A stretch of 43,496 bases of DNA, taken from a virus (lineage: Duplodnaviria; Heunggongvirae; Uroviricota; Caudoviricetes). The number at the start of each line of letters is the position of its first letter. Position 1 is the first letter of the stretch. This document shows, one piece after another, positions 1-43,496 of the stretch. The DNA is taken from the IMG/VR virus record IMGVR_UViG_2740892274_000012, one strand, 5' to 3'. A program made the translations under genes and the position numbers. The notes under the pieces were generated by a model. That model worked only from the letters and a program-made list of their open reading frames with translations, made no database searches and was not told the origin of the DNA.

Positions 1-2922
1 TTTGCGAACTTCAAAACCATAACCCGTGTATCGCGTGCCTCCCGGGTTATTTCCGCTCCCCGGATCGTCATACGCTATACCGTTAAAAATAATGGGCGGA
101 ATAATAATCTGGCGGTCAAAGTTATGATCATCGCTGATGGTGACTGTAACCGTACCGTCTGGTGTTTCCGTGTTACCCCACGTACCGACTTTTTTCGGGA
201 AGGCTTTTGATACAGCTTTAACGAAATCCCCTCTGACCTGGGTCGCCTCCAGCATGCCCTTAATCGTACAGTTCTGGTTAATCGTGACATTGTTGAGCGT
301 TCCTGAGTTCGCATTCACACTACCACTGATATCCGCATTTTTAGCGGTCAGCTTTCCGTCTGATGTCAGGGAAAATACCGGAGGACTGCCACCGCTGGTA
401 ATGGCGGGGGCTGTCAGGCGCTTCAGGAACACGTCGTTCATGAATATCTGGTTGCCCTGCGCCACAAACATCGGCGTTTCATTCCCGTTTGCCGGGTCAA
501 TAAACGCGATACGATTGGCGGCAACCAGAAACTGGCTCAGCTTGCCTTCCTCCGTGTCCTCCATGCTGAGGCCAATACCCGCGACATAATGTTTGCCGTC
601 TTTGGTCTGCTCAATTTTGACGCCCCACATCGCATTCCATTTATCGTTAGCGTCCTTCCACTCTTTCGAAAACTCATCCAGTCTGCTGGCGTTATCCTCC
701 GTCAGATCAACTTTTTCCAGCAGCTCTTTACCGAGATGGGATTCGGTTATCTTGCCTTTGAAAAAATCCAGGTAACCTTCCGCATCATCGCTCGCCCGAC
801 CGACGGCCTCCACGAATGCCGATTTGCCAACGGTGTTCACACTGCGGATATAAAAGTAATAATCATGGCCCGGTTTGATATTGATACTGGCGGCTATCCA
901 GTACAGCCCCGCGCCAAGGTAGCGGGCTGTGGTTTCAACCTGCCTGATATCGGTAATCCGCGTTTCCGAGAACCAGAACTCAAACTGTACCGTCGGATCA
1001 TAAACCGCAAGATGCGGCGTGGCAGTTATCTGAAAATAGCCCGGCGTCAGCTCAATCCGCGACGGTGCTACCGGTGCGGCAATCCTGAACGATACCGACG
1101 CCGGATCGCCCTGCTGTCCCCAGGCATTTACCGCCCGGACTGTCAGCGTGTACCGTCCCAGCGCCAGTTGCGTGAAGCGGTATGTGGTTTCCGTCGTCCG
1201 GGCCGTGCTGACCAGCCGCTCACTGCCGTCATCCGCTGCCACGGTCAGGCGAAGCATAAAGCTCACCCCCTTCGGAACACGGCTCACTTTCACCTTCACG
1301 CCGTCGGTGACGGACTGAACCTCCACGCTGACCGGATTGCCACTTCCGTCAACCAGGCTTATCAGCATGGTACCGGAGGATGGCAGCGTGATTTCACGGT
1401 CGAGCGTCAGCGTCCGGGTCTGGCTGTTTACCGCCAGCACGCGCCCGCCGATGCTGATACCCGCATAGTCATCATCACAGATTTCAATGACATCGCCCGG
1501 CACATGGCGAAGCCCTTCTGCGCCCACGCTGAAGTCCACGGTCTGCGTTTCCAGCAGTTCTGTTTTAATCAGCCACAGCCCGGCGCGGTGTGCCTGCCCC
1601 CGGCTGGTACAGCCAAAAGCATCCATCTTCGTGACGTTACGACCGTAACGGGCAATGGCCTGCGTATCCTCCACAAGCTCTGTCGCCGTCTCCCAGCCGT
1701 TATCCGGGTCAATCCAGTTCACCTCAACGGCATTATGGCGGTCTTTCAGGGCGCTGAAGCTGTAGCGGAACGGCGCGCCATCATCCGGCATCACCACATT
1801 ACTGCGGTTATAGGTCCACACCTTATCCGACGGTCGGTCCTGCACGAACGTCAGCGTCTGCCCGTTCCATACCGGCATACAGCGCATCGCCGAGCAGAAA
1901 TCACTGAGCACATCCCACGCCTTGCGCTGTGTGGTCAGGTACGCATTACAGGTGATGCGCGGCTCCGTGCCGCCAAAGCCGTCCGGCACTGACTGGTCGC
2001 AGTACTGGCCGATGACATACAGCGCCCATTTGTCCACATCCGCCGCACCAAGACGTTTCCCCATGCCGTAGCGCGGGTGGGTCAGCATATCCCACAGACA
2101 CCAGGCCATGTTGTTGCTGTATGCTGGTTTTAACGTTCCGTCCCAGATACCGCTGTATTGTCGCGTCTGCGGGTTATAGTTCGACGGCACCTGCAGAATG
2201 CGCCCGCGAAGATGATAATTACGACTCACCTGCTGGCTGCCGAACTGCTCCGAGTCCACCTGTACGCCGACCAGTGCAGTGTTCGGGTAGCACTGTTTCA
2301 CATCGATGATTTCGGTGTATGACGACCAGAGCGTTTTGTTCTGCAGCTGGTCTGTGGTGCTGTCCGGTGTCATCCTGCGCATCCGGATACTGAACGGGCG
2401 CGGAGGCAGGTTATCCACCACCACCGAGACCAGATACTGCGAGGTGGTTTTGCCCTTAATGGTGATGTCTTTTTCCGTCACCCAGCCACCGTTACGCTGT
2501 ATCTGAACCAGCAGGCGGACTTCCGACGGATTCCTGTCTCCCTTTGAGGTGGTTTCCACCAGTGCCTGTACACCGAAGGTAAAGCGCAGACGGTCGATGT
2601 TTGCCGACGTGATGGTCCGGGTGATCGGCGTGTCATATTTCACTTCCGTACCCAGCACCGTCTCGGAGCCGGAGGATTCAAATCCCTCCGGCGGTGACTG
2701 CTCCTGCTCACCTGCCCGGAACACCACCGTGACGCCGGAGATGTTGGTATTCCCCTCACTGTCCAGCACCGGCGTACTGTTCAGCAGCACGCTTTTTAAT
2801 CCATCCACCGGACCTTCAACCGGCCCTTCGCTGATGGCATCGATCACACTCAGCAGCTGCGTGGACTTCAGGTTGTCCTTCGCTTCGCGCGGGGTATGCC
2901 CCTTACTGCTGCCTTTACCCAT
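1..2922 (-). CDS. J: Tail tip / host specificity protein J, lambda-like; C-terminal end cut by window edge
   Basis: Reverse-strand translation from ATG at 2922 gives [19 protein letters not shown]... and continues collinear with lambda J as recalled; frame open to position 1. The 467-aa plus-strand ORF 589..1992 is its antisense shadow. Confidence 0.9.
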
Positions 2923-2982
2923 TCCTCACGCTCCATAAACGACAAAACCGCCCGCAGGCGGTTTCTCATAAAACATTTTGCA

Positions 2983-3630
2983 TCAGCGACCAATCACCAC
3001 AACCTGACCACCATCCCCTTCGTCTGCCGTGCTGATCTCCTGAGAAACCACACGTGACCCCACGCGCATTTCCCCGTACAGAACAGGCAGAACATTACCC
3101 TGGGCAACCATGTTATCCAGTGACGAGAAATACGTGTTCTGTTTGCCGTTATCTGTACTGGCTGCCGTGGGCGTCCTGGCTTTCGGTGCCAGCATCTGCG
3201 CCACACCACCCAGGATCATACTGGCCCCTGCTGCATACATACCCGATACAGCCGCGGCCCCCAGCCAGCCCACAGGGTTCCACCATGCCACCGCAATCAG
3301 CGCCGCACCCAGCACCGCCTGAAACACACCGCCACTTTTGGCACCCGCCAGACGCGGAACGATGTGGATCACGGCACCATTTGCCAGCGGTTCATTAAGA
3401 CGGGCAGATAATTCATTTTCGCCTGCATCACGCCCGGCAATGCGCACCTGATACCAGCCGTCGCTCAGTTTCTGACGAAATGCCGGGAGCTGTGTGGCCA
3501 GTGCCCGGATGGCTTCGGCCCCCGTTTTCACACGAAGGTCGATGCGGCGGCCAAATCGCTGCAAATCCCCGTAAAGGCAGATGCGTGCCATGCCCGGTGA
3601 CGCCAGAGGGAGTGTGTGCGTCGCTGCCAT
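2983..3630 (-). CDS. I: Tail assembly protein I (lambda-like)
   Basis: 215-aa ORF directly upstream of J with a hydrophobic Gly/Ala-rich C-terminus like lambda I; its start overlaps the 3' end of K as in lambda. Confidence 0.8.
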   Translation of the reverse strand: MAATHTLPLASPGMARICLYGDLQRFGRRIDLRVKTGAEAIRALATQLPAFRQKLSDGWYQVRIAGRDAGENELSARLNEPLANGAVIHIVPRLAGAKSGGVFQAVLGAALIAVAWWNPVGWLGAAAVSGMYAAGASMILGGVAQMLAPKARTPTAASTDNGKQNTYFSSLDNMVAQGNVLPVLYGEMRVGSRVVSQEISTADEGDGGQVVVIGR

Positions 3631-4211
3631 TTGTCGGTGTACCTCTCTCGTTTACTCAGTTGTTCAGGAATATGGTGCAGCAGCTCGCCGTCACCACAGT
3701 AAATGGCGGCATGATTCGGCACCGATGAACCAAAACAGCACAGCAGCACATCGCCCGGCTGCGCCGTTGACAACGGCACCTGATACAGCCCTGTAGCCTC
3801 CAGATTATCCAGATAGAGATTCTGACCATTACGCCACCAGTCGTCCTCACGATGAAAATCTGGCATCTCAATTCCCGCCAGATGGTAAGCGTCCCGGAAC
3901 AGCGTGTAACAGTCCGTCACCCCGTGCTCAAAGCGCCGCCCGGTGAGATGCGGCACACAGCGGAACTTGTGAATCGCCCCGCGGCAGACCAGCCACCACG
4001 ACAAATCACTCTGCACCTGCAGCCGCCGGTCGGCCTCACTCAGCCAGGGCAGACCACCGGGGTGGCTGTGGACCAGCGCCACAATCTCACCCTGCATCTC
4101 TGCCTGCAGCCAGTCCTCCGGAGCCATCCGGAAATACTCCTCCGGCTCACCGGAAATATTCACGCAGGGAAAATATCTTTCCCCCTCCGGTGTTCTCACC
4201 ACGAAGCCGCA
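3528..4211 (-). CDS. K: Tail assembly protein K (JAB/MPN-type HSHP motif plus NlpC/P60-like C-terminus); 5' end lost in the N gap
   Basis: Translation contains ...EIVALVHSHPGGLPWLSEADR... and ...GVTDCYTLFRDAYH...; the ORF runs into the N run at 4212. Confidence 0.8.
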   Translation of the reverse strand, partial: CGFVVRTPEGERYFPCVNISGEPEEYFRMAPEDWLQAEMQGEIVALVHSHPGGLPWLSEADRRLQVQSDLSWWLVCRGAIHKFRCVPHLTGRRFEHGVTDCYTLFRDAYHLAGIEMPDFHREDDWWRNGQNLYLDNLEATGLYQVPLSTAQPGDVLLCCFGSSVPNHAAIYCGDGELLHHIPEQLSKRERYTDKWQRRTHSLWRHRAWHASAFTGICSDLAAASTFV

Positions 4212-4461
4212 NNNNNNNNNNNNNNNNNNNNNNNNNNNNNNNNNNNNNNNNNNNNNNNNNNNNNNNNNNNNNNNNNNNNNNNNNNNNNNNNNNNNNNNNN
4301 NNNNNNNNNNNNNNNNNNNNNNNNNNNNNNNNNNNNNNNNNNNNNNNNNNNNNNNNNNNNNNNNNNNNNNNNNNNNNNNNNNNNNNNNNNNNNNNNNNNN
4401 NNNNNNNNNNNNNNNNNNNNNNNNNNNNNNNNNNNNNNNNNNNNNNNNNNNNNNNNNNNNN
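4212..4461. other. Assembly gap (250 N)
   Basis: Uninterrupted run of n characters. Confidence 0.99.
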
Positions 4462-4983
4462 GGTGCAGGTATTAGCAAGCATGATGCGCCCCGGAAAAAC
4501 AGCGCCGTCCGTTTCCGTCGGCGTGGACAGTACAAAGGAGGCACTGACCGCGCTCAGTTCGCTGCACTGCTCAATACGCCAGCGGCTGATCACCTCCTGC
4601 TCCGGATCGGCGTCACTGTTTCCGTTGACGAAGTTCACCGCATCCAGAAAACGGGCGTAAACCTTACGCCTGACCACCGTTCCGCCGACCAGACTCTGCA
4701 GGTCTTCCGCCATCCCGGTGACCATGCCGTGCAGATTAGAGACTTTCAGCGTTGGCCTTGCACTGGCACCTTTGCCGTTCATCTCAAATCCACTCCCCTG
4801 AATGGGATAGGCCTGATACTGCCGACTCTGCCAGGTGACAGACTCTCCTTTCTCGTTCTGCTCATTGCAGAAAAAGTAGCGATCCCCGCCTACCTCGGTC
4901 AGGTCGATTTCCCAGAGCACCACGCTGGCCGACTGCTCCGCACGAATGCATTCATTCAGCGTTTCCTGTTGTATGTCCTGCAT
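4462..4983 (-). CDS. L: Minor tail protein L (lambda-like); 3' end lost in the N gap
   Basis: N-terminus MQDIQQETLNECIRAEQSASVVLWEIDLTEVGGDRYFFCNEQNEKGESVTWQ... from ATG at 4983; frame runs into the N run. Confidence 0.8.
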
Positions 4984-5279
4984 CAGATCACCACTTCGTC
5001 AAACTGACACGAAAAATCGGTATAGGTGATATGTTCTGTCGCTGACCACGTTCGACACACCACTCTGATTTTTCTGTTAATACCCGGCGGGCGCCAAAAA
5101 AAAGATTTATAGCCTTCATGCCGGGCTAAAAATTTTTCAAATGAATCACGTTCATTCGCCTCAACTTTGAAATCACAGGTGAAAACGCGCAGAGAATGAT
5201 TAAGTCCATTTGGACTTCGTTGCTCATAACCATCACCAAATCTTACAGTTTTTATCGATGGTTTATTTTCTGTTTTCAT
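4983..5279 (-). CDS. Minor tail protein M-like (divergent from lambda M)
   Basis: 98 codons from the internal ATG (MKTENKPSIKTVRFGDGYEQ...) preceded by GAGGA; stop overlaps the L start. Shares the VRFGDGY core with lambda M but diverges elsewhere. The ORF track extends it 14 codons upstream. Confidence 0.65.
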   Translation of the reverse strand: MKTENKPSIKTVRFGDGYEQRSPNGLNHSLRVFTCDFKVEANERDSFEKFLARHEGYKSFFWRPPGINRKIRVVCRTWSATEHITYTDFSCQFDEVVI

Positions 5280-5313
5280 TCCATCCTCTGGTAACCAGTG
5301 AAATTCTTCCGTA

Positions 5314-8300
5314 TTAGCCACTTAACATTCCCCCATCACGTCGCATATTTAACAGATTGCCCTGCACCCGCTGATCAACCATCCCCATAAGTGCTTTTAT
5401 TGCCTGAGGGCCAATCTCTCCATTCTGGCCGTCATTTTGAATAGTGATTTGGTATACAGGGGCATAGGTAATATCTCCGCCTCCATTACCACTTTTACTA
5501 TTAATAGCTCTGACACCAAGAGAACCATCGGAAGTTCGTGTTAATGGCATAATGGCTTCCGGTCCAGCCTCACCAAAAACACCAGCCCCTTTTGCAAAAG
5601 CAAAAAATTGCGGGGAATCATAAATACCGTTCGAATACGTGCTCAATGACGGAGACTCATAAACACCGCCCTTTGCATTCGGAATAAATTTACTAATAGC
5701 ACTCCCGATAGTTCCTAAAATCCCCCCAGAAGAACTGTTACTAATGCTGTCGAAAATCCCAGTAATTGAAGCCTTTAATGCTATTCGACTAAGATCCGAA
5801 ATCACGGAAGTAGCGAAAGAACGAAAATTTGCCTTGCCTGTCGTGACAAAATCACCCAGCGCATCGGTCATCCCATCAAACATCTGAGTCGTGGTTGATT
5901 TTATCTGCTCACTGATATCCTTAGTGTCATCCAGCCAGTTATTGAATCCCTGGGAGGCACCACTAACCCAGTCTCCTGCCTGAATATCGAGCTGCTCGTT
6001 TTTCTGTCTGACAATTTCTTTTTCCCGTTCCAGAGCATCATTCAGAGCCTGCATTTTCTCTTGAAAAACATGATCTGACATTCCACGGGATTTATCTGCA
6101 TAGTCACGTTCAAGTTGCAGACGCTGATTGTTATATCCATGTTCAATCCGCAGTAATTCCTGCTGGCGTTGCTGATTTTTATCGCCAACCCCATAACCAG
6201 CAATCTGAATATCATACCCCTGCTGACGATTATCAATCGAAGCCTGCAATGAATCACGCCATGCTGTTATTTCGGCGGATTCCTTGATTAGCCTGTTATT
6301 TTTTTCAATCGCAACATTTTTCTCCATCAACGTGGTTATTTCTTCCCGGTGTAAGAGAAGCGATTTCTGATCCTGGGTTAATTTCGATGATGGTCGTGAC
6401 TCTAGGTCGGCAATCCGCTGACGCCACTTAACCAGTTCCTGTTCAGAGGAACTTAATTTAACGGTCAACTCAGCTTGTGAACTTAGTAACGCATTCTGTT
6501 GATTCAGATGATCAATCATTCGTTGGGCTGCATCATCAGAATAACCTTTCGCCTTTGGTTGCTTTGGATCTTTATAACGCTCATTTATTTGAGCGATAAG
6601 ATTATTATATTCTTCCTTTGAATACTGATTCTTTAGCTTTTCCAGTTTTGCAAGTTCACTAGCTCTCTGCTGCTCCCGGGTCTGATATTGTTTTGAAAAG
6701 GCATCTGCTCTCTGTCTGAGTTCAATTCCTTCCTGTTGTCGCTTGTTGTAATCGTTTATTGATGAATTTAGTACGTCCTGAGCAATTTTTTCTGCTTGAA
6801 GTACGCCCAATTGCTGCTTTAATCGTGCCAGCCTTTTATTTTGAGCTCCGCCATCTCCAATGCCACCTAACCCGAAAACTCCGGGTCGGGTATTTTTTTC
6901 TATTTCATCAATTTGACGGAGAACATCTGAGATTTTTTGATCAAGGGAGGCCTCACGGCCAATATCCAGCATGGAATCCCATGCCCATTTTGCGGAGTCT
7001 GCGACAGCTTTCCATGCAGTCTCAAGATAACCAAGATTTTCTTTAATCTGGTTGGTGCGCTGGATCATTGAGGATGAGTATTCTTCTGTCGCAATGCGGG
7101 CGGCCTCCTGCTGGTTCCCTTCATCCTGTAGCGCCTTAATCTGGTTATAAGTCGCAAGTGTCAGAAAATGGTACTGATCATTAAGTTTTGATATGGCACT
7201 GACAGGATCCTTTGCAATTTCATTGAAGTCATTAACCAGTTGTTCGGTTGATATTCCTGTTACTTCGCTCGTTTTTACTATCGCTGTCGTCACTTGCTCC
7301 AGCGAACTGCTCGCTACCTTTCCCGAACGCACAAGCTGATTTAATACTGCCGCCGCAGCACCAGTTGTCGAATCAGCCGCATTCCCGGCACGTTGAGCTA
7401 TATCGCCCAATTGCCCGCTGGTTGTCCCCAACTGATTTCCGGTAAGAATAAGAGATTTATTAAATTCGTCCTGCTCCTGAGAGCCTTTATAGTAAGCCAG
7501 TCCTAAGACCCCAACGGCTGCTGCGGCCAGGGTAAAAGGATTAATTAATCCCAGCACATAAGAACCTACACCTTTGATCGCCGGGCCAATCCCACCGAAC
7601 ATATCTTTTAGCTGGCCGCCCTGCTGCATTAACACCATAAATGGCGACTGACCAGTGGACAACCCAACAACAATATCCGTCATTTGTACAGGCAACATGC
7701 GCATAGCAAAAGCCGTTTGTTTTGCCGACATTCCGGTTTTGCTTAATTGTGATTGAGTAACCTCAAGCTCACTCCGCATAGCACGAAGTTTTCCAGAAAG
7801 CTCCTCATACATTTCAGGAGAAAGCATCCCCTTAGCTTTTGCTTCATTGAGCTGTTTCTGTTGTTCTACCAGACGATTAAAAGCAGTTCCGACAGGATCA
7901 AGTTGAGCAATCAGACGTTGCAAAGCAACAACCTGTTCATCATGCGCTTTTGCTGCTTCTCGCTCTGCCTGAGCCTCTCCGGTAAGCTCTCGCCGTGTTT
8001 CCTGTATTTTTCGGCTATAATTCTCAAACTGAGAACCATTTATTTTCCCGGATGCAAACGCAGCATTAAGTTCATCATGCTGTTGTTCAAGATTTCTTAG
8101 CGCCGCAGCCAGAGGGTCGATCTTGTCCAGCATTCTTTGAAAGGCCTGAGCCTGCGCTTCCTGCTGGGCGGCAGCAAGTTTTCCGGCCTTCTCGGCTTCT
8201 CTCTGCGCTTGCGCAACCCCGCTCAATTCCTCTGTGGTTTCATTAAGTTTACGGACAAGAAATTCATATTCTTCTTTATCAATAAGCCCTTTATCGAAAA

Positions 8301-8547
8301 ATTTCTTTAATTCAGAATAGCGTCGACCGACAGTATCAATTGCGGCACCAACTGGATCAATAGCTGCTTTTAATTTTGCGAGCGCGTTCTTCTCATCTTC
8401 TGTTGCCTTAGTCACTTTCCCTGCGCTATTTGCAGCAGTTTCCCCAGCCTGCGTCATTTTGACTAATGAGGAGGTCAGATTGTCAGCATTATTTTTCGCT
8501 CCAGTGCTATCAATAATTATTGCGAGACGCGAGGTTTGCTCTGCCAT
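5314..8547 (-). CDS. Tail tape measure protein (1077 aa)
   Basis: Very long ORF between the G/T chaperone pair and M; long coiled-coil-like Q/E/K/A-rich stretches and a central hydrophobic glycine-rich segment; AGGAG 10 nt upstream of the ATG. Confidence 0.85.
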
Positions 8548-8560
8548 TTATTAAAACTCC

Positions 8561-8592
8561 TGACAACAAAAAACCCACCGCGAAGTGGGTTT
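8561..8592 (-). terminator. Intrinsic terminator-like hairpin (minus strand) between the T frame and the tape measure gene
   Basis: Minus-strand RNA AAACCCAC-UUCGCG-GUGGGUUU followed by UUUUUGUUGU. Confidence 0.45.
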
Positions 8593-8712
8593 CAGGCGAC
8601 ATAATAGTAGATATAGCGATTACGAGGCCACGCAATGCTTTTCTCCAGGAGCATCATCGATTTAATTAAAGACACCATCACATCTCTGTAACAGAGTGTA
8701 CGTAATTAACAA

Positions 8713-9033
8713 CTACACACACTGCTCCTGAAAATACTGGTCATCCAGTGCAAAGATCACTGCTTCAAATTCATCGCGCTCAATCAATACCGGATGAGTG
8801 GCTAAATATTCATTTATCTCTGTCAGAGATAAAGGCAAAGGCACCCCAGCCATTCCAGCATAACGTCGGGCACGGGATATTACCGAATAGGCGTACAACA
8901 ACTCCTTAAGCACCGGGTCTATTTCTGGTTCCGGTATCGGTGGCAACCTGAGTTTTTCTCGCTTCCATCTTGCCTTTTCCCCCCTTTCTCCCCCGAACTC
9001 CGATAACCACCGCTGGGCAGCTATGGCTTTTTT
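8713..9033 (-). CDS. T-frame extension of the tail assembly chaperone (G-T fusion product made by -1 frameshift)
   Basis: The -1 frame relative to G is open from the slippery site at 9027-9033 to a stop at 8713. There is no convincing independent start with an SD (the track's first codon appears to be TTG). Confidence 0.6.
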   Translation of the reverse strand, partial: KKAIAAQRWLSEFGGERGEKARWKREKLRLPPIPEPEIDPVLKELLYAYSVISRARRYAGMAGVPLPLSLTEINEYLATHPVLIERDEFEAVIFALDDQYFQEQCV

Positions 9034-9482
9034 ATCGTATCCTGCTTCTGCTGCTCTTTACCCTGGGCGATGCTGGCTGCTTCTGCAAGGATCTGCCAGT
9101 ACAACTCTGGATTCTGCTTAAGCAGCGCGATCCCTCGTTCTGCCGTATATTCCAGTGCAACCTCAACACCATTAACCAGTTCACCAACCCCTTTCCAGTC
9201 TTTCAGCAGATAACGAGCGGCATTATCAATGAGTAAATCATCAACAGAATCCACCTCGGAAACCTTTGAAATATCAAACTCCTTCGTTCCGACGTGCAAA
9301 CTGGCATCCATTTTCTCAATGTGGCGACGGATTAATGCATTACGGGAGCGATACTGATCGTTATCGCTGCTTGCCACCAACAGTTTTAACCCGTCTACAG
9401 GTTTTAAGTCCTTCATTGGCGTAAACCAGCGTTCTCCACCAATGATAATTTTCTGATTAAGAATAAACATCCATAACCTCAT
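9021..9482 (-). CDS. Tail assembly chaperone (lambda G equivalent)
   Basis: 153-aa acidic ORF between the major tail protein and tape measure genes, ending just after the slippery site. Confidence 0.7.
   Translation of the reverse strand: MRLWMFILNQKIIIGGERWFTPMKDLKPVDGLKLLVASSDNDQYRSRNALIRRHIEKMDASLHVGTKEFDISKVSEVDSVDDLLIDNAARYLLKDWKGVGELVNGVEVALEYTAERGIALLKQNPELYWQILAEAASIAQGKEQQKQDTIKKP
9027..9033 (-). promoter_or_regulatory. Programmed -1 ribosomal frameshift slippery heptamer A_AAA_AAG
   Basis: Minus-strand ...GAT ACG ATA AAA AAG CCA TAG; the heptamer sits two codons before the G stop and a -1 slip enters the open T frame. Confidence 0.6.
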
Positions 9483-9530
9483 TCAATGCGTCCCCCTGTA
9501 GGGCAGTACCACAGGAGGAATAACGGAAAA

Positions 9531-10493
9531 TCAACTAATCGCCTCAGCACTGGCTTTTGCGATCACGGCAGCCGGGGAATTTTTTTTTCTGGTTATCGTA
9601 GGTGCTTCATCTGCTGCGGTAATGCTCAATTGAACCTGGATAATGTCGCTATTACCCCCATCAGGCCATTCACCTGACACCTGAACCTTCGGGAAACTGA
9701 AAGTGTATGCCCCCTCTCCATTCGAAAGCGTGAAGCTGAACGGAACTGTTTCTCCAGTCAGTGTTTTACTCCAGATTTCCCACGCGGCTTTAGACCATGA
9801 AAGCGTCACCGTACCGGACGGTGTAAAAGTAGTCGGAATATTTGCTCCTGCATAAGGCGAGCCAGTCCCGATACAACGCTGTGTCTGGAGTTTGTTATCG
9901 AACTGAATATCAAAACTGTCGATACAAAAACCGTTACCTCCGGCAACACCATTCAGGCTTACTGCTGAAACCTCCTTAAACGAATAACGTAGCTTTCCTG
10001 CACTATCCACAGGTTCGCCTTTGATAAAATTCGTATCATCGGCCTTTGATTCCCAGTCCAGTCCGGCAAAGGTTACGGTCGCTGTAATATCGCCGTCGTT
10101 AGGGATCTGCATTTTCCATGAGCCAACCTGCGCTCCTCTGACGACAGAGGCAATTCCGACATCGGACGCATAGGTCGCCAGAGAAAATGTTATTCGCTCA
10201 TTCCCCATTGTCAGAGAATCGCCTGACCATTCCGCGCCGAAACAGGATGCAAGAAAATCATCATGTTGACCCCAGCGAAATTTGGTACCAACATCACCGC
10301 CGACATCCACAGTGCCAGGCGTCGCCCCCTGAGCCATCCGGGAGCCACCAATCTCATTATTTTCGCCTTTATTCTGGGTGGGTTTTACTCCCCAGCTTGT
10401 GCGTTTTAATAAACTCCAGTCACCACTTGCTGGCGTAGTGCCTGCAACCGTCTCCCGGATAAATGCCGAGATAACCTTTGCACCTGAACTCAC
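9531..10493 (-). CDS. Major tail (tube) protein
   Basis: 320-aa ORF immediately upstream of the chaperone pair; AGGAGG 5 nt upstream of the start (which appears to be GTG). Not lambda V-like in sequence; assigned by position and size. Confidence 0.6.
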   Translation of the reverse strand: MSSGAKVISAFIRETVAGTTPASGDWSLLKRTSWGVKPTQNKGENNEIGGSRMAQGATPGTVDVGGDVGTKFRWGQHDDFLASCFGAEWSGDSLTMGNERITFSLATYASDVGIASVVRGAQVGSWKMQIPNDGDITATVTFAGLDWESKADDTNFIKGEPVDSAGKLRYSFKEVSAVSLNGVAGGNGFCIDSFDIQFDNKLQTQRCIGTGSPYAGANIPTTFTPSGTVTLSWSKAAWEIWSKTLTGETVPFSFTLSNGEGAYTFSFPKVQVSGEWPDGGNSDIIQVQLSITAADEAPTITRKKNSPAAVIAKASAEAIS

Positions 10494-10519
10494 AGGAGCC
10501 TCCTATGTCATTAATTGCG

Positions 10520-10912
10520 CTAGAGCGCGCGATATGGAATTTGAAGATTAAGCTGGAACCAGCCATTCTTTTCGCCAACGGCTATTGAGGAAACAGCCTG
10601 GTAACTGAGACGATCGTCATCCTGAAACTCAAACAGTTCCCGCAATTTATCGGCTGTCTCAGTAATGAGTTTTGAACCAGAACCTGCGGGGACAAATAAC
10701 TGAATAATGATTATCCCCGTGCGATAAACAACCGGCCCCGCGCCAATTTCATTAACTCCAGCCTGCCCGGGAATATTACTTAACCGCGCCCAGATTAACT
10801 TACCGGAAGGATCGAACGTTGGCCCGTTCGGATACAATACGTCTTTTCCATCAATAATCGTCTGTGCCGTCATTCTGGAAATAACCGTATTTCTGATTTC
10901 AGTAAACTTCAT
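10520..10912 (-). CDS. Tail terminator / completion protein (lambda U position)
   Basis: 130-aa ORF immediately upstream of the major tail protein gene; assignment is positional. Confidence 0.45.
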   Translation of the reverse strand: MKFTEIRNTVISRMTAQTIIDGKDVLYPNGPTFDPSGKLIWARLSNIPGQAGVNEIGAGPVVYRTGIIIIQLFVPAGSGSKLITETADKLRELFEFQDDDRLSYQAVSSIAVGEKNGWFQLNLQIPYRAL

Positions 10913-11289
10913 TTGTAAGCCTGTAAAACACCATGAAAAGCGTTGGCATACACGCCAGTTGGCGCTTGTTGTGAATGACCGTTTTCAAGAGCCTCTGCAT
11001 AAGGAAGGTTATTCTGGATATAAATAACCCCGTAATTTGCAGCTTTCGAAATAACCCCGATCCCACGCTGAACAGCAATCGTACCGTTCGGATCCACGTT
11101 ATCAGATATACCAAAATCGGGATGCTGTAACGACACCAGGTTGTTATTTCTGAAACGTCCGGTATCAACCGGAGCAGCAATATCAATAGCAGTAAGAATC
11201 TGCATAGCGATGTAGCGAATCTTCAGCCCTACATCTTCCTCAATCATCCCGGCAAATATTGACGGTTCTATATCCCATGCCTTTGCCAT
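10909..11289 (-). CDS. Tail completion / neck protein, HK97 gp10-like
   Basis: 126-aa ORF containing ...APVDTGRFRNNN..., a motif I associate with the HK97 gp10 family; stop overlaps the next start. Confidence 0.5.
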   Translation of the reverse strand: MAKAWDIEPSIFAGMIEEDVGLKIRYIAMQILTAIDIAAPVDTGRFRNNNLVSLQHPDFGISDNVDPNGTIAVQRGIGVISKAANYGVIYIQNNLPYAEALENGHSQQAPTGVYANAFHGVLQAYK

Positions 11290-11673
11290 TTACGCTCTCC
11301 TTAACTGGATAGAGTAAACTGATGCGGAAGGATCTACACTTGCTGTAATTACCTCGTATCGTTGTAACTGCCTTGATACAGGATCATAAATCTCAATAAT
11401 ATGGTCGACAGCTGGTTTATCCGTAACCTCGCATACCAGAGCGGTTAATTTAAGGTCACCATGCAAAATATTAATCCCATCAATTCTGCCCAGCTTATAA
11501 CGTGTCAACACGCCTCGCCCGGTATAGATTGCGGTTGATTCGCCGCCAGTTTCCGTCACAGGATCCCAGTGCCGGTGCGTAACGTAAGAACCAGAAAAAT
11601 CACTCACGGCGTCCGCTAAATCCTCATCAAAAGCAGCGGCAACCTCTGACTGAATCTCTTCACGAAGCCCCAT
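11290..11673 (-). CDS. Head-tail joining (head closure) protein
   Basis: 127-aa ORF in the head-tail connector block; start/stop overlap with neighbours. Positional assignment. Confidence 0.45.
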   Translation of the reverse strand: MGLREEIQSEVAAAFDEDLADAVSDFSGSYVTHRHWDPVTETGGESTAIYTGRGVLTRYKLGRIDGINILHGDLKLTALVCEVTDKPAVDHIIEIYDPVSRQLQRYEVITASVDPSASVYSIQLRRA

Positions 11674-12068
11674 TATCCCCCCCTCACAACCCTGACTTGT
11701 GAGCGACTAAGTCCGTACGGTTTCAGCAGTGCTATCGCAAGCTGTAAATCGGGTTCAAGCAATGCAGTGCTGTTTGCTGGCAACTCAGAAAATGATTTCG
11801 ATACACTGACCCCGTCAGCCGACACGGCTTTACTGATAACAACGCCAGAATCATTTTTCTGCTGAAACAACTTACCGAATGAGGCAATTCTGGCTGCATA
11901 TGCTCCCGCAAGTTTTACCTCTTCCGGAATACGGGATGGGTTAATTTTCAGGTTGAAGCCATTAAGCCAGGCATTAGCCATTAAAACAGCTTTATTTTTA
12001 GCGTTCTCACTCGTCCAGGCGTTCCCAAACGCATTATCAACGTCATCACAGGTCACGTAAGTGATCAT
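11673..12068 (-). CDS. Head-tail connector / head completion protein (gp6-like)
   Basis: 131-aa ORF, first gene after the capsid block; positional assignment. Confidence 0.45.
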   Translation of the reverse strand: MITYVTCDDVDNAFGNAWTSENAKNKAVLMANAWLNGFNLKINPSRIPEEVKLAGAYAARIASFGKLFQQKNDSGVVISKAVSADGVSVSKSFSELPANSTALLEPDLQLAIALLKPYGLSRSQVRVVRGG

Positions 12069-12071
12069 GTG

Positions 12072-12248
12072 TTACTCCTGAGTTTTCCAGCCCATAGCCT
12101 TCCAGTTGTCAACTTCATCAGGATGAACATTAGCGATAGTTGGTGCGCCGGGAAACATCTGATAATCGGTCACCATAACCACTAACTCAATTTGCGTTTT
12201 TTGTGCGGCTTCACGCTGTGCTCTTTGCTCTTTAGTTAATCCGGCCAT
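12072..12248 (-). CDS. Small hypothetical protein (58 aa), not in the ORF track
   Basis: ATG preceded by a GGGGGG run; MAGLTKEQRAQREAAQKTQIEL...; sits between the capsid terminator and the connector gene. Confidence 0.35.
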   Translation of the reverse strand: MAGLTKEQRAQREAAQKTQIELVVMVTDYQMFPGAPTIANVHPDEVDNWKAMGWKTQE

Positions 12249-12255
12249 ATGCCCC

Positions 12256-12280
12256 CCATTAAAAATGGGGCCGAAGCCCC
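12256..12280 (-). terminator. Intrinsic terminator after the major capsid gene (minus strand)
   Basis: Minus-strand RNA GGGGC-UUCG-GCCCC followed by AUUUUUAAU, a few nt after the capsid stop codon. Confidence 0.5.
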
Positions 12281-12290
12281 GTTTGAATGT

Positions 12291-13430
12291 TTAACCAAGA
12301 ATCAGACAACCATGTGCCGGCTTCACTGATGAAACACCCCATGCCAGTCCAACTTCATAGCGCACCTGGCGATACTGACGATACAGTGCAATCTGGAACG
12401 TAATCCCTGAAATCGGGTCCGTAACATTCATTACATCATCAGCATTATCGCCACCTTCCGGCATTGCCGGAGTACGGGATGCCAGCAGAAACGCGTTGCG
12501 ATCAAACGCCATATTTGCAGTAAAGGCCCCAACAACTGTGATGGCAGTATCATCGGCCAGATCCTGACGCAGTCCGGGCGCTGCAAGAGTAATCAGATTG
12601 CTGGTCGCTGCTGCCACAACATACTGATTCGGATCACCAGCGAACGTAACAATCTGACCTGCAGAAATACTCCCCGAACCAGTATCAATGGAAATAAGAA
12701 CATCGCCTTCTTTTTTCTCTCCATTCACGAGATAACCAGTTGCAGCAACCTTTGGCGCTCGTTTCACACCTGCCGAACTGTGAATATTGAATCCCTCCAG
12801 ACGCCCCAACACGCCCTCACGCAGTAGCTGTTCAGTGCCGGATTCATTCACTTTAAACAATACAGACTGTTTTCCGCGCAAATTAGCAATGGCAGTGGAG
12901 CCAAGCACCATCTGCAGATCGGTTGTCGGTGCGCCGTTATCCTCCAGAACCTGACGAGCCAGAGCAGCATCAGAAAGATCATCTTTAACACCAAACGGCG
13001 TTGTCCCTGCGGTTCCCACGGCGCGGGAAGCACCGAAATACAACGCACCAAGATCAGCCTCAACCTCGTTTGCAAGGGCGCGAAAAGCCTGCTTGAACTG
13101 ATCAGCCAGAATGGTGTTGTAAGTCCCTGAAGGGCCAAGAGCCAGTTGTTCTTCACCATTCCATTTAACCGGTGCCATTTTGGATTTAGTAATTTTTACA
13201 TCAACAGTGCCAATATTTTGATCACCGGTATTCGGAGCTGACGGCCCCGGTACGATATCTTCGGTTTTCGCCTCAGGCGCAACTGGCGCGGTTACCGTCT
13301 GATCTTTTGCTGCGGCGTCAGCTTTTGCGTTTTTTGCTACCGCAGGGATAAAACCTACCTGCTCACGGGATACAACATCCAGGGCGGTATAAATAGTCGG
13401 GATCAACCCGGTCAGGGTATTTCCAGCCAT
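12291..13430 (-). CDS. Major capsid protein
   Basis: 379 codons from ATG at 13430 (AAGGA 9 nt upstream; MAGNTLTGLIPTIY...); directly downstream of the scaffold gene. The track ORF starts 31 codons further upstream without an SD. Confidence 0.75.
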   Translation of the reverse strand: MAGNTLTGLIPTIYTALDVVSREQVGFIPAVAKNAKADAAAKDQTVTAPVAPEAKTEDIVPGPSAPNTGDQNIGTVDVKITKSKMAPVKWNGEEQLALGPSGTYNTILADQFKQAFRALANEVEADLGALYFGASRAVGTAGTTPFGVKDDLSDAALARQVLEDNGAPTTDLQMVLGSTAIANLRGKQSVLFKVNESGTEQLLREGVLGRLEGFNIHSSAGVKRAPKVAATGYLVNGEKKEGDVLISIDTGSGSISAGQIVTFAGDPNQYVVAAATSNLITLAAPGLRQDLADDTAITVVGAFTANMAFDRNAFLLASRTPAMPEGGDNADDVMNVTDPISGITFQIALYRQYRQVRYEVGLAWGVSSVKPAHGCLILG

Positions 13431-13528
13431 AATTAAATATTCCTTAAAAATTTGCGTAATTGTGAATAGATGGAGTAATGAGCTATCCAGCCCTGACACC
13501 AGCTCCCATCCGGAAGCTGACAAATGTG

Positions 13529-14293
13529 TTAATCAACGATTGTGATACCGTCTTTCAATGCGTTTTGCTTACCTGCAACATCCAGTGCATCAAAAGCAGA
13601 GCGTTTCATCGTTTTCTGACCAATATCATGCTGTGTCGGACGGGAGCCGCCGCCATTGTTGCCACTGGCTTTCAGGATGTAGTCTTTCTGAGGGTAATTT
13701 TCGACAAGGAACTCCAGCGCCTCATCAAACTGCGCCAGTTCGCCAGGCTTCGCGCGGGAATAAATTTTGTTGCCGGAAGCGTCATAAGCAACGATCCTCC
13801 CTTCTTCCACTTTGAATGCCTGCCCGAAGCGGGCTTGTAATAAATCTGCCGGGATCGCAATTTTATCGGCAATATATTTTGAACCCGCAAAACTACCGCC
13901 AATCATAGAATCGTAAAGCTGCTTCTCCAGCATCTGAGAGCGTTGCTTTTCTTCATCTAATTGCTGCTGAAAATTTTTCGTAATTTCTGCCTTAACCTGG
14001 TCAACCTGTCCCGCATCGAGCAGCTTTTTCTGGTCGATTTTTGACAGCATTTCCAGTGCCTCGATCGCCTTCTTCGGGTCTTCGATAGCGGCAAACTTAG
14101 CCAGTTTTTCCTCTGCAGCTTCTTTAGCCAGGCGATGATTTTTTGCCTCGCCATTAAGCTCTGTAATTTTTTTTGTCGCCAGCGGTGCATCGAAGCCAAT
14201 TTCTTTACCATCGTCGTGCACATAAACTGGCAGGCCAGCAGTATCAATTTCTGCGTATTGTTTTCCGTTAATCTCGACCGTTTTCAGTTTCAT
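13529..14293 (-). CDS. Scaffolding protein
   Basis: 254 codons from the internal ATG (MKLKTVEINGKQY...); charged, helix-rich, E/K/Q/A-rich; located between the head morphogenesis and capsid genes. Confidence 0.6.
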   Translation of the reverse strand: MKLKTVEINGKQYAEIDTAGLPVYVHDDGKEIGFDAPLATKKITELNGEAKNHRLAKEAAEEKLAKFAAIEDPKKAIEALEMLSKIDQKKLLDAGQVDQVKAEITKNFQQQLDEEKQRSQMLEKQLYDSMIGGSFAGSKYIADKIAIPADLLQARFGQAFKVEEGRIVAYDASGNKIYSRAKPGELAQFDEALEFLVENYPQKDYILKASGNNGGGSRPTQHDIGQKTMKRSAFDALDVAGKQNALKDGITIVD

Positions 14294-14350
14294 ATTAGTA
14301 CCTGGTTTAAGTCTTCCGACAGTTACGCTGCTCACCATCCGGATCGCAGC

Positions 14351-14377
14351 AATAAAAAAGGCCACCCGAAGGTAGCC
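14351..14377 (-). terminator. Intrinsic terminator (minus strand) between head morphogenesis and scaffold genes
   Basis: Minus-strand RNA GGCUACC-UUCG-GGUGGCC (7 bp with one G-U pair) followed by UUUUUUAUU. Confidence 0.6.
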
Positions 14378-14397
14378 TGTTGTAATAAATGATTTAT

Positions 14398-15513
14398 TTA
14401 AATCCCTGCTTTTCTGAATACCTGTGCATCACGCTCACGGAGCTGCTTCAGCGTCAGCCATTCGCCTTTATCGGTGTAAAATTCATCTGGCGACATACCA
14501 CCATCCCGAATCAGCTTTGCTCGGCTTTCCCCCACAATCTGTTTTTGTCTGGTGTAAGGCTGACGCAAAAACCATTCCCTGTAGGTTGTATCTCCGGCCA
14601 CCACGCCATCCATGCTGGCCCGCTCAGCCGGGGAAATATCGCGAACATCAATACCCAGTTCCTTCGCTGATTTCAGAATGAACGTTTCCGTTGAGCGGCA
14701 GCAGAAATGAATTTTTCCCGGCCCCTGCAAATAAGGCACGCTGTGACCTACAGGTTTATTATTCAGCGTATATTTGAGGCGATCCCTGATTCGACATTGT
14801 GGCGTAGTACGATTATCAAGCGTTGATAACCATTGCTTACCCTTAATCAAATCATTATTCGCGCTGGCAAAACTCTCACGGGCAGTAGCAGCAAGATGTC
14901 CAACCGCTGTTTTTGCAATGCTGGCCGCATTAGCCCGGCTCATCTGCAATGCACCATCCTGAAATCCCTTACTGACATGTCCCCGAATTTTTCTTGCGAT
15001 CTGCTCATTGGTATCCCCCAGCAAAAAACCCTGACGCACTGTATTTGTTATGCGTCTGAGCCGATCCGCCTCAAGATCTGAGGCCCACTCACTGAGCAGT
15101 CGTCCCTGGAATGGTCGCGCCATTGCAGCGGCATAAAGTGCATCAGGAGAGATACCAACCAGAGGGTGAACATCAGCAACAAAATCAGGTAGCATAGAAT
15201 CAAACAGACTTAACTGATAACCAGCCTCATAAATTGCCAGCTCGTTCAGCTCTCCGGAGAGACTGGTAAACATGCTGTTAATAGCAGTGCGGTTAACCTC
15301 TCTGACGCTCGCCAGAAGTGACTCCAGGCGCTTAACGGTAAAACTACCTGGATCGAGGCTGTCCAGTGCTATCAGCAGGCGAGCAGTAAGTTCCGCATCG
15401 CTGTCATTCAGTATTTTCACCATTCTGGCAGCCACGCCAGTGCTATAGCGGGATATCCAGACTGCATGAGCAATTGATTCATCACGCAGCCGTTCATTCA
15501 CGGTTTGCATCAT
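14398..15513 (-). CDS. Phage head morphogenesis (minor head) protein, Mu F / SPP1 gp7-like
   Basis: 371-aa ORF immediately downstream of the portal gene, overlapping its stop; family call is from sequence character and position. Confidence 0.65.
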   Translation of the reverse strand: MMQTVNERLRDESIAHAVWISRYSTGVAARMVKILNDSDAELTARLLIALDSLDPGSFTVKRLESLLASVREVNRTAINSMFTSLSGELNELAIYEAGYQLSLFDSMLPDFVADVHPLVGISPDALYAAAMARPFQGRLLSEWASDLEADRLRRITNTVRQGFLLGDTNEQIARKIRGHVSKGFQDGALQMSRANAASIAKTAVGHLAATARESFASANNDLIKGKQWLSTLDNRTTPQCRIRDRLKYTLNNKPVGHSVPYLQGPGKIHFCCRSTETFILKSAKELGIDVRDISPAERASMDGVVAGDTTYREWFLRQPYTRQKQIVGESRAKLIRDGGMSPDEFYTDKGEWLTLKQLRERDAQVFRKAGI

Positions 15514-16900
15514 TGATTTCCATCAGCATTACACTCTGATTTTTTAATTCATCGATCACTTCCTCTGGACGGGAATCCTGATCGATAAATTTCAACGCCT
15601 GCAACACCCGAACCGCATCAATCTGACGTATATCACCGCCCTGACGCAATGACTGAACAGCCAGCGCGGAGGATGAGTCAAACACCTGGGCAGATACATC
15701 CAGTTCAGTGCGCACATCCACATTGCCACCGCAACTCTCTCCGATCCATTCCGCCATTATCTGGAGAATATTATCGAGGGCATCTTCGAGGGAGTTCGCC
15801 ATTGTATAAAGCGGCGAGTTTTCCTGCATTCGCTCTTCATTAGTCTGATCAACAGATTTGGTGGATGTATTTTCAGCACGCAGAAGTTTAGCGCCGGCAT
15901 GACGCATCTGATTTTCCAGCTTCTCAAGTGATGTTTCGCCAGATTCTATCGCTGCGCCACTATGTTCAACATATTCGAGGCCATTTTTTGTTCTGTCCTC
16001 AAAAATCGTAGCGGTGGATGCACCAACCGTCAGTTCTTCATTCCTGTCCAGCCCGTAGGCCACCAGCAATGGAACGCGGGCAACATGAAGAATATTGTCC
16101 TGCTCGCTCTGGCTTTGCCAGTGCTTGATATTCAGCAAGCCAAGATTAAGCAATGGCGGTGTACCACGCATAAATCCTGTTTTCTTCGTGTACAGTGTTA
16201 CCAGAGGAATATCATCACGGCTGGTATTCCATGACTCATGAAGCGTCCAGACAGATTCGCCATTAGTGCCTTCGCTACGTCGATAAATTTCAACTCGACG
16301 GGGCATAATATGGCGGATCTGCTCCACCTTCTTCTGCCCGAAATCATCACCATCAATAATGATGACCTCTTTTATACGCAAATCAGTGAGAACAACTTTC
16401 CCTTTTTCAACTTTCGATTTCCATCCAATAACCTGGCGTGGATTCAGCATCGTAACGTACGGACGACCACCGGTCGCGTTTTCATCGGCTTTTGTCCGAA
16501 TCTCTTTCATATCCGTTCGTGGATAGTCCACCAGCGCATGTGCCACACCATACTGAAATGCGAGGCTGAAAAATTGCTGCGCCCACACATCCAGTCGGCT
16601 CCCCTCCATGTCGATATTTTCTGCATATTCCCTGATTTTTGCCGGCGTTTCCTCACTCAATACTGTCGGCTCTGCAAATATGCGCCCAATATTTTGCTTG
16701 ATGCTTTCTTCATACACAGGAAGTAGCGTAGCCACAGACAGGCGTTTTTTATAAGCGTCTTCATCTTCGTTAGGCCATTTTGGGAGATAATTTTCCCCCT
16801 GCCTGCGCATTTCAAGCGTACCGCCCATCAGTGCGTCGTTAATATCCCACGCCTCCAGCATATCGTTATAGTCGAGGTTGGGTGTTGATATATCAGCCAT
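15494..16900 (-). CDS. Portal protein
   Basis: 468-aa ORF directly downstream of the large terminase gene (2-nt gap). Confidence 0.75.
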   Translation of the reverse strand: MADISTPNLDYNDMLEAWDINDALMGGTLEMRRQGENYLPKWPNEDEDAYKKRLSVATLLPVYEESIKQNIGRIFAEPTVLSEETPAKIREYAENIDMEGSRLDVWAQQFFSLAFQYGVAHALVDYPRTDMKEIRTKADENATGGRPYVTMLNPRQVIGWKSKVEKGKVVLTDLRIKEVIIIDGDDFGQKKVEQIRHIMPRRVEIYRRSEGTNGESVWTLHESWNTSRDDIPLVTLYTKKTGFMRGTPPLLNLGLLNIKHWQSQSEQDNILHVARVPLLVAYGLDRNEELTVGASTATIFEDRTKNGLEYVEHSGAAIESGETSLEKLENQMRHAGAKLLRAENTSTKSVDQTNEERMQENSPLYTMANSLEDALDNILQIMAEWIGESCGGNVDVRTELDVSAQVFDSSSALAVQSLRQGGDIRQIDAVRVLQALKFIDQDSRPEEVIDELKNQSVMLMEINDANRE

Positions 16901-16902
16901 AA

Positions 16903-18213
16903 TTAAATCCGAAGTGATGTGACTCTTCCGGTCGGTTTGACAATAGGGAATTGCTTAACGATGAAATAACCTCCGGCATCATTCGGGTGATCATTGCCAG
17001 ATTTTTTATCAGGCTCCCCCTTCTCATCCCAGACCTGTTGCTCCAGAGATTCGGCATATAACGGGCAACGCTTCACATTAACTTTATAGCGACGCTCACC
17101 ATTGGCATTGCAGAACATTGCATTCATTGAGTTAACGCGATCTTTTACTGGCGGGTTCGAGCTGTTCACCACAACGTTAAAACCAGCCTGCTTAAGCTGG
17201 GCTATATCCGTCGTACTTGCGTTACTTGATTTTCTGGAATCCCCGGAAGCATCTGGATAAATATAAATTTCCCTCACTTTCCGGTAATCATTCCCATCAT
17301 ACAGCCAGAAGCGTTCTTTAATGATGCGGATCATATCCGGCGTATCGTAGGCATTGATGATTTCAGTTACCGCACATGGAAGCCCCAAACGCAGCACATG
17401 GACGATTCCCGCCATCTTTCCAACGTTAAAATCCATCCCAATATAAATCGGCTCCCCTGGCTGCTCCACTTCTTCGCAATTATTCAGTTTCCGGTCAAAC
17501 TGATGGTAAACAGTACCACTTGTCAGGTTAGTAAACTGTCCTCGAAGATAGGCTTTAATCAGCTCTGGAGGGTATGATTCAAGAAGCGAAGGAATGTAAT
17601 CTGCTGGCAGGTTCTTTTCATTATCGAAAGTAGATGCCTGCACCAGACCATACAGTGAGGCCAGCTCTGTTTTTTCACGCACGGCTTTAACAAACTGCTC
17701 GTAGACAAATTTGAATCCTTCCGGCGTGGTTGTAACGTCAATACCGTTGCGAAGTCCATCAATCTTATAACGCATACGTGCAATTATCTTGCGCCACGCC
17801 GTTCTGGCTTTTTCCTTCGGCAAAATGTCCAGTTCATCCACCAACGCATTACCAATTTTGAAACCGACGATCGTTTGTGGCTTCTCCATCGATCTGCAGA
17901 TAGTGGTTCCCCGATACTGGCGTCCGTAATAAAAGTGAACCTCTTTATTTCCCTCATTAATTTTTACGTTCAATCCCCAGTCAGCAGCAACTTCTTCCAC
18001 TGTAGGGTAAAAAATATCGCGAATTTGGGGATACGTTGGCGCAAAATATCCCTGATTTATACCTGGATGCTCCCAAATCCCCTTGCATATGCCGCCACAC
18101 CCAACCCATGTTTTGCCCGAGCCAAAACCAGCAATATAGGCTTTAAATTTATGGGGCATTGAAAGAAATCGCGCCTGAGGCACATTAAGCGTCGGAGAGA
18201 TCATCTTCATCAC
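16903..18213 (-). CDS. Terminase large subunit
   Basis: 436-aa ORF with a Walker A-like motif (AGFGSGKT) near the N-terminus, then acidic nuclease-like segments; overlaps the small terminase stop. Confidence 0.85.
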   Translation of the reverse strand: MMKMISPTLNVPQARFLSMPHKFKAYIAGFGSGKTWVGCGGICKGIWEHPGINQGYFAPTYPQIRDIFYPTVEEVAADWGLNVKINEGNKEVHFYYGRQYRGTTICRSMEKPQTIVGFKIGNALVDELDILPKEKARTAWRKIIARMRYKIDGLRNGIDVTTTPEGFKFVYEQFVKAVREKTELASLYGLVQASTFDNEKNLPADYIPSLLESYPPELIKAYLRGQFTNLTSGTVYHQFDRKLNNCEEVEQPGEPIYIGMDFNVGKMAGIVHVLRLGLPCAVTEIINAYDTPDMIRIIKERFWLYDGNDYRKVREIYIYPDASGDSRKSSNASTTDIAQLKQAGFNVVVNSSNPPVKDRVNSMNAMFCNANGERRYKVNVKRCPLYAESLEQQVWDEKGEPDKKSGNDHPNDAGGYFIVKQFPIVKPTGRVTSLRI

Positions 18214-19279
18214 TCCTTACTCTGGCATCAACCACATTAATATTGATCGCCACAGGCTGGGGATGTTCATTATCTTCCACCGTTTCGATCTCTTTGCGCA
18301 GCTTCTGGTTTTCCATTCTGCGCCGTTCAATTTCCAGTTCCCGTAGCCGCTTATCTGCACATAAAGCCCCGCCAGCAGAAAACAAACGCAACAATTCACG
18401 CCGGGCGGCAGCCTTATCCTCCAGCAGGATCTCAACGCCGAATTTTCCGAATTTTGCCCCTGCATATAATTGCCGCGCATCCCCATCAAGCAGAGTGGTA
18501 TCAGCCATATAAAGCTGTCCCGTTCCCTCACCGCAGCACTTCGGGCAGTCCGGATTGGGTATGGCGTTATCAACAAAGCCGAGGCCTCCATATTCCGGTT
18601 CGGGTTTGCCATCTCTGGAAGCCTGCGCCGCTGCCTTGTCGAATTCTGCTATATCGCGCCACTGGTAGAGATGATTCTCGCCCCAGCAATAACGGCAGTT
18701 AACACGGCGAAATTGTGCAAGCTGATTGGGGTCGGCCAGGACAATAGCCATCAACTGACTCACTAGTAAATCCAGGTCTGCGGTATAGCGTTTCTGGTAC
18801 TGATTGCGGAAGTAGCTGATAGCGCGAAAAACCCTGGCATTTCTAAGCATACGACTGGCGTTGCTGTTAGCTGTCGCACCTTGCCCCTCATAACCGGCTA
18901 GTCGGTACGCCTCTGTCGGCTTTTTACCCTGAGCAACAAGCATCGCAAACTTAGCCTGCTGGTCAGAAATGCCGAATTCATCGGGACAGAACGAAAATTC
19001 CTCCGCGTCGCCCTCATTCAGGCCCGCATCGAATACTGGCTTTTTTTCCTGAGATTTTTCGTTCCGCTTTTGTGCAGTCTGCGCAGATTTTTTCTGCGCA
19101 CTTTTTTGCGCAGTTTTGCACATTTCTGTCTGCGCATTTTTCGGAGTTTTTTTGATGTAACGACGGGCTGTTGCGTAATTCAGTCCCCTTGCTTCACACC
19201 ATGCCACCGGAGATATACCGGAGCGGGTGTATTCAGCAATATACTCCTGCTGCAACGCCCCCCAGTCCGGTCTGCTCAT
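18185..19279 (-). CDS. Terminase small subunit-like protein with N-terminal HTH and a Cys-rich cluster
   Basis: Contains ...AYRLAGYEGQGATANSNASRMLRNARV..., which I recognise as the small-terminase (P27-type) signature; HTH-like N-terminus; C-x2-C ... C-x2-C-C cluster. Confidence 0.6.
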   Translation of the reverse strand: MSRPDWGALQQEYIAEYTRSGISPVAWCEARGLNYATARRYIKKTPKNAQTEMCKTAQKSAQKKSAQTAQKRNEKSQEKKPVFDAGLNEGDAEEFSFCPDEFGISDQQAKFAMLVAQGKKPTEAYRLAGYEGQGATANSNASRMLRNARVFRAISYFRNQYQKRYTADLDLLVSQLMAIVLADPNQLAQFRRVNCRYCWGENHLYQWRDIAEFDKAAAQASRDGKPEPEYGGLGFVDNAIPNPDCPKCCGEGTGQLYMADTTLLDGDARQLYAGAKFGKFGVEILLEDKAAARRELLRLFSAGGALCADKRLRELEIERRRMENQKLRKEIETVEDNEHPQPVAININVVDARVRSDEDDLSDA

Positions 19280-19282
19280 CAG

Positions 19283-19534
19283 TTAGTCCTGATTTTTATC
19301 CACCCTGAGTAGTTCGCGCAGAGCAAAGGCATCCCCTTTTCTGGCAAGCTTAAACAATGCCGCTCGTAACTCGGCTTCACCTTTCGCTCTGCCCTTACGG
19401 ATGGCCGCATAAAAATCTGTCATTGCTTCCCGATTTTCTTTCAGTCGGTTCAGATCAACATCCAGAACGTCAGCGATTTGTTGTGCAGTCATCCGGCACG
19501 CTGCCAGAGACTCGACTTTCGAATACGGAATCAT
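19283..19534 (-). CDS. Small hypothetical protein (83 aa), possibly DNA-binding
   Basis: Basic helical ORF immediately upstream of the small terminase gene. Confidence 0.4.
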   Translation of the reverse strand: MIPYSKVESLAACRMTAQQIADVLDVDLNRLKENREAMTDFYAAIRKGRAKGEAELRAALFKLARKGDAFALRELLRVDKNQD

Positions 19535-20402
19535 TTGTCACCCCCATTGATATGCAGGGTGTCTTCTTCCTGTATTTTTCGTGAAGGATTTTTACTGCAG
19601 CGTTGTTCCAGGTGACCTGATGGTGAATGCGTTTATGACTGGCACCCATAAGTGAGATTTTTACGCACGACGGCGCATACATGACGGAGTAAAAACTTTT
19701 AACGTAGGTTCCGGAATCCAGATACAGCTCGGTCATTCCGCCGCTGTTTTTCTGCGTCTGTTTCTGCCCTAACTGGACAGCACCGATCGTCATAAACAAT
19801 TCACCACAGCGACCGAGATTCGTGTACGTATTCACATCCTCGTTAATGCGCCCCATGAATGAGAACGGTCGATCAACCGAACAGATAAAGCTGTTCATTG
19901 CCTTGCGTTTCACCCACGAAGCATGGCCGCCATTGTCACCAAGAAAATCCCCGCCCTGCGACATAGCGATGGAAAGAGCAGGTATTGATTCGTAGTACGC
20001 AAGCATTTCAGAAAGGATCTCATCCAGTTTCCTTATCGGGAAATAGGCCTGGTCATAGTTGCGATCCACCCGAAACTGGAACTCGTGATAATCATCATCG
20101 AGCTGAATGAAGTATTTACACCCGACCAGTTTTGCCTGGTCGAAACAGGCATTACGGGCGTAAAAAATTGAGCGGCGGTCACTAAAATTATCGGCTTCGT
20201 CAAAACGACTAGCAATATCGGCTTTGGAAAATACCAGCACCTGTTCACCAAATTCAGCCATGTACTGATGCCGTGTCTTATCTTCATCATCAACAACGAT
20301 AAAAATTTTCCCGGTATAGCCAGCACGACGCAACGTCCGGTAAGTCAGAACTTTGTCCGGTCGCCCGTGAGTCAGAATAAAGGCGCAAAAATCATCACGC
20401 AT
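19470..20402 (-). CDS. Glycosyltransferase-like protein (GT-A fold motifs), function unknown
   Basis: 310 codons from ATG at 20402 (GGAGGAGGA upstream); ...FILTHGRPDKVL...KIFIVVDDEDK... and ...ARNACFDQAKLVGCKYFIQLDDDY... resemble GT family 2 core motifs; start overlaps the ParB-like stop. Confidence 0.55.
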   Translation of the reverse strand: MRDDFCAFILTHGRPDKVLTYRTLRRAGYTGKIFIVVDDEDKTRHQYMAEFGEQVLVFSKADIASRFDEADNFSDRRSIFYARNACFDQAKLVGCKYFIQLDDDYHEFQFRVDRNYDQAYFPIRKLDEILSEMLAYYESIPALSIAMSQGGDFLGDNGGHASWVKRKAMNSFICSVDRPFSFMGRINEDVNTYTNLGRCGELFMTIGAVQLGQKQTQKNSGGMTELYLDSGTYVKSFYSVMYAPSCVKISLMGASHKRIHHQVTWNNAAVKILHEKYRKKTPCISMGVTNDSVFESRVSGSVPDDCTTNR

Positions 20403-21183
20403 ATTCCTCCTCCCCGCCATGCATGATCTCCACCATGCGCTGCGTCATTCGGACAAATCCATTTTCAATAGCCTGCTGATAATCAATGATCACCAGCGCC
20501 GACTCCTCGAAAAGGCACTGAATTTCAGCGGGGGCATGAGCGTAATAGTCCGCAATTCTGCTGAAATTAAACACCGTGTGACGTTCTGCTGCACACAGGA
20601 GGAATTTCTCAATATCAGGATCAAGGGACGCCGAACGTATCCGGCTGATCAGCTCCTGAGTTTTCGTATCGTCGTACAGTTCACTGATATCCGGTTTACC
20701 GCCTGACGGCTCATAAACAGGCGTATCAATTTTCGTCGTATACGGCTCCTCCTCATTTCCTGTACCGGGCAAAACATCCGTCAACAGTTCATCAATTTCT
20801 GCCGGGATGAAGCCTGTCAGGGAGACATCAAAATCAGCATTGATTAGGTCCGACAGCTCCATCCGCAACAGATCTTCATCCCAGCCAGCATTCATCGGCA
20901 GGCGATTATCTGCCAGGCGGTACGCCTTTTTCTGCTCATCCGTCAGGCCAGACAGAACAATGACCGGAACAGAATCCATTTTGAGCATTTCAGCCGCCAT
21001 AACACGACCGTGACCCGCAATAATTTCGCCCTTTTCGTCAATCAGCACCGGATTAGTCCAGCCGAATTGCTTAATACTTTCTACCAGTTGTGCCACCTGC
21101 TCAGTACTGTGCGTCCTGGCGTTGTGCGCATACGGTGACAATTCTTGTAATGGGCGATAGACTATCTTTAATTTCTCGCTCAT
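20395..21183 (-). CDS. ParB-like nuclease domain protein
   Basis: 262-aa ORF whose N-terminus (...LSPYAHNARTHSTEQVAQLVESIKQFGWTNPVLID...GHGRVMAA...) resembles the ParB/Srx fold. Confidence 0.7.
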   Translation of the reverse strand: MSEKLKIVYRPLQELSPYAHNARTHSTEQVAQLVESIKQFGWTNPVLIDEKGEIIAGHGRVMAAEMLKMDSVPVIVLSGLTDEQKKAYRLADNRLPMNAGWDEDLLRMELSDLINADFDVSLTGFIPAEIDELLTDVLPGTGNEEEPYTTKIDTPVYEPSGGKPDISELYDDTKTQELISRIRSASLDPDIEKFLLCAAERHTVFNFSRIADYYAHAPAEIQCLFEESALVIIDYQQAIENGFVRMTQRMVEIMHGGEEEYA

Positions 21184-21320
21184 ACAGCCTTGCTTTATGA
21201 ATAAAACGCACCCCAGCAGCCAGTGCTACTGGGGGCGGAGGTGTTGCTGGTAAAGTTAGGTATTGGATCAATGAGTGAGTCAACATAATATTAAACTCAC
21301 AATTATAAATCAGCCATATA

Positions 21321-22778
21321 TTAGGAGCGCCAAAAAAAACCTGAAAACAATATAATAACAGGATAAATTTCAAGGCGACCAAGAATCATAGCTATGCACA
21401 TTAAATATTTTGCAATGTCATTAAGCACTCCGAATGACGATGCAGTAGCCCCAAAACCTAATCCCATATTATTAATACATGCAGCCACTGTTGCAAATGA
21501 TGTAAGAAAATCATATCCCATACCATTTAACACCAGTATAAAAAACACCGTGAAGAGAGTATAAAGAAAAAAGAAACTCCATACAGACCTCATTACACGA
21601 TCTGTAACTATCTTCCCTCCTACATTTACACTCAACAACGCTCTGGGATGAGAAAGCTGATTTATCTCGTGTTTGCTTTGTTTGAAAAGTATAAGAAATC
21701 GAAGTGACTTAATTCCACCACAGGTTGAACCTATACATCCCCCAAAGAAACTTGACAACAGCAAAAACACTATCGTGTGCGTGGGCCAGTTTGCATAATC
21801 CTGCGTAGCTAAACCATTATCAGTGAGCATGGAGCTGGCAAGAAAAAACGAATGAATAAAACTTCCATGCAAGTCATACATACCTATATGCCAGACCTGG
21901 AAAGAGGTAACAATGATCACCCCTAAGGCTATTAACAGAAAGAAACGAAGTTCAATATCTCTGATTAAAGGTTTTATCGTTTTTCTGCTAATAACAATAT
22001 ACCAAAGAGTGAAGTTGAAAGCCGATAGCAGGGAAAAAGAACCAGCCACCAGCTCAACCAAATAGTTATTAAAATATCCGATACTCTCGCTATGAGTTGA
22101 GAAACCACCAAGCGAAACTGTGGAAATCCCGTGACAAATAGCATCAAACAAAGGCATTCCTGCAAGTCTATAACAGACAATACAAGCAATACCTAATAAA
22201 GAATAAGTTATCCACAGTGTCCGTGACGTATCGGCCAGGCGGGGAGTGAGTTTGTCATCCTTAAATGGCCCCGGCATTTCTGACTGATAAAGCTTTGCAC
22301 CACCAATACCCAATAATGGCAATACTGCAACCGCCAGAACAATAACTCCTAAACCACCTATAAAATTTAACTGTGACCGATAGTACAAATATGCCCGAGG
22401 TAATGAACTAACATCATCAATTACAGTTGCTCCTGTTGTTGTTATTCCAGAAACCCCTTCAAACAGAGCATCAATGAACGTTAAATTAAGTTCTGAGTCA
22501 ATCCATAAAGGGAATGCACTAATAACAGAAAACAAAATCCAAAACATTACAATTATAATAAACCCATCACGGGTACGTAATTGAATGCCAGATTTCTTAG
22601 TTGTATACCACGCTCCGCCACCAATGCAAAAAAATATAACGAAAGTTATAAAGAAAACGAACAGGCTTTTTTCTTTATAAAACAATGCTACAACCATTGG
22701 TGGCAACATTGAAAGACTATAGAGCCAAACCAGGAACCCACACATATGAGTAACAACTCTTACATGAGATGTATTCAT
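21321..22778 (-). CDS. trkG: Trk-system potassium uptake protein TrkG
   Basis: 485 codons from ATG at 22778 (MNTSHVRVVTHMCGF...); polytopic membrane protein with repeated pore-loop-like glycine motifs; visibly AT-rich; a TATAAT-containing upstream region. Confidence 0.85.
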   Translation of the reverse strand: MNTSHVRVVTHMCGFLVWLYSLSMLPPMVVALFYKEKSLFVFFITFVIFFCIGGGAWYTTKKSGIQLRTRDGFIIIVMFWILFSVISAFPLWIDSELNLTFIDALFEGVSGITTTGATVIDDVSSLPRAYLYYRSQLNFIGGLGVIVLAVAVLPLLGIGGAKLYQSEMPGPFKDDKLTPRLADTSRTLWITYSLLGIACIVCYRLAGMPLFDAICHGISTVSLGGFSTHSESIGYFNNYLVELVAGSFSLLSAFNFTLWYIVISRKTIKPLIRDIELRFFLLIALGVIIVTSFQVWHIGMYDLHGSFIHSFFLASSMLTDNGLATQDYANWPTHTIVFLLLSSFFGGCIGSTCGGIKSLRFLILFKQSKHEINQLSHPRALLSVNVGGKIVTDRVMRSVWSFFFLYTLFTVFFILVLNGMGYDFLTSFATVAACINNMGLGFGATASSFGVLNDIAKYLMCIAMILGRLEIYPVIILFSGFFWRS

Positions 22779-22915
22779 ATCTAAATATTCTTTCAATTAT
22801 AACCACCTTGCTGCAATATTATGATTATACTGTATAAAATTTAACTCCTCTTAGATCTTACTTCACTGTTCCTTATGAAACAATCATCAAAATGAATCAT
22901 ATTGTAGTTAAGATT

Positions 22916-23380
22916 TTACTTTAAACACTGCTCGGTTATGTATTGCTGAGCACCTTCAAGTTGGGCCTGCATCATTACCAGTCGTTCCCGGAGGGTGAAA
23001 TAATCCCGTTCAGCGGTGTCTGCCAGTCGGGGGGAGGCTGCATTATCCACGCCGGAGGCGGTGGTGGCTTCACGCACTGACTGACAGACTGCTTTGATGT
23101 GCAACCGACGACGACCAGCGGCAACATCATCACGCAGAGCATCATTTTCAGCTTTCGCATCAGCTAACTCCTTCGTGTATTTTGCATCGAGCGCAGCAAC
23201 ATCACGCTGACGCATCTGCATGTCAGTAATTGCCGCGTTCGCCAGCTTCAGTTCTCTGGCATTTTTGTCGCGCTGGGCTTTGTAGGTAATGGCGTTATCA
23301 CGGTAATGATTAACAGCCCATGACAGGCAGACGATGATGCAGATAACCAGAGCGGAGATAATCGCGGTTACTCTGTTCAT
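22916..23380 (-). CDS. i-spanin Rz
   Basis: N-terminal transmembrane segment then coiled-coil periplasmic domain; ATG overlaps the endolysin stop (ATGA). Confidence 0.8.
22975..23160 (-). CDS. o-spanin Rz1, embedded in Rz in another frame
   Basis: 61-aa ORF with lipobox ...LVVVGC... and a proline-rich mature part (...[15 protein letters not shown]...), fully inside Rz. Confidence 0.7.
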
Positions 23381-23874
23381 TGCTGACCCCACAAACAGAT
23401 TTCACGCTCAATCTCACGACGAGTCATGAGACCTTTCCATTGCTTACCGCCAGCATATGTCCAGCGACGTAGCTGATCACATGCGCCTTTGATATCGCCC
23501 TGGTTTATTTTGCGAAGAAGCGTCGATGTTCTGAAATTGCCAGCGCCCACGTTGTAAACGAACGAGTAAAGAGCGCCGCGCGTTGTTTCCGGTATATCGA
23601 CTTTGATGTACGGGTTAATTTGTCTGGCGACAGTGGCAAGGTCTTTATTCAAGAGTGTTTTGCATTCTGCTTTGGTATACGTTTTACCGAGCATGATGTC
23701 TTTTCCTGTATGCCCGTGACATACAGTCCATACACCAACAATATCTTTGTATGGTATGTAGCTGACACCTTCCAGACCATCGTTACCACTTGGGCCAGTG
23801 ATTAACACTGATGCTATAGCAATTGCTCCGCCACCAATAGCAGCAGCAACGACTTTTCGTAATGATGGAGGCAT
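23377..23874 (-). CDS. SAR endolysin (phage 21 R-type lysozyme)
   Basis: Weakly hydrophobic Gly/Ala-rich N-terminal signal-anchor-release segment followed by a lysozyme domain; start overlaps the holin stop. Confidence 0.85.
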
Positions 23875-24089
23875 TATTCACCTCTCGCAGCCTTGCGCTT
23901 ATCTTCTTTAATCTTGAAATAAAGGTTTGTCAGGTACGTCAGCAGGCCAAATACCAGACTACCCAGCACACCGATTGCAGCCCACTGTGACGGAGTTACT
24001 CTATCGAGCAACTGTAAAAACCAGTAGCCAGCACTGCCTGCGGAGGTGCCGTAGGCAATGCCTGTTGAAATTTTGTCCATGGATTTCAT
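23874..24089 (-). CDS. Pinholin (S21-like) with dual-start MKSM motif
   Basis: 71 codons from ATG at 24089 with GGAGGTGAGG upstream; [29 protein letters not shown]...; two transmembrane segments. Confidence 0.85.
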
Positions 24090-24191
24090 AGCCTCACCTC
24101 CGCACGGAACGGATGGCATAGTTATTATGTGTAGGCTTTCAGACACATCAATCAGAGCCTTAATTGATATATATGCTGGAGACGATGCAAT

Positions 24192-24215
24192 ATAAAAAGC
24201 TCGCCGTAGCGAGCT
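24192..24215 (-). terminator. Terminator-like hairpin downstream of the second lipoprotein gene (minus strand)
   Basis: Minus-strand AGCUCGC-UACG-GCGAGCU followed by UUUUUAU. Confidence 0.4.
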
Positions 24216-24340
24216 AATAAAATGTATTTCTCTGATATTATGTTTATTTGTATTAGCTCAGACTTGACATCACAGGTTTCGTATATAGAACATCATCAAA
24301 TCTGTCAGTTTGCTATGAATGAGATATAGTAATTGAAGAG

Positions 24341-24736
24341 CTAACCTCGCATGTCAAAGCCAGATTTCTGAAAATCTCTGTAGACTTCCGGATTGTTGAA
24401 GGCCGGAAATTTGGCTTTATGAGCTGCGGACTTTATCGCTTCGCAATAGGCTTTATCACCGTTACTGGTAGATATTTTTAACGCCGTGCCATCCTGAGAG
24501 AATTCCATATGCAACCTGCATTTTTTCCCTTTCCAGTTATGCGGCTCATCAAGTTTGGCATTAATTGCAGCTCTGATTCCCCGCGCTTGCGCCCCCCATT
24601 CATCCTGATCATCCCAGCGTCCTGAACTGCAACTACCTGTAGCAGTAGTTTTGTGGCAATCTGAAGGGTGTAAAGGTGTGCATCCCGCAACAAAACCGAC
24701 CCAAAAAGTCAACATAACGATTTTCTTTAATCCCAC
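24341..24736 (-). CDS. Lipoprotein, divergent TolA C-terminal domain-like
   Basis: Signal peptide with lipobox (…FVAGC); C-terminus ...KGKKCRLHMEFSQDGTALKISTSNGDKAYCEAIKSAAHKAKFPAFNNPEVYRDFQKS... parallels the upstream paralogue. Start appears to be GTG with GAGGAG upstream. Confidence 0.6.
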   Translation of the reverse strand: MGLKKIVMLTFWVGFVAGCTPLHPSDCHKTTATGSCSSGRWDDQDEWGAQARGIRAAINAKLDEPHNWKGKKCRLHMEFSQDGTALKISTSNGDKAYCEAIKSAAHKAKFPAFNNPEVYRDFQKSGFDMRG

Positions 24737-24886
24737 TTCTTGCTCCTCAATCCATTAAAATCTCAGCAATAGTAGTTGTTACGTCCGCCACTGGCTCAGA
24801 GCTGACTATCCGCTAAATTTAGCTCAGTGCCGTAGCTGTGTCAGAACAAACCTAAGCCGAAACCGTTTATTACAAAACAATAAATA

Positions 24887-25315
24887 TCAGGGTTTAAAAT
24901 CCAGCACCCCATTTTGAAATACTTTATATACTTCCGGCGAAGGGGGGGCAGGTATATCAGCATTCTTTATCGCATTCATCGCTTCACGACATAAATCGAG
25001 GTCTCCACTTTCTCTTTTAACCTCCAGTAGAAGGCCATTCGGGGCCATATGCATTCTCAGTGTACACTCTTTTCCTGAATACTTACTCGCATCCCCGAAC
25101 TGTTTTTCGATGGCGCTCTTGATTTGATGGGCATACAGACGGATATCCTCACTAACATCAGAAGTACGTTCAGATGAACTCACATACTGTGTCTCTATTG
25201 CTTTATCGGAGTAATATGATGTACGGTCATGATAATTTGTCGATACAGCATCAGTGCACCCGATAATAATCCCACTAATAATCAACGTAAGAATTGATGC
25301 GCTACGAAAACCCAT
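24887..25315 (-). CDS. Lipoprotein with TolA C-terminal domain (TolAIII)-like module
   Basis: Lipobox (…IIIGC); C-terminal ~85 aa (...YAHQIKSAIEKQFGDASKYSGKECTLRMHMAPNGLLLEVKRESGDLDLCREAMNAIKNADIPAPPSPEVYKVFQNGVLDFKP) closely parallels the E. coli TolA C-terminus as I recall it. Confidence 0.7.
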   Translation of the reverse strand: MGFRSASILTLIISGIIIGCTDAVSTNYHDRTSYYSDKAIETQYVSSSERTSDVSEDIRLYAHQIKSAIEKQFGDASKYSGKECTLRMHMAPNGLLLEVKRESGDLDLCREAMNAIKNADIPAPPSPEVYKVFQNGVLDFKP

Positions 25316-25345
25316 TTTTCCTCACATATGTCATATAGTAAAGGA

Positions 25346-25374
25346 TTATATATACCGTTGTTTTGGACGCTCAA
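25346..25374 (-). promoter_or_regulatory. Candidate sigma-70 promoter for the lipoprotein genes
   Basis: Minus-strand TTGAGC, ~17-nt spacer, TATATATAAT, then GAGGA and the ATG at 25315. Confidence 0.4.
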
Positions 25375-25903
25375 ACAGCGAATCAGATCAAATAAAACGC
25401 ACATTTGTTAACATTTACACAAAGTCTGCGTGGGATATTCTGAAAGAATATCCATAATGTGGAGAGAATCTATTGAAGTGCATGGTGCCGGGTGCCTCCC
25501 GGTGAACAAAATGTTCGTGATACCTGTCGGCGACAGAAAAGGTTAATGGTATCACCCCACCGCACAGGGGGATTCACCATGCAGGAGTTTTCTTAGCAAA
25601 CTCACTGCGCGCCCGGCAACTCCCAACCACATAAAATGCGGAGTTTGTGGCATTTATGCATATAACTCGCAGGAATTATCTTAAAAAACTGATGTCGATC
25701 CGGATTAAAAAGAAGCAGGTCATCATCAGATGACTGGAAAAAAGGAAAACAAAAAATACTCATCATACAGTTTTGATTGCAGGGATGAGCCTGCTATGCA
25801 CAATATGCAGAATATAAGCAAGATAAAAATATGCAGGCATATTATTTCGGATCTTGTTATTAACACAACCTTTTTAATAATCATTTGGCATACAATAAAC
25901 CAG

Positions 25904-25932
25904 CCCAAAAAGAACCGCCTAAACAGGCGGTT
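25904..25932 (-). terminator. Terminator-like hairpin (minus strand) downstream of tR'
   Basis: Minus-strand AACCGCC-UGUUUA-GGCGGUU followed by CUUUUUGGG. Confidence 0.35.
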
Positions 25933-26252
25933 GGTCAATACAAAGGATGCTTCGTCTTTATTATAGTAATCTGAGGCGTCGGGTGTCTTGTATCAGACAA
26001 CATATTGTCCCGCTAAACAGCGAATTACAAACCACCCTGCAATGATCTCTCATCTCATTTTATATGAGTTGACGACATCAGGATAACGCATCATCAGCCC
26101 CTGCCAAGAAATATCAAAACTCCCGCCAGCAATGTGTTATCACAATATTGTAAAAAAAACACAGCACCGAAACTATAACTGGTCTCTGTTATAATTTGGA
26201 GCAGAAAGACCAGTTGCCCAACTAGCAGCATTCTCCCCTGCTTTCCTGACGT

Positions 26253-26279
26253 AAAAAAACCGCATTAAGCGGTTTTTTT
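26253..26279 (-). terminator. Candidate tR' late terminator (bidirectional hairpin)
   Basis: aaaaaaaCCGCattaaGCGGttttttt, a perfect hairpin flanked by A and T tracts, about 80 nt downstream of the putative Q stop. Confidence 0.55.
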
Positions 26280-26309
26280 ACGATGTCCATGTCTGCAATC
26301 CGCCTCGCG

Positions 26310-26345
26310 ATACAGCTTTGCGAAGCATAGCAAAATTGAAGCAGT
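26310..26345 (-). promoter_or_regulatory. Candidate late promoter pR' (extended -10) and Q-utilisation region
   Basis: Minus-strand TGCTATGCT (TGn + TATGCT) about 40 nt before the tR' hairpin, immediately after the putative Q gene; no good -35. Confidence 0.3.
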
Positions 26346-26359
26346 TTATACGTAAGAAA

Positions 26360-26902
26360 TCAAGCCATTTTCTCAGCAAATGATTCACGCATGGGAATAT
26401 ATAGGGCATACTCAGCAACAGCTAACCAATTAGCAATCCGTTTTTCGCATGTGCTAAAACACCACTCTGGGTGTGCATCATTTAGCAATTCAGCCATTTT
26501 GCGCTTAGTCATCCCCCGCCCTTCATAGCGTTGCCGGAGAATGCAAATCAATCCTGGATGCTCTGCCAGCACCTCACTTATGACTCGATCAATACATAAC
26601 GCCTCTGCATCAGTACAATGCGCCAGCCAGCTCTTTTGCTTGCCGTTGATCATCTCTCGCAAAAACGCTTCCAGCTCAGCTTTCTCTATTCCCGCTTTTT
26701 TCATTCTGCGCAGGGCTTCATTAATGGCTGTTTTCGTCAGTTTTTTGGATGCCAACAACTGATTGAACATATTCCCTGACCTGCCACCGCCAATATACGA
26801 CCAGCGCCCCCACATACGTAGTTTTCCCTGAATCCAGACACTTTCCAGCGTGGTGAGGCGAAGGTGTTCTCCGCTTTTTCCTGTATTCGTTGGGTAAATC
26901 AT
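26360..26902 (-). CDS. Putative late antiterminator Q
   Basis: 180-aa ORF directly upstream of the promoter/terminator pair and the lysis cassette; assignment mainly positional. Confidence 0.55.
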   Translation of the reverse strand: MIYPTNTGKSGEHLRLTTLESVWIQGKLRMWGRWSYIGGGRSGNMFNQLLASKKLTKTAINEALRRMKKAGIEKAELEAFLREMINGKQKSWLAHCTDAEALCIDRVISEVLAEHPGLICILRQRYEGRGMTKRKMAELLNDAHPEWCFSTCEKRIANWLAVAEYALYIPMRESFAEKMA

Positions 26903-27189
26903 AAATGACCTTTCTTTCTCCAGATTTCTTGTGTGCGAAAAACCCCTTCAGCATGCATCAGGCGCAATTCTTCTTTGGTGTAATCGCTGGTTTTTACCCG
27001 CCCGTCGATTAGATCGTGGCATGAGCTACAGGCTATCGCCGCCTGCATATCATGTGGTTTTGTCGCTGTTCCGCACGTCCCCGCCAGCCTGTAATGCGCC
27101 AGCACAGAGGTTTCGGGATTGTGATTGCAGTAGCCAGGGATTCTGATCTGGCACATCTGGCCTTTAGCCGCTTTACGTAAATTCACCAT
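26899..27189 (-). CDS. DUF1364-type (YbcO-like) nin-region protein, Cys/His-rich
   Basis: 96-aa ORF MVNLRKAAKGQMCQIRIPGYCNHNPETSVLAHYR... with C/H ligand pattern; overlaps the Q start. Confidence 0.55.
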   Translation of the reverse strand: MVNLRKAAKGQMCQIRIPGYCNHNPETSVLAHYRLAGTCGTATKPHDMQAAIACSSCHDLIDGRVKTSDYTKEELRLMHAEGVFRTQEIWRKKGHL

Positions 27190-27788
27190 TACGCAAACTC
27201 CAGTAGTTGTGCGGCCACATTTTCAACTTCCTCCTGAGAGGAGAATTTACGGAACAGAATCCAGTTCCACAGCACATTCAGTACAGATTTATAAACCTGC
27301 TGAAACTCGACTTCGTCCATATTCGCAAAAGCGATGGATTTTGCCCGACGCCCACGGCTACCGTCCGGATAAATATGCTCGGTGTAAAATCCGGCCTGAA
27401 TGGTTACCCACTCGCGGAAAGCCTCAAACGACTTTAGCAACGCCGTATCCCGGGTTCTACGAGTCGCAACGGTGTTAAGGTATTGCTCTGCGGCATCACT
27501 CAGGGCTGGCGTGTGTTCCCGACCAACTGATTCGCACAGGTAATCAACGAAACCAGACAGCAGTTCTCGTTCGCGAGGCGTGATCGCCCCACCGACCGGA
27601 GTCCAGTAATCGAATCCCAGTTGCAGGAGTTTGAAAAAACGCTTGTGGAATGCGTAGTTACGCACACGCTTAAAGTCTGCGTGTATCCACTCACCTATTT
27701 TGATTTGATGCAGAAAATCGCAACTCTCCGGCGTCGCCGGGAGAAGTAAACCAGAAGAGGTTTGTTTGACCAGTTGTATATGCGCCAT
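27189..27788 (-). CDS. DUF1367-type nin-region protein
   Basis: 199-aa ORF, stop overlapping the downstream start; conserved-looking lambdoid nin-region protein of unknown function. Confidence 0.55.
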   Translation of the reverse strand: MAHIQLVKQTSSGLLLPATPESCDFLHQIKIGEWIHADFKRVRNYAFHKRFFKLLQLGFDYWTPVGGAITPRERELLSGFVDYLCESVGREHTPALSDAAEQYLNTVATRRTRDTALLKSFEAFREWVTIQAGFYTEHIYPDGSRGRRAKSIAFANMDEVEFQQVYKSVLNVLWNWILFRKFSSQEEVENVAAQLLEFA

Positions 27789-28068
27789 TTCTCAATCTCT
27801 CGATGGCGCAGCGCAGCAGATGCCAGTTGTTCAGGCTGACGAATAAAGTATAAATAAACTGGCTATGGTGTAAAGCCCCACATAGCATGAACAAACACTA
27901 CATATCAAATAGCTGGTACAAGGATAGAAATACGACACTTATTATTAAAAACGATTAGATAAATTACATTTTAATGTTATGCAAAAGTTCTTTTTTATCA
28001 TAACATTTCAATAAAAGCATTACAGATGCAATCATCCCGTCATCATCAATTATTTAAGGTGGTTAAAC

Positions 28069-28155
28069 ATGGAAAATAACAAGTTCGCACATCTCGCTCC
28101 TTTTTTATCCGTAATCCTTTTCGCTTGTTGTTTTATATGGGCATTATTTTTATAA
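28069..28155 (+). CDS. 28-codon hydrophobic mini-ORF (candidate small membrane peptide)
   Basis: ATG 7 nt after TAAGGTGGT; MENNKFAHLAPFLSVILFACCFIWALFL; inside the AT-rich island; below the ORF-track size cutoff. Confidence 0.3.
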   Translation: MENNKFAHLAPFLSVILFACCFIWALFL

Positions 28156-28601
28156 AGTAGCCACATGATAAGTTGCTGGAATCATATTTCCCACTCAAGT
28201 CATTAACATTTGATAAGATATATCTAAAAGGACGCCTTTACATTATTTATGCGTATATAATTTATTTATATACACAGTAAAGGTATCCTGGGAAAATATT
28301 TATCGTTAAAAAATACATCATAAATAATTAAGCTGAAATTTCAGAACACAACTAATACACACAATAAGGTTCAGTAACAGTAATCTATGTGGACTACATC
28401 GAGATTTTTTGATTAAACTTTAATAACTTATTCCTAACACACAGAATGCATAAACTAAAAGTAAAACAAATAGTTATACGAAAAACAACCATATTTATTC
28501 TATCTTCTCCTCTAATCAACATATCAATTATGTGTTTCATAACAGCTTGACATAACCCTCCAAAAGATGCATTTTTAATGCATGTTTTGGAGGAGGTGGT
28601 T

Positions 28602-28940
28602 ATGACACACAAGAGAATTCCTAAAGATTGGGTAATCAAACGCTCAACTCCGTTCTTCACAAAAGAGAACGTACCTTCAGCGTTATTAACACATCATAAT
28701 ACAGCAGCAGGTGTTTTTGGGCAGTTGTGCGTAATGGAAGGCACTGTAACATATTATGGTTTTACTGATGAGAATGCTACTGAACCGGAGATAAAAGTAG
28801 TCATTAATGCTGGCGCTTTTGCAACAAGCCCACCACAATACTGGCACCGTGTTGAACTAAGCGATGATGCTCAGTTTAATATTAACTTTTGGGTCGCTCC
28901 AGACTTTTCGGGCGAAAAAGTCTATAGCACCAAAAAATAG
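28602..28940 (+). CDS. YeaR-like DUF1971 protein (accessory gene on the opposite strand)
   Basis: ATG preceded by GGAGGAGG; MTHKRIPKDWVIKRSTPFFTKENVPSALL...SPPQYWHRVELSDDAQFNINFWVAPDFSG parallels E. coli YeaR as I recall it. Confidence 0.7.
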   Translation: MTHKRIPKDWVIKRSTPFFTKENVPSALLTHHNTAAGVFGQLCVMEGTVTYYGFTDENATEPEIKVVINAGAFATSPPQYWHRVELSDDAQFNINFWVAPDFSGEKVYSTKK

Positions 28941-28970
28941 ATGATCATATTAAAAATGCTTTAACAGTCA

Positions 28971-29006
28971 GACCCGGCAGGGCTATCCCCGACGGGTCTC
29001 ATTTTT
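28971..29006 (+). terminator. Terminator-like hairpin after the yeaR-like gene
   Basis: GACCCG...CGGGUC stem with an inner GGG/CCC stem, followed by UCAUUUUUGU, about 30 nt after the stop. Confidence 0.4.
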
Positions 29007-29560
29007 GTAAATATATTGGTTCTACATTGACAGGAGACTTCAACCATAAGAAGTAATCTGAATACTTGAGCAATAAATTTACTTAAGATTAATGAGCGCA
29101 CCTTGCCGGACAAAGATAAACCAAGGTAACACCTTTTTTCTAGCCAGTATGTAATCAATCAGAAAGCCGCTCCATAAGAACAACAGCAAGACAATAAATT
29201 GCCATTACAGCCGCAATAGCCAGCGCACATTTGAGAACCAGCACGACAACCCCCTGTATTAGACGCACACCAGTCCTGATAAATATGAGGCTGTCTCGTC
29301 AGTGATTCAATACAACTATTGGGTATAGTTTCTGTGATTTTATTCTGTAGAAATGGAACACAACAACCAGTCACCACCAGCACTTCCTTAAATGCTCTAA
29401 GTCAGAAACAAGCCAACATTTTAGTCCGCTTTGAGCGATCTGCAGACATTGCTAGCAGCCTTCTGTGTGAATTCTCAGGGAGCAGGTCGGCATAGCATCA
29501 CGTTGAGGCTCTTACCCTACTTGTTCACACCAACCCTAACTCCACAGACTGATTCATAAA

Positions 29561-30562
29561 TTAGTAATCTGCGTGTTTCGCACTTTTCAGAAATGCTTTC
29601 ATATTTTCATTAGGTCGCTCAATTTCGAAGTTACTTCCATATAACTCTTGTAATTTTGGCCATAACTTACTTAATAACCCTCTCCTGCGATAAAATGGAT
29701 GTATCCAAACGGTAGATAGGTACGGAGAATTTGCATTTGAATTGTTTATTGTGACCAGCCCAACTAAACATTGTCGATAACCACTATTATCCATTGATTG
29801 TATTTCTTCGACGAATGGATACGCGATTACATCAGTCCAACCATGATCGGTTGTATCCCATTGCATTCCGTCATGACATTCCTTCGACTGATAGCGGCGT
29901 AAAGCTACACACGCGAGCTTTTGCCAATCTGGAGAATTAATTGTGATCTCTTCATCGTATGACGCGCCTATTGGAGCGGGTATTGGTCTGATTAATCCAG
30001 CATGGCATTCATCATAGAACTTCATGTTTCCCTCAGAAACGTTGTGTACGTTGGGTTGCTCCATGTGTGCGCCATTCAAAAATAGCTCTGATAGTAGTGT
30101 ATCTACACTGTAATCTTTATTGATTATTGTCGGCTTAGAGTTTTTCTTATTAAGGCCGCGAGTAACGATTTTTTGATCAATGTTAACAACATGGAATAAT
30201 CCGTCGGGGAGGCTAGCGAACCACGATGGGGCATCGGACCAGAATAGCATGCCTTTTGTACTTCTTAAGAGTTTAATTAAGTTAATACAAGCTTCTTCAC
30301 TAGTCTTGCCGTTGATGCGAAGTATGTTAGGACTAAAGTAATATTCATCCATATCAGGGAATGCAGCTTCGCAAAACTCCTGTACATAATTTAGCACCTG
30401 GATTCTACAGAGATCATCATAGCTGGTAATAACTAAGGGGGTATCTTCATTACTATTATGATTATCAATAATGCAATCTATAGCGAGACTTACTGCTTTG
30501 CGTATCACTTCAGTTGAATCTAACGACTCTAAAAATTTTGTCTTTCGTGTGCGAATATCCAT
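29561..30562 (-). CDS. Hypothetical protein (333 aa) with a C-terminal GNAT-like segment; downstream gene of the two-gene accessory operon
   Basis: ATG 15 nt after the upstream stop; C-terminal ...CLVGLVTINNSNANSPYLSTVWIHPFYRRRGLLSKLWPKLQELYG... resembles acetyltransferase motif A; AT-rich. Confidence 0.6.
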   Translation of the reverse strand: MDIRTRKTKFLESLDSTEVIRKAVSLAIDCIIDNHNSNEDTPLVITSYDDLCRIQVLNYVQEFCEAAFPDMDEYYFSPNILRINGKTSEEACINLIKLLRSTKGMLFWSDAPSWFASLPDGLFHVVNIDQKIVTRGLNKKNSKPTIINKDYSVDTLLSELFLNGAHMEQPNVHNVSEGNMKFYDECHAGLIRPIPAPIGASYDEEITINSPDWQKLACVALRRYQSKECHDGMQWDTTDHGWTDVIAYPFVEEIQSMDNSGYRQCLVGLVTINNSNANSPYLSTVWIHPFYRRRGLLSKLWPKLQELYGSNFEIERPNENMKAFLKSAKHADY

Positions 30563-30577
30563 GTATGACCTGCGCTA

Positions 30578-31600
30578 TTAAAATTCATGAATGAACGGTT
30601 TGTCATCTGGTTGCAAAATGGTGGTTTTATTCGTTGCTACATTTAAACTGTTGTAGAGCATAATTGCCAGGTTCGATGCATTTTCAATCAGCGTTTCAAG
30701 ATCCTGGTCTGTAATCACTACGAGGTTCCCTTCTTTATCCTTTCCACCACGATGCACTAAGTGATTTCGATTGAGGGTTGCCAATTCAATAGCTTCTATC
30801 GGACAGTCTTTTTGTACTTTTATATCGAATGTAGCTTCATAGCGGTCGATTACCTTTTTAGTGCTATGCCAGCTTGCACTGATCAAGTGTTCCTTGATTG
30901 ACCTGATTAGCTCTCCCCTAATTTTCTCGATGGGTTCACCCTTGAAAGGCAACGCAGCAATATCTTTGCTTACTTTAAATTCAGTCTTACCTTTTTCTAT
31001 ACAATTGGCTATGTAGACATCATCTTTCTCTATAGAATTAATGAATAGCTCAACATAAAGCGTTTCCAAAGCTGTAATAACATTCGTGTAGAGCAAACTA
31101 AGCAAGTGGTTTTTTTGCTGTTGTTCAGTTTTATCTTTTGCAAGTTTTTTTATTTTATCGATATTATCAATGAATTTTAAATACGGATTACCGGAAGACG
31201 TTACAGCGTCGTAGATATCATCATCGTACCAATCATCTATATTATTTGAGTTTCCAGACCAGTCAAAACATTGTGTTTGTAATTCATCTACTAATTCCTC
31301 AATATACTCAGATTTAACATATTGACCGAAGATGGATTGTAGTTCTTCGCTCGCATCATACGGCCCGCCATATATGTAAGCATAGCCACCTTCTCTACTT
31401 TCATACGGACAAGCATTTGCCGGATCTTCAAAGTTTTCAAAGAACCAGTTTTTCATTACTTCGAGTTGATCTTTTTTGCTTATGTATTTTAAAGATTTTA
31501 GTGGAACTTTCTTTCCATTAACCTCGAAAACAATTTTCACGATGTAACGCTCCCTTGTATCAATTGCGCAACTATTATACCACAGCGAAATACAGGGCAT
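30578..31600 (-). CDS. Hypothetical protein (340 aa) with an R-x4-H (RNHLVH) HEPN-like motif; upstream gene of the two-gene accessory operon
   Basis: ATG at 31600 preceded by AAGGAGG (6-nt spacer); acidic, D/E/K-rich; AT-rich. The ORF track extends 23 codons upstream without an SD. Confidence 0.6.
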   Translation of the reverse strand: MPCISLWYNSCAIDTRERYIVKIVFEVNGKKVPLKSLKYISKKDQLEVMKNWFFENFEDPANACPYESREGGYAYIYGGPYDASEELQSIFGQYVKSEYIEELVDELQTQCFDWSGNSNNIDDWYDDDIYDAVTSSGNPYLKFIDNIDKIKKLAKDKTEQQQKNHLLSLLYTNVITALETLYVELFINSIEKDDVYIANCIEKGKTEFKVSKDIAALPFKGEPIEKIRGELIRSIKEHLISASWHSTKKVIDRYEATFDIKVQKDCPIEAIELATLNRNHLVHRGGKDKEGNLVVITDQDLETLIENASNLAIMLYNSLNVATNKTTILQPDDKPFIHEF

Positions 31601-31738
31601 AACCTGCCTCCTTAAACTAACATACCATGAGCCAGCAATGTCCGCTATTGGCACAAAGCGGACAACCACGCTAGCTCTCCCCTGTGCCAGAAAAATGTCA
31701 ATTTACATATGAACTAATGCTCTTTGATCTAGTAACGT

Positions 31739-32155
31739 CTATAAATACCGAAGATTTCCTTGATAAAATGCCAGTACACGTTTCATAACTTCACTCTTCC
31801 GGCACTCGCGACAGATTATGTTCTGACGCCTGTCATAGCGGCGTATTTCTCCGTCTGGTAATGACCAGATAAGGTCAGGATCAACCACAACCGTTTTTTT
31901 CACCTTTGCCCTGGATAGTTTTTTGCGGGCGTTTTTCCAATCCTTACGAGCCTGTTCAGACGGGAATAACCCATAGCCAGAGTTGTATACATCGCCACTG
32001 GCAACCAACTCTCTGGCAAGAATGCTCATCAGATATCTTGTCGCACCTGTCTTGGCCTCCAGTTGCCTTAACGTCTCGCGCCCACTCTGGCGTACCAACT
32101 CAACAACCTGCTCCTTAATTTTTTCACGCTCTTCCTGTGTAAAAACTTTTGCCAT
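31739..32155 (-). CDS. Hypothetical phage protein (138 aa), basic, with a C-x2-C pair
   Basis: ATG at 32155 preceded by GGAGG; MAKVFTQEEREKIKEQVVEL... Confidence 0.5.
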   Translation of the reverse strand: MAKVFTQEEREKIKEQVVELVRQSGRETLRQLEAKTGATRYLMSILARELVASGDVYNSGYGLFPSEQARKDWKNARKKLSRAKVKKTVVVDPDLIWSLPDGEIRRYDRRQNIICRECRKSEVMKRVLAFYQGNLRYL

Positions 32156-32170
32156 AAGCGCCTCCGGCAA

Positions 32171-32932
32171 TCACTTTTCCGACACAATACGACTGGAGGA
32201 ATCGACAATCTGTCGGACAATATCCCGGTGCTTGTTCAGCTCCCGCAGCGCGGCGCAGACTCGCTCCCACTTCTGGACATGATTTTTCGCCCGACGCAGT
32301 TCGCGGTTTGCCATATGCAGCGATGGTAAAACTAGGTCATCCGCTTGCGTTTCAGTAAACGATGGCAGCGACTGCACAATGTCCGCCACAGTTTCTGTTT
32401 TAATATCTTCCTGTGTTGCCGCTTCCTGTACTGGTAACGCAACACCGGCTGGCTGAGGAAAGGCTTTACCATCAGTTTCCGCTACCGATGCAGCTTTCGG
32501 CTCTGCTGGTAAATTATCGCCCGGCATGCAGTAACGAAATTTACTGTTCTGGTTTACGCGAATCAGGCGTCCTTTGCTGATTGCCATTGCCAGCGTTGAA
32601 GCAACTTTGCGGGATGTTGTACCGAACAGCGTAGCCAGTTCATCCGCCGTTTGTGGTCCGCGTTGTTCAATCGTCGCGGTTAAATCGCACTCTGAGATTT
32701 TCACTACAGTTGCCGTGGTGGTTTCTTCCGGCAGTTCTGCCTGCATTGGCTGTTCCTGCTGAACGTTGTTATCAGCCACACGCCAGGTGTACGCGCTTTT
32801 ATCAACGAAACCAGCTTTTTTCAGTTCCCATAGTTCGTTCAGCACTTCTTCACGACTGATATCAAGTCGCGCAGCAAGTTCTATGGATGTGGCTTTTCCC
32901 ATTGCTTTCAGTGCGTCAAAAACAGTCTCCAT
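32171..32932 (-). CDS. Hypothetical phage protein with an N-terminal winged-helix-like segment
   Basis: ATG at 32932 preceded by GGGAGG (8-nt spacer); [43 protein letters not shown]...; the track start would overlap ydaV by 29 nt. Confidence 0.5.
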
Positions 32933-32954
32933 AAAAATTTCCTCCCGGTAAAAA

Positions 32955-33701
32955 TTACTTCTCAATTCCTGGCTGGACGACATTCGGACGCCAGCTCTCC
33001 CAGTTAAAATTCACCCATCGCCCGCCGTTCATGGTCATGCGATCCATAATCCGCTCGCCGAGCAATGTTTTCATGGCCTCATAGTTCAGGTTTGTCAGCA
33101 TCCCCACGCTGCGCATCGACGCTGTCCGGCGATCAACAATCTGGTGCAGCACCACCTGCTCGTTTTTCGTCTCGCGCTGAATGCCAATTTCATCAAGAAC
33201 CAGCAGATCCACTTCGCATAGTTCCCGCAAAAATTTTTCGCCTGACTGCCCATCGTCATAGCTGGCGTGCAGGGCACTCATAACATCAGCCACGGTAACC
33301 ACAATCACTGTCTGACCGTCTTTCAGCAGGCGATTCCCGATAGCTGCCGCTAAGTGGTTCTTCCCGGTACCAGGTTTTCCGCTGAACGCAAAATTTGTAC
33401 ACCCGGTCATCAGTTCATCAGCGATGGATTTCGCCTGACTCAACGCGTATCGCTGCGCTTCGTTCTGCACCTGGTAATTCGAAAACGAGCATTTGCGGTG
33501 CAATGGCTGGATGCCAGAGCGATTCAGAATTTTTTCCACCCGCAACTGACGATTCTGACGGTTGATCTCCTCACAACGTTTCTGGCCTTCGGAAAGTTGC
33601 CACTCGCGCCACTCCGCTACCGTCTTGAATGGCGCGGTTACATGTGACGGGGCCAGTCTGCGGATACGTTCAAGAACGTCGCCTGTCGCAATATTTTTCA
33701 T
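32955..33701 (-). CDS. ydaV: DnaC/IstB-like helicase loader ATPase
   Basis: Walker A ([17 protein letters not shown]) and Walker B (LLVLDEIG) motifs; directly downstream of the replication initiator gene. Confidence 0.8.
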
Positions 33702-33707
33702 GGTCAG

Positions 33708-34565
33708 TTACCCCCTGAAGCCTGGCGGGATCGCACTATCCGGTAACGAGACGGTGTTAACCTGTCGGAGTAACGTCTCAGGTCGAACACCTTTCGGCGC
33801 GAACAAGCCCTGGTATTCATTGGCGATGCTGTGTCGAATCACCTGCTCAGGTGAAAAACCCTGCTGGCGGAATTTTTCCAGCTCCCGTATCGCCCCGTTA
33901 GCGCCCTGCTCCGTTCGAATCGGTTTTCGCAATGCCTGGCGAAATTCAACCCACTCACGCCAAAGCGAGACAGAAATCCAGTTCGGCAAAGCAATATCCA
34001 GAGGGTCAAACTTTTTGACACCTCGATTCCCCCGGGGGGGATTTAGGGGGGGATCTGTTTTTAGATCTTTATCTGTATCTTTATTAGTTGCCTTTGTGTT
34101 GACATCATGTTCAAACACCACTTCAACATCTGTTTGAACACCTGTTAAATTTCTCTCTTGTTTTGTTTGAACATCTGCTTCCTTTCTGCTTCTTCTGGCC
34201 TGAACAGATGCTTTTCCTGCGGCTGATTTTTTGGTTAATTTTTCCCTGACTGATGCCAGATCTTCCTCAATCCGAAGATGCACCCATTCCTCGCCGTTAT
34301 CGCAAAAAAACTCCTGCAAGGATGGTTCAACATCAGCCCATCGCTCGTTAGTCAGACGGGCAATTTTTGCCAGCCTGTTTTTAGGTATTGGCTTTCCTGT
34401 TTGCCAGTAATTGAACATCAGCAACAAATACGCACCATGCTCCTCTGCTGACAAATGCATGGTGTCAGCCAGGTAATCAGCTATGTACAGTTGCATGTAT
34501 GGTAATGCGGCCATAATTGCCCCGTATGATGCTGCCCGGTGGCTTAGAATAAGCACAAACAGCAT
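33708..34565 (-). CDS. ydaU: Replication initiation protein (Rac YdaU-like)
   Basis: 285-aa ORF upstream of the DnaC-like gene; recognised from memory as YdaU-like. Confidence 0.65.
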   Translation of the reverse strand: MLFVLILSHRAASYGAIMAALPYMQLYIADYLADTMHLSAEEHGAYLLLMFNYWQTGKPIPKNRLAKIARLTNERWADVEPSLQEFFCDNGEEWVHLRIEEDLASVREKLTKKSAAGKASVQARRSRKEADVQTKQERNLTGVQTDVEVVFEHDVNTKATNKDTDKDLKTDPPLNPPRGNRGVKKFDPLDIALPNWISVSLWREWVEFRQALRKPIRTEQGANGAIRELEKFRQQGFSPEQVIRHSIANEYQGLFAPKGVRPETLLRQVNTVSLPDSAIPPGFRG

Positions 34566-34577
34566 GGAAACTTTTGC

Positions 34578-35000
34578 TTAATGAACAATGACAGAATCGT
34601 CGGAAGACCCGCCGCCGCTGAAATGCGCTTTCCGGTAAACGGCTTGGACTGCATCATCATGCGCATCAATTGCCGTACTTAACGCTTCCTGCGCCGCCAG
34701 TAATGCACGGCGTTCCAGGGTATCGAAGATGCAGAGTCGGTGACGCAGCTCGCGCGGAAGGATTGCCAGAATTGCTGGGATCAGCTTCTGAATTTTTTCT
34801 CTTTGCGTTTTCGTTTCACCTTTCAACCAACGGTGATAGATATTCTGCTGATTATTCCAGTCCTTGCCTGGTACCAGGGGCAATTCGCCGCCCCCCTGGC
34901 GCAGATATTCTTCAGTAATGGCATTGGCTACCCATGCCTGCCCTTTTTCGGCTGCCAGGGCTAACAACACTGACTCGATGTGCTCATGCTTGATTTTCAT
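34578..35000 (-). CDS. ydaT: YdaT-like protein (cII-position toxic protein of Rac)
   Basis: 140-aa ORF immediately downstream of the Cro-like gene, overlapping its stop; recognised as YdaT-like. Confidence 0.65.
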   Translation of the reverse strand: MKIKHEHIESVLLALAAEKGQAWVANAITEEYLRQGGGELPLVPGKDWNNQQNIYHRWLKGETKTQREKIQKLIPAILAILPRELRHRLCIFDTLERRALLAAQEALSTAIDAHDDAVQAVYRKAHFSGGGSSDDSVIVH

Positions 35001-35251
35001 GAATCAACTCCCATCAGCTTTTTCGTAGTAGTTTTATTTCTGCCAATAGTTAAAATTACATCAGCAGAAAATAATCCGTTTGATGCATGAGCGATTTTTT
35101 CAGCGTAATTTGTTTCGCCGGTATATTCTGTGCGAGGCAATTTTCCGTTATCCATCCATTTGTAGATTGCTCTTTGGCTGACACCACAAACGTCGGCCAC
35201 AACAGAAACGCGAACAGTTTTGATTACATCTTCAAGTGTTTTCTGGTTCAT
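34997..35251 (-). CDS. Cro-like HTH regulator (ydaS-like)
   Basis: 84 codons from ATG at 35251 (GAGGGTGA upstream); HTH ...VADVCGVSQRAIYKWMDNGKLP...; divergent from racR. Confidence 0.6.
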   Translation of the reverse strand: MNQKTLEDVIKTVRVSVVADVCGVSQRAIYKWMDNGKLPRTEYTGETNYAEKIAHASNGLFSADVILTIGRNKTTTKKLMGVDS

Positions 35252-35312
35252 ATCACCCTCACAATGTGAACTTTGAGTACATGCTATAACAGAACTGACA
35301 GTACATTCAAGA
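35252..35312. promoter_or_regulatory. Divergent promoter/operator region of the immunity switch
   Basis: About 60 bp between the divergent repressor and Cro-like genes, containing repeated AGTACAT motifs. Confidence 0.4.
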
Positions 35313-35750
35313 GTGAATATCATTGAACTTATGGTTCATGAAGATAAAGCGCGTAAAGAGTTCGCCAGTAGGCTTGCGCTAGCCTGTGAAAACGCTGGTT
35401 ATGAACAACATGGAAGGCAGGCAGAAATTGCCCGTCGAATGAAATTAACACCAAAAGCGGTTAGCAAATGGTTTAATGGCGAAACAATTCCTCGCCGAGA
35501 GAAATTAAGGGAATTAGCAACACTCATTGGAACAACACCAACCTATCTTTTGGGAGAGGATACAGAAGAAAGTGGACAGGTACGTTTCTATCAGGAGTTA
35601 AATCCAAGACAAAAAATCATCATTGACCTTCTGGACGAGCTCCCTGACAGTGAGACAGATGAACTTTTAAAAACTCTTGAGGAGAAAAAACAGAAGTACA
35701 ATGCAATTTACGAAGAGCTAGCACGAAAGAAAAAACAAAAAGCCTCTTAA
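35313..35750 (+). CDS. racR: Prophage repressor RacR (XRE-family HTH)
   Basis: HTH ...RQAEIARRMKLTPKAVSKWFNGETIP...; start ambiguous (GTG at 35313 or ATG at 35331, no SD, possibly leaderless). Confidence 0.7.
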   Translation: MNIIELMVHEDKARKEFASRLALACENAGYEQHGRQAEIARRMKLTPKAVSKWFNGETIPRREKLRELATLIGTTPTYLLGEDTEESGQVRFYQELNPRQKIIIDLLDELPDSETDELLKTLEEKKQKYNAIYEELARKKKQKAS

Positions 35751-36040
35751 ACCAGCATAAATCCGGTAGCGTCCCCCTCCGGGTTTGTGCTTCACTTTAT
35801 CCCATCTCATTTTTTTACACACAAAATGTACTTATAGTACTTTACATCAATGAACACAAAGTACATTATATACCTACCAACCCACCCCGCCCCACAGAAC
35901 GCAGGGCAATACTTCGAGTTACCAGGCAGTGGTCAGGGGTTAAGTAGCCAGCCCGAGGCGTATGAACATGACGGCAGGGTTCAGATTTTGCAGTGCAGCA
36001 GGTTTCAGTTCCGCCACCCGGCGTTAAGGGGAGAGATAAG

Positions 36041-36175
36041 ATGGTGCATTACGAAGTAGTTCAGTATTTGATGGATTGTTGCGGTATCACTTACAACCAG
36101 GCTGTGCAGGCTTTACGCAGCAACGACTGGGATCTCTGGCAGGCAGAAGTCGCTATACACAGCAACAAGATGTGA
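36041..36175 (+). CDS. Small Rac protein (44 aa; ydaG-like by memory)
   Basis: ATG preceded by AAGGGGAGAGA; MVHYEVVQYLMDCCGITYNQAVQALRSNDWDLWQAEVAIHSNKM. Confidence 0.45.
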   Translation: MVHYEVVQYLMDCCGITYNQAVQALRSNDWDLWQAEVAIHSNKM

Positions 36176-36185
36176 GATTCGCAAA

Positions 36186-36341
36186 ATGCAAAAAATCGAC
36201 CTCGGCAACAACGAATCCCTGGTGTGCGGCGTGTTCCCCAACCAGGATGGAACGTTCACTGCCATGACGTATACCAAAAGCAAAACATTTAAAACCGAAA
36301 CTGGTGCGCGCCGATGGTTGGAGAAGCACACAGTAAGCTAA
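36186..36341 (+). CDS. Small Rac protein (51 aa; ydaF-like by memory), not in the ORF track
   Basis: MQKIDLGNNESLVCGVFPNQDGTFTAMTYTKSKTFKTETGARRWLEKHTVS; end converges on the sieB stop. Confidence 0.4.
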   Translation: MQKIDLGNNESLVCGVFPNQDGTFTAMTYTKSKTFKTETGARRWLEKHTVS

Positions 36342-36826
36342 CGATTAAAACGTCTACTCCTGCTGTTCCAGAATAACTTCATAAAATGGGAGTATTTTTC
36401 GGTGACGAGATAATAAGAACAGTTTGCGCTATCACTCTGATGTTGAATGATGCCCTTCCGTTCTAATTTTTTCATAACCGGGTTACGGCAAGGAGAAGTG
36501 ATAATAAGATTTCCTGTTTTAAGGAAATCTTTAAATACAGCGATTTCTTTCTCAGATAAACGAAGCAATACTCGTTGCTCTGGTAGTAATGAATAATGCT
36601 TTTGAATATGTGCTCGCAATCTTGAGAAGGAAATGGCGACCACGAAAGAAAAGGCAAAAACGATAATCTGAAAGAGCCAAGGTATTTCAGTATAAGCATT
36701 GAATGCGACAGTAAACTCTTTCGGTATCAGCCAGAGAGTGAGACCAAAAATGATAATCGTATACATAAGTATTTCGAGTGGCTCGTTAGCAAAAAGTTTC
36801 AACAATGGAGTAAATACATCCAACAT
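36338..36826 (-). CDS. sieB: Superinfection exclusion protein SieB
   Basis: 162 codons from the internal ATG (MLDVFTPLLKLFANEPLEILMYTIIIFGLTLWLIPKEF...); membrane protein recognised as SieB. Confidence 0.8.
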   Translation of the reverse strand: MLDVFTPLLKLFANEPLEILMYTIIIFGLTLWLIPKEFTVAFNAYTEIPWLFQIIVFAFSFVVAISFSRLRAHIQKHYSLLPEQRVLLRLSEKEIAVFKDFLKTGNLIITSPCRNPVMKKLERKGIIQHQSDSANCSYYLVTEKYSHFMKLFWNSRSRRFNR

Positions 36827-37267
36827 ATCAATAACTCTCAACTGTAAGGGTATTGAAATGTTAACACAAGCTCTCGCTGTAGGGGTATAGCCGAGACCAC
36901 CGAAGCCCGGAGGTGGTGAAATAAAACCGGGCACAACACGAAGGCGCATTTCCGATATCCATAAAGAGTCGGTCTTGTCTGTTAAATTTAAATGGTGGGA
37001 GTGCGCCTCCGGTTGTAAATAACGACATTGCTGTGTGTAGTCCTGGCGGCATCAGTTTTTTTCTTGAAGTTCGGCTGATGTCCGCCCTTTTTAAAGTGAA
37101 TTTTGTGATGCGGTGAATGCGGCTAAGCGCACGTGGCACAGTTAAAAGTCATGTTAGTCCTTATTGGTTTGGGTGGGAAAGCCGACTGTAATTGTTAACT
37201 GGTTGCAGTCACCTGGAGGCACCAGGCACCGCATCAACAAAGTTCATTTGTAAAAATGGAGATAATT

Positions 37268-37489
37268 ATGATTGCACATCACTTCGGAACTGATGAAATA
37301 CCACGTCAGTGTGTGACTCCTGGCGATTATGTTCTTCATGAAGGCCGGACATATATTGCCTCGGCAAACAATATTAAAAAGCGAAAACTATATATTCGTA
37401 ACCTGACCACAAAAACATGCATTACTGACCGCATGATTAAAGTCTTCCTCGGTCGTGATGGTTTACCTGTAAAGGCGGAGTCATGGTGA
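37268..37489 (+). CDS. kilR: Cell division inhibitor KilR
   Basis: 73 aa [73 protein letters not shown], recognised as KilR. Confidence 0.8.
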
Positions 37490-37659
37490 TGACTAAGAAA
37501 ATAAAATGTGCTTACCACCTTTGCAAAAAAGACGTTGAAGAAAGCAAAGCTATTGAAAGAATGCTTCACTTCATGCACGGGATTTTATCAAAAGACGAAC
37601 CGAGAAAATATTGCAGTGAAGCTTGTGCCGAAAAAGACCAGATGGCACATGAACTTTAA
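37489..37659 (+). CDS. ydaE: Small Cys-rich protein YdaE
   Basis: 56 aa [56 protein letters not shown]; start overlaps the kilR stop. Confidence 0.7.
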   Translation: MTKKIKCAYHLCKKDVEESKAIERMLHFMHGILSKDEPRKYCSEACAEKDQMAHEL

Positions 37660-37733
37660 TTAATTGACTATTCGAAACTGAATTTATGCCAGAAATGGCA
37701 GGTATTCGCTCAACCTTAATTAAGGAGAAAAAC

Positions 37734-38009
37734 ATGATTACCAATTATGAAGCCACTGTTGTAACTACCGATGACATTGTTCACGAGGTGAATCTGGAAG
37801 GAAAGCGCATTGGCTACGTAATTAAAACAGAAAATAAAGAAACCCCATTCACTGTGGTTGATATCGATGGTCCATCAGGCAACGTAAAAACACTTGATGA
37901 AGGTGTCAAAAAAATGTGCCTGGTGCATATCGGAAAGAATCTGCCCGCAGAAAAAAAAGCCGAATTTCTGGCAACTCTAATTGCAATGAAATTAAAAGGT
38001 GAAATCTGA
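37734..38009 (+). CDS. racC: RacC
   Basis: 91 codons from ATG preceded by AAGGAG; MITNYEATVVTTDDIVHEVNLEGKRIGYVIK... Confidence 0.75.
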   Translation: MITNYEATVVTTDDIVHEVNLEGKRIGYVIKTENKETPFTVVDIDGPSGNVKTLDEGVKKMCLVHIGKNLPAEKKAEFLATLIAMKLKGEI

Positions 38010-38110
38010 AAGAAATAGCCTGCGTATGGCGCAGGCTATGAACAGTGTGTATCCGGCAAGATCATTCACTGAACAAAACGAATTTTAATCTGAGTTGAGG
38101 TTAAAAAACA

Positions 38111-40711
38111 ATGAGCACAAAACCACTCTTCCTGTTACGGAAAGCGAAAAAATCATCCGGTGAACCTGACGTCGTCCTGTGGGCAAGCAACGATTTTGAA
38201 TCGACCTGTGCCACTCTGGACTACCTGATCGTTAAGTCAGGTAAAAAACTGAGCAGCTATTTTAAAGCTGTTGCCACGAATTTTCCTGTCGTTAATGACC
38301 TGCCCGCTGAAGGTGAGATCGATTTTACCTGGAGTGAACGCTATCAACTCAGCAAAGACTCCATGACATGGGAACTAAAACCGGGAGCAGCACCAGACAA
38401 CGCTCACTATCAAGGCAATACCAACGTCAACGGCGAAGACATGACTGAGATTGAGGAGAATATGCTACTCCCAATTTCTGGCCAGGAACTGCCCATTCGT
38501 TGGCTTGCTCAACACGGCAGCGAAAAACCGGTAACGCACGTTTCACGCGACGGACTCCAGGCATTACACATTGCTCGGGCTGAAGAACTACCGGCTGTTA
38601 CTGCCCTGGCTGTTTCCCACAAAACCAGCCTGCTCGACCCGCTGGAAATTCGCGAACTCCACAAACTGGTTCGTGACACTGACAAAGTTTTCCCTAATCC
38701 TGGTAATTCAAACCTGGGACTGATAACTGCTTTTTTCGAAGCATACCTGAACGCTGACTACACCGATCGAGGACTGCTGACAAAAGAGTGGATGAAGGGT
38801 AATCGTGTTTCACACATCACTCGCACGGCTTCCGGTGCTAATGCTGGCGGCGGAAACCTCACCGATCGCGGCGAAGGTTTCGTACACGATCTGACGTCAC
38901 TGGCGCGGGACGTAGCCACTGGCGTACTGGCCCGTTCAATGGATCTGGACATCTATAACCTTCATCCGGCACACGCTAAACGCATTGAGGAAATTATCGC
39001 TGAAAATAAACCGCCCTTTTCTGTTTTCCGCGACAAATTCATCACCATGCCTGGCGGGCTGGATTATTCCCGCGCCATCGTGGTTGCGTCCGTAAAAGAA
39101 GCACCAATTGGGATCGAGGTCATCCCCGCGCACGTCACTGAATATCTGAACAAAGTACTGACTGAAACCGATCATGCCAACCCTGATCCGGAAATCGTGG
39201 ATATTGCCTGCGGTCGCTCCTCTGCCCCGATGCCGCAGCGAGTAACAGAAGAAGGAAAACAGGATGATGAAGAAAAACCGCAACCATCTGGAACAACGGC
39301 AGTTGAACAGGGAGAGGCTGAAACAATGGAACCGGACGCAACTGAACATCATCAGGACACGCAGCCGCTGGATGCTCAGTCACAGGTAAATTCTGTTGAT
39401 GCGAAATATCAGGAACTGCGGGCAGAACTCCATGAAGCCCGGAAAAACATTCCATCAAAAAATCCTGTCGATGCCGATAAATTGCTTGCTGCATCACGTG
39501 GTGAATTTGTTGACGGAATTAGCGACCCGAACGATCCGAAATGGGTAAAGGGGATCCAGACTCGCGATTGTGTGTACCAGAACCAGCCAGAAACGGAAAA
39601 AACCAGCCCGGATATGAATCAACCTGAGCCAGTAGTGCAACAGGAACCGGAAATAGCCTGCAATGCCTGCGGCCAGACTGGCGGGGATAACTGCCCTGAC
39701 TGTGGTGCGGTGATGGGCGACGCAACATACCAGGAAACATTCGATGAAGAGAGTCAGGTTGAAGCTAAGGAAAATGATCCGGAGGAAATGGAAGGCGCTG
39801 AACATCCGCACAATGAGAATGCTGGCAGCGATCCGCATCGCGATTGCAGTGATGAAACTGGCGAAGTCGCAGATCCCGTAATCGTAGAAGACATAGAGCC
39901 AGGTATTTATTACGGAATTTCGAATGAGAATTACCACGCGGGTCCCGGTGTCAGTAAGTCTCAGCTCGATGACATTGCTGATACTCCGGCACTGTATTTG
40001 TGGCGTAAAAATGCCCCCGTGGACACCACAAAGACAAAAACGCTCGATTTAGGAACCGCTTTCCACTGCCGGGTACTTGAGCCGGAAGAATTCAGTAACC
40101 GCTTTATCGTAGCACCTGAATTTAACCGCCGGACAAACTCCGGAAAAGAAGAAGAGAAAGCGTTTCTGAGGGAATGCGCAAGCACAGGAAAAACGGTTAT
40201 CACTGCCGAAGAAGGCCGGAAAATTGAACTCATGTATCAGAGCGTTATGGCTTTGCCGCTGGGGCAATGGCTTGTTGAAAGCGCCGGACACGCTGAATCA
40301 TCAATTTACTGGGAAGATCCTGAAACAGCAATTTTGTGTCGGTGCCGTCCGGACAAAATTATCCCTGAATTTCACTGGATCATGGACGTGAAAACTACGG
40401 CGGATATTCAACGATTCAAAACCGCTTATTACGACTACCGCTATCACGTTCAGGATGCATTCTACAGTGACGGTTATGAAGCACAGTTTGGAGTGCAGCC
40501 AACTTTCGTTTTTCTGGTTGCCAGCACAACTATTGAATGCGGACGTTATCCGGTTGAAATTTTCATGATGGGCGAAGAAGCAAAACTGGCAGGTCAGCTG
40601 GAATATCACCGCAATCTGCGAACCCTGGCTGACTGCCTCAATACCGATGAATGGCCAGCTATTAAGACGTTATCACTGCCCCGCTGGGCTAAGGAATATG
40701 CAAATGACTAA
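38111..40711 (+). CDS. recE: Exodeoxyribonuclease VIII RecE
   Basis: 866-aa ORF; C-terminal nuclease domain (...[39 protein letters not shown]...) recognised as RecE; stop overlaps the recT start. Confidence 0.9.
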
Positions 40712-41513
40712 GCAACCACCAATCGCAAAAGCCGATCTGCAAAAAACTCAGGGAAACCGTGCACCAGCAGCAATTAAAAATAACGACGTGATTAGTTTTA
40801 TTAACCAGCCATCAATGAAAGAGCAACTGGCAGCAGCTCTTCCACGCCATATGACGGCTGAACGTATGATCCGTATCGCCACCACAGAAATTCGTAAAGT
40901 TCCGGCGTTAGGAAACTGTGACACTATGAGTTTTGTCAGTGCAATCGTACAGTGTTCACAGCTCGGACTTGAGCCCGGTAGCGCCCTCGGTCATGCATAT
41001 TTACTGCCTTTTGGTAATAAAAACGAAAAGAGCGGTAAAAAAAACGTTCAGCTAATCATTGGCTATCGCGGCATGATTGATCTGGCTCGCCGTTCAGGTC
41101 AAATCGCCAGCCTGTCAGCCCGTGTTGTCCGTGAAGGTGACGAGTTTAATTTCGAATTTGGCCTTGATGAAAAGTTAATACACCGCCCAGGAGAAAACGA
41201 AGATGCCCCTGTTACCCACGTCTATGCTGTCGCAAGACTGAAAGACGGAGGTACTCAGTTTGAAGTTATGACGCGCAAACAGATTGAGCTGGTGCGCAGC
41301 CAGAGTAAAGCTGGTAATAACGGGCCGTGGGTAACTCACTGGGAAGAAATGGCAAAGAAAACGGCTATTCGTCGCCTGTTCAAATATCTGCCCGTATCAA
41401 TTGAGATCCAGCGTGCAGTATCAATGGATGAAAAGGAACCACTGACAATCGATCCTGCAGATTCCTCTGTATTAACCGGGGAATACAGTGTAATCGATAA
41501 TTCAGAGGAATAA
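40704..41513 (+). CDS. recT: Single-strand annealing protein RecT
   Basis: 269 aa from [65 protein letters not shown]..., recognised as RecT. Confidence 0.9.
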
Positions 41514-41568
41514 TTCAGCCTGGCGGTGTAATGCACCGCCAACTTGAAATATTTTTATGAGAAAAATT

Positions 41569-41763
41569 ATGAGATATGACAATGTTAAACCATGTCCATT
41601 TTGTGGTTGTCCATCAGTAACGGTGAAAGCCATTTCAGGATATTACCGAGCGAAGTGTAACGGATGCGAATCCCGAACCGGTTATGGTGGAAGTGAAAAA
41701 GAAGCACTCGAACGATGAAATAAACGAACCACTGGAAATAATAATGGAGGTGTTCATGTATAA
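41569..41763 (+). pseudogene. ralR: ralR (lar) toxin gene with an in-frame TGA at codon 50
   Basis: ATG at 41569; MRYDNVKPCPFCGCPSVTVKAISGYYRAKCNGCESRTGYGGSEKEALER then TGA at 41716-41718; the same frame continues NKRTTGNNNGGVHV to TAA at 41761-41763, where the ydaC ATG overlaps. Confidence 0.5.
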
Positions 41764-41944
41764 AATTACCGCCACTATTGAAAAGGAAGGTGGCACTCCT
41801 ACTAACTGGACAAGATATTCAAAATCTAAACTAACGAAATCAGAATGCGAAAAAATGCTCTCAGGTAAAAAAGAAGCAGGCGTTTCCAGAGAGCAGAAAG
41901 TAAAACTGATAAATTTTAATTGCGAGAAACTTCAGTCCTCGTGA
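41756..41944 (+). CDS. ydaC: YdaC
   Basis: 62 aa MYKITATIEKEGGTPTNWTRYSKSKLTKSECEKMLSGKKEAGVSREQKVKLINFNCEKLQSS; GGAGG upstream. Confidence 0.6.
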   Translation: MYKITATIEKEGGTPTNWTRYSKSKLTKSECEKMLSGKKEAGVSREQKVKLINFNCEKLQSS

Positions 41945-42043
41945 ATTGCATTGTATTCAAATTAAAACTTCATAGCTGATTATTAATAATCAACATCGGG
42001 CGTCAATTTAAGTCTAACATTGGCGCCTGCCAGAGGTGATGCG

Positions 42044-42259
42044 ATGGCACAAGTAATCTTTAATGAAGAGTGGATGGTTGAATACGGCCTGATGCTTCGC
42101 ACTGGTCTGGGGGCCAGACAAATTGAAGCATACCGCCAGAACTGTTGGGTGGAAGGCTTCCACTTCAAACGAGTATCTCCTTTAGGGAAGCCAGACAGTA
42201 AGCGAGGGATTATCTGGTATAACTATCCAAAGATAAATCAGTTTATCAAAGACTCATGA
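42044..42259 (+). CDS. xisR: Excisionase-like protein (XisR / YdaQ)
   Basis: 71 aa [44 protein letters not shown]...; immediately upstream of the integrase gene. Confidence 0.75.
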
Positions 42260-42260
42260 T

Positions 42261-43496
42261 ATGTCTAAATTACCAACAGGTGTCGAGATTCGAGGTAAAT
42301 ACATTCGCATCTGGTTCATGTTTCGAGGAAAACGATGTCGGGAAACATTGAAAGGCTGGGAGGTTACTAACAGTAACATTAAAAAAGCCGGGAATTTAAG
42401 AGCGTTGATAGTTCATGAAATCAATTCCGGTGAGTTTGAGTATTTAAGACGTTTTCCCCAGTCCAGCACTGGGGCAAAAATGGTGACAACGAGGGTCATA
42501 AAAACGTTCGGGGAGCTTTGTGATATCTGGACAAAAATTAAAGAAACAGAGTTAACAACAAACACAATGAAGAAAACGAAATCACAATTAAAAACACTCA
42601 GGATAATAATTTGTGAGAGTACTCCGATATCGCATATTCGTTATAGCGATATCTTAAACTACCGGAATGAACTGCTGCATGGAGAAACGCTTTACCTGGA
42701 TAATCCAAGATCCAACAAAAAAGGAAGAACCGTGCGCACAGTTGATAACTATATCGCCCTGCTCTGTTCGTTGTTACGTTTTGCGTATCAGTCGGGATTT
42801 ATATCAACCAAACCATTTGAAGGAGTAAAGAAATTACAGAGAAACAGAATAAAGCCTGACCCGTTATCTAAAACAGAATTCAATGCATTAATGGAAAGTG
42901 AAAAAGGACAGAGCCAGAACTTGTGGAAATTTGCCGTATACTCCGGGCTTCGTCACGGGGAACTGGCTGCTCTGGCGTGGGAGGATGTGGATTTCGAGAA
43001 GGGAGTTGTGAATGTCAGAAGAAACCTGACGATACTGGATATGTTCGGTCCCCCAAAAACAAATGCGGGGATCCGGACGGTAACACTACTGCAGCCTGCT
43101 CTTGAAGCACTGAAGGAGCAATACAAACTGACCGGGCATCATCGCAAAAGCGAAATCACTTTTTATCATCGGGAGTACGGCAGAACCGAAAAGCAAAAAC
43201 TGCATTTTGTTTTCATGCCCAGAGTGTGTAACGGAAAACAGAAACCTTATTACTCGGTAAGCAGTTTGGGTGCGAGATGGAATGCAGCAGTAAAACGTGC
43301 TGGTATTCGCCGCCGTAATCCGTACCATACGCGGCATACTTTTGCCTGCTGGCTGTTGACGGCAGGAGCGAACCCGGCGTTTATAGCCAGCCAGATGGGG
43401 CATGAAACTGCGCAGATGGTGTATGAAATTTACGGTATGTGGATTGATGACATGAACGACGAACAGGTAGCCATGTTGAATGCGCGGTTATCGTAG
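42261..43496 (+). CDS. intR: Tyrosine integrase IntR
   Basis: 411-aa ORF with a tyrosine recombinase C-terminal catalytic region (...RHTFACWLLTAGANPAFIASQMGHETAQMVYEIYGMW...); stop codon TAG is the last three bases of the window. Confidence 0.9.
   Translation: MSKLPTGVEIRGKYIRIWFMFRGKRCRETLKGWEVTNSNIKKAGNLRALIVHEINSGEFEYLRRFPQSSTGAKMVTTRVIKTFGELCDIWTKIKETELTTNTMKKTKSQLKTLRIIICESTPISHIRYSDILNYRNELLHGETLYLDNPRSNKKGRTVRTVDNYIALLCSLLRFAYQSGFISTKPFEGVKKLQRNRIKPDPLSKTEFNALMESEKGQSQNLWKFAVYSGLRHGELAALAWEDVDFEKGVVNVRRNLTILDMFGPPKTNAGIRTVTLLQPALEALKEQYKLTGHHRKSEITFYHREYGRTEKQKLHFVFMPRVCNGKQKPYYSVSSLGARWNAAVKRAGIRRRNPYHTRHTFACWLLTAGANPAFIASQMGHETAQMVYEIYGMWIDDMNDEQVAMLNARLS

Follow-up and report, generated by a model that had tools for sequence, protein, structure and literature searches.

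A ParB-like protein and a TAGT-family glycosyltransferase form a strictly linked two-gene cassette, possibly for DNA modification, in a Rac-like Escherichia coli prophage and other viruses of bacteria and archaea

The window analysed here (the whole stretch of DNA, 43,496 nucleotides) contains two overlapping late genes whose source is a Rac-like E. coli prophage, a type of element carried by 16% or more of complete E. coli genomes. The upstream gene (20395-21183, minus strand) encodes a 262-aa protein that matches PF02195 and phrog_620 (E 1.7e-90) and is named ynaK by PGAP. The downstream gene (19470-20402, minus strand, ATG at 20402) encodes a 310-aa GT-A glycosyltransferase (GT) of the TAGT family. 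The limits given for the open reading frames in a first-pass annotation were exact, and so was its description of their junction (20395-20413, minus strand): the ynaK stop TGA (20395-20397) and the GT start ATG (20400-20402) overlap by 8 nt in ATGCGTGA, and the Shine-Dalgarno sequence GGAGGAGGA (20405-20413) lies within the end of the ynaK coding sequence. An alternative upstream ATG is listed at 20420; nevertheless, 20402 is taken as the real start because all homologues begin at MRDDF. In about 60 of 76 related loci the stop of the partner gene falls 4-23 nt within the GT reading frame, these lengths being approximate since GT starts were picked heuristically, and the recurrence of the overlap indicates that the coupling does not arise by chance.

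The pair had been placed immediately upstream of the terminase, which is nearly the case: terS (18185-19279, Terminase_2) and terL (16903-18213, Terminase_6N and Terminase_6C) follow on the minus strand, but a reading frame for an 83-aa helix-turn-helix (HTH) protein (19283-19534, minus strand) intervenes between the GT gene and terS and overlaps the 3' end of the former. This HTH protein resembles part of a small terminase subunit (phrog_309, E 8e-23). Its gene is restricted to Enterobacterales loci, apart from weak matches in two others, and is a lineage-specific element outside the conserved pair. On the other side, trkG, across which the GC content falls to 0.34-0.39, is followed by a hairpin resembling an intrinsic terminator (21211-21234, minus strand; a 10-bp stem with 7 GC pairs, then a T-run). 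Judging from its sequence, this hairpin probably isolates the ynaK/GT pair from lysogenic transcription of the trkG moron. As no convincing promoter was found between trkG and ynaK either, the pair was assigned to the late operon. A search for repeats around the two genes revealed no parS-like or other convincing ones, merely weak two-copy matches; the same search returned a TCTGCGCA cluster inside terS.

The 310-aa protein was submitted to profile and structure searches, as had been suggested, and belongs to the Pfam family TAGT (TET-associated glycosyltransferase, PF20691), with 118.9 bits against a cut-off of 27.5 (E 3.7e-34) and its residues 8-222 aligned to positions 4-205 of the 205 in the profile. 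An AF2 model built on a 42-sequence alignment confidently predicts a GT-A fold; it supersedes one based on 18 sequences, too shallow for the C-terminal third (pLDDT 63). The peptides that had drawn attention to the protein (FILTHGRP, IFIVVDDEDK and ARNACFDQAKLVGCKYFIQLDDDY) are all present in its translation. Its active-site motif R...DDD...ED, the one described for experimentally active phage GT-A DNA glycosyltransferases and for JGT, is intact. The catalytic residues are invariant across lineages, which argues for a real transferase under selection. The core comprises residues 1-280, and the last ~30 residues form a non-conserved, low-confidence tail that overlaps the next reading frame. No membrane segment is evident, in line with the earlier reading, as Kyte-Doolittle hydropathy exceeds 1.08 in no 19-residue window. 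The protein has no sequence relative among solved structures and matches no NCBIfam or PADLOC family; its structural neighbours include TarP, TarS, glycogenin and peptide S-glycosyltransferases. The pair maintains 40-59% identity across Gram-negative, Gram-positive and archaeal hosts. The clade to which the GT belongs has additional invariant residues (QGGD, RKAMN, GTYxKSF, RxHH and W265). In three large viral contigs a second TAGT copy is found next to a core-type one, and these second copies lack the additional residues. Some TAGTs carry N-terminal extensions, namely a P-loop kinase-like domain (recognised by sequence motif), a methyltransferase or a second TAGT.

YnaK consists of an N-terminal domain of the ParB/Srx type with a linker (residues 1-140; 20764-21183, minus strand), delimited by phrog_498 and PADLOC MTase_II matches and by an alignment with Spo0J, and of an acidic C-terminal domain (CTD; residues 141-262; 20398-20763, minus strand), delimited by an alignment of homologues. 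The N-terminal domain (ParB-N) passes the PF02195 cut-off (29.3 bits against 26.3) and aligns with Spo0J (1vz0, E 2e-6), GHGR standing opposite GERR and LADN opposite LVEN; box II thus reads GHGR instead of GERR, and the positions of boxes II and III can be aligned. The match to canonical partition ParB (TIGR00180) involves the N-terminal domain only and remains below the cut-off (38.1 bits against 58.45), and no ParA is annotated in the region; the term "ParB-like nuclease" is a historical name. Matches are also obtained with phrog_498, annotated as DNA methyltransferase (residues 3-141, E 6e-51), and with PADLOC MTase_II (E 1.5e-38), which puts YnaK ParB-N in the subtype that occurs in fusions with N6/N4 DNA methyltransferases of phages. 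ParB-N is found in all full-length partners at profile level (hhalign 99.6%). The possibility that partners lacking a phmmer match to ParB-N carried a different N-terminal domain was rejected, as profile searches showed all 16 to be divergent ParB-N.

The CTD has no Pfam family and no match in the PDB beyond chance (E >= 0.005). Among its 818 homologues are many stand-alone proteins (127-150 aa), and the alignment yields the consensus YTxKIxxPxYEPxGxKP...AAxRHxVFNY..IAEYYAH..SALVIIDF..AIxNGYV. Both domains of the partners are strongly acidic (median net charges -13 and -10), and YnaK itself has a net charge of -24. Wherever a core TAGT occurs, the CTD goes with it. None of the N-terminal extensions of TAGTs is a CTD, and no Rosetta-stone fusion of partner and GT was found except P0081, likely a frameshift artefact. 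Literature searches returned no experimental work on ynaK, the Rac GT or the ORF1/ORF2 pair of Lactobacillus phages.

The proposed check of co-occurrence with ParB-like genes was carried out in two search directions. A YnaK-like gene precedes the TAGT gene in all 76 assessable GTDB loci, which come from many bacterial lineages and one archaeal metagenome-assembled contig, and likewise in the archaeal virus HHTV-2. Conversely, a TAGT gene lies downstream in 80 of the 80 viral contigs retrieved via the YnaK CTD. The linkage between the ParB-fold protein and the TAGT is therefore strict in both directions, with the genes on the same strand and mostly overlapping, and the pair is present in isolated phages of Lactobacillus, Nocardia, Porphyromonas and Haloarcula. 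In Vibrio phage pv27, a 140-aa unannotated reading frame lies directly before the TAGT gene. The two genes usually stand at the head of the packaging operon, and the terminases that follow are unrelated: in most cases the first large reading frame downstream codes for a terminase large subunit, at least four families being represented (Terminase_6N 23, Terminase_3 15, T7-type 10 and GpA 6, of 53). In Lactobacillus phage c5 the two genes are the first after cos, and in Nocardia phage NTR1, where no terS is annotated, they directly abut terL. Another arrangement occurs in the three contigs of 60-130 kb that were examined. There, 2-4 TAGT paralogues and a cytidylyltransferase-like gene have a stand-alone CTD as their neighbour, in replication clusters with PolA, clamp, SSB and RecA and with no terminase within ±7 kb. 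Genes for a P-loop kinase, a SAM methyltransferase, a sulfotransferase, a His_Phos+CTP_transf protein, an NTP_transferase and an epimerase are fused or adjacent to the module, and constitute accessory sugar-tailoring or donor genes.

The genes that would supply the usual acceptor were sought at three scales. Neither the annotation nor Pfam scans of the window revealed a recognisable TET/JBP protein, thymidylate-synthase-like hydroxymethylase or DNA methyltransferase, nor a dCMP hydroxymethylase or a primary alpha- or beta-GT. The whole annotation of phage c5 (31.8 kb), which leaves no unassigned reading frame above ~210 aa, contains no recognisable TET, hydroxymethylase or DNA methyltransferase. 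Among the best 25 of 53 families in the 6-kb upstream flanks of the 76 loci, no TET/JBP, hydroxymethylase or DNA methyltransferase recurs. Thus, the hydroxyl acceptors known for the TAGT family are missing here, and we know of no case of enzymatic glycosylation of canonical DNA. Solitary TAGT homologues have been reported in 288 of 753 GT-encoding phage genomes, their function being left open (2026, PMC13216743).

Several scenarios could account for these observations. The one that we prefer, tentatively and with slightly less than even confidence, is a two-component, late-expressed glycosyltransferase module that acts on phage DNA before packaging. The TAGT would be the catalyst, a GT-A enzyme dependent on a metal and an NDP-sugar, and the YnaK-type protein its obligate non-catalytic partner, the two probably forming a physical complex. 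The acidic CTD would be the enzyme-specific part of YnaK, probably for docking or activation, and the ParB/Srx-type NTP-binding domain would be optional, probably serving to link the enzyme to double-stranded DNA, in parallel with the ParB-like proteins that activate phage thymine dioxygenases on dsDNA. The overlap of stop and start codons would favour co-synthesis of both proteins. The pair would be transcribed only late, with the operon in which it follows the lysis genes and precedes terS/terL, a position that makes replicated phage DNA just before packaging the most likely substrate; the purpose may be protection from host nucleases or defence systems. The first-pass annotation had proposed a DNA-modification module or a packaging accessory. 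That proposal is supported in part. Iyer et al. are said to have defined the TAGT family in 2013 and to have been the first to tie ParB to DNA-modification clusters. The papers citing that work give just a general suggestion linking ParB to DNA modification. As a published precedent, one phage enzyme that modifies DNA needs a ParB-like protein when acting on dsDNA (PMC13229309), and ParB has been suggested to direct modification machinery during packaging (PMC8256090). The ParB-N subtype common to YnaK and phage DNA methyltransferases speaks for a DNA module; the strongly acidic domains of the partner, unlike what is seen in a DNA-binding targeting subunit, speak against it. A narrower proposal, in which YnaK-CTD/TAGT puts sugar on DNA without hydroxymethyl-pyrimidine, the site being a canonical base, the backbone or an end of the DNA, seems rather doubtful.

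The main rival to a DNA acceptor is a protein acceptor. In this scenario, which we regard as unlikely, the GT would modify either its own partner, for example in a glycogenin-like manner on one of the invariant Tyr/Thr residues of YTxKIxxPxYEP, or a packaging or virion protein. It would be congruent with the missing hydroxymethyl-pyrimidine pathway, with the proximity of the module to structural and packaging genes, and with a partner whose occurrence and evolution strictly track those of the enzyme, whose character is acidic and not that of a DNA-binding protein, and which bears an invariant, extended motif rich in Tyr and Pro. Glycogenin and peptide S-glycosyltransferases are among the structural neighbours of the GT, and the TAGT-family enzyme GREB1 O-GlcNAcylates protein (PMC7968844), which also counts against a DNA module. 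Nevertheless, the ParB-N subtype is that fused to DNA methyltransferases, the characterised phage TAGT-type enzymes that are known act on DNA, and in the three large contigs the CTD and TAGTs lie among replication and not structural genes. Moreover, one CTD per 2-4 TAGT paralogues fits the building of a glycan on a common substrate and does not point specifically to the CTD as acceptor.

Alternatively, the pair could be an accessory of packaging, with a ParB-like protein that aids the terminase in recognising or processing concatemeric DNA, as HNH proteins assist beside some terminases, and the GT would be structural or regulatory, with no genome-wide base modification. The position directly upstream of terS/terL, kept across unrelated terminase families, and the arrangements after cos in phage c5 and against terL in NTR1 are consistent with such a role. 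Yet it is improbable given the invariance of the GT catalytic residues, the sugar-donor and tailoring genes that accompany the module, the stand-alone CTD/TAGT clusters in replication modules with no terminase within ±7 kb in the three contigs, and the lack of a parS-like or other convincing repeat around the genes.

A role in lysogenic conversion or defence, in which the GT would modify a host envelope polymer or hyper-glycosylate the hmC-containing DNA of incoming phages, appears distinctly improbable. TarP is a prophage GT that modifies a host envelope polymer, it is, with TarS, a structural neighbour of the GT, and the gene adjoins the trkG moron. Both ideas have been raised for prophage GT-A enzymes by Pyle et al. 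Nevertheless, the putative terminator and the lack of a convincing promoter between trkG and ynaK place the pair in the late operon, and the pair also occurs in phage c5, which has no integrase in its annotation, and in large contigs with their own replication genes. The identity of 40-59% is maintained across hosts that have no envelope acceptor in common, neither a flippase nor a membrane component is present, and the GT has neither a membrane segment nor a PADLOC match.

Finally, it is scarcely credible that the GT is what phrog_842, to which it belongs, and its RefSeq relatives call it, a beta-glucosyl-HMC-alpha-glucosyltransferase adding a second glucose to glucosyl-hmC as in T2/T6: the T6 enzyme is indeed in the same Pfam family, but the prophage lacks both hmC synthesis and a first glucosyltransferase, tblastn yielded no T2/T6 match at E<=1e-3, identity is 22% to the TAGT of Aeromonas phage 65 and just 15% to the annotated Klebsiella phage PKO111 enzyme (a structural match, TM about 0.6), and solitary TAGTs have been described with no assigned function (PMC13216743). 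The name is already contradicted by the genomic context and is almost certainly wrong for this GT, and a widely propagated misannotation is thereby corrected.

Phages use DNA glycosylation as a central weapon in countering restriction, CRISPR and newer glycosylase-based defences; to our knowledge, it is so far understood solely where hydroxymethyl-pyrimidine is made first. The class of solitary TAGTs now has a defined and testable unit, a two-gene cassette made up of a catalytic TAGT and an obligate partner domain of ~120 aa, usually fused to a ParB-type NTP-binding module, whose linkage is exceptionless in both directions in the loci examined, from viruses of bacteria and archaea. Were DNA the acceptor, the cassette would represent a new route to modified DNA and the second enzyme class with a ParB-like activator, after the T-dioxygenases. 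Should the sugar be placed on DNA without hydroxymethyl-pyrimidine, the resulting DNA modification would be chemically of a new class and would depend on a new accessory domain, and its carriers, temperate and virulent viruses of archaea as well as bacteria, would number in the thousands. With a protein as acceptor, the cassette would reveal a widespread and unrecognised viral protein-glycosylation system. Whichever the acceptor, the copy in an E. coli prophage makes the experiment simple.

Several known systems come close to the cassette. The TAGT DNA glycosyltransferases (the T2/T6 beta-glucosyl-HMC-alpha-glucosyltransferase, the metavirome 5mYOX-associated GT-A enzymes and trypanosome JGT) are akin to this GT in PF20691 membership, GT-A fold, R...DDD...ED motif and viral origin. 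Nevertheless, they act on 5hmC, 5hmU or glucosyl-hmC supplied by a co-encoded hydroxymethylase or TET/JBP, whereas the present GT comes with an obligate CTD partner and no recognisable hmC/hmU pathway. On the partner side, the canonical ParB proteins Spo0J and Noc have an N-terminal CTPase-fold domain homologous to that of YnaK, which, unlike them, lacks an HTH DNA-binding domain and any recognisable dimerisation domain. In the DpdA/DpdB system of 7-deazaguanine DNA modification, DpdA depends on the ParB-like NTPase DpdB for its action on dsDNA, but it is a transglycosylase, the partner architecture differs and the context is that of bacterial defence islands. Animal GREB1 shares the Pfam domain of the GT, and PGAP calls the E. 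coli protein "GREB1-related"; GREB1 is, however, a large eukaryotic protein without a ParB partner, for which O-GlcNAcylation of ER-alpha has been reported (PMC7968844). In 5mYOX176/ParB176 (PNAS 2026, PMC13229309), a phage DNA-modifying enzyme is paired genetically with a ParB-like protein, as here. The partner, needed on dsDNA, has an NTP-binding N-terminal domain and a C-terminal domain but no obvious DNA-binding domain; the enzyme is an Fe/2OG dioxygenase, whereas here it is a glycosyltransferase whose dependence on the partner is predicted. Lastly, the N-terminal module of phage ParB-N::N6/N4 DNA methyltransferase fusions matches the first ~140 residues of YnaK, which has the CTD in place of the methyltransferase and leaves catalysis to be provided in trans by the translationally coupled GT.

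A Rac-like lambdoid prophage of E. coli, essentially complete, makes up the window. Along its minus strand, the lysis cassette (holin, lysozyme and Rz; 22916-24146) is followed by trkG (21321-22796), the ynaK-like gene (20395-21183), the glycosyltransferase (GT) gene (19470-20402), an 83-aa HTH ORF (19283-19534), terS (18185-19279), terL (16903-18213) and the portal and head genes. The first-pass annotation had put the GT immediately upstream of the terminase; it does lie near terS and terL, but the small HTH ORF intervenes. This is the one inaccuracy among sequence-level statements that otherwise proved correct. The 2.1-kb region that carries the pair is 100% identical in several complete genomes and was matched in 1619 of 5426 complete E. 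coli genomes, 879 of which cover at least 80% of it. Ten deposited phage records (nine Escherichia and one Salmonella) also contain it, at about 98.7% identity. The PGAP names across the region are ynaK (ParB/Srx family), "GREB1-related protein" and trkG. In a genome that is identical here (L001 21644-21901), the 262-codon ynaK ORF is intact, yet PGAP annotates only its first 86 codons (window 20926-21183), as a pseudogene "missing C-terminus", and leaves 20395-20925, which encodes the C-terminal domain, without annotation. The truncated K-12 ynaK reference is the probable cause.

Other parts of the prophage deserve mention. Two paralogous small proteins (24341-24736 and 24887-25315, minus strand) lie directly upstream of the holin; a TolA C-terminal domain is recognized by Pfam in the second and named only by PGAP in the first, their N-termini look lipoprotein-like by eye, and they may be superinfection-exclusion or Tol-mimic morons. 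The nin-like region (29561-31669, minus strand) holds two adjacent unknown genes encoding proteins of 333 aa (weak GNAT match, E 9e-4) and 363 aa (weak match to a HEPN/RES N-terminal domain, E 2e-4); one of them is frameshifted in the related strain EC2, and they may form a toxin or defence pair. The 5' part of terS (19055-19145) contains four to five direct repeats of the TCTGCGCA type, spaced by 12-36 nt, where the protein is AQK-rich; the cluster could be a pac-type recognition array or merely a low-complexity coding region. Beyond the tail-assembly genes, ORFs of 150 and 467 aa without Pfam match (137-1992, plus strand) occupy the place where EC2 has gpJ and tail-fibre genes, so this end of the prophage differs between the two strains.

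The ynaK-like and GT genes overlap as had been read from the sequence: the TGA (20395-20397) and the ATG (20400-20402) are both contained in ATGCGTGA, and the ribosome site of the GT, GGAGGAGGA, lies at 20405-20413, inside the ParB coding end. The start at 20402 is preferred to the upstream ATG at 20420 because the homologues begin at MRDDF. Upstream of the pair, trkG separates the lysis cassette from the late packaging genes and is an AT-rich insertion (21211-22796 including its hairpin; GC 0.34-0.39 versus about 0.48). Its strong terminator-like hairpin (21211-21234, minus strand) comes just before ynaK, and no convincing promoter was found upstream of that gene. We infer that antiterminated late transcription, shared with the terminase genes, is the only source of transcripts for the pair.

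The GT belongs to the Pfam TAGT family (PF20691, E 3.7e-34) and matches phrog_842 (E 7.5e-104). Its TAGT relatives make up a large family of 1323 clusters at 50% identity, and 491 clusters match with E<=1e-30. With a shallow alignment, AF2 modelled only residues 1-215 well; a second model, from 42 diverse sequences, reached a pLDDT of 87.6 and a pTM of 0.84, with pLDDT below 50 only in the last ~20 residues (290-310), and sequence conservation stops near residue 280. The R...DDD...ED motif, known from phage GT-A DNA glycosyltransferases with experimentally shown activity and from the base-J glucosyltransferase, is invariant in the clade (R14, D102-D104, E188-D189), as are the clade-specific Q149-G-G-D152, R166-K-A-M-N170, G231-T-Y-x-K235, R258-x-H260-H261 and W265. 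No hydrophobic stretch was found, in agreement with the earlier statement that the protein has no membrane segment.

Residues 1-140 of the partner, YnaK, correspond to a ParB/Srx N-terminal domain and a helical linker (ParB-N). The Pfam match is marginal yet significant and the similarity to Spo0J (1vz0) has an E of 2e-6; box II is GHGR versus GERR in ParB, and LADN aligns to LVEN in box III. The best matches of ParB-N are the N-terminal modules of phage N6/N4 DNA methyltransferases (phrog_498, E 6e-51; PADLOC MTase_II, E 1.5e-38). None of these best matches is a partition protein, and YnaK falls short of the full-length ParB model TIGR00180, with 38 bits versus a cut-off of 58. The C-terminal domain (CTD, residues 141-262) has no match in Pfam, PDB or NCBIfam; its consensus is YTxKIxxPxYEPxGxKP ... 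FLxxAAxRHxVFNYxKIAEYYAH ... ExQxLMExSALVIIDFxxAIxNGYV, followed by an acidic tail.

The GT and ParB-like genes, seen coupled in the window by the first-pass annotation, recur together in GTDB, which was scanned with a degenerate pattern at one genome per species. The scan returned 80 loci from many lineages, among them Proteobacteria, Bacteroidota, Firmicutes, Verrucomicrobiota, Planctomycetota, Acidobacteriota, Chlorobi, Cloacimonadota, CPR lineages and one archaeal MAG contig. A same-strand ORF matching YnaK precedes the TAGT gene in 76 loci, and the remaining four are cut by the contig end directly before the GT. The match is strongest and most constant in the CTD. The 16 full-length partners in which phmmer saw no ParB-N have a divergent one by profile comparison (hmmsearch E 3e-19 to 3e-9; hhalign probability 99.6%), and in seven loci (L009, L023, L028, L030, L059, L064 and L078) the partner is only about 132-153 aa long, with little beyond the CTD; no separate ParB-N ORF was found elsewhere in these seven. 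The partner stop lies 4-23 nt within the GT ORF in about 60 loci, the GT start being chosen heuristically. The reverse search leads to the same association. A CTD profile retrieved 818 proteins, the best matches being mostly stand-alone (127-150 aa), and CTD patterns, run against viral contigs, hit 80 loci; about 40 are near-identical copies of the E. coli type. A core-type TAGT gene lies downstream on the same strand in every one of the 80, at most 150 nt away in 74 and beyond one inserted gene in the other six. The inserted gene is the same in the two loci read (L156 2942-3895 and L174 4350-5318); the L156 copy is, by Pfam, a histidine-phosphatase::cytidylyltransferase-like fusion placed exactly between the ParB-CTD and TAGT genes, and gaps of similar size (~950 nt) occur in L163, L165, L167 and L171. 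Judging from its domains, this gene suggests phage-encoded synthesis of a nucleotide-activated donor. Among the loci examined, TAGT and the YnaK-type CTD thus appear as an obligate pair in both directions.

Isolated viruses also carry these genes. In Lactobacillus phage c5 the pair is ORF1 and ORF2, the first genes after cos; it is also present in Lactobacillus phage phi jlb1, archaeal virus HHTV-2 and Nocardia phage NTR1, where the partner Orf1 is assigned by position only. The TAGT gene is close to one record end in the Lactobacillus phages LL-Ku, phiLdb, Ld17 and PMBT4. Porphyromonas phage005 keeps the order ParB-TAGT-terS-terL with a GT that is just 27% identical, and among 191-kb Vibrio phages with TAGT, pv27 has an unannotated 140-aa ORF directly before it, a candidate partner by position. 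The packaging operon nearly always begins with the cassette. The first large ORF downstream of the GT, surveyed in 53 loci, is mostly the terminase large subunit, of at least four unrelated families (Terminase_6N 23, Terminase_3 15, T7-type 10 and GpA 6, with overlapping counts), which indicates that the cassette is mobile. In NTR1 (L090 3-3408), Orf1 and Orf2 (TAGT) abut terL directly and the annotation shows no small terminase subunit, which raises the question of whether the partner replaces, or cooperates with, TerS in some phages.

The known TAGT acceptors are 5hmC, glucosyl-5hmC and 5hmU. No recognisable TET/JBP, thymidylate-synthase-like hydroxymethylase or DNA methyltransferase was found in the window by PGAP annotation and Pfam searches of the unnamed ORFs, and none is annotated in phage c5 (31.8 kb, 50 ORFs), which has no unassigned ORF above about 210 aa. 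Among 108 ORFs of 200-420 aa from the upstream flanks within the GTDB loci, the commonest DNA-related families, among those listed, are C5-methylase (3), PAPS-reductase-like (3) and N6/N4 methylase (2); no hydroxymethylase or dioxygenase occurs in the 25 of 53 families listed, and any in the other 28 would be a single case.

Other neighbours bear on the sugar. Some TAGT proteins are fusions in which the additional part is a SAM methyltransferase, a sulfotransferase, another TAGT or, at the N-terminus, a Walker-A P-loop segment that resembles a kinase by motif and has no Pfam match. Both fusion loci read (P-loop and sulfotransferase) retain the ParB partner upstream, and terminase follows in the former. 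Single loci have a radical-SAM gene, a GT-B fragment, NTP-transferases or an epimerase/dehydratase near TAGT; the radical-SAM gene (L085 80-1042) is directly upstream of the partner of the P-loop fusion, and the GT-B (Glycos_transf_1) fragment (L087 2222-2614) is upstream of that of the sulfotransferase fusion. These predicted functions point to an elaborated sugar and its donor. The second genomic setting of the module is replication: three viral contigs (L091, L093 and L094; 60-130 kb) have a stand-alone CTD next to 2-4 TAGT paralogues and a cytidylyltransferase-like gene, and this group lies between the genes for DNA polymerase A, SSB, sliding clamp, Cas4-like exonuclease and RecA. The TAGT copies are either core-type, with all clade-specific residues, or divergent (27-30% identity) and devoid of them. 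L094 also has a PAPS-reductase-like gene.

Several scenarios could account for these observations, which fit a two-component enzyme. TAGT would be the catalytic component. The CTD would be its specific partner, as the strict pairing both ways and the absence of ParB-N from some loci suggest. Since phage DNA methyltransferases carry the same ParB-N subtype as a fusion, ParB-N::CTD with TAGT in trans may be the counterpart of the cis arrangement ParB-N::methyltransferase. To act on dsDNA, one subclass of phage thymine dioxygenases was recently shown to require a ParB-like protein that combines an NTP-binding domain at its N-terminus with a CTD and lacks a DNA-binding domain (PMC13229309), and ParB had been proposed to guide modification machinery during packaging (PMC8256090). 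The replication-cluster context of the stand-alone CTD points in the same direction. A simple targeting to DNA is tempered by the acidity of both partner domains (median net charge: CTD -13, ParB-N -10) versus the mildly basic GT (+5); the partner looks more like an enzyme activator or regulator than a DNA-binding subunit. We tentatively favor late-expressed, partner-dependent glycosylation of phage DNA before packaging, which has close to an even chance of being correct.

Alternatively, the acceptor could be a protein, either the invariant Tyr/Thr-Pro segment of the partner or packaging and virion proteins. This would account for the missing base pathway and the acidic partner, with GREB1 as a precedent, but the ParB-N subtype and the replication context are harder to reconcile with a protein acceptor, which seems unlikely. 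A pure packaging accessory would agree with the genomic position and is at odds with the invariant catalytic site and the sugar-donor genes, which makes it improbable. Envelope conversion or defence against incoming phages is slightly less probable still, given that the pair is placed in the late operon, occurs in phage c5, for which no integrase is annotated, and in large contigs that encode replication genes of their own, is conserved across domains and comes without membrane parts. The function named in the databases can practically be dismissed: the name "beta-glucosyl-HMC-alpha-glucosyltransferase" is almost certainly wrong for this clade because no hydroxymethyl acceptor pathway was recognised, and both the genomic context and the distance from T-even enzymes contradict it.

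There is some chance, albeit a limited one, that the pair hides a new class of DNA modification. Solitary TAGTs were explicitly left unexplained (PMC13216743), a survey of the ParB fold does not mention glycosyltransferases, and in the literature searched ParB and DNA glycosyltransferases are only listed as neighbours; such neighbourhoods may already appear in Iyer et al. 2013. The components themselves, namely TAGT, the ParB fold and ParB-assisted DNA modification, are of known kinds. To our knowledge, it is new that the pair exists without a recognisable hydroxymethyl-pyrimidine source, that the conserved partner is a distinct, unnamed CTD, and that the pairing is obligate both ways in viruses of bacteria and archaea.

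Follow-up and report, generated by a model that had tools for sequence, protein, structure and literature searches.

Two adjacent genes of a Rac-like E. coli prophage, designated here A and B, encode proteins that are TolA domain III (TolAIII) by sequence and by predicted fold, and both genes lie just upstream of the lysis genes. Judged by its sequence, A comes close to a native copy of the E. coli domain, and B belongs to a separate, widely transferred lineage. The function to which we give about an even chance is that both proteins are outer-membrane-tethered, unenergised TolA mimics, which would bind colicins, g3p or TolB in competition with TolA. In the window, that is the whole 43,496-nucleotide stretch of DNA that was analysed, the genes are arranged in the order Q-like gene, tR'-like hairpin, A, B, P21-type holin, lysozyme and Rz/Rz1, and the features on which the argument draws are the following.

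26360..26902, minus strand: Q-like late antiterminator gene (DUF1133, weak Phage_antitermQ match)
25913..25932, minus strand: tR'-like terminator candidate (8-bp stem, 5 GC pairs, -14.3 kcal/mol, z = -1.9)
25426..25612, minus strand: STnc100-like RNA element (Rfam RF02076, 86.6 bits, gathering threshold 47), directly upstream of the promoter candidate
25345..25374, minus strand: sigma-70-like promoter candidate of the A-B unit (TTGAGC, 18 nt, TATAAT; 10/12 matches)
24887..25315, minus strand: gene A (142 aa, ATG start, GAGG 4-5 nt upstream; TolA domain III at the C-terminus)
25256..25315, minus strand: signal peptide and lipobox of A, MGFRSASILTLIISGIIIGC (Cys20, +2 residue Thr; read from sequence)
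24890..25156, minus strand: TolAIII domain of A (residues 54-142, pLDDT about 90)
24737..24886, minus strand: A-B intergenic region (sequence reading, promoter scan and fold test)
24844..24816, minus strand: weak promoter-like site in the A-B gap (9/12 matches)
24812..24823, minus strand: perfect 12-nt palindrome GCTAAATTTAGC, overlapping the weak promoter-like site
24341..24736, minus strand: gene B (131 aa, GTG start, GAGGAG 6 nt upstream; divergent TolA domain III)
24596..24679, minus strand: tether of B (residues 20-47, TPLHPSxCHKTTATGSCSSGRWDDQDEW)
24344..24607, minus strand: TolAIII domain of B (residues about 44-131, pLDDT 85-96)
24190..24215, minus strand: intrinsic-terminator-like hairpin (AGCUCGC-UACG-GCGAGCU) and UUUUUAUAUU, between B and the holin gene
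23874..24146, minus strand: P21-type class II holin gene (Pfam PF04971, E 4.5e-35)

The initial annotation had described both C-termini as TolA domain-III-like, the first close to TolA and the second more divergent, and this was borne out by alignment to E. coli TolA residues 334-421 and to TolAIII structures, with the Pfam family PF06519, phmmer and AF2 superposition all giving matches. Protein A is identical to TolA at 52 of the 88 residues (59%), the β3 segment LDFKP included, and B at 27 of the 88 (31%). PF06519, with its cutoff of 25 bits, scored 82.6 bits for A (E 2.4e-23) and 54.6 bits for B (E 1.3e-14), and phmmer against PDB TolAIII chains gave E 5e-28 and 5e-9, respectively. The AF2 model of A superimposes on 2x9a_B with a TM of 0.96 and an rmsd of 0.6 Å, and that of B on 3qdp with a TM of 0.92 and an rmsd of 1.1 Å, both showing the α/β fold of TolAIII (α1, β1-β2, α2, α3, β3). 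The cysteine pair C84/C109 of A corresponds to C363/C388 of TolA, both columns being invariant in the A-family alignment, and the positions of B aligned to this pair are likewise Cys. The nearest genuine TolA to A is E. coli TolAIII (60% identity versus 47-57%, by local BLAST against cluster representatives); a word-indexed search with the A domain alone returned the A family only and no genuine TolA. Full-length matches of both proteins were obtained to PHROG 5772, annotated as 'unknown function' (E 1.6e-62 for A and 6.7e-65 for B).

Neither protein is a full-length TolA, as judged by the NF007065 profile, by the anchor and domain II and by residence in the tol-pal operon. Both lie outside that operon, between the Q-like gene and the holin gene of a prophage, and they lack the N-terminal transmembrane anchor (domain I) and the long helical domain II, having instead a predicted lipoprotein signal and a tether of about 25-35 residues. 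Their NF007065 scores (107.8 bits for A and 53.7 bits for B) are under the cutoff of 213, with matches limited to profile positions 293-387; against TIGR02794 (cutoff 59.45), A reaches 75.6 bits, but over the C-terminal 98 positions only, and B stays below with 47.2 bits. The lipoprotein signals pointed out previously in both ORFs were recognised again in all their parts and fit the PROSITE PS51257-type pattern, with the lipobox falling among the first 40 or so residues: A begins with R4 and an uncharged h-region ending in IIIGC20, and B with K4 and K5 and an uncharged h-region ending in FVAGC19, also followed by Thr at position +2. The lipobox is kept in homologues of both families, and the +2 residue is never Asp. 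The tether of A, about 33 residues long, is predicted to be disordered (AF2 pLDDT below 50 for residues 1-50). That of B, modelled with low AF2 confidence, is nearly invariant in the columns across 28 homologues and contains two extra cysteines. Both genes are under purifying selection, with dN/dS of 0.26-0.33 for A against its variants, whose architecture is conserved at 66-91% identity, and of 0.11 for B against the IncI-complex plasmid copy. In a profile search of 1.84 billion proteins, a strict lipobox was present in 54 of the 76 short (105-165 aa) matches and an ordinary signal peptide in several others; therefore, the exported bare TolAIII is a conserved architecture.

The placement between tR' and the holin, claimed initially, agrees with the Q-like gene and tR'-like hairpin found upstream and with the P21-type holin, lysozyme and complete Rz/Rz1 spanin pair downstream, the hairpin at 25913..25932 being a weak candidate for a tR'-like terminator downstream of the Q-like gene. 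In the RefSeq twin the holin starts at 24089 and is named essD. The unit had also been credited with its own candidate promoter and a downstream hairpin; both sites were found as candidates, with a promoter spacer of 18 nt rather than about 17. The promoter candidate (25374..25345, minus strand) ranks first or second among 11 sites in 2.7 kb, a slight enrichment over shuffled sequences (7.0 +/- 2.5), and the M6 copy, which is 93.5% identical, retains the -35 hexamer and most of the -10; taken alone, such a promoter-like site would be modest evidence for a promoter. The hairpin behind B (24215..24198, minus strand) has a 7-bp stem, -13 kcal/mol, z = -2.87 and a U-tract. Within the A-B intergenic region, no significant structure and no convincing terminator were found (fold z = -0.8). 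The GC content of the module is 40-46%, compared with 47-53% in the flanks, which, with the promoter-like site and the terminator before the holin, gives it a moron-type anatomy.

The idea of an autonomous moron thus fits the promoter- and terminator-like signals, the presence/absence pattern and the GC shift, but the mobile unit takes in the holin as well. An IMG/VR scan yielded 80 near-identical copies, which were used for mapping mosaic junctions: collinearity stops at 23873 or 23887 in 36 of these contigs, and at 25506, inside the STnc100-like element, in 39 of the 80. Among GenBank phages, mEp460_ev081 is the sole record carrying the genes, and the block common to the window and phage mEp460 (23873..25603) includes the holin. 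What moves between phages is actually A, B and the holin, ending inside the STnc100-like element. The module recombines among different lambdoid backbones, the same block occurring in differing Q and lysis contexts, and A plus B are 100% identical in about 774 of the 5426 complete E. coli genomes (about 14%, or one in seven).

The genes had been called tandem paralogues. They are indeed adjacent TolAIII lipoprotein genes, but the label is misleading, since A and B share only 29% identity and have separate histories; a recent tandem duplication was rejected on this identity and on their differing relatives and distributions. A survey of carriers placed A exclusively in lambdoid prophages of E. 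coli and Shigella, the stx slot included. The suggestion that this is the slot where Stx phages carry stx is corroborated by strains M6 and 2013C-3181, in which an A-type gene, without B, occupies a Stx-phage-like context of the order Q-tRNAs-A-nanS/holin. B was found on plasmids and chromosomes as well: its relatives reside on IncI-complex plasmids and on pO157 (87-88% DNA identity), and on chromosomes of Citrobacter, Enterobacter and Serratia (about 80-89% protein identity).

On IncB/O/K/Z-type plasmids the B-type gene is situated in the transfer region between nikB and trbC, directly after the relaxase gene. It was rejected as a component of the IncI1 backbone, as R64 has no B-type gene and its nikB and trbC are 36 bp apart. 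In the Enterobacter cloacae complex the B-type gene is fixed at one chromosomal site, between the genes for a glutathione peroxidase and a RidA-family protein, and a third TolAIII-only family, scanned for in genomes with a three-sequence alignment as query, has a fixed place in Serratia, flanked by housekeeping genes; such stable chromosomal singletons speak against a decoy, a physiological envelope role fitting them equally well. In Serratia marcescens the neighbours include GmrSD- and HEPN-type defence genes. More distant TolAIII lipoproteins accompany bacteriocin genes. Klebsiella ColRNAI plasmids that encode a Tol-dependent bacteriocin of the cloacin/E3 type have an operon (L139, 8477..9210) in which the genes for a TolAIII lipoprotein and for a secreted TonB C-terminal domain overlap, and the ColE1-like Enterobacter plasmid pMS-37d, which has a pore-forming colicin, shows the order exc1, Exc2 lipoprotein, TolAIII lipoprotein. 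Four metagenomic representatives (P0176, P0181, P0183 and P0184) are on contigs too short for gene context. PADLOC-DB v2 contained no family matching A or B at E <= 1, and a known defence system was rejected on this ground. Full-text searches found no paper characterising TolAIII-only lipoproteins, whether of phages, plasmids or chromosomes; a UPEC strain-specific island with 'TolA protein, hypothetical protein' was one of only two literature mentions.

The conservation of ligand contacts differs between the two proteins. With TolA numbering mapped by alignment, A retains D418 and K420 of β3, proline substitution of which abolishes binding of ColN-T, g3p-N1 and TolB (PMC4339652), as well as K379 and K396, two of the three lysines engaged in cation-π contacts with ColA; its β2 is near-identical to TolA at 375-380, the ColA contact site (PMC3365938). 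In B, D418 is kept and K420 is replaced by Arg; K368, K379 and K396 have become E, S and H, so that none of the ColA-contact lysines and little of β3 is left and few contacts remain. The ligand range of B probably differs from that of A.

The localisation, ligand binding and phenotype of the two proteins are what we infer from these features. One plausible scheme is that the +2 residue, being Thr and not Asp, would direct A and B to the outer membrane, from which the TolAIII domain would extend into the periplasm on its tether of about 25-35 residues and compete for ligands of the TolAIII edge strands with TolA itself, which sits in the inner membrane and is coupled to the pmf. Candidate ligands would be the domains by which Tol-dependent (group A) bacteriocins translocate, g3p-N1 of filamentous phages and, possibly, the TolB N-terminus. 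A ligand held by the mimic would be uncoupled from TolQR, so that its import would stall, and the lysogen or plasmid host might then tolerate these bacteriocins and be harder for Ff/If1-type phages to infect. In the lysogen, low-level expression from the unit's own promoter would stop at the terminator before the holin, and upon induction read-through by the Q-modified polymerase would raise it; a modest amount of decoy could trap invaders before Tol-Pal is disturbed. Levengood-Freyermuth, Click and Webster reportedly observed in 1993 that wild-type E. coli secreting TolAIII into its periplasm becomes colicin-tolerant and leaky, and Howard et al. are said to have found in 2001 that periplasmic TonB C-terminal fragments block TonB-dependent uptake. 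The TolAIII-only lipoproteins on bacteriocin plasmids, by their pairing with a TonB C-terminal domain and their exc1/exc2 neighbours, lend the decoy or exclusion idea circumstantial support. On the other hand, O157:H7 is reported in published assays to remain sensitive to colicins E1, E7 and K, and since pO157 carries a B-type gene, B is therefore no strong general block. Support for a decoy also comes from the presence of B-type genes on IncB/O/K/Z-type plasmids, the pili of which are receptors for the TolA-dependent phage If1 (PDB 2x9a). The one expression datum found concerns a gene of prophage CP-933O, described as TolA-type by the paper that reports it, which was induced 32-fold by ciprofloxacin (PMC11125564); if it is an A/B homologue, this would fit late-operon read-through as well as a function in the lysogen.

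Among the other explanations, an action on the Tol-Pal system itself is one that we hold to be unlikely. The tethered TolAIII would then capture the TolB N-terminus at the outer membrane and dampen TolA-TolB-Pal force transduction, mainly under Q-dependent read-through. The useful outcome would be a remodelled envelope, be it through vesiculation, leakage from the periplasm, an outer membrane that breaks down more easily at lysis, or the release of phage-encoded products. Such an action would suit the position of the genes in the late operon, immediately before those for holin, endolysin and spanin, and their joint movement with the holin, and the overproduction of periplasmic TolAIII in the 1993 work is said to have produced a leaky tol phenotype. 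The induction of the CP-933O gene, should it be an A/B homologue, the D418 and K420 residues kept by A and needed by TolB, and the hypervesiculation of tol mutants (PMC7391070) point the same way. Nevertheless, the prophage has a complete Rz/Rz1 pair and would not need an extra outer-membrane disruptor, the terminator between B and the holin and the promoter-like site of the unit argue for expression separable from lysis, the same architecture exists on non-lytic plasmids and in chromosomes, and the binding of TolB to TolAIII is weak, at about 40 μM (PMC4339652). Somewhat less probable still, and applying mainly to B, is the reading of these proteins as envelope lipoproteins whose TolA/TonB-like fold docks some other endogenous periplasmic or outer-membrane protein by strand addition, with a fitness trait such as resistance to detergent, bile or serum as the benefit, independent of invaders that exploit TolA. 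The fixation of the B-type gene in the Enterobacter cloacae complex and of the third family in Serratia would be expected then, as would the constraint over the whole length of B, its cysteine-containing tether absent from TolA, its low identity to TolAIII and its loss of ColA contacts. High identity across genera, on plasmids and phages as well, points instead to horizontal spread and a portable benefit, and the adjacency of related lipoproteins to bacteriocin and exclusion genes, like the defence genes next to the Serratia marcescens copy, also counts against a purely endogenous partner.

Entry exclusion in conjugation or mobilisation, with the lipoprotein hindering entry of DNA or pilus from donors of related plasmids, is suggested by the gene order of pMS-37d and by the nikB-trbC position in the transfer region. 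We judge it very unlikely, as prophage and chromosomal copies and that of the non-mobilisable pO157 have no conjugation context, I-complex plasmids already carry ExcA, and TolA is not known to have a role in conjugative DNA entry. It is hardly credible that A is non-functional debris, a tolA fragment picked up by the phage. This reading originates from the PGAP label 'tolA, incomplete, missing N-terminus' and the RefSeq pseudogene call, which spans 24887..25147 only, and A does score above the TIGR02794 cutoff while falling far below that of NF007065. Its reading frame is undisrupted and comes with ribosome-binding site, signal peptide and lipobox, the architecture and purifying selection persist among its variants, and blastn gave no match to host tolA, with any match at all in just 898 of the 5426 complete E. 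coli genomes; the pseudogene interpretation was rejected. In the case of B, RefSeq places the start at an internal Met (24341..24715) and so cuts the signal peptide. The public annotation is hereby corrected in both respects, as both calls mask the identity of the proteins.

Returning to the competitive TolA mimic as the preferred reading, its interest lies in the fact that TolA domain III is the one node shared by the entry routes of all group A colicins and filamentous phages. The mimic reading, if true, would represent a new defence principle, mimicry of a periplasmic host domain, unlike cognate immunity proteins or receptor loss. It could help to explain the variable colicin and phage sensitivity of natural E. 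coli, given the frequency of the module in complete genomes and the B-type genes on pO157 and many I-complex resistance plasmids, and would bear on attempts to control STEC and Klebsiella with colicins, bacteriocins or phages. More tentatively, and with somewhat more doubt than belief, we may envisage exported copies of TolAIII, membrane-tethered or soluble and joined on some plasmids by the C-terminal domain of the other envelope energy transducer, TonB, as a common but so far overlooked type of broad-spectrum 'import decoy' immunity. Its carriers would be prophages, pO157, conjugative and Col plasmids and certain chromosomes, and it would cover whole bacteriocin classes and filamentous phages whatever the killing domain; A and B would be its commonest phage-borne form, with differing ligand sets. 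The decoy hypothesis is directly testable by standard colicin and phage spot assays.

Of the known systems, E. coli TolA domain III (about 325-421; PDB 1TOL, 1S62, 2X9A and 3QDP/3QDR) has the same fold and belongs to the same family, including the C363/C388 pair present in A and B. The prophage-borne proteins differ from TolA in the absence of domains I and II, hence of a link to TolQR or the pmf, and in a predicted anchor in the opposite membrane. The constructs attributed to Levengood-Freyermuth in 1993 are said to have placed bare periplasmic TolAIII beside wild-type TolA, making cells colicin-tolerant and leaky, which is the mechanism proposed for A and B; the latter are natural, predicted to be lipid-anchored, presumably made at a low level, and located on mobile elements. 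The Klebsiella plasmid operon shares with A and B the lipobox, short tether and TolAIII on a mobile element; its lipoprotein is 26-29% identical to B, and it has a TonB-domain partner and a bacteriocin operon instead of a phage lysis cassette. Cor (phi80/N15/HK022), Llp (T5) and TraT (F) are also small lipoproteins of mobile elements, produced either in the lysogen or at an early stage of infection and shielding the carrier, and Cor and related genes are morons of lambdoid phages, as the A-B unit may be. No sequence relationship between them and A or B is known, and they inactivate an outer-membrane receptor, e.g. FhuA, whereas A and B would be competitive sinks acting after the outer membrane has been crossed. 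Finally, Boeke, Model and Zinder reportedly found in 1982 that filamentous-phage g3p causes colicin tolerance. The same node is involved there, the contact between TolAIII and its ligand, and the outcome is tolerance to group A colicins together with superinfection resistance. Whereas g3p occupies the TolA of the host, A and B would occupy the TolA-binding epitope of the invader, a mirror-image strategy.

Both A and B carry a genuine likeness to TolA. With a Pfam PF06519 cutoff of 25 bits, A scores 82.6 and B 54.6 bits; phmmer against the TolAIII chains of the PDB gives E 5e-28 and 5e-9, respectively, and 52/88 residues of A and 27/88 of B are identical to E. coli TolA 334-421. The AF2 models, confident over residues 54-142 of A and 40-131 of B and of low confidence over the N-terminal 40-50 residues of either, match best 2x9a_B (A; TM 0.96, rmsd 0.6 Å) and 3qdp (B; TM 0.92, rmsd 1.1 Å). 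The TolA domain-III-like C-termini claimed in the initial annotation are thus borne out. Neither protein is TolA in the full sense: unlike full TolA, both lack transmembrane domain I and domain II, and both score far under the NF007065 equivalog cutoff. Of the genuine TolA proteins among the cluster representatives, that of E. coli has the TolAIII nearest to A (60% versus 47-57%), so that A, from its sequence, seems to mimic the TolAIII of its own host; B appears to be a specialised derivative.

The two ORFs sit on the minus strand between a Q-like antiterminator gene and the lysis cassette of a Rac-like lambdoid prophage, in which trkG and RalA are present, the full-length RalA sRNA indicating relatedness to Rac.

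Features of the locus
41762..41940, minus strand: RalA antitoxin sRNA (Rfam RF02694, 225 bits, full-length)
26360..26902, minus strand: Q-like antiterminator gene (DUF1133 and a weak Phage_antitermQ match)
25426..25612, minus strand: STnc100-like element (Rfam STnc100, 86.6 bits), immediately upstream of the moron's candidate promoter
25374..25345, minus strand: promoter-like site TTGAGC-18-TATAAT, one of the region's two best
24887..25315, minus strand: gene A, 142-aa ORF
24341..24736, minus strand: gene B, 131-aa ORF
24596..24679, minus strand: B tether, residues 20-47, PLHPSxCHKTTATGSCSSGRWDDQDEW, almost invariant across genera
24215..24198, minus strand: terminator-like hairpin between B and the holin, 7-bp GC-rich stem and U-tract (-13 kcal/mol, z = -2.9)
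23874..24146, minus strand: P21-type holin, lysis cassette
23377..23874, minus strand: lysozyme, lysis cassette
22916..23392, minus strand: Rz, lysis cassette
22975..23160, minus strand: Rz1, lysis cassette
21321..22796: trkG

Beside trkG (19470..21183, minus strand) lie genes for a TET-associated glycosyltransferase (TAGT, PF20691) and a ParB_N-domain protein, which may belong to a DNA-modification module.

Ribosome-binding sites precede both A (GAGG-AAAA-ATG) and B (GAGGAG-CAAGAA-GTG), and the lipoprotein signal peptides noticed earlier are present in both (MGFRSASILTLIISGIIIG-C20 in A, MGLKKIVMLTFWVGFVAG-C19 in B). The lipobox is conserved in homologues, and its +2 position holds T, S or A and never D, so that the +2 rule predicts sorting to the outer membrane. 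dN/dS ratios of 0.26 (A versus the copy of strain M6), 0.33 (A versus that of strain 2013C-3181) and 0.11 (B versus a plasmid copy) argue that both are functional genes. Public annotation hides their intact lipoprotein nature: in the RefSeq twin NZ_CP033250, PGAP labels A (24887..25147) a tolA pseudogene 'missing N-terminus', and begins B at Met8 (24341..24715), inside the signal peptide, part of which is lost.

The downstream hairpin with a U-tract was found as described; as to the unit's own promoter, the site itself exists, but promoter-like sites in the region barely exceed expectation (11 found versus 7.0 +/- 2.5 in shuffles). By analogy with lambda-type late regulation, a lysogen with this promoter-like site and hairpin could transcribe A and B without the holin, and Q-modified polymerase would read through the hairpin. 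The unit has a GC content of 40-46%, against 47-53% in its flanks. A perfect 12-nt palindrome, GCTAAATTTAGC, lies between A and B (24812..24823), where a weak promoter-like -10 element overlaps it, and might serve as an operator through which B is controlled separately.

The module is 100% identical in about 774/5426 complete E. coli genomes, and among isolated phage records it occurs in mEp460_ev081 only, where the block common with the window (23873..25603: holin, terminator, B, A, promoter and STnc100-like element) has different flanks. Collinearity with the window stops at 25506, within the STnc100-like element, in 39/80 IMG/VR contigs, and at 23873 or 23887, the holin/lysozyme junction, in 36/80. 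The STnc100-like element may serve late-operon cassettes as a linker or a sequence for recombination, instead of or besides being an sRNA.

Tandem paralogy, as initially proposed, did not hold in the sense of a duplication: A and B are only 29% identical, and their sequences and ranges mark them as two distinct lineages. A-type proteins, whose variants reach as low as about 65% identity, were found in E. coli and Shigella only. An A-type gene stands alone in two strains, M6 and 2013C-3181, in the order Q - tRNA genes - A - nanS-like esterase/holin; this is the position of stx in Stx phages, in agreement with the suggested slot. Downstream of the 2013C-3181 gene there is a partial STnc100-like copy (GGTGAATCCCCCTGTGCGG.GGGG; about 4040..4070 of that locus, L006).

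B ranges far more widely. B-type genes with DNA identity of 87-88% occur on about 600 plasmids; on IncB/O/K/Z-type I-complex plasmids the gene directly follows that for the relaxase, and classical IncI1 R64 has no B-type gene, its nikB-trbC gap being 36 bp. The virulence plasmid pO157 of O157:H7 strain H2495 carries one (WP_001453090; L138 5003..5434) within a few kb of toxB; among the B matches, many plasmids sized about 92-95 kb appear pO157-like. Proteins about 80-89% identical are found in Citrobacter, Enterobacter, Klebsiella, Raoultella and Serratia, and in the contexts examined the gene is a chromosomal singleton in Enterobacter and Serratia. It is flanked by glutathione peroxidase and RidA-family genes in the Enterobacter cloacae complex, and adjoins GmrSD-type (PF03235) and HEPN-domain genes in S. 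marcescens (L089 7001..9736), a neighbourhood resembling a defence island. A third family is fixed in the Serratia proteamaculans group, amid housekeeping genes. A profile built from A, B and relatives matched 586 of 1.84 billion cluster representatives at E <= 1e-3; 54/76 matches of 105-165 aa have a strict lipobox, and near-lipoboxes or ordinary signal peptides occur in several others, so the exported bare TolAIII domain is a recurrent design and no one-off.

When B was compared with PLSDB by tblastn, 1294 plasmids matched, 687 of them below 60% identity and mostly from Klebsiella; several were examined for gene context. Two ColRNAI plasmids of Klebsiella, pSH12_3 and p7, have a cloacin/colicin-E3-type bacteriocin gene together with genes for immunity and lysis, and both also bear the TolAIII-TonB operon listed below. 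On an IncR plasmid, the partner of a TolAIII lipoprotein is a thioredoxin-fold protein.

TolAIII-type genes on other plasmids
L139 8477..9210 (K. pneumoniae pSH12_3): operon whose two genes overlap and encode a 123-aa TolAIII lipoprotein (LLLTAC|K) and a 121-aa TonB C-terminal domain with signal peptide, recurring at L142 8528..9261
L141 2446..4204 (Enterobacter hormaechei pMS-37d, ColE1-like): exc1 - small ORF - Exc2 lipoprotein - TolAIII lipoprotein, adjoined by a pore-forming colicin gene (weak ColA_N match); the plasmid also has a lysis gene
L143 181..624 (LR890481, unannotated 6.2-kb K. pneumoniae ColRNAI plasmid): TolAIII-like gene
L143 2983..3738 (LR890481): 251-aa protein, phage-lysozyme domain behind a 75-residue N-terminal extension, which may be a pesticin-like bacteriocin

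In the Klebsiella operon, copies of the domains of two energy transducers would form a matched pair.

What A and B could bind may be judged from known contacts. The phage g3p-N1 domain, ColN and the TolB N-terminus bind TolAIII by strand addition to beta3, all three interactions being abolished by TolA D418P and K420P, while ColA adds to beta2 (residues 375-380) and makes cation-pi contacts with K368, K379 and K396 (PMC7391070, PMC4339652, PMC3365938). By residue mapping, the beta3 C-terminus LDFKP is identical in A (D139/K141) and FDMRG in B, with D retained and K changed to R; beta2 LLDIKP reads LLEVKR in A and ALKIST in B, and the three lysines are H/K/K and E/S/H, respectively. The nearly invariant B tether has two additional cysteines that TolA lacks. 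The TolB box of E colicins is DGSGW...PWG, which ...SSGRW...DEWG of the tether loosely resembles; this stretch could be a second binding epitope or a chance likeness in low-complexity sequence.

The best-supported reading, to which we give an even chance, is competitive mimicry: outer-membrane-tethered TolAIII could transmit no TolQR/pmf energy and would intercept ligands that require real TolA. Precedents support such a decoy, as E. coli reportedly became tolerant to colicins, and leaky, when TolAIII was secreted into its periplasm (Levengood-Freyermuth et al. 1993), and TonB-dependent uptake is reportedly blocked by C-terminal TonB fragments in the periplasm (Howard et al. 2001). So does the co-occurrence with bacteriocin operons, exclusion genes, a TonB-domain partner and the transfer regions of plasmids whose pili serve the TolA-dependent phage If1. 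The affinities support it as well: for parasitic ligands of TolAIII the KD is about 1-12 uM, for TolB about 40 uM (PMC4339652), so that a decoy could work before harming Tol-Pal. The main rival, in which A and B would capture TolB and so damp Tol-Pal on purpose, to the benefit of vesiculation or lysis, appears unlikely, though both readings could hold at once.

Several observations speak against the decoy. The ColA contacts are missing from B; a gene fixed in the chromosome, as in some genera, fits a physiological role; and O157:H7 is reportedly still sensitive to several group A colicins, even though pO157 has a B-type gene. The only expression datum, SOS induction of a CP-933O gene that is TolA-type by the paper's description and may be homologous to A or B (PMC11125564), also counts against it.

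The domain match is already public ('TolA C-terminal domain-containing protein'; PHROG 5772, function not assigned there), so the mere existence of these genes is not new; full-text literature searches found no study of the function of A- or B-type genes. Tests are worthwhile because the architecture is so widespread and because bacteriocin plasmids pair a TolA with a TonB domain. Conceptually, A and B are a variation on protective lipoproteins encoded by mobile elements and on the laboratory phenotype of TolAIII overexpression.

What the first reader, a model, noticed from the sequence alone, without database searches (positions are those of the whole stretch)
27789..29006. Opposite-strand yeaR-like moron in a ~0.8 kb AT-rich island, with a 28-codon hydrophobic mini-ORF upstream
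Between the nin-type genes and the two-gene operon lies a very AT-rich, ORF-poor stretch followed by a plus-strand gene, opposite to all surrounding phage genes. That gene has a strong SD, a YeaR/DUF1971-like product and a terminator-like hairpin. Within the AT-rich leader a 28-codon ORF (MENNKFAHLAPFLSVILFACCFIWALFL) sits 7 nt after TAAGGTGGT; its size, hydrophobic tail and SD resemble small membrane toxins of type I toxin-antitoxin loci, though it may be a leader peptide or chance ORF. The AT-rich upstream region is the kind typically bound by H-NS.
Basis: partly seen in the sequence, partly recalled or inferred. Interest (0 to 1): 0.45.

Follow-up and report, generated by a model that had tools for sequence, protein, structure and literature searches.

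The report
Unannotated small membrane gene plus NO-regulated moron
The AT-rich gap in this E. coli prophage holds two separate opposite-strand gene cassettes: a never-annotated 28-codon membrane-peptide gene that is under purifying selection and present in about a fifth of complete E. coli genomes, and a yeaR-like gene whose promoter carries a near-perfect binding site for the nitric-oxide sensor NsrR.

Summary
**Observation.** It is real. GC falls to 25-31% at 27900-28500. The plus-strand gene 28602-28940 is DUF1971/YeaR (Pfam E=2e-26, 41% identical to K-12 YeaR). It has a strong SD and a terminator hairpin.

**The 28-codon ORF (28069-28155) is a gene, not chance and not a leader peptide.**
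- All 159 copies found (23 DNA haplotypes) keep the start, the stop and the length.
- dN/dS between lineages is 0.05-0.25, and the antisense ORF is broken in relatives.
- Homology between lineages starts at a 47-nt near-invariant promoter-like block and ends at the stop codon.
- About 720 of roughly 1170 E. coli genomes carry it without the DUF1971 gene, next to hokD, IteAS or NACHT genes.
- It is not annotated in any RefSeq record listed, and it is absent from a collection of 15 billion proteins.

**Type I toxin reading.** Not supported, though not excluded. There is no conserved antisense promoter, no structured 5' UTR and no family match.

**New for DUF1971.** Its promoter overlaps AAGATGCATTTTTAATGCATGTT, which has 2 mismatches to the NsrR 11-1-11 consensus and no match in 100 shuffles. 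It is therefore probably repressed by NsrR and induced by NO, like chromosomal yeaR.

**Verdict.** Two morons at a variable prophage slot: a new small-protein family and a new regulatory prediction. Moderate interest.

The parts
27939..27985 (+). Near-invariant 47-nt block upstream of the mini-ORF. It is the candidate sigma-70 promoter: -35 TTATTA at 27942-27947, a 17-nt spacer, and -10 TACATT at 27965-27970. It also contains TAGATAAATT, which resembles an H-NS nucleation motif (recalled from memory).
   Evidence: 37 of 47 columns are invariant across 53 unique haplotypes. The flanks have 6/69 and 9/47 invariant columns. In the divergent context L046, homology begins at this block. The hexamers match only 7 of 12 positions, so the promoter assignment is an inference.
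27973..28007 (+). Conserved inverted repeat AATGTTATG ... CATAACATT. It is the predicted 5'-terminal stem-loop of the mini-ORF mRNA.
   Evidence: Found as repeat I4. It is the main helix (8 of the 18 predicted pairs) that RNAalifold predicts across 21 unique sequences. The changes seen are wobble-compatible: C to U opposite G, and A to G opposite U.
28056..28062 (+). Shine-Dalgarno sequence of the mini-ORF (AAGGTGG).
   Evidence: Read from the sequence. It is AAGGTG in clade 1, L002, L003 and L007. It is weaker in other lineages: AAAGTG, AAAGCG or AAGGTA.
28069..28155 (+). 'mini28', a 28-codon gene encoding MENNKFAHLAPFLSVILFACCFIWALFL. It has a polar 8-residue N-terminus followed by a 20-residue hydrophobic helix that runs to the C-terminus.
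   Evidence: 159 copies in 23 haplotypes are all intact at 28 codons. dN/dS is 0.05-0.25, and window vs L046 shows 10 synonymous against 5 non-synonymous changes, p=1e-4. The antisense frame carries stops in relatives. Mean Kyte-Doolittle hydropathy is -1.4 for residues 1-8 and +2.5 for residues 9-28. The gene is not annotated and is not in a 15-billion protein collection.
28226..28289 (-). Strong intrinsic terminator for minus-strand (phage early direction) transcription: a long hairpin followed by UUUU on the minus strand. It shields mini28 from convergent transcription.
   Evidence: The fold is -25.7 kcal/mol with z=-6.1, and 0 of 200 shuffles fold as well. It was found as inverted repeats I2 and I13. 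The stem becomes perfect in L004 and L005 through changes on both sides. In other contexts a different strong minus-strand terminator, from hok or iteS, sits right after the mini28 stop.
28547..28579 (+). DUF1971 promoter region. The -35 is TTGACA at 28547-28552. The -10 is either CATTTT at 28570-28575 (17-nt spacer) or TTTAAT at 28574-28579. Both -10 options lie inside the NsrR site.
   Evidence: Read from the sequence. TTGACA is invariant in all 13 prophage upstream variants (K-12 yeaR excluded), and most variants have a perfect TATAAT at the centre of the palindrome. The choice of -10 is an inference.
28564..28586 (+). Predicted NsrR operator, AAGATGCATTT-T-TAATGCATGTT, an 11-1-11 inverted repeat.
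   Evidence: It has 2 mismatches to AAGATGCATTTNAAATGCATCTT. It is the only match in the 43.5-kb window, and 0 of 100 shuffles gave any match. The ytfE site is AAGATGCATTTAAAATGCATCTT, and yeaR is a known NsrR target (PMC5320621). K-12 yeaR carries a related site at the same relative position.
28531..28611 (+). Extended palindrome and hairpin that would pair the SD (GGAGG) and the AUG with upstream CCTCC and CATAAC. This would happen in any transcript that starts upstream of the promoter.
   Evidence: The fold is -26.5 kcal/mol with z=-5.75, and 0 of 200 shuffles fold as well. It was found as inverted repeats I3 (17 nt, 94% complementary) and I8 (13 nt, 92% complementary). Paired changes in the outer arms occur among strains.
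28602..28940 (+). DUF1971 / YeaR-like gene of 112 aa.
28970..29007 (+). Terminator-like hairpin (AGACCCG...CGGGTCT) plus T-run downstream of the DUF1971 gene.
   Evidence: The fold is -17.1 kcal/mol. The hairpin is kept, with sequence changes, in L005.

Best explanation
The interval contains two independent 'morons': self-contained cassettes transcribed against the phage early/late direction. They sit in a recombination-prone slot of a Rac/Qin-type lambdoid prophage, between the DUF1367-DUF1364-Q-like genes and a variable, defence-like cargo.

**(1) mini28 (about 27939-28160).**
- Shown: it is a real protein-coding gene. A conserved promoter-like block, a 5' stem-loop, an SD and a 28-codon ORF are followed, in every genomic context, by a hairpin and terminator.
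- Inferred: the product is a 28-aa tail-anchored single-pass inner-membrane peptide, with a conserved cytoplasmic MENN(K/N)xAH head and a 20-residue helix carrying an invariant Cys and Trp.
- Inferred: it is made in the lysogen and acts by binding a membrane protein of the host or of an incoming phage, as small membrane modulators do. I estimate about 0.45 for this class. I rank it above a classical type I toxin (about 0.25), because nothing resembling an antitoxin RNA gene is conserved with it.

**(2) The DUF1971 gene.**
- Shown: it is a prophage-borne paralogue of chromosomal yeaR.
- Shown: a near-consensus NsrR 11-1-11 site overlaps its -10 region.
- Inferred (about 0.75): NsrR represses the gene, and nitric oxide or nitrosative stress de-represses it.
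- Inferred: the larger palindrome around the operator sequesters the SD and AUG, so transcripts reading in from upstream would stay untranslated.

**(3) The minus-strand terminator at 28226-28289.** Inferred: it insulates mini28 from early-operon read-through. This is analogous to the nin-region terminators upstream of Q in lambda (established lambdoid biology).
For: **mini28 is coding.**
- It is intact in 88 of the 89 sequences then held (87 loci plus the window; the exception, L008, was a partial match with no recognisable ORF) and in 159 of 159 copies once metagenome loci are included.
- There are 23 haplotypes and 18 protein variants, all of 28 aa.
- Variable sites by codon position are 6/9/18, chi-square p=0.03.
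- dN/dS is 0.05-0.25, with binomial p from 1e-4 to 1e-2.
- The antisense ORF is interrupted in clade 2 and in L005.

**mini28 is an independent cassette.**
- In 366 genomes the match to the 1312-nt query covers roughly 27789-28156 (query 1-368 or 1-383 in the rows listed), ending at or within about 15 nt of the mini-ORF stop, at about 77% identity.
- Downstream partners differ: iteS, hokD, NACHT or DUF1971.
- In L046 homology begins at the promoter block.
- K-12 Qin has rem in its place.
- The conservation profile is promoter block 37/47 and ORF 53/87 invariant columns, against 4-9 per 47-69 columns in the flanks.

**Prevalence.** 1170 of 5426 complete E. coli genomes carry it, with no feature annotated under it in any of the 30 records listed.

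**DUF1971.**

**NsrR site.** See for the match. PMC5320621 gives the 11-1-11 motif, the ytfE site and yeaR as an NsrR target. The K-12 yeaR promoter has a related site. The site persists, with variation, in all 13 prophage upstream variants.

**Structures.**
Against: - There are no expression or translation data for either gene.
- The mini28 promoter hexamers are weak (7 of 12), and the consensus scan did not call a plus-strand promoter there.
- The family is confined to Escherichia/Shigella and is shallow, with three main lineages, so the selection statistics rest on few independent substitutions.
- Nothing identifies a membrane partner. The 'modulator' function is an argument by exclusion and analogy.
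- For DUF1971, the -35 TTGACA is 21 nt from the best -10, so the exact promoter geometry is unclear.
- The commonest operator variant (AACACGCATTT half-site) is less consensus-like than the window's.
- The palindrome-preserving double changes could come from template-switch (quasipalindrome) mutation rather than from selection.
Confidence: 0.65

Rival explanations
1. mini28 is the toxin of a type I toxin-antitoxin locus. A small hydrophobic peptide would depolarise the inner membrane, held in check by a cis-antisense RNA. It would serve prophage maintenance or abortive infection.
For: - Its size and hydrophobic helix fit.
- No protein partner gene travels with it.
- It lies convergent to, and within about 105 nt of, hokD in most clade-2 loci, and near a second small hydrophobic ORF.
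- It is retained intact in decaying prophages where hokD or rrrD is broken by IS elements.
- A weak antisense promoter-like site, TTATCA-17-AATAAT, lies at 28171..28143, and GATAA recurs in clade 2.
Against: - Homology between lineages ends at the stop codon. A downstream antisense promoter is therefore not conserved as sequence.
- The -10-like AATAAT/TATAAA is forced by the codons for LFL-stop.
- No internal antisense promoter is shared by the clades.
- No minus-strand terminator lies upstream of the ORF.
- The mRNA is not unusually structured (z=0.18). The SD is paired only by a weak six-pair helix with G-U pairs in the minimum-energy fold, and that helix is absent from the centroid. The only substantial conserved helix is the 5' stem-loop.
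- There is no match to Hok, Ldr, Ibs, ShoB, TisB or other families in Pfam, NCBIfam, PHROGs, PADLOC or Rfam.
- The strongly conserved polar head MENNxxAH suggests a specific interaction rather than generic membrane damage.
Confidence: 0.25
2. The conserved unit is an RNA or a DNA regulatory element. One example is a transcript that interferes with early-operon read-through towards the Q-like gene. The ORF would be incidental, or would be translated only to stabilise the RNA.
For: - The cassette faces the early operon and lies just upstream of DUF1367-DUF1364-Q.
- A conserved divergent promoter-like pair exists: the 27874..27847 minus-strand site and the 27942-27970 plus-strand site.
- The last 18 nt of the ORF are invariant even at synonymous sites in all but one of the 13 haplotypes from the first 89 sequences (L002).
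Against: - Third-position excess of variable sites and dN/dS well below 1.
- Amino-acid replacements are conservative.
- The reading frame and length are kept in every copy.
- The 5' UTR, which an RNA function would be expected to constrain, is the least conserved part.
- No Rfam family matches.
Confidence: 0.07
3. mini28 is a leader peptide or upstream ORF that controls the DUF1971 gene.
For: It has the same strand and lies 446 nt upstream of the DUF1971 start in the window.
Against: - About 720 of 1170 carrier genomes have mini28 without DUF1971.
- L004 keeps mini28 and the AT-rich spacer but has a NACHT gene in place of DUF1971.
- DUF1971 has its own -35 and operator.
- Strong hairpins lie between the two genes.
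Confidence: 0.02

Closest known systems
YeaR (b1797) of E. coli K-12, first gene of the NsrR/NarL-regulated yeaR-yoaG operon (DUF1971, PDB 3BB6)
   Same: - It has the same Pfam domain over its full length and 41% identity.
- An NsrR-type 11-1-11 palindrome lies over the -10 region of the promoter in both.
- yeaR is a documented NsrR target and is strongly nitrate/NO-induced (PMC5320621).
   Different: - The window gene is prophage-borne, monocistronic and followed at once by a terminator. There is no yoaG (DUF1869) partner.
- Its operator is closer to consensus than that of yeaR.
- It is embedded in a longer palindrome that can occlude the SD and AUG.
- It is much closer in sequence to PDB 3DL3 (E=3.5e-59), deposited as 'tellurite resistance protein B', than to YeaR.
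- The biochemical function of the family is unknown.
Type I toxins with a polar head and a hydrophobic C-terminus, such as ShoB (26 aa) and Ibs (19 aa), and the neighbouring Hok family
   Same: - It has a similar length, a single hydrophobic helix and no protein partner.
- It sits in a prophage or accessory location.
- In relatives it lies beside hokD.
   Different: - There is no sequence or profile similarity.
- No conserved antitoxin RNA gene, no long structured 5' UTR and no SD-sequestering fold were found.
- Toxicity is untested.
- The comparison with the ShoB and Ibs sequences is from memory.
Small membrane-protein modulators and prophage exclusion peptides: MgtS, AcrZ, PmrR; Qin DicB acting on ManYZ; Pf phage PfsE acting on PilC
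   Same: - The size class is 30 aa or less, with a single-pass helix.
- It has a conserved short soluble head and an aromatic/Cys motif in the helix.
- It is encoded by a prophage as a stand-alone cassette.
   Different: The link is purely functional analogy, and these examples are from my own knowledge. There is no homology, and no partner has been identified here.
Morons of lambdoid phages (Hendrix-type: own promoter and terminator, inserted between phage genes, e.g. lambda bor and lom)
   Same: - It has an independent promoter-like element and a terminator.
- Its orientation opposes the flanking phage genes.
- GC content is aberrant and low.
- It shows a presence/absence and replacement polymorphism among otherwise collinear prophages.
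   Different: - mini28 is far smaller than the described morons.
- It has never been annotated.

Membership tests
DUF1971 / YeaR family (PF09313) | Profile HMM match above the curated threshold over the whole domain | tested here: met
   The score is 92 bits against a cutoff of 23.1, E=2.3e-26, covering profile positions 1-80 of 80. PHROG 34268 matches at E=1.5e-78.
DUF1971 / YeaR family (PF09313) | Sequence relationship to the solved DUF1971 structures | tested here: met
   PDB matches are 3dl3 at E=3.5e-59, 3bb6 (YeaR) at 1.6e-24, and 3m70 (N-terminal domain of a TehB homologue) at 5.4e-11.
yeaR-yoaG type operon | A downstream yoaG (DUF1869) gene in the same transcription unit | tested here: not met
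   No ORF of at least 20 aa starts on the plus strand between the stop at 28940 and the terminator hairpin at 28970-28999; the only plus-strand ORF touching this gap is a 26-aa out-of-frame ORF (28864-28944).
NsrR regulon | An 11-1-11 inverted repeat matching AAGATGCATTT-N-AAATGCATCTT in the promoter region | tested here: met
   The site at 28564-28586 has 2 mismatches, is unique in the window, and 0 of 100 shuffles gave a match. The motif is described in PMC5320621.
NsrR regulon | NsrR binding, and NO-dependent or nsrR-dependent de-repression | not testable with these tools
   This needs EMSA or ChIP, and reporter fusions in an nsrR mutant or with NO donors.
Type I toxin-antitoxin system | A small hydrophobic toxin ORF | tested here: met
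   The product is 28 aa, and residues 9-28 have a mean Kyte-Doolittle hydropathy of +2.5.
Type I toxin-antitoxin system | A cognate antisense or divergent sRNA gene, with its own promoter and terminator, conserved with the toxin | tested here: inconclusive
   The only candidate is a weak 9-of-12 antisense promoter-like site whose -10 is forced by the coding sequence. Its -35 region is not homologous between clades, and no minus-strand terminator lies upstream. No RNA data are available.
Type I toxin-antitoxin system | Membership of a described toxin or antitoxin family (Hok/Sok, Ldr/Rdl, Ibs/Sib, ShoB/OhsC, TisB/IstR, DinQ/AgrB, Zor/Orz) | tested here: not met
   There are no hits in Pfam, NCBIfam, PHROGs (best E=0.24, spurious) or PADLOC. 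There is no Rfam hit at or below E=5 that is credible.
Type I toxin-antitoxin system | Toxicity of the peptide and its neutralisation by the RNA | not testable with these tools
   This needs overexpression and antisense co-expression experiments.
Leader peptide / uORF of the downstream gene | Obligate linkage to the regulated gene | tested here: not met
   The module is in 1170 genomes, but DUF1971 is linked to it in about 450. Alternative neighbours are shown.
Moron (independent lysogen-expressed cassette in a phage genome) | Own promoter and terminator, atypical composition, and presence/absence polymorphism among collinear phages | tested here: met
   These features are shown by the composition, the conserved promoter-like block and hairpins in every context, and replacement by rem in K-12. 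Promoter activity itself was not tested.

The most novel reading that the evidence does not exclude
mini28, possibly together with the second unannotated 29-codon hydrophobic gene at 29155-29241, may be a new family of prophage membrane effectors. This could be either a previously unrecognised toxin that triggers abortive infection, or a superinfection-exclusion peptide that blocks an inner-membrane DNA-entry or transport protein. In that case these small genes, next to hok, would form the conserved border of a defence-cargo exchange slot that is present in a fifth to a third of E. coli genomes.
Probability: 0.3. Interest if true: 0.65.

Novelty: new member of a known kind. Interest (0 to 1): 0.5.

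Why it matters
**mini28.** It is a well-supported protein-coding gene that automated annotation has missed in every record examined. It lies below the 90-nt gene-caller limit and is absent from a collection of 15 billion predicted proteins. Yet about 22% of complete E. coli genomes, and inducible phages, carry it at the edge of a slot that exchanges anti-phage systems (IteAS, NACHT and others) and hok. It is a concrete, testable candidate for a new small membrane protein with a role in the lysogen.

**NsrR operator on the yeaR paralogue.** It predicts that a host-immunity signal, nitric oxide, switches on a phage-borne accessory gene. That would extend the NsrR regulon into the mobile genome. 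It would also give a second, portable handle on the still unknown function of the DUF1971 family.

Tried and rejected
- **Leader peptide or chance ORF.** Rejected by distribution and by selection.
- **Antisense 38-aa ORF (28050-28166, minus strand) as the real gene.** Rejected: it has stop codons in clade 2 and in L005. It shares third codon positions with mini28, so the codon-position test alone could not separate the two.
- **Known RNA family.** No Rfam hit is credible.
- **Structured toxin-type mRNA.** The fold has z=0.18. The 5' stem-loop is the only substantial helix in the alifold consensus (-8.0 kcal/mol). One fold_alignment run used wrong coordinates for two loci and was discarded.
- **Operator shared with the prophage immunity region.** No 13-mer of the promoter block recurs elsewhere in the window beyond AT-rich near-matches.
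- **A minus-strand sRNA from the promoter-like site 28344..28317 to the 28289-28229 terminator.** Dropped, because the promoter segment is replaced in L004 and L005.
- **A hok remnant in the window.** None found by tblastn.
- **The 29-codon module as a remnant of the DUF977 gene.** Rejected. In BL21/C41(DE3), a deletion fuses DUF977 to the module in another frame.
- **Deeper homologues.** Scans of genome, viral and metagenome collections returned only Escherichia/Shigella-type copies, plus one spurious hit. Only two records in the plasmid collection matched, both chromosome-sized (4.8-4.9 Mb).
- **Literature.** No paper contains the peptide. Nothing was found on prophage DUF1971. Lin et al. 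2007 on the yeaR promoter is not held.
- **PADLOC.** No credible hit for the neighbouring two-gene cargo; the 363-aa protein gave only weak hits (best E=0.011).
Full report
**Setting**

The window is a complete lambdoid prophage of E. coli. The query interval is 100% identical to several E. coli chromosomes. Apart from DUF1971, every ORF of 90 aa or more between 20395 and 37139 without a larger minus-strand ORF overlapping it reads on the minus strand.

To the left of the finding lie three minus-strand genes:
- DUF1367, at 27189-27788.
- DUF1364/YbcO, at 26899-27189.
- A DUF1133/Q-like antiterminator gene, at 26360-26902.

To the right lies a two-gene minus-strand operon, 29561-30562 and 30578-31669. 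It has weak, sub-threshold GNAT and HEPN_RES_NTD1 matches. A DUF977-type gene follows it.

**Checking the observation**

GC falls to 25-31% across 27900-28500, against 46-55% over 27000-27899.

The plus-strand gene 28602-28940 is a DUF1971 protein:
- Pfam gives E=2.3e-26, above the curated cutoff.
- It is 41% identical to K-12 YeaR.
- It matches PDB 3dl3 at E=3.5e-59 and 3bb6 (YeaR) at 1.6e-24.
- RefSeq annotates the same 112-aa protein.

It has the SD GGAGGAGGTGG. A -17 kcal/mol hairpin followed by a T-run lies 30 nt after the stop.

The 28-codon ORF is at 28069-28155, with AAGGTGG 6 nt upstream. The description is therefore accurate apart from small details of spacing and island length.

**The mini-ORF is a gene**

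Megablast of the interval gave the first clue. In 366 genomes the match covers roughly window 27789-28156 (query 1-368 or 1-383 in the rows listed) at about 77% identity. It ends at or within about 15 nt of the mini-ORF stop codon. In these genomes the downstream neighbour varies:
- iteS/iteA, an anti-phage system.
- hokD.
- A NACHT NTPase gene.
- DUF1971 followed by hok.

In K-12 Qin the same position, between ydfU and hokD, is occupied by rem instead.

I collected copies from three sources:
- Species-representative genomes: 3 loci.
- IMG/VR: 80 loci.
- Metagenomes: 72 loci.

Apart from two non-ORF hits (the partial match L008 and one spurious pattern hit), every copy is an intact 28-codon ORF: 159 copies, 23 DNA haplotypes and 18 peptide variants.

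The selection signals are these:
- Variable sites fall 6/9/18 on codon positions 1/2/3 (p=0.03).
- Nei-Gojobori dN/dS between the three lineages is 0.05-0.25. For example, window vs L046 shows 10 synonymous and 5 non-synonymous changes, binomial p=1e-4.

The antisense 38-aa ORF shares third codon positions with mini28, so it needed a separate test. It carries stop codons in clade 2 and in L005.

Conservation across 53 unique extended haplotypes shows a cassette:
- A 47-nt block at 27939-27985 has 37 invariant columns.
- The 5' UTR has only 9 of 47 invariant columns.
- The ORF has 53 of 87.
- The 60 nt after the stop have 4 of 60.

In the most divergent context (L046), homology begins at that block. 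In every context a hairpin follows the stop within 10-25 nt, although the hairpins are not homologous to one another.

The block can be read as a promoter, TTATTA-17-TACATT. It is weak, matching 7 of 12 positions, so this is an inference. It is followed by a conserved stem, AATGTTATG/CATAACATT. That stem is the main helix RNAalifold finds (8 of the 18 predicted pairs), and its changes are wobble-compatible.

The peptide has three features:
- A polar, highly conserved head, MENN(K/N)xAH.
- A 20-residue hydrophobic segment that runs to the C-terminus.
- An invariant P11, C21 and W24 within the five-variant alignment; these also hold across the 18 variants listed.

The module is present in 1170 of 5426 complete E. 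coli genomes, with no annotated feature in any of the 30 records listed. It also occurs in four records of the phage collection (vB_EcoS-type Escherichia phages). Three of the peptide variants were looked up, and none is among 15 billion predicted proteins. No paper contains the peptide.

**What mini28 is not, and what it may be**

It is not a leader peptide. About 60% of carrier genomes lack DUF1971 at that place. DUF1971 also has its own promoter and operator.

The type I toxin reading is possible but lacks its defining second component:
- Sequence homology between lineages stops at the stop codon, so a downstream antisense promoter is not conserved.
- The -10-like AATAAT/TATAAA on the minus strand is dictated by the codons for LFL-stop.
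- No internal antisense promoter is shared between clades.
- No minus-strand terminator lies upstream of the ORF.
- The mRNA is not unusually structured (z=0.18), and the SD is paired only weakly in the minimum-energy fold and not in the centroid.
- No toxin, antitoxin or defence profile matches.

The conserved polar head argues for a specific contact. I therefore favour a lysogen-expressed, tail-anchored membrane peptide that acts on a membrane protein (about 0.45). A type I toxin comes second (about 0.25). Both remain inferences.

**The DUF1971 cassette**

The sequence AAGATGCATTTTTAATGCATGTT lies at 28564-28586, directly upstream of the SD.
- It differs at two positions from the NsrR 11-1-11 consensus.
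- It is the only such match in 43.5 kb, and none occurred in 100 shuffles.

PMC5320621 supplies the background:
- It documents the 11-1-11 motif.
- It lists the ytfE site as AAGATGCATTTAAAATGCATCTT.
- It states that yeaR is regulated by NsrR and is among the most nitrate-induced genes.

The K-12 yeaR promoter carries a related palindrome around its -10.

In the window, an invariant TTGACA lies at 28547-28552. Both candidate -10 hexamers, CATTTT at 17 nt and TTTAAT at 21 nt, lie inside the operator. Most strain variants have a perfect TATAAT at the palindrome centre. Repression by NsrR and induction by NO is therefore the expected behaviour. I put this at about 0.75; it is not tested.

The operator sits within a larger inverted repeat, 28531-28611. 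As RNA this folds at -26.5 kcal/mol (z=-5.75) and pairs the SD and the AUG. A transcript started at the native promoter would lack the left arm. Transcripts entering from upstream would be translationally silent (inference).

Among otherwise 97-100% identical loci, this operator region is the most variable stretch. It shows paired changes that keep the palindrome. That pattern is compatible with selection on pairing, or with template-switch mutation in a quasipalindrome.

**The spacer**

Between the two cassettes lies a 61-nt hairpin at 28229-28289. It is followed by UUUU on the minus strand, at -25.7 kcal/mol and z=-6.1. It is a strong intrinsic terminator for the early-operon direction.

In other contexts the hok or iteS terminator occupies the same position relative to mini28. 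So mini28 is always shielded from convergent transcription.

A strong sigma-70-like promoter on the minus strand, TTTACA-16-TATACT at 27874..27847, is conserved upstream of DUF1367.

**Comparison with what is known, and novelty**

The DUF1971 gene is an annotated member of a known family. Its predicted NsrR control appears to be unreported.

mini28 belongs to a known kind, the small hydrophobic proteins and morons, but it is a new and unannotated family. H-NS binding is plausible from composition and from a TAGATAAATT motif recalled from memory, but it is untested.

Overall interest is moderate. The anatomy and the selection evidence are solid, but the function is open.

Noticed in passing
window 29155-29241 (minus strand); module about 29140-29440: A second small hydrophobic gene with no feature annotated under it in any of the RefSeq records listed: GTG start, 29 codons, MLVLKCALAIAAVMAIYCLAVVLMERLSD. 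Its candidate promoter is TTGAAT-17-CATATT, and relatives have the SD AGGAGG. A divergent lineage differs from the window by 8 synonymous and 3 conservative changes. That lineage keeps the promoter hexamers and the SD while the spacer diverges. The module is present in 1692-1950 of 5426 E. coli genomes, with no RefSeq feature in any of the 30 records listed. GenBank submitters have occasionally called it 'putative membrane protein'. In relatives it lies about 200-290 nt upstream of hok on the same strand. Two haplotypes carry a 2-nt deletion.
   Followed up: partly
window 28226-28289 (minus strand): A very stable hairpin (-25.7 kcal/mol, z=-6.1) followed by UUUU on the minus strand. It is a likely intrinsic terminator of the phage early operon, upstream of the Q-like gene, comparable in position to the lambda nin-region terminators.
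   Followed up: partly
window 27847-27874 (minus strand): A strong sigma-70-like promoter, TTTACA-16-TATACT (10 of 12), immediately upstream of the DUF1367-DUF1364-Q-like genes. It is conserved in both lineages and is divergent from the mini28 promoter block. It would drive the antiterminator gene independently of the early promoter unless it is repressed.
   Followed up: no
window 28531-28611; variants in L010, L022, L024, L027, L028, L031-L035, L039, L042, L043: The NsrR-operator palindrome is the most variable stretch among otherwise 97-100% identical DUF1971 loci. It shows paired changes that preserve complementarity: CCTCC...GGAGG vs CCTCA...TGAGG vs CCATC...GATG. This could reflect quasipalindrome template-switch mutation, or selection for an SD/AUG-sequestering hairpin.
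   Followed up: partly
window 29561-31669 (minus strand); L001 7768-10770; L002 3417-6363; L004 4059-6316; L065 3627-6059: The slot between the DUF977 gene and the 29-codon module carries different cargo in otherwise collinear prophages. In the window it holds a 333-aa protein (weak, sub-threshold GNAT match) plus a 363-aa protein (weak, sub-threshold HEPN_RES_NTD1 match), with no credible PADLOC hit (best E=0.011). Elsewhere it holds IteAS, a NACHT NTPase, three hypothetical genes, or an 810-aa SEC-C-motif protein. It looks like a defence hotspot of Rac/Qin-type prophages.
   Followed up: partly
L163 (E. coli C41(DE3)) 2501-2921; L089 (K-12 Qin) 2102-2533: In BL21/C41(DE3), a deletion fuses DUF977 codon ~99 to the 29-codon module in another frame, giving the annotated 119-aa 'DUF977 family protein'. 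In K-12, rem occupies the place of the mini28 cassette between ydfU and hokD.
   Followed up: yes
L046 (IMGVR_UViG_2547132270_000010) 779-865: The most divergent mini28 copy lies in an unrelated context, next to a 601-aa minus-strand ORF. Homology to the other loci is limited to the promoter block through to the stop codon, which supports the idea that the cassette moves as a unit.
   Followed up: partly

Follow-up and report, generated by a model that had tools for sequence, protein, structure and literature searches.

Gene Layout and Composition

The window, a stretch of 43,496 nucleotides from a virus of the Caudoviricetes, contains an AT-rich pair of genes, which raises the question of whether this pair forms a defence cassette and what each of its two proteins contributes. 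The original prediction, made from the letters of the sequence, placed two open reading frames here with a 15-nt gap, and both are found at those positions on the minus strand. Gene A (DS-33A; 30578 to 31540, minus strand) has a GTG start and encodes a protein of 320 amino acids with a HEPN/RES-NTD1 domain and a HEPN domain. Gene B (DS-33B-like; 29561 to 30562, minus strand) runs from an ATG start to a TAA stop and encodes 333 amino acids. The spacer between them (AGCGCAGGTCATAC-type; 30563 to 30577, minus strand) is exactly 15 nt long. Leader, A, spacer, B, and a short 3' tail together form a block (29519 to 31663, minus strand) which is also present in unrelated contexts.

Gene A had been read as 340 codons from an ATG at position 31600 with an AAGGAGG ribosome-binding site. 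The AAGGAGG is present (31613 to 31607), but this start and its site are probably not used, as the ATG is replaced by ATA or TTG in related loci. The GTG at 31540 matches the N-terminus of all A homologues and has its own conserved AAGGAG-type site upstream. These homologue N-termini and the conserved Shine-Dalgarno sequence with GTG point to position 31540 as the start of gene A, and PGAP entry WP_014639476.1 likewise gives the 320-aa form starting at this GTG. The proposed AT-rich, foreign composition agrees with the G+C profile, with 36.1% for A, 39.1% for B, and 38.3% for the whole cassette versus 46.5% for DUF977, 49.9% for DUF1627, 52.7% for ydaV, and 50.2% for DUF1367 in the flanks. Homologue searches returned 122 matches for A and 66 for B, and families of this depth show that the pattern in the two proteins is not due to chance.

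Identity with the Defence System DS-33

The cassette had been taken as undescribed, but its proteins are those of DS-33, a system discovered with DefensePredictor under the working identifier "GNAT" and published in Science in 2026 (PMC13092281). A is identical to the DS-33 protein at 320/320 residues (the sequence of Table S8) and B at 332/333. Table S6 of that study lists WP_014639476.1 and WP_000354965.1 as a 1980-nt unit (963+15+1002) with the entries defensive = TRUE and DS-33; an identical prophage (L001) encodes WP_014639476.1 and WP_000354966.1. The window thus shares with DS-33 both genes, the 15-nt spacer, and the 1980-nt unit and differs in one residue of B, position 289, which is leucine in the tested clone (P289L) and the consensus proline in the window. 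DS-33 is not individually discussed in the main text of the study (PMC13092281). Keyword literature searches and main-text accession searches for a HEPN-plus-GNAT system were empty, and the system surfaced only in the supplementary tables. What the present analysis adds to the known HEPN-GNAT cassette is a comparative map and the P289L detail.

The predicted defence function is borne out by the plating experiments of those authors with cloned DS-33 (B with Leu289), which confers ∼10^2- to 10^6-fold protection against T7, T3, Bas67, and Bas26 in E. coli MG1655 (PMC13092281). The plating table reports log10 protection in two replicates per phage (PMC13092281): the wild type reaches 3.8/2.6 for T7, 3.3/2.4 for T3, 4.0/2.0 for Bas67, 5.0/5.9 for Bas26, and 0.8/0.1 for T5, and the GNAT deletion reaches 4.8/4.3, 3.3/3.3, 4.0/3.3, 5.0/4.9, and 1.7/0.5, respectively. 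The HEPN deletion and the R258A mutation each leave ∼0 log10 protection (at most 0.8) (PMC13092281), so that a point mutant of the arginine in the RNHLVH motif, as proposed in the original prediction, already exists and abolishes defence. The GNAT gene is dispensable for the published defence (PMC13092281); since this was tested with the P289L allele, a defence role for consensus B is conceivable.

Domain Structure of Protein A

Protein A combines an N-terminal HEPN/RES-NTD1 domain (approximately residues 1 to 100; 31241 to 31540, minus strand) with a HEPN domain (approximately residues 140 to 308; 30617 to 31123, minus strand). The R-x4-H arrangement noticed near the C-terminus, RNHLVH, corresponds to residues R258 to H263 followed by R264 (30752 to 30769, minus strand) and is the predicted catalytic motif. 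R258 and H263 are invariant among 57 homologues, as is R264. Both hallmarks of HEPN proteins, an Rx4-6H motif and an all-alpha HEPN fold, are found in A. The profile PF18870 matches residues 26 to 92 with 22.2 bits, below its gathering cut-off of 27.4, and is matched by 54/57 members of the A family (E ≤ 0.01). For the HEPN_RiboL-PSP profile PF18735, window A has no listed match, and 29 of the 57 family members do match (best E of 7.1e-11).

The HEPN/RES-NTD1 domain was defined as a module that occurs in fusions with toxin domains such as HEPN and RES (PMC3710099), and relatives in alphaproteobacteria carry it on non-HEPN C-termini. In A, it is a candidate sensor or regulatory domain. The metal-independent RNase activity of HEPN proteins is a prediction for A, to which the published loss of defence in R258A points indirectly. 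Profile searches of the A and B families against PDB sequences gave no match, NCBIfam yielded nothing useful for the two proteins, and PHROGs returned only families without known function. PADLOC, run on A, B, and the 57 A relatives, recognized no known system, its PD-T4-2 models included.

Domain Structure of Protein B

Protein B consists of an alpha/beta N-terminal domain (approximately residues 1 to 180) and a C-terminal GNAT fold (approximately residues 181 to 333), in line with the GNAT-like C-terminus that had been proposed, and is therefore an acetyltransferase-fold protein. The motif-A-like segment YLSTVWIHPFYRRRG (residues 281 to 295; 29678 to 29722, minus strand) contains the P289 codon (29696 to 29698). 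Motif A reads R-R-R-G-L-L here, compared to R/Q-x-x-G-x-G/A; some members of the B family lack the glycine, and leucine or lysine takes the place of the final G/A. R292 is invariant in alignment A2, and the motif-B-like pair Y308-G309 is invariant in B. P289 shows a conservation of 90% or more in the same alignment and is proline in 96/96 loci compared. The GNAT profile PF00583 scores 19.9 bits against window B, with a cut-off of 20.7, and matches 28/47 members of the B family. In an exhaustive profile search, the N-terminal domain showed no remote relatives fused to other domains, only fragments. Stand-alone GNAT proteins of ∼160 aa match residues 180 to 331 (E down to 1e-37), and the gene for one of them lies in a phage, flanked by a DUF3987 primase-like gene and the terminase gene; B also matches PHROG 36762.

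The GNAT fold of B and its location on a mobile element would suit a translation-poisoning toxin of the TacT/AtaT kind with A as its partner. In TacAT and AtaRT, the GNAT toxin is small and has an RHH antitoxin encoded next to it, whereas B has 333 residues with an extra domain and no RHH or other antitoxin gene beside it. Intact loci with B and no A are common, and the HEPN-deletion construct, which leaves B alone, plated normally. A toxin of this kind is thus extremely improbable.

Separability of A and B

The original prediction read the pair as a nuclease-like plus acetyltransferase-like cassette for abortive infection, toxin-antitoxin, or anti-defence function. A partnership of the two proteins or a toxin-antitoxin logic is not supported: the published GNAT deletion is viable with full or stronger defence, and A- and B-family genes occur mostly without each other. 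Homologues of A at 54 to 77% identity stand alone, one of them (69% identity) exactly in the P2 gpA-gpQ site, a defence hotspot as defined by Rousset et al., and no conserved partner was found among 55 loci of distant A homologues. Distant B homologues have neither A nor a common neighbour; solo copies follow P4-alpha-like or other primase genes and adjoin HigBA-like or ATPase genes. The gene for A was deleted independently at least twice with B and the leader retained, B-only loci being found in an Enterobacter/Klebsiella clade, and on a Providencia plasmid A is fragmented and B intact. E. coli SF-173 provides the reverse case, a natural B knock-out with an IS1 element within B and an intact A. 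B is under purifying selection after the loss of A, with a dN/dS of 0.31 to 0.34 between A-less lineages versus 0.28 to 0.48 in paired ones.

These observations bear on a type VII-like toxin-antitoxin scheme, an acetylation counterpart of HepT/MntA, in which B would acetylate or sequester A and keep it off until infection relieves the block and A kills the cell. Such a scheme would fit the tight operon with its fixed spacer and the co-inheritance in many contexts, and the persistence of B where A has repeatedly been lost or has decayed resembles orphan antitoxins. Deletion of B also gives equal or ∼10- to 50-fold stronger protection against T7, T3, Bas67, and T5 (two replicates), the outcome expected from losing a brake; for Bas26, however, protection is lower, not higher, in one replicate. 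A toxin would need its antitoxin and occur obligately with it, but the strain lacking the GNAT gene is viable and continues to tell infected from uninfected cells, SF-173 lives with a disrupted B and an intact A, most A-family genes lack B or any other conserved partner, and the B-only lineages under purifying selection, like the solo distant B homologues, have no A to neutralize. The scheme is accordingly considered unlikely.

The same distribution lends more weight to two independent modules stacked once and since travelling together, with A as the defence gene and B as a second defence against phages beyond the tested panel, a counter-defence or self-immunity acetyltransferase, or a guard of the prophage's own induction. 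Both families are found mostly alone, B stays intact with unchanged dN/dS after independent deletions of A, its GNAT part exists as stand-alone proteins, and the DefensePredictor log-odds are 9.45 for A versus only 1.08 for B (PMC13092281). The junction, however, is invariant at 15 nt without a separate promoter signal for B, which suggests co-expression beyond mere adjacency. Furthermore, deleting B alone alters the strength of the A-dependent defence, and B alone, in the HEPN deletion, gives no protection against the five re-tested phages. Independent modules therefore stay a tentative explanation, with an appreciable chance of being correct.

The 15-nt spacer is found in paired loci down to ∼78% identity of B, and the operon layout with this spacer is strictly kept across contexts (A at least 84%, B at least 73% identity), an architecture which argues for some functional coupling of A and B that the DS-33 account leaves unexplained. 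The exception is locus L173, with ∼40 nt between the open reading frames; the 308-aa protein upstream of B there, considered as an alternative effector, is A with a shortened C-terminus. One form of coupling would be an acetyl-CoA-dependent brake on A through modification near the Rx4H motif, as in HepT/MntA, or self-immunity of the prophage during its own induction. On this reading, "dispensable" would understate B because the cloned allele is P289L. This role of B is rather unlikely. The up to ∼50-fold rise in protection upon deletion of the P289L allele and the conserved A-B junction are compatible with a brake.

Regulatory Elements

An extended −10-like element, TGgTATAAT (31574 to 31582, minus strand), lies 34 nt 5' of the GTG start and is conserved as TG(G/A)TA(T/C)AAT in 12/15 aligned paired loci. 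In the deviating loci, the TG is changed in L130 (TTGTAAAAT) and L133 (CGGTATAAT), and L142 has TGATATTA. The element falls within the DNA block common to the Aeromonas loci and is, by inference, the probable cassette promoter; a generic two-hexamer promoter scan did not list it. The promoter and terminator consensus scan gave counts no higher than the shuffled level and was uninformative. The 5' edge of the cassette is marked by the inverted repeat GTCCGCTttgtgccaatAGCGGAC (31640 to 31663, minus strand), which is conserved in enterobacterial paired loci and upstream of a solo A homologue in Yersinia and is still carried by the derivatives with A deleted.

Mobility and the Prophage Slot

The predicted location between the replication genes and the Q/lysis region is confirmed in an annotated identical prophage. 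One side of the cassette is formed by ydaU, a ydaV/DnaC-like gene, DUF1627, and DUF977, and the other side is formed by DUF1367, DUF1364, DUF1133, and the lysis genes. Comparison of Rac-like prophages supports the proposal that this slot varies while its flanks are kept: elsewhere, it contains QueH, Hok, and Doc; a Dcm methylase with an ATP-dependent nuclease and Hok; two hypothetical proteins with Hok; or a hydrolase with HokD. An Rfam scan of positions 26500 to 32500 found no RNA family and hence no hok/sok in that region. DUF977 was considered as a cassette member because the Aeromonas pair is likewise preceded by a 138-aa gene, but this was rejected, as the two genes are dissimilar and the DNA in common begins only at 31599.

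The cassette block occurs in 209/5426 complete E. coli genomes, is carried by six plasmids, and adjoins int/xis of another prophage. Serratia grimesii shares positions 31663 to 29487 at 97% nucleotide identity, and Aeromonas islands share positions 31599 to 29519 at 86%. The Aeromonas neighbours of the pair belong to defence islands and include ThsA/ThsB, TIR, SIR2 with cREC, AbiEi, and Xre-MbcA. The pair thus travels as a unit of ∼2.1 kb among prophages, plasmids, and Aeromonas defence islands. In the GenBank phage collection, the cassette is absent at the megablast level.

Comparison with Known Systems

PD-T4-2 (Vassallo et al. 2022) combines a DUF262/ParB-like protein with a RiboL-PSP-type HEPN protein and is an E. 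coli anti-phage system like DS-33. The HEPN subfamily PF18735 is common to PD-T4-2 and the matching members of the A family, and the HHblits comparison by the DS-33 authors aligns DS-33A with PD-T4-2_B with a probability of 96.1 and 55% coverage (PMC13092281). In contrast to PD-T4-2, A has no DUF262 neighbour, is missed by the PADLOC models, and has a HEPN/RES-NTD1 N-terminus and a dispensable GNAT gene as its partner.

HepS of the Gifsy-1 prophage is a HEPN protein that alone senses infection and blocks phages, being activated by siphovirus tail-tip proteins and cutting tRNA anticodon loops (Sargen et al., Nature 2026, PMC13043305). A is likewise a prophage-encoded HEPN protein, and both share the question of self-targeting by the carrier prophage. 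Beyond the fold, the sequences are unrelated, and HepS has neither an NTD1 domain nor a GNAT neighbour. The type VII system HepT/MntA (HEPN-MNT) resembles the pair in placing a HEPN RNase-type protein beside a partner with the fold of a protein-modifying enzyme. There, the partner is a nucleotidyltransferase instead of a GNAT, and the pair described here has the effector first. Moreover, A does not need its partner for viability, has an extra N-terminal domain, and is mostly partnerless.

The architecture of A itself, HEPN/RES-NTD1 followed by HEPN, appears in the catalogue of Anantharaman et al. (2013, PMC3710099), where it is predicted to be Abi-like, with KPK_1764 from Klebsiella pneumoniae 342 as the type. 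A shows the same two domains, but the catalogue places the NTD1 fusions in the MAE_28990/MAE_18760 HEPN group with ParA/Soj partners and does not mention a GNAT partner.

Proposed Mechanism and Implications

Very probably, the cassette is DS-33 carried as moron cargo in the slot after DUF977 of a Rac-like prophage, with A essentially as a single-protein effector and B as an accessory. Its own promoter would drive transcription in the lysogen, and A would be produced and yet be kept inactive before infection. When particular phages infect the cell, which in the published panel are T7, T3, Bas67, and Bas26, a trigger would then activate A, with the N-terminal domain as its most plausible reader, and the HEPN site (R258-x4-H263) would cleave RNA and halt phage production. 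B would stand outside the killing step as a separable accessory co-transcribed with A and would most likely temper A or serve the mobile element independently of it.

The reading of the raw sequence picked out a true defence cassette, although the system itself was already in the literature. The GNAT gene is faithfully co-transferred with A and yet dispensable, is independently lost or kept, and was tested only as P289L. The comparative map, with the solo A in the P2 hotspot, the B-only derivatives, the copies on plasmids and in Aeromonas, and the variable slot, offers handles for the questions of trigger, RNA target, and GNAT function, and the slot after DUF977 in Rac-like prophages is a place to seek further cargo.

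Gene Layout and Base Composition

The stretch 29561-31600 holds two consecutive open reading frames, both on the minus strand. Gene B, which encodes the GNAT-fold protein and is second in the cassette, occupies 29561-30562 (ATG at 30562, TAA at 29561; 333 aa) and is separated by exactly 15 nt (30563-30577, minus strand) from gene A, which encodes the HEPN protein. The original prediction had gene A begin as a 340-residue frame at the ATG at 31600, six bases past an AAGGAGG (31613-31607). Both frames, the 15-nt gap, and the AAGGAGG are really present, but the probable start codon is the GTG at 31540. When 19 related upstream regions were aligned, several loci had ATA or TTG in place of ATG 31600, and all 19 had a GTG (or ATG) at the counterpart of window 31540, with AAGGAG or AAGGGAG ahead of it. 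Since this start and its AAGGAG-type site are universal, the N-termini of all A homologues read MK(I/V)VF.. from the same point, and PGAP annotates the 320-aa form, gene A is taken as 30578-31540 (minus strand, GTG start, TAA stop at 30578; 320 aa).

The proposal of a foreign AT-rich island is borne out, with G+C contents of 36.1% in A and 39.1% in B, compared with 46.5 to 52.7% in the replication-side genes and 50.2% in DUF1367. The island extends as far as 27789. Its remainder (27789-29518; 36.7% G+C) contains a DUF1971-family gene (28578-28940, plus strand) and ∼800 bp at 28 to 34% G+C with no convincing open reading frame and no Rfam match. Other Rac-like prophages carry hok/gef at the equivalent of 27789-29518; the window has no hok/gef there. 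The 5' edge of the cassette carries a conserved inverted repeat, GTCCGCTttgtgccaatAGCGGAC (31640-31663), which also precedes solo A in Yersinia and persists in derivatives that have lost A. As it lacks a trailing T-run, the repeat is not an obvious terminator.

Identity with DS-33 and Published Phenotypes

The cassette, originally presented as undescribed, is already known as the antiphage system DS-33. Keyword literature searches returned no HEPN-plus-GNAT system; WP_014639476.1 is listed in supplementary tables of the DefensePredictor study (Science 2026; PMC13092281). Table S6 of that work lists the unit WP_014639476.1 plus WP_000354965.1 (NZ_QOWT01000046.1, 6922-8901) with the working id "GNAT," defensive = TRUE, and the name DS-33; its main text never takes up DS-33 by name (PMC13092281). 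Window A is identical to its first protein, DS-33A, and window B differs from DS-33B at residue 289 alone (codon 29696-29698), which is Pro in the window and Leu in the tested clone.

Units in that study were cloned into a low-copy-number plasmid with their predicted native promoter, and MG1655 carrying them was exposed to 24 phages; the values in Table S7 are log10 protection in two replicates (PMC13092281). Wild-type DS-33 gave 3.8/2.6 against T7, 3.3/2.4 against T3, 4.0/2.0 against Bas67, 5.0/5.9 against Bas26, and 0.8/0.1 against T5. Against the same five phages, deletion of the HEPN gene reduced protection to about 0 and the R258A mutation to 0 to 0.8. Deletion of the GNAT gene still left 4.8/4.3, 3.3/3.3, 4.0/3.3, 5.0/4.9, and 1.7/0.5, respectively. 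These plating data show that the cassette defends, as had been predicted, and that gene A and R258 are required and B is not (PMC13092281). Table S8 further provides the sequences and the model scores (9.45 for A; 1.08 for B), and in it HHblits connects A remotely to PD-T4-2_B (probability, 96.1) (PMC13092281).

Residue 289 sits at the strand-helix junction of motif A and is Pro in 96 of the 96 B loci compared (33 to 100% identity). Because the tested clone carries Leu at this position, the published dispensability of the GNAT gene may stem from a weakened B allele.

Domain Architecture of A and B

The only Pfam match of window A is a subthreshold hit to PF18870, the HEPN/RES N-terminal domain 1 (NTD1) (22.2 bits; cutoff, 27.4). 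Among 57 aligned A homologues, PF18870 is found in 54 and PF18735 (RiboL-PSP-HEPN) in 29 (best E value, 7e-11). The HEPN fold first suggested by a single motif is upheld. A 2013 survey recorded the NTD1-HEPN architecture and predicted Abi-like behavior for it (PMC3710099).

In most A-family proteins, distant solo ones included, a short acidic run followed by a final Phe closes the C terminus (coding end at 30578-30610), with endings such as ...HEF, ...SEF, and ...EDF in the family alignment; one natural variant (locus L173) lacks this tail. The tail could be autoinhibitory or partner binding. A group of alphaproteobacterial proteins (loci L062-L084) fuses HEPN/RES-NTD1 to non-HEPN C-terminal regions in which a GIGHNNPP motif is conserved and the C-terminal segment is hydrophobic, likewise ending in PF. 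These may represent another effector type with the same N-terminal domain as A.

The GNAT fold proposed for B is upheld. Invariant residues are R292 in motif A and the motif-B-like Y308-G309 pair; not every member keeps the motif-A glycine. The N-terminal part of B, up to residue ∼180, is an alpha/beta domain for which Pfam gives no match and an exhaustive profile search no remote relative. The same search returned a family of stand-alone ∼160-aa proteins that match residues 180 to 331 of B, with E values down to 1e-37, and one of these proteins is phage encoded, between a DUF3987 primase-like gene and a terminase. Relatives of the C-terminal half of this size (L194, 4001-4483, and PHROG 36762) stand in phages directly after a primase-like gene, and primase genes also tend to precede solo full-length B genes (L002 and L106).

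A Variable Slot in Rac-Like Prophages

An identical copy of the cassette is found in an annotated Rac-like prophage of E. coli FORC_081, where A and B are annotated as hypothetical proteins. The gene order is xisR, recET, kilR, sieB, repressor, ydaT, ydaU, DnaC-like, DUF1627, and DUF977, then A and B, after which come a DUF1971 gene in the opposite orientation, DUF1367/DUF1364/DUF1133, lysis genes, and trkG. In this locus (7512-8630), ydaU, the DnaC-like gene, and DUF1627 are annotated as truncated pseudogenes, and all three are intact in the window; the cassette is retained in a decaying prophage otherwise identical to that of the window.

Of 5426 complete E. coli genomes, 209 have the cassette (at least 99% identity in 208); the DUF1627-DUF977 flank occurs in 1019 genomes (at least 80% coverage). 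The suggested check of whether the slot varies between conserved flanks was positive: the five prophages sampled that share these flanks all carry other cargo, namely, QueH, Hok, and Doc; a Dcm methylase, an ATP-dependent nuclease, and Hok; two other hypothetical proteins and Hok; QueH and HokD; or a hydrolase and HokD. The slot after DUF977 in E. coli MS 85-1 and GPEC1258 holds genes that look like candidate defense genes: a 609-aa "ATP-dependent nuclease" accompanied by a Dcm methylase, and two hypothetical proteins (310 and 184 aa) encoded on the opposite strand.

Mobility of the Pair and Separation of A and B

A and B form a unit as a vehicle and not an obligate partnership. Apart from the deletion derivatives, every B of 73% identity or more is immediately preceded by an A of 84% identity or more, and the spacing is unchanged whenever that A is full length. 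The shared block corresponds to window 31599-29519 in Aeromonas (86% identity) and 31663-29487 in Serratia (97% identity). It is located in Rac-like prophages, beside int/xis of another prophage, on IncF resistance plasmids, on a Citrobacter plasmid with phage-like genes (thymidylate synthase and phage N-6-adenine methyltransferase), on a Providencia plasmid, and in Aeromonas mobilizable islands near ThsA/ThsB, TIR, SIR2+cREC, AbiEi, and Xre-MbcA genes.

Homologues of A at 54 to 77% identity occur without B. In Yersinia P2-like prophages, solo A lies exactly between gpA and ogr/gpQ, a defense hotspot (Rousset et al.), and another solo copy is carried by a small integrative element in E. coli; 55 more distant A loci have no neighbor in common. 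Homologues of B at 33 to 56% identity, which come from marine gammaproteobacteria, are solo genes. A has been deleted independently at least twice with retention of B and the leader; the derivatives have differing junctions, and the nearest B relatives of each still have A. A 142-member B cluster from several genera includes one B-only locus, that of the single member inspected. On the Providencia plasmid, A is fragmented and B is intact; in E. coli SF-173, IS1 lies inside B and A is intact. These loci, together with the GNAT deletion that still defends, speak against the two-component or toxin-antitoxin logic implied originally. In E. coli O78 strain 3, IS2 lies between DUF977 and A, upstream of the putative promoter region.

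The dN/dS ratio of B is 0.31 to 0.34 between A-less lineages and 0.28 to 0.48 between paired lineages. A is under stronger constraint (0.12 to 0.21).

Proposed Mechanism

With its HEPN fold and motif intact and cells tolerating it, A is probably a latent RNase. Infection would switch it on, with NTD1, a domain common to HEPN, RES, and other toxin-type proteins, as the likeliest sensor, and RNA cleavage by A would then halt phage production. A classical antitoxin and a TacT-like toxin were both rejected as roles for B. The data fit a modest brake on A, as deletion of B tends to strengthen defense and the A-B junction is strictly conserved. They also fit a function that serves the mobile element independently of A, as B persists and stays constrained after the loss of A and stand-alone relatives of B are encoded in phages. 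The remaining interest of the cassette lies in the GNAT gene, the consensus Pro289 allele of B, and the trigger and target of A.

Follow-up and report, generated by a model that had tools for sequence, protein, structure and literature searches.

A natural premature stop at codon 50 of the prophage gene ralR in Escherichia coli, predicted to inactivate or strongly attenuate the RalR toxin

The ralR (lar) gene of a Rac-type prophage is interrupted by an in-frame TGA at codon 50, in place of the codon for a tryptophan that is invariant among aligned members of the protein family. The gene lies near one end of the window, that is, the whole stretch of viral DNA that was analyzed (43,496 nucleotides; IMG/VR record IMGVR_UViG_2740892274_000012). 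This change, W50*, is almost certainly a real natural allele. Judging from the conservation of the residues that are removed, it probably inactivates or strongly attenuates RalR, and is best called a severe hypomorph with an incidental, unprogrammed leak rather than a strict null.

Translation of positions 41569–41763 on the plus strand yields MRYDNVKPCPFCGCPSVTVKAISGYYRAKCNGCESRTGYGGSEKEALER, a stop, NKRTTGNNNGGVHV and a second stop; the codon listing gives 49 sense codons, the TGA as codon 50 and 14 further sense codons that continue in frame to the original TAA (41761–41763). The short open reading frame encodes a zinc ribbon with four cysteines (C9, C12, C30 and C33) and the first seven residues of a C-terminal helix. 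The base following the premature TGA is A (41719), giving a UGA-A context, and the stranded codons 51–64, which are identical to those of K-12, are translated only upon readthrough of the UGA. On an identical sequence, RefSeq annotates the 150-nt open reading frame as ralR, with the 49-residue product WP_001443846.1. The features of the locus and of its surroundings are collected in Table 1.

Table 1. Features of the ralR locus and of neighboring genes in the window.
Feature	Position	Strand	Basis
Short ralR (lar) ORF, 49 sense codons and premature TGA	41569–41718	+	Translation, RefSeq, Pfam, NCBIfam
16-nt RalA pairing site in ralR (AAGTGAAAAAGAAGCA, codons 41–46)	41691–41706	+	Identical to K-12
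Arg49 codon CGA (AGA in K-12), synonymous, linked to the TGA	41713–41715	+	K-12 alignment, haplotype counts
Premature TGA in place of invariant Trp50 (TGG)	41716–41718	+	Codon table, K-12 alignment, outgroups
Stranded 3' part of ralR, codons 51–64 (NKRTTGNNNGGVHV), and original TAA	41719–41763	+	K-12 alignment
ydaC/rcbA (DUF1187), intact, 62 aa	41756–41944	+	Pfam PF06688, 132 bits, profile positions 1–61 of 61
RalA antitoxin sRNA, full length, antisense to ydaC	41762–41940	-	Rfam RF02694, K-12 coordinate transfer
recE, intact, 866 aa	38111–40711	+	ORF list, RefSeq annotation of identical sequence
recT, intact	ends 41513 (recE-recT block 38111–41513)	+	ORF list, RefSeq
xisR, intact	ends 42259 (xisR-intR block 42044–43496)	+	ORF list, RefSeq
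intR, intact, 411 aa, ends exactly at window end	42261–43496	+	ORF list, RefSeq

Over the length of the gene, 193 of 195 nucleotides are identical to ralR of K-12 MG1655 (b1348), and because only two bases differ, the orthology is certain and a chance match can be dismissed. The differences are a synonymous change at 41713 (AGA to CGA, Arg49) and the change at 41718 that converts TGG to TGA; the K-12 product is the same sequence with tryptophan at position 50, and is 64 residues long. An earlier note, made from the DNA letters alone, had placed the stop at codon 50, followed by 14 sense codons, a TAA and an overlap with ydaC, and had given RalR as a 64-residue protein with Trp (TGG) at that position. 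Translation and the codon table agree with the first set of statements at every coordinate, and K-12 MG1655 agrees with the second; codon 50 is TGG in the K-12 alignment, so the reference does not also stop there.

The segment 41500–41990 differs from K-12 at four places: the two ralR codons, a run of T's and the end of ydaC. The T-run (41552–41556), immediately upstream of the ribosome-binding region of ralR, is one base shorter than in K-12, with five T's in the window and in the O157 strain TW14588 and six in K-12. At 41942–41944, ydaC ends in TGA in the window (62 residues), where K-12 has AGA and a 69-residue protein. The gene also ends at 62 residues in Salmonella, in a divergent E. coli allele and in O157 and O145, and this is the form that the 61 positions of the DUF1187 Pfam profile match; by this comparison, the 69-residue RcbA of K-12 is a derived stop-loss variant.

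At codons 49–50, the divergent E. coli allele has AGA-TGG, Salmonella enterica CGG-TGG and Citrobacter CGT-TGG. Because all of these outgroups have TGG, the comparison indicates that TGG is the ancestral state and TGA the derived one. Intact 64-residue CGA-TGG alleles were fetched from E. coli O145 RM12275-C1 and VG48B2, two of the 66 records of that haplotype; each carries an additional SNP at one edge of the 72-nt query. Since E. coli still has intact CGA-TGG alleles, the TGA is a single G-to-A step from a living haplotype, as the earlier note had supposed in proposing one such change. An origin in two steps, with no intermediate for the linked changes, was ruled out by the RM12275-C1 and VG48B2 alleles.

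Could the short form instead be ancestral, and the 64-residue K-12 protein a derived extension? The stop-loss of K-12 in the neighboring rcbA (69 versus 62 residues) does mean that K-12 is not always the ancestral state, but Salmonella, Citrobacter and the divergent E. coli allele all have TGG followed by Asn-Lys/Arg-Arg, and the W-N-x-R motif is invariant in the family; the outgroup comparison rules out the short form as ancestral. Recoding of the UGA, for example as selenocysteine, is just as implausible, no hairpin being found after the UGA where a bacterial SECIS would be expected. The probability left for either of these readings is negligible.

The allele is widespread. A 601-nt query around ralR was matched at 100% identity by no fewer than 40 independent complete genomes of E. 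coli, among them Shiga-toxin-producing strains of O26, O103 and O111 as well as isolates from humans, cattle, a bird and creek water; the O157:H7 strain TW14588 also carries the ralR allele of the window. Haplotypes at codons 49–50 were counted in complete genomes with 72-nt queries, for which only exact full-length matches should reach 99% identity, although the counts are approximate in that the ≥99% band can take in shorter perfect alignments. The CGA-TGA haplotype of the window was found in about 310 complete genomes, AGA-TGG (K-12) in about 1120 and CGA-TGG in 66 (≥99% records), whereas AGA-TGA was found in none. The window haplotype is thus present in about 310 of the roughly 1,720–1,880 ralR-bearing complete E. 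coli genomes, approximately one sixth, and in about 6% of 5,426 complete E. coli genomes. The exact 49-residue protein occurs on at least 1000 contigs in a collection of public proteins, and is entered in RefSeq (as "MULTISPECIES") and in UniRef.

These numbers contradict the possibility, left standing in the earlier note, that the TGA is a sequencing or assembly error and the true base G. Single-base errors do occur, and nothing more specific speaks in favor of one here; against it stand the 601-nt identity, the matching haplotypes, the contigs with the exact protein and the linkage to CGA. Because the TGA is always linked to CGA, with AGA-TGA absent, it is an inherited haplotype and not a random error. 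An error in the window was therefore rejected, with next to no probability remaining for it.

What does the 49-residue product lack? Among 1.84 billion representative proteins searched exhaustively, 909 relatives were found; a word-indexed protein search gave close relatives only, and the family alignment was built from the exhaustive search. In this alignment of 56 single-domain Lar-family members (31–63% identical to RalR), no position is invariant except C9, P10, C12, C30, C33, W50, N51 and R53, so that the premature stop costs three of the eight family-invariant residues. None of the 56 aligned members ends before the W-N-x-R motif, and among the best 150 of the 909 relatives the matched stretch nearly always reaches RalR residues 53–55. 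In close relatives from Salmonella and Citrobacter, R-W-N-K/R-R is retained and the tail that follows has diverged. Many other Lar-domain relatives (P0052, P0057–P0066, P0073 and others) are 100–360 residues long, with two to six tandem Lar domains, an architecture that is not discussed in the RalR literature examined.

An AlphaFold2 model built from the 56-member alignment (mean pLDDT 80.5) contains a beta-hairpin (residues 17–22 and 25–30) and a single helix (43–53), with a pLDDT of about 90 up to residue 50 and low confidence for residues 54–64. According to this model, the stop would remove the last four residues of the helix, that is, its last turn, together with the non-conserved tail. 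The score for Pfam Lar_restr_allev (PF14354) falls from 53.5 to 39.0 bits on truncation (cutoff 28.6, still passed), and that for TIGR03655 from 55.3 to 40.3 bits (cutoff 39.6, barely passed). Against the NCBIfam RalR equivalog NF007260, the 49-residue product scores 126.9 bits over model positions 1–49 of 64, and because this clears the cutoff of 113, the pipeline names it RalR without comment.

Structural databases offered little on activity. The PDB contains no sequence relative of RalR, and hence no solved structure of one; its partial matches to the chitin-binding protein CbpD (E = 0.0023 and 0.016) were weak and taken as spurious. Foldseek with the RalR model returned generic zinc ribbons only (E ≥ 0.27), which are uninformative in this respect. 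Mutational data for the helix come from K-12 RalR: changing residues 43–46 from EKEA to AIAE abolished toxicity, in a study in which no truncation was tested (Guo et al., 2014; PMC4041452). No relevant paper was found in a literature search for truncated ralR or the 49-residue protein, and Lar is absent from a 2025 EcoSal review on restriction-modification.

Two observations run counter to inactivation: the product retains the zinc ribbon and the greater part of the helix and still passes the RalR and Lar model cutoffs, and the allele is found often and in several lineages. They would suit a 49-residue protein that is a functional short isoform kept by selection, either toxic or active in alleviation only (a separation of function). 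Such an isoform could account for the presence of the allele in about one sixth of ralR carriers and in several major lineages, for the intact ribbon, and for a RefSeq entry that bears no pseudogene flag. It would nevertheless have to function without three of the eight family-invariant residues and without the end of its only helix, an arrangement seen in none of the 56 aligned single-domain members, and in a protein whose toxicity is abolished by mutation of that helix (PMC4041452); in a silent prophage gene carried along by clonal lineages, a loss that is neutral or slightly advantageous would also be expected to become frequent. A selected short isoform is, on balance, quite improbable. 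Within codons 1–49, the truncated allele shows only the rare variants P15R, A21S and N5D, with no further decay in its main haplotype; at 147 nt, these codons are too short for dN/dS, so that decay and a still useful short form look alike by this measure.

A second route to retained function would be leakage through the stop. UGA followed by A is reported to be the context most prone to misreading by tRNA-Trp in E. coli (PMC5289835), and in K-12 reporters UGA readthrough was about 2% at 37 °C and about 4% at 25 °C, at a level set by competition between Trp-tRNA and RF2 (PMC10570021). Because tryptophan would be inserted, readthrough would regenerate the exact wild-type RalR of 64 residues. Readthrough of the window UGA at a level of a few percent is plausible. 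The RF2 of K-12 is unusually weak, and termination is better in wild strains; readthrough in natural carriers is therefore probably lower than in K-12.

No stimulatory or SECIS-like structure was found 3' of the UGA: the segment 41700–41775 folds at -6.2 kcal/mol (z = +0.95 relative to shuffled sequences), and its only stem sits over the ydaC start. The in-frame stop is not conserved among relatives either, since TGG is present in every outgroup and in the majority of E. coli alleles. In the absence of a recoding signal, nothing points to programmed readthrough.

It may still be asked whether misreading of UGA-A by Trp-tRNA supplies a meaningful low dose of wild-type RalR, making the allele a dosage-tuned toxin whose dose perhaps varies with temperature or growth state. 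The misreading-prone context and the reporter values speak for this, as do the restoration of the ancestral residue by the inserted Trp and the 14 downstream codons that are unchanged from K-12. These codons, however, share their sequence with the ribosome-binding site and start of ydaC and are close to the 3' end of RalA, and this explains their conservation without any readthrough. Moreover, the stop is followed by no stimulatory RNA structure, the readthrough figures are those of K-12, and G-to-A at TGG is the commonest route to a nonsense codon, so that design is unnecessary. A tuned dose is accordingly unlikely, and an attenuated or inactive RalR with incidental leakage remains the preferred reading.

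The rest of the locus is intact. Against the Rfam model RF02694, RalA scores 225.1 bits (gathering score 170) over model positions 1–179 of 179. The pairing segment of RalA is the complement of 41863–41878, which forms a direct repeat with the pairing site in ralR (14 of 16 positions identical, 11 of them contiguous), matching the 16-nt ralR/RalA complementarity with 11 contiguous positions described in PMC4041452. The site ends 10 nt 5' of the premature stop. An effect of the SNPs on RalA pairing was rejected, as both lie outside the intact 16-nt site, 7 and 12 nt 3' of it.

Downstream, the ydaC ATG at 41756 overlaps the former end of ralR (ATGTATAA), and ydaC has its own Shine-Dalgarno sequence, GGAGG, at 41746–41750. 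Translation of ralR now ends 37 nt before this ATG, whereas the full-length frame terminated on top of it; any coupling to ydaC by termination-reinitiation is probably reduced. Upstream, a G+C-rich inverted repeat at 41522–41540 (GGCGGTG, 5-nt loop, CACCGCC), identical in K-12, lies between the recT stop and ralR, and could be a candidate terminator or RNA-stability hairpin that separates the two genes.

The gene order recE-recT-ralR-ydaC-xisR-intR is that of the integrase-proximal end of the K-12 prophage Rac, and the downstream end of the window is the integrase end of a Rac-type prophage, adjoining ttcA in matching genomes. Positions 1–37000 contain many large minus-strand open reading frames of up to 1077 residues. 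Large late-gene open reading frames are present in the window, and its first 24 kb share about 99% identity with genomes (for example NCTC9082 and NCTC10444) in which trkG, tail fibre J, tape-measure and terminase genes are annotated. The window is a Rac-type lambdoid prophage far fuller than the 23-kb remnant of K-12.

Other natural E. coli alleles of ralR also alter the invariant motif: W50S (26 member sequences), N51D (339 contigs) and R53Q (360 contigs), and W50* is found on an N5D background as well (9 contigs). These variant alleles are represented by the related proteins P0031, P0021, P0019 and P0003. The cysteines are untouched among the ralR variants listed, which cover 15 of 684 cluster members; from these 15, RalR may have been weakened recurrently. 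P0040, a 67-residue E. coli protein, fuses RalR residues 1–46 with the 21 C-terminal residues of YdaC, and the 16-nt RalA/ralR repeat is exactly where the two are joined. It fits a repeat-mediated deletion of 172 bp (41691–41706 / 41863–41878); such a deletion would also take away the 3' part of RalA with its pairing segment. P0043, also from E. coli, is another ralR-ydaC fusion, joined after residue 45.

Taken together, one G-to-A transition has made the invariant Trp50 codon a UGA, and ribosomes release a 49-residue product that keeps the zinc ribbon and has lost the end of the helix with W-N-x-R. This product would most likely be inactive or strongly weakened, leaving a locus in which an intact RalA sRNA is partnered with a probably disabled toxin, with the pairing site, ydaC and recET/xis/int unchanged. 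A low level of wild-type RalR would still arise where Trp-tRNA now and then misreads UGA-A.

Which activity would be lost depends on the function of RalR, which is disputed: it has been described as a DNase toxin (PMC4041452) and, according to PMC6158711 in its citation of King & Murray (1995), as acting in restriction alleviation. Because of this dispute, "loss of function" cannot be tied to a single activity. A more speculative and rather doubtful proposal is that the W50-to-UGA-A change is a built-in attenuator, with temperature- and growth-dependent restoration of RalR in a small share of translation events, or that the 49-residue form separates alleviation from toxicity. If the attenuator were real, then together with W50S, N51D, R53Q and the ralR-ydaC fusions it would mean that lineages repeatedly tune RalR down while keeping RalA and everything else in the module.

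The practical impact is modest. About one sixth of ralR-bearing complete E. coli genomes, including O157:H7, O26, O103 and O111 STEC, encode a RalR without the invariant C-terminal motif, and databases name the 49-residue form as an active toxin, which misleads annotation-based counts of toxin-antitoxin systems. Results obtained with K-12 RalR/RalA (fosfomycin response, toxicity and restriction alleviation) are risky to extend to carrier strains. The allele is also a natural test of the need for W-N-x-R in RalR/Lar activity, and as such bears on the disputed function of the protein.

How does the allele compare with known systems? The closest is the RalR/RalA type I toxin-antitoxin system of K-12 Rac (b1348/b4714; Guo et al., 2014, PMC4041452), with which the window shares the locus, the gene order, the pairing repeat and RalA. 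Its ralR is orthologous, lies between recT and ydaC and has the antisense RalA and the pairing site, but the full-length 64-residue frame is absent: the product has 49 residues instead of 64, and is without W50-N51-K52-R53 and the tail. Toxicity or DNase activity that RalA neutralizes with Hfq, a further trait of the system, has been assayed for the 64-residue K-12 RalR only (PMC4041452). The window product is identical to the multispecies RefSeq protein WP_001443846.1 (49 residues, [quoted passage not shown]). This protein is annotated at the matching position in E. coli E2865 and O157:H7 TW14588, and its record gives no hint of truncation and has no partial or pseudogene flag.

With the Lar family (PF14354, TIGR03655), the window product shares the CxxC...CxxC zinc ribbon (CPFCG ... 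C..C) and the helix, and it passes both cutoffs; unlike all 56 aligned members, in which W-N-x-R closes the domain, it ends just before this motif, so that the helix end is missing. Within the family, only K-12 Lar is known to alleviate restriction by the type I enzyme EcoKI and to enhance modification (King & Murray, 1995, as cited in PMC6158711), a role that is disputed by PMC4041452. The allele also resembles decayed chromosomal type I toxins such as the inactive hok copies of K-12 (PMC4041452), in which a simple lesion has knocked out the toxin but left the locus and its antitoxin RNA in place. It differs from them in that the lesion is a single leaky nonsense codon, that it coexists with intact alleles and that its inactivity is inferred. 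Overall, W50* is a variant that RefSeq and UniRef already list; it belongs to a known system and does not represent a new kind of feature.
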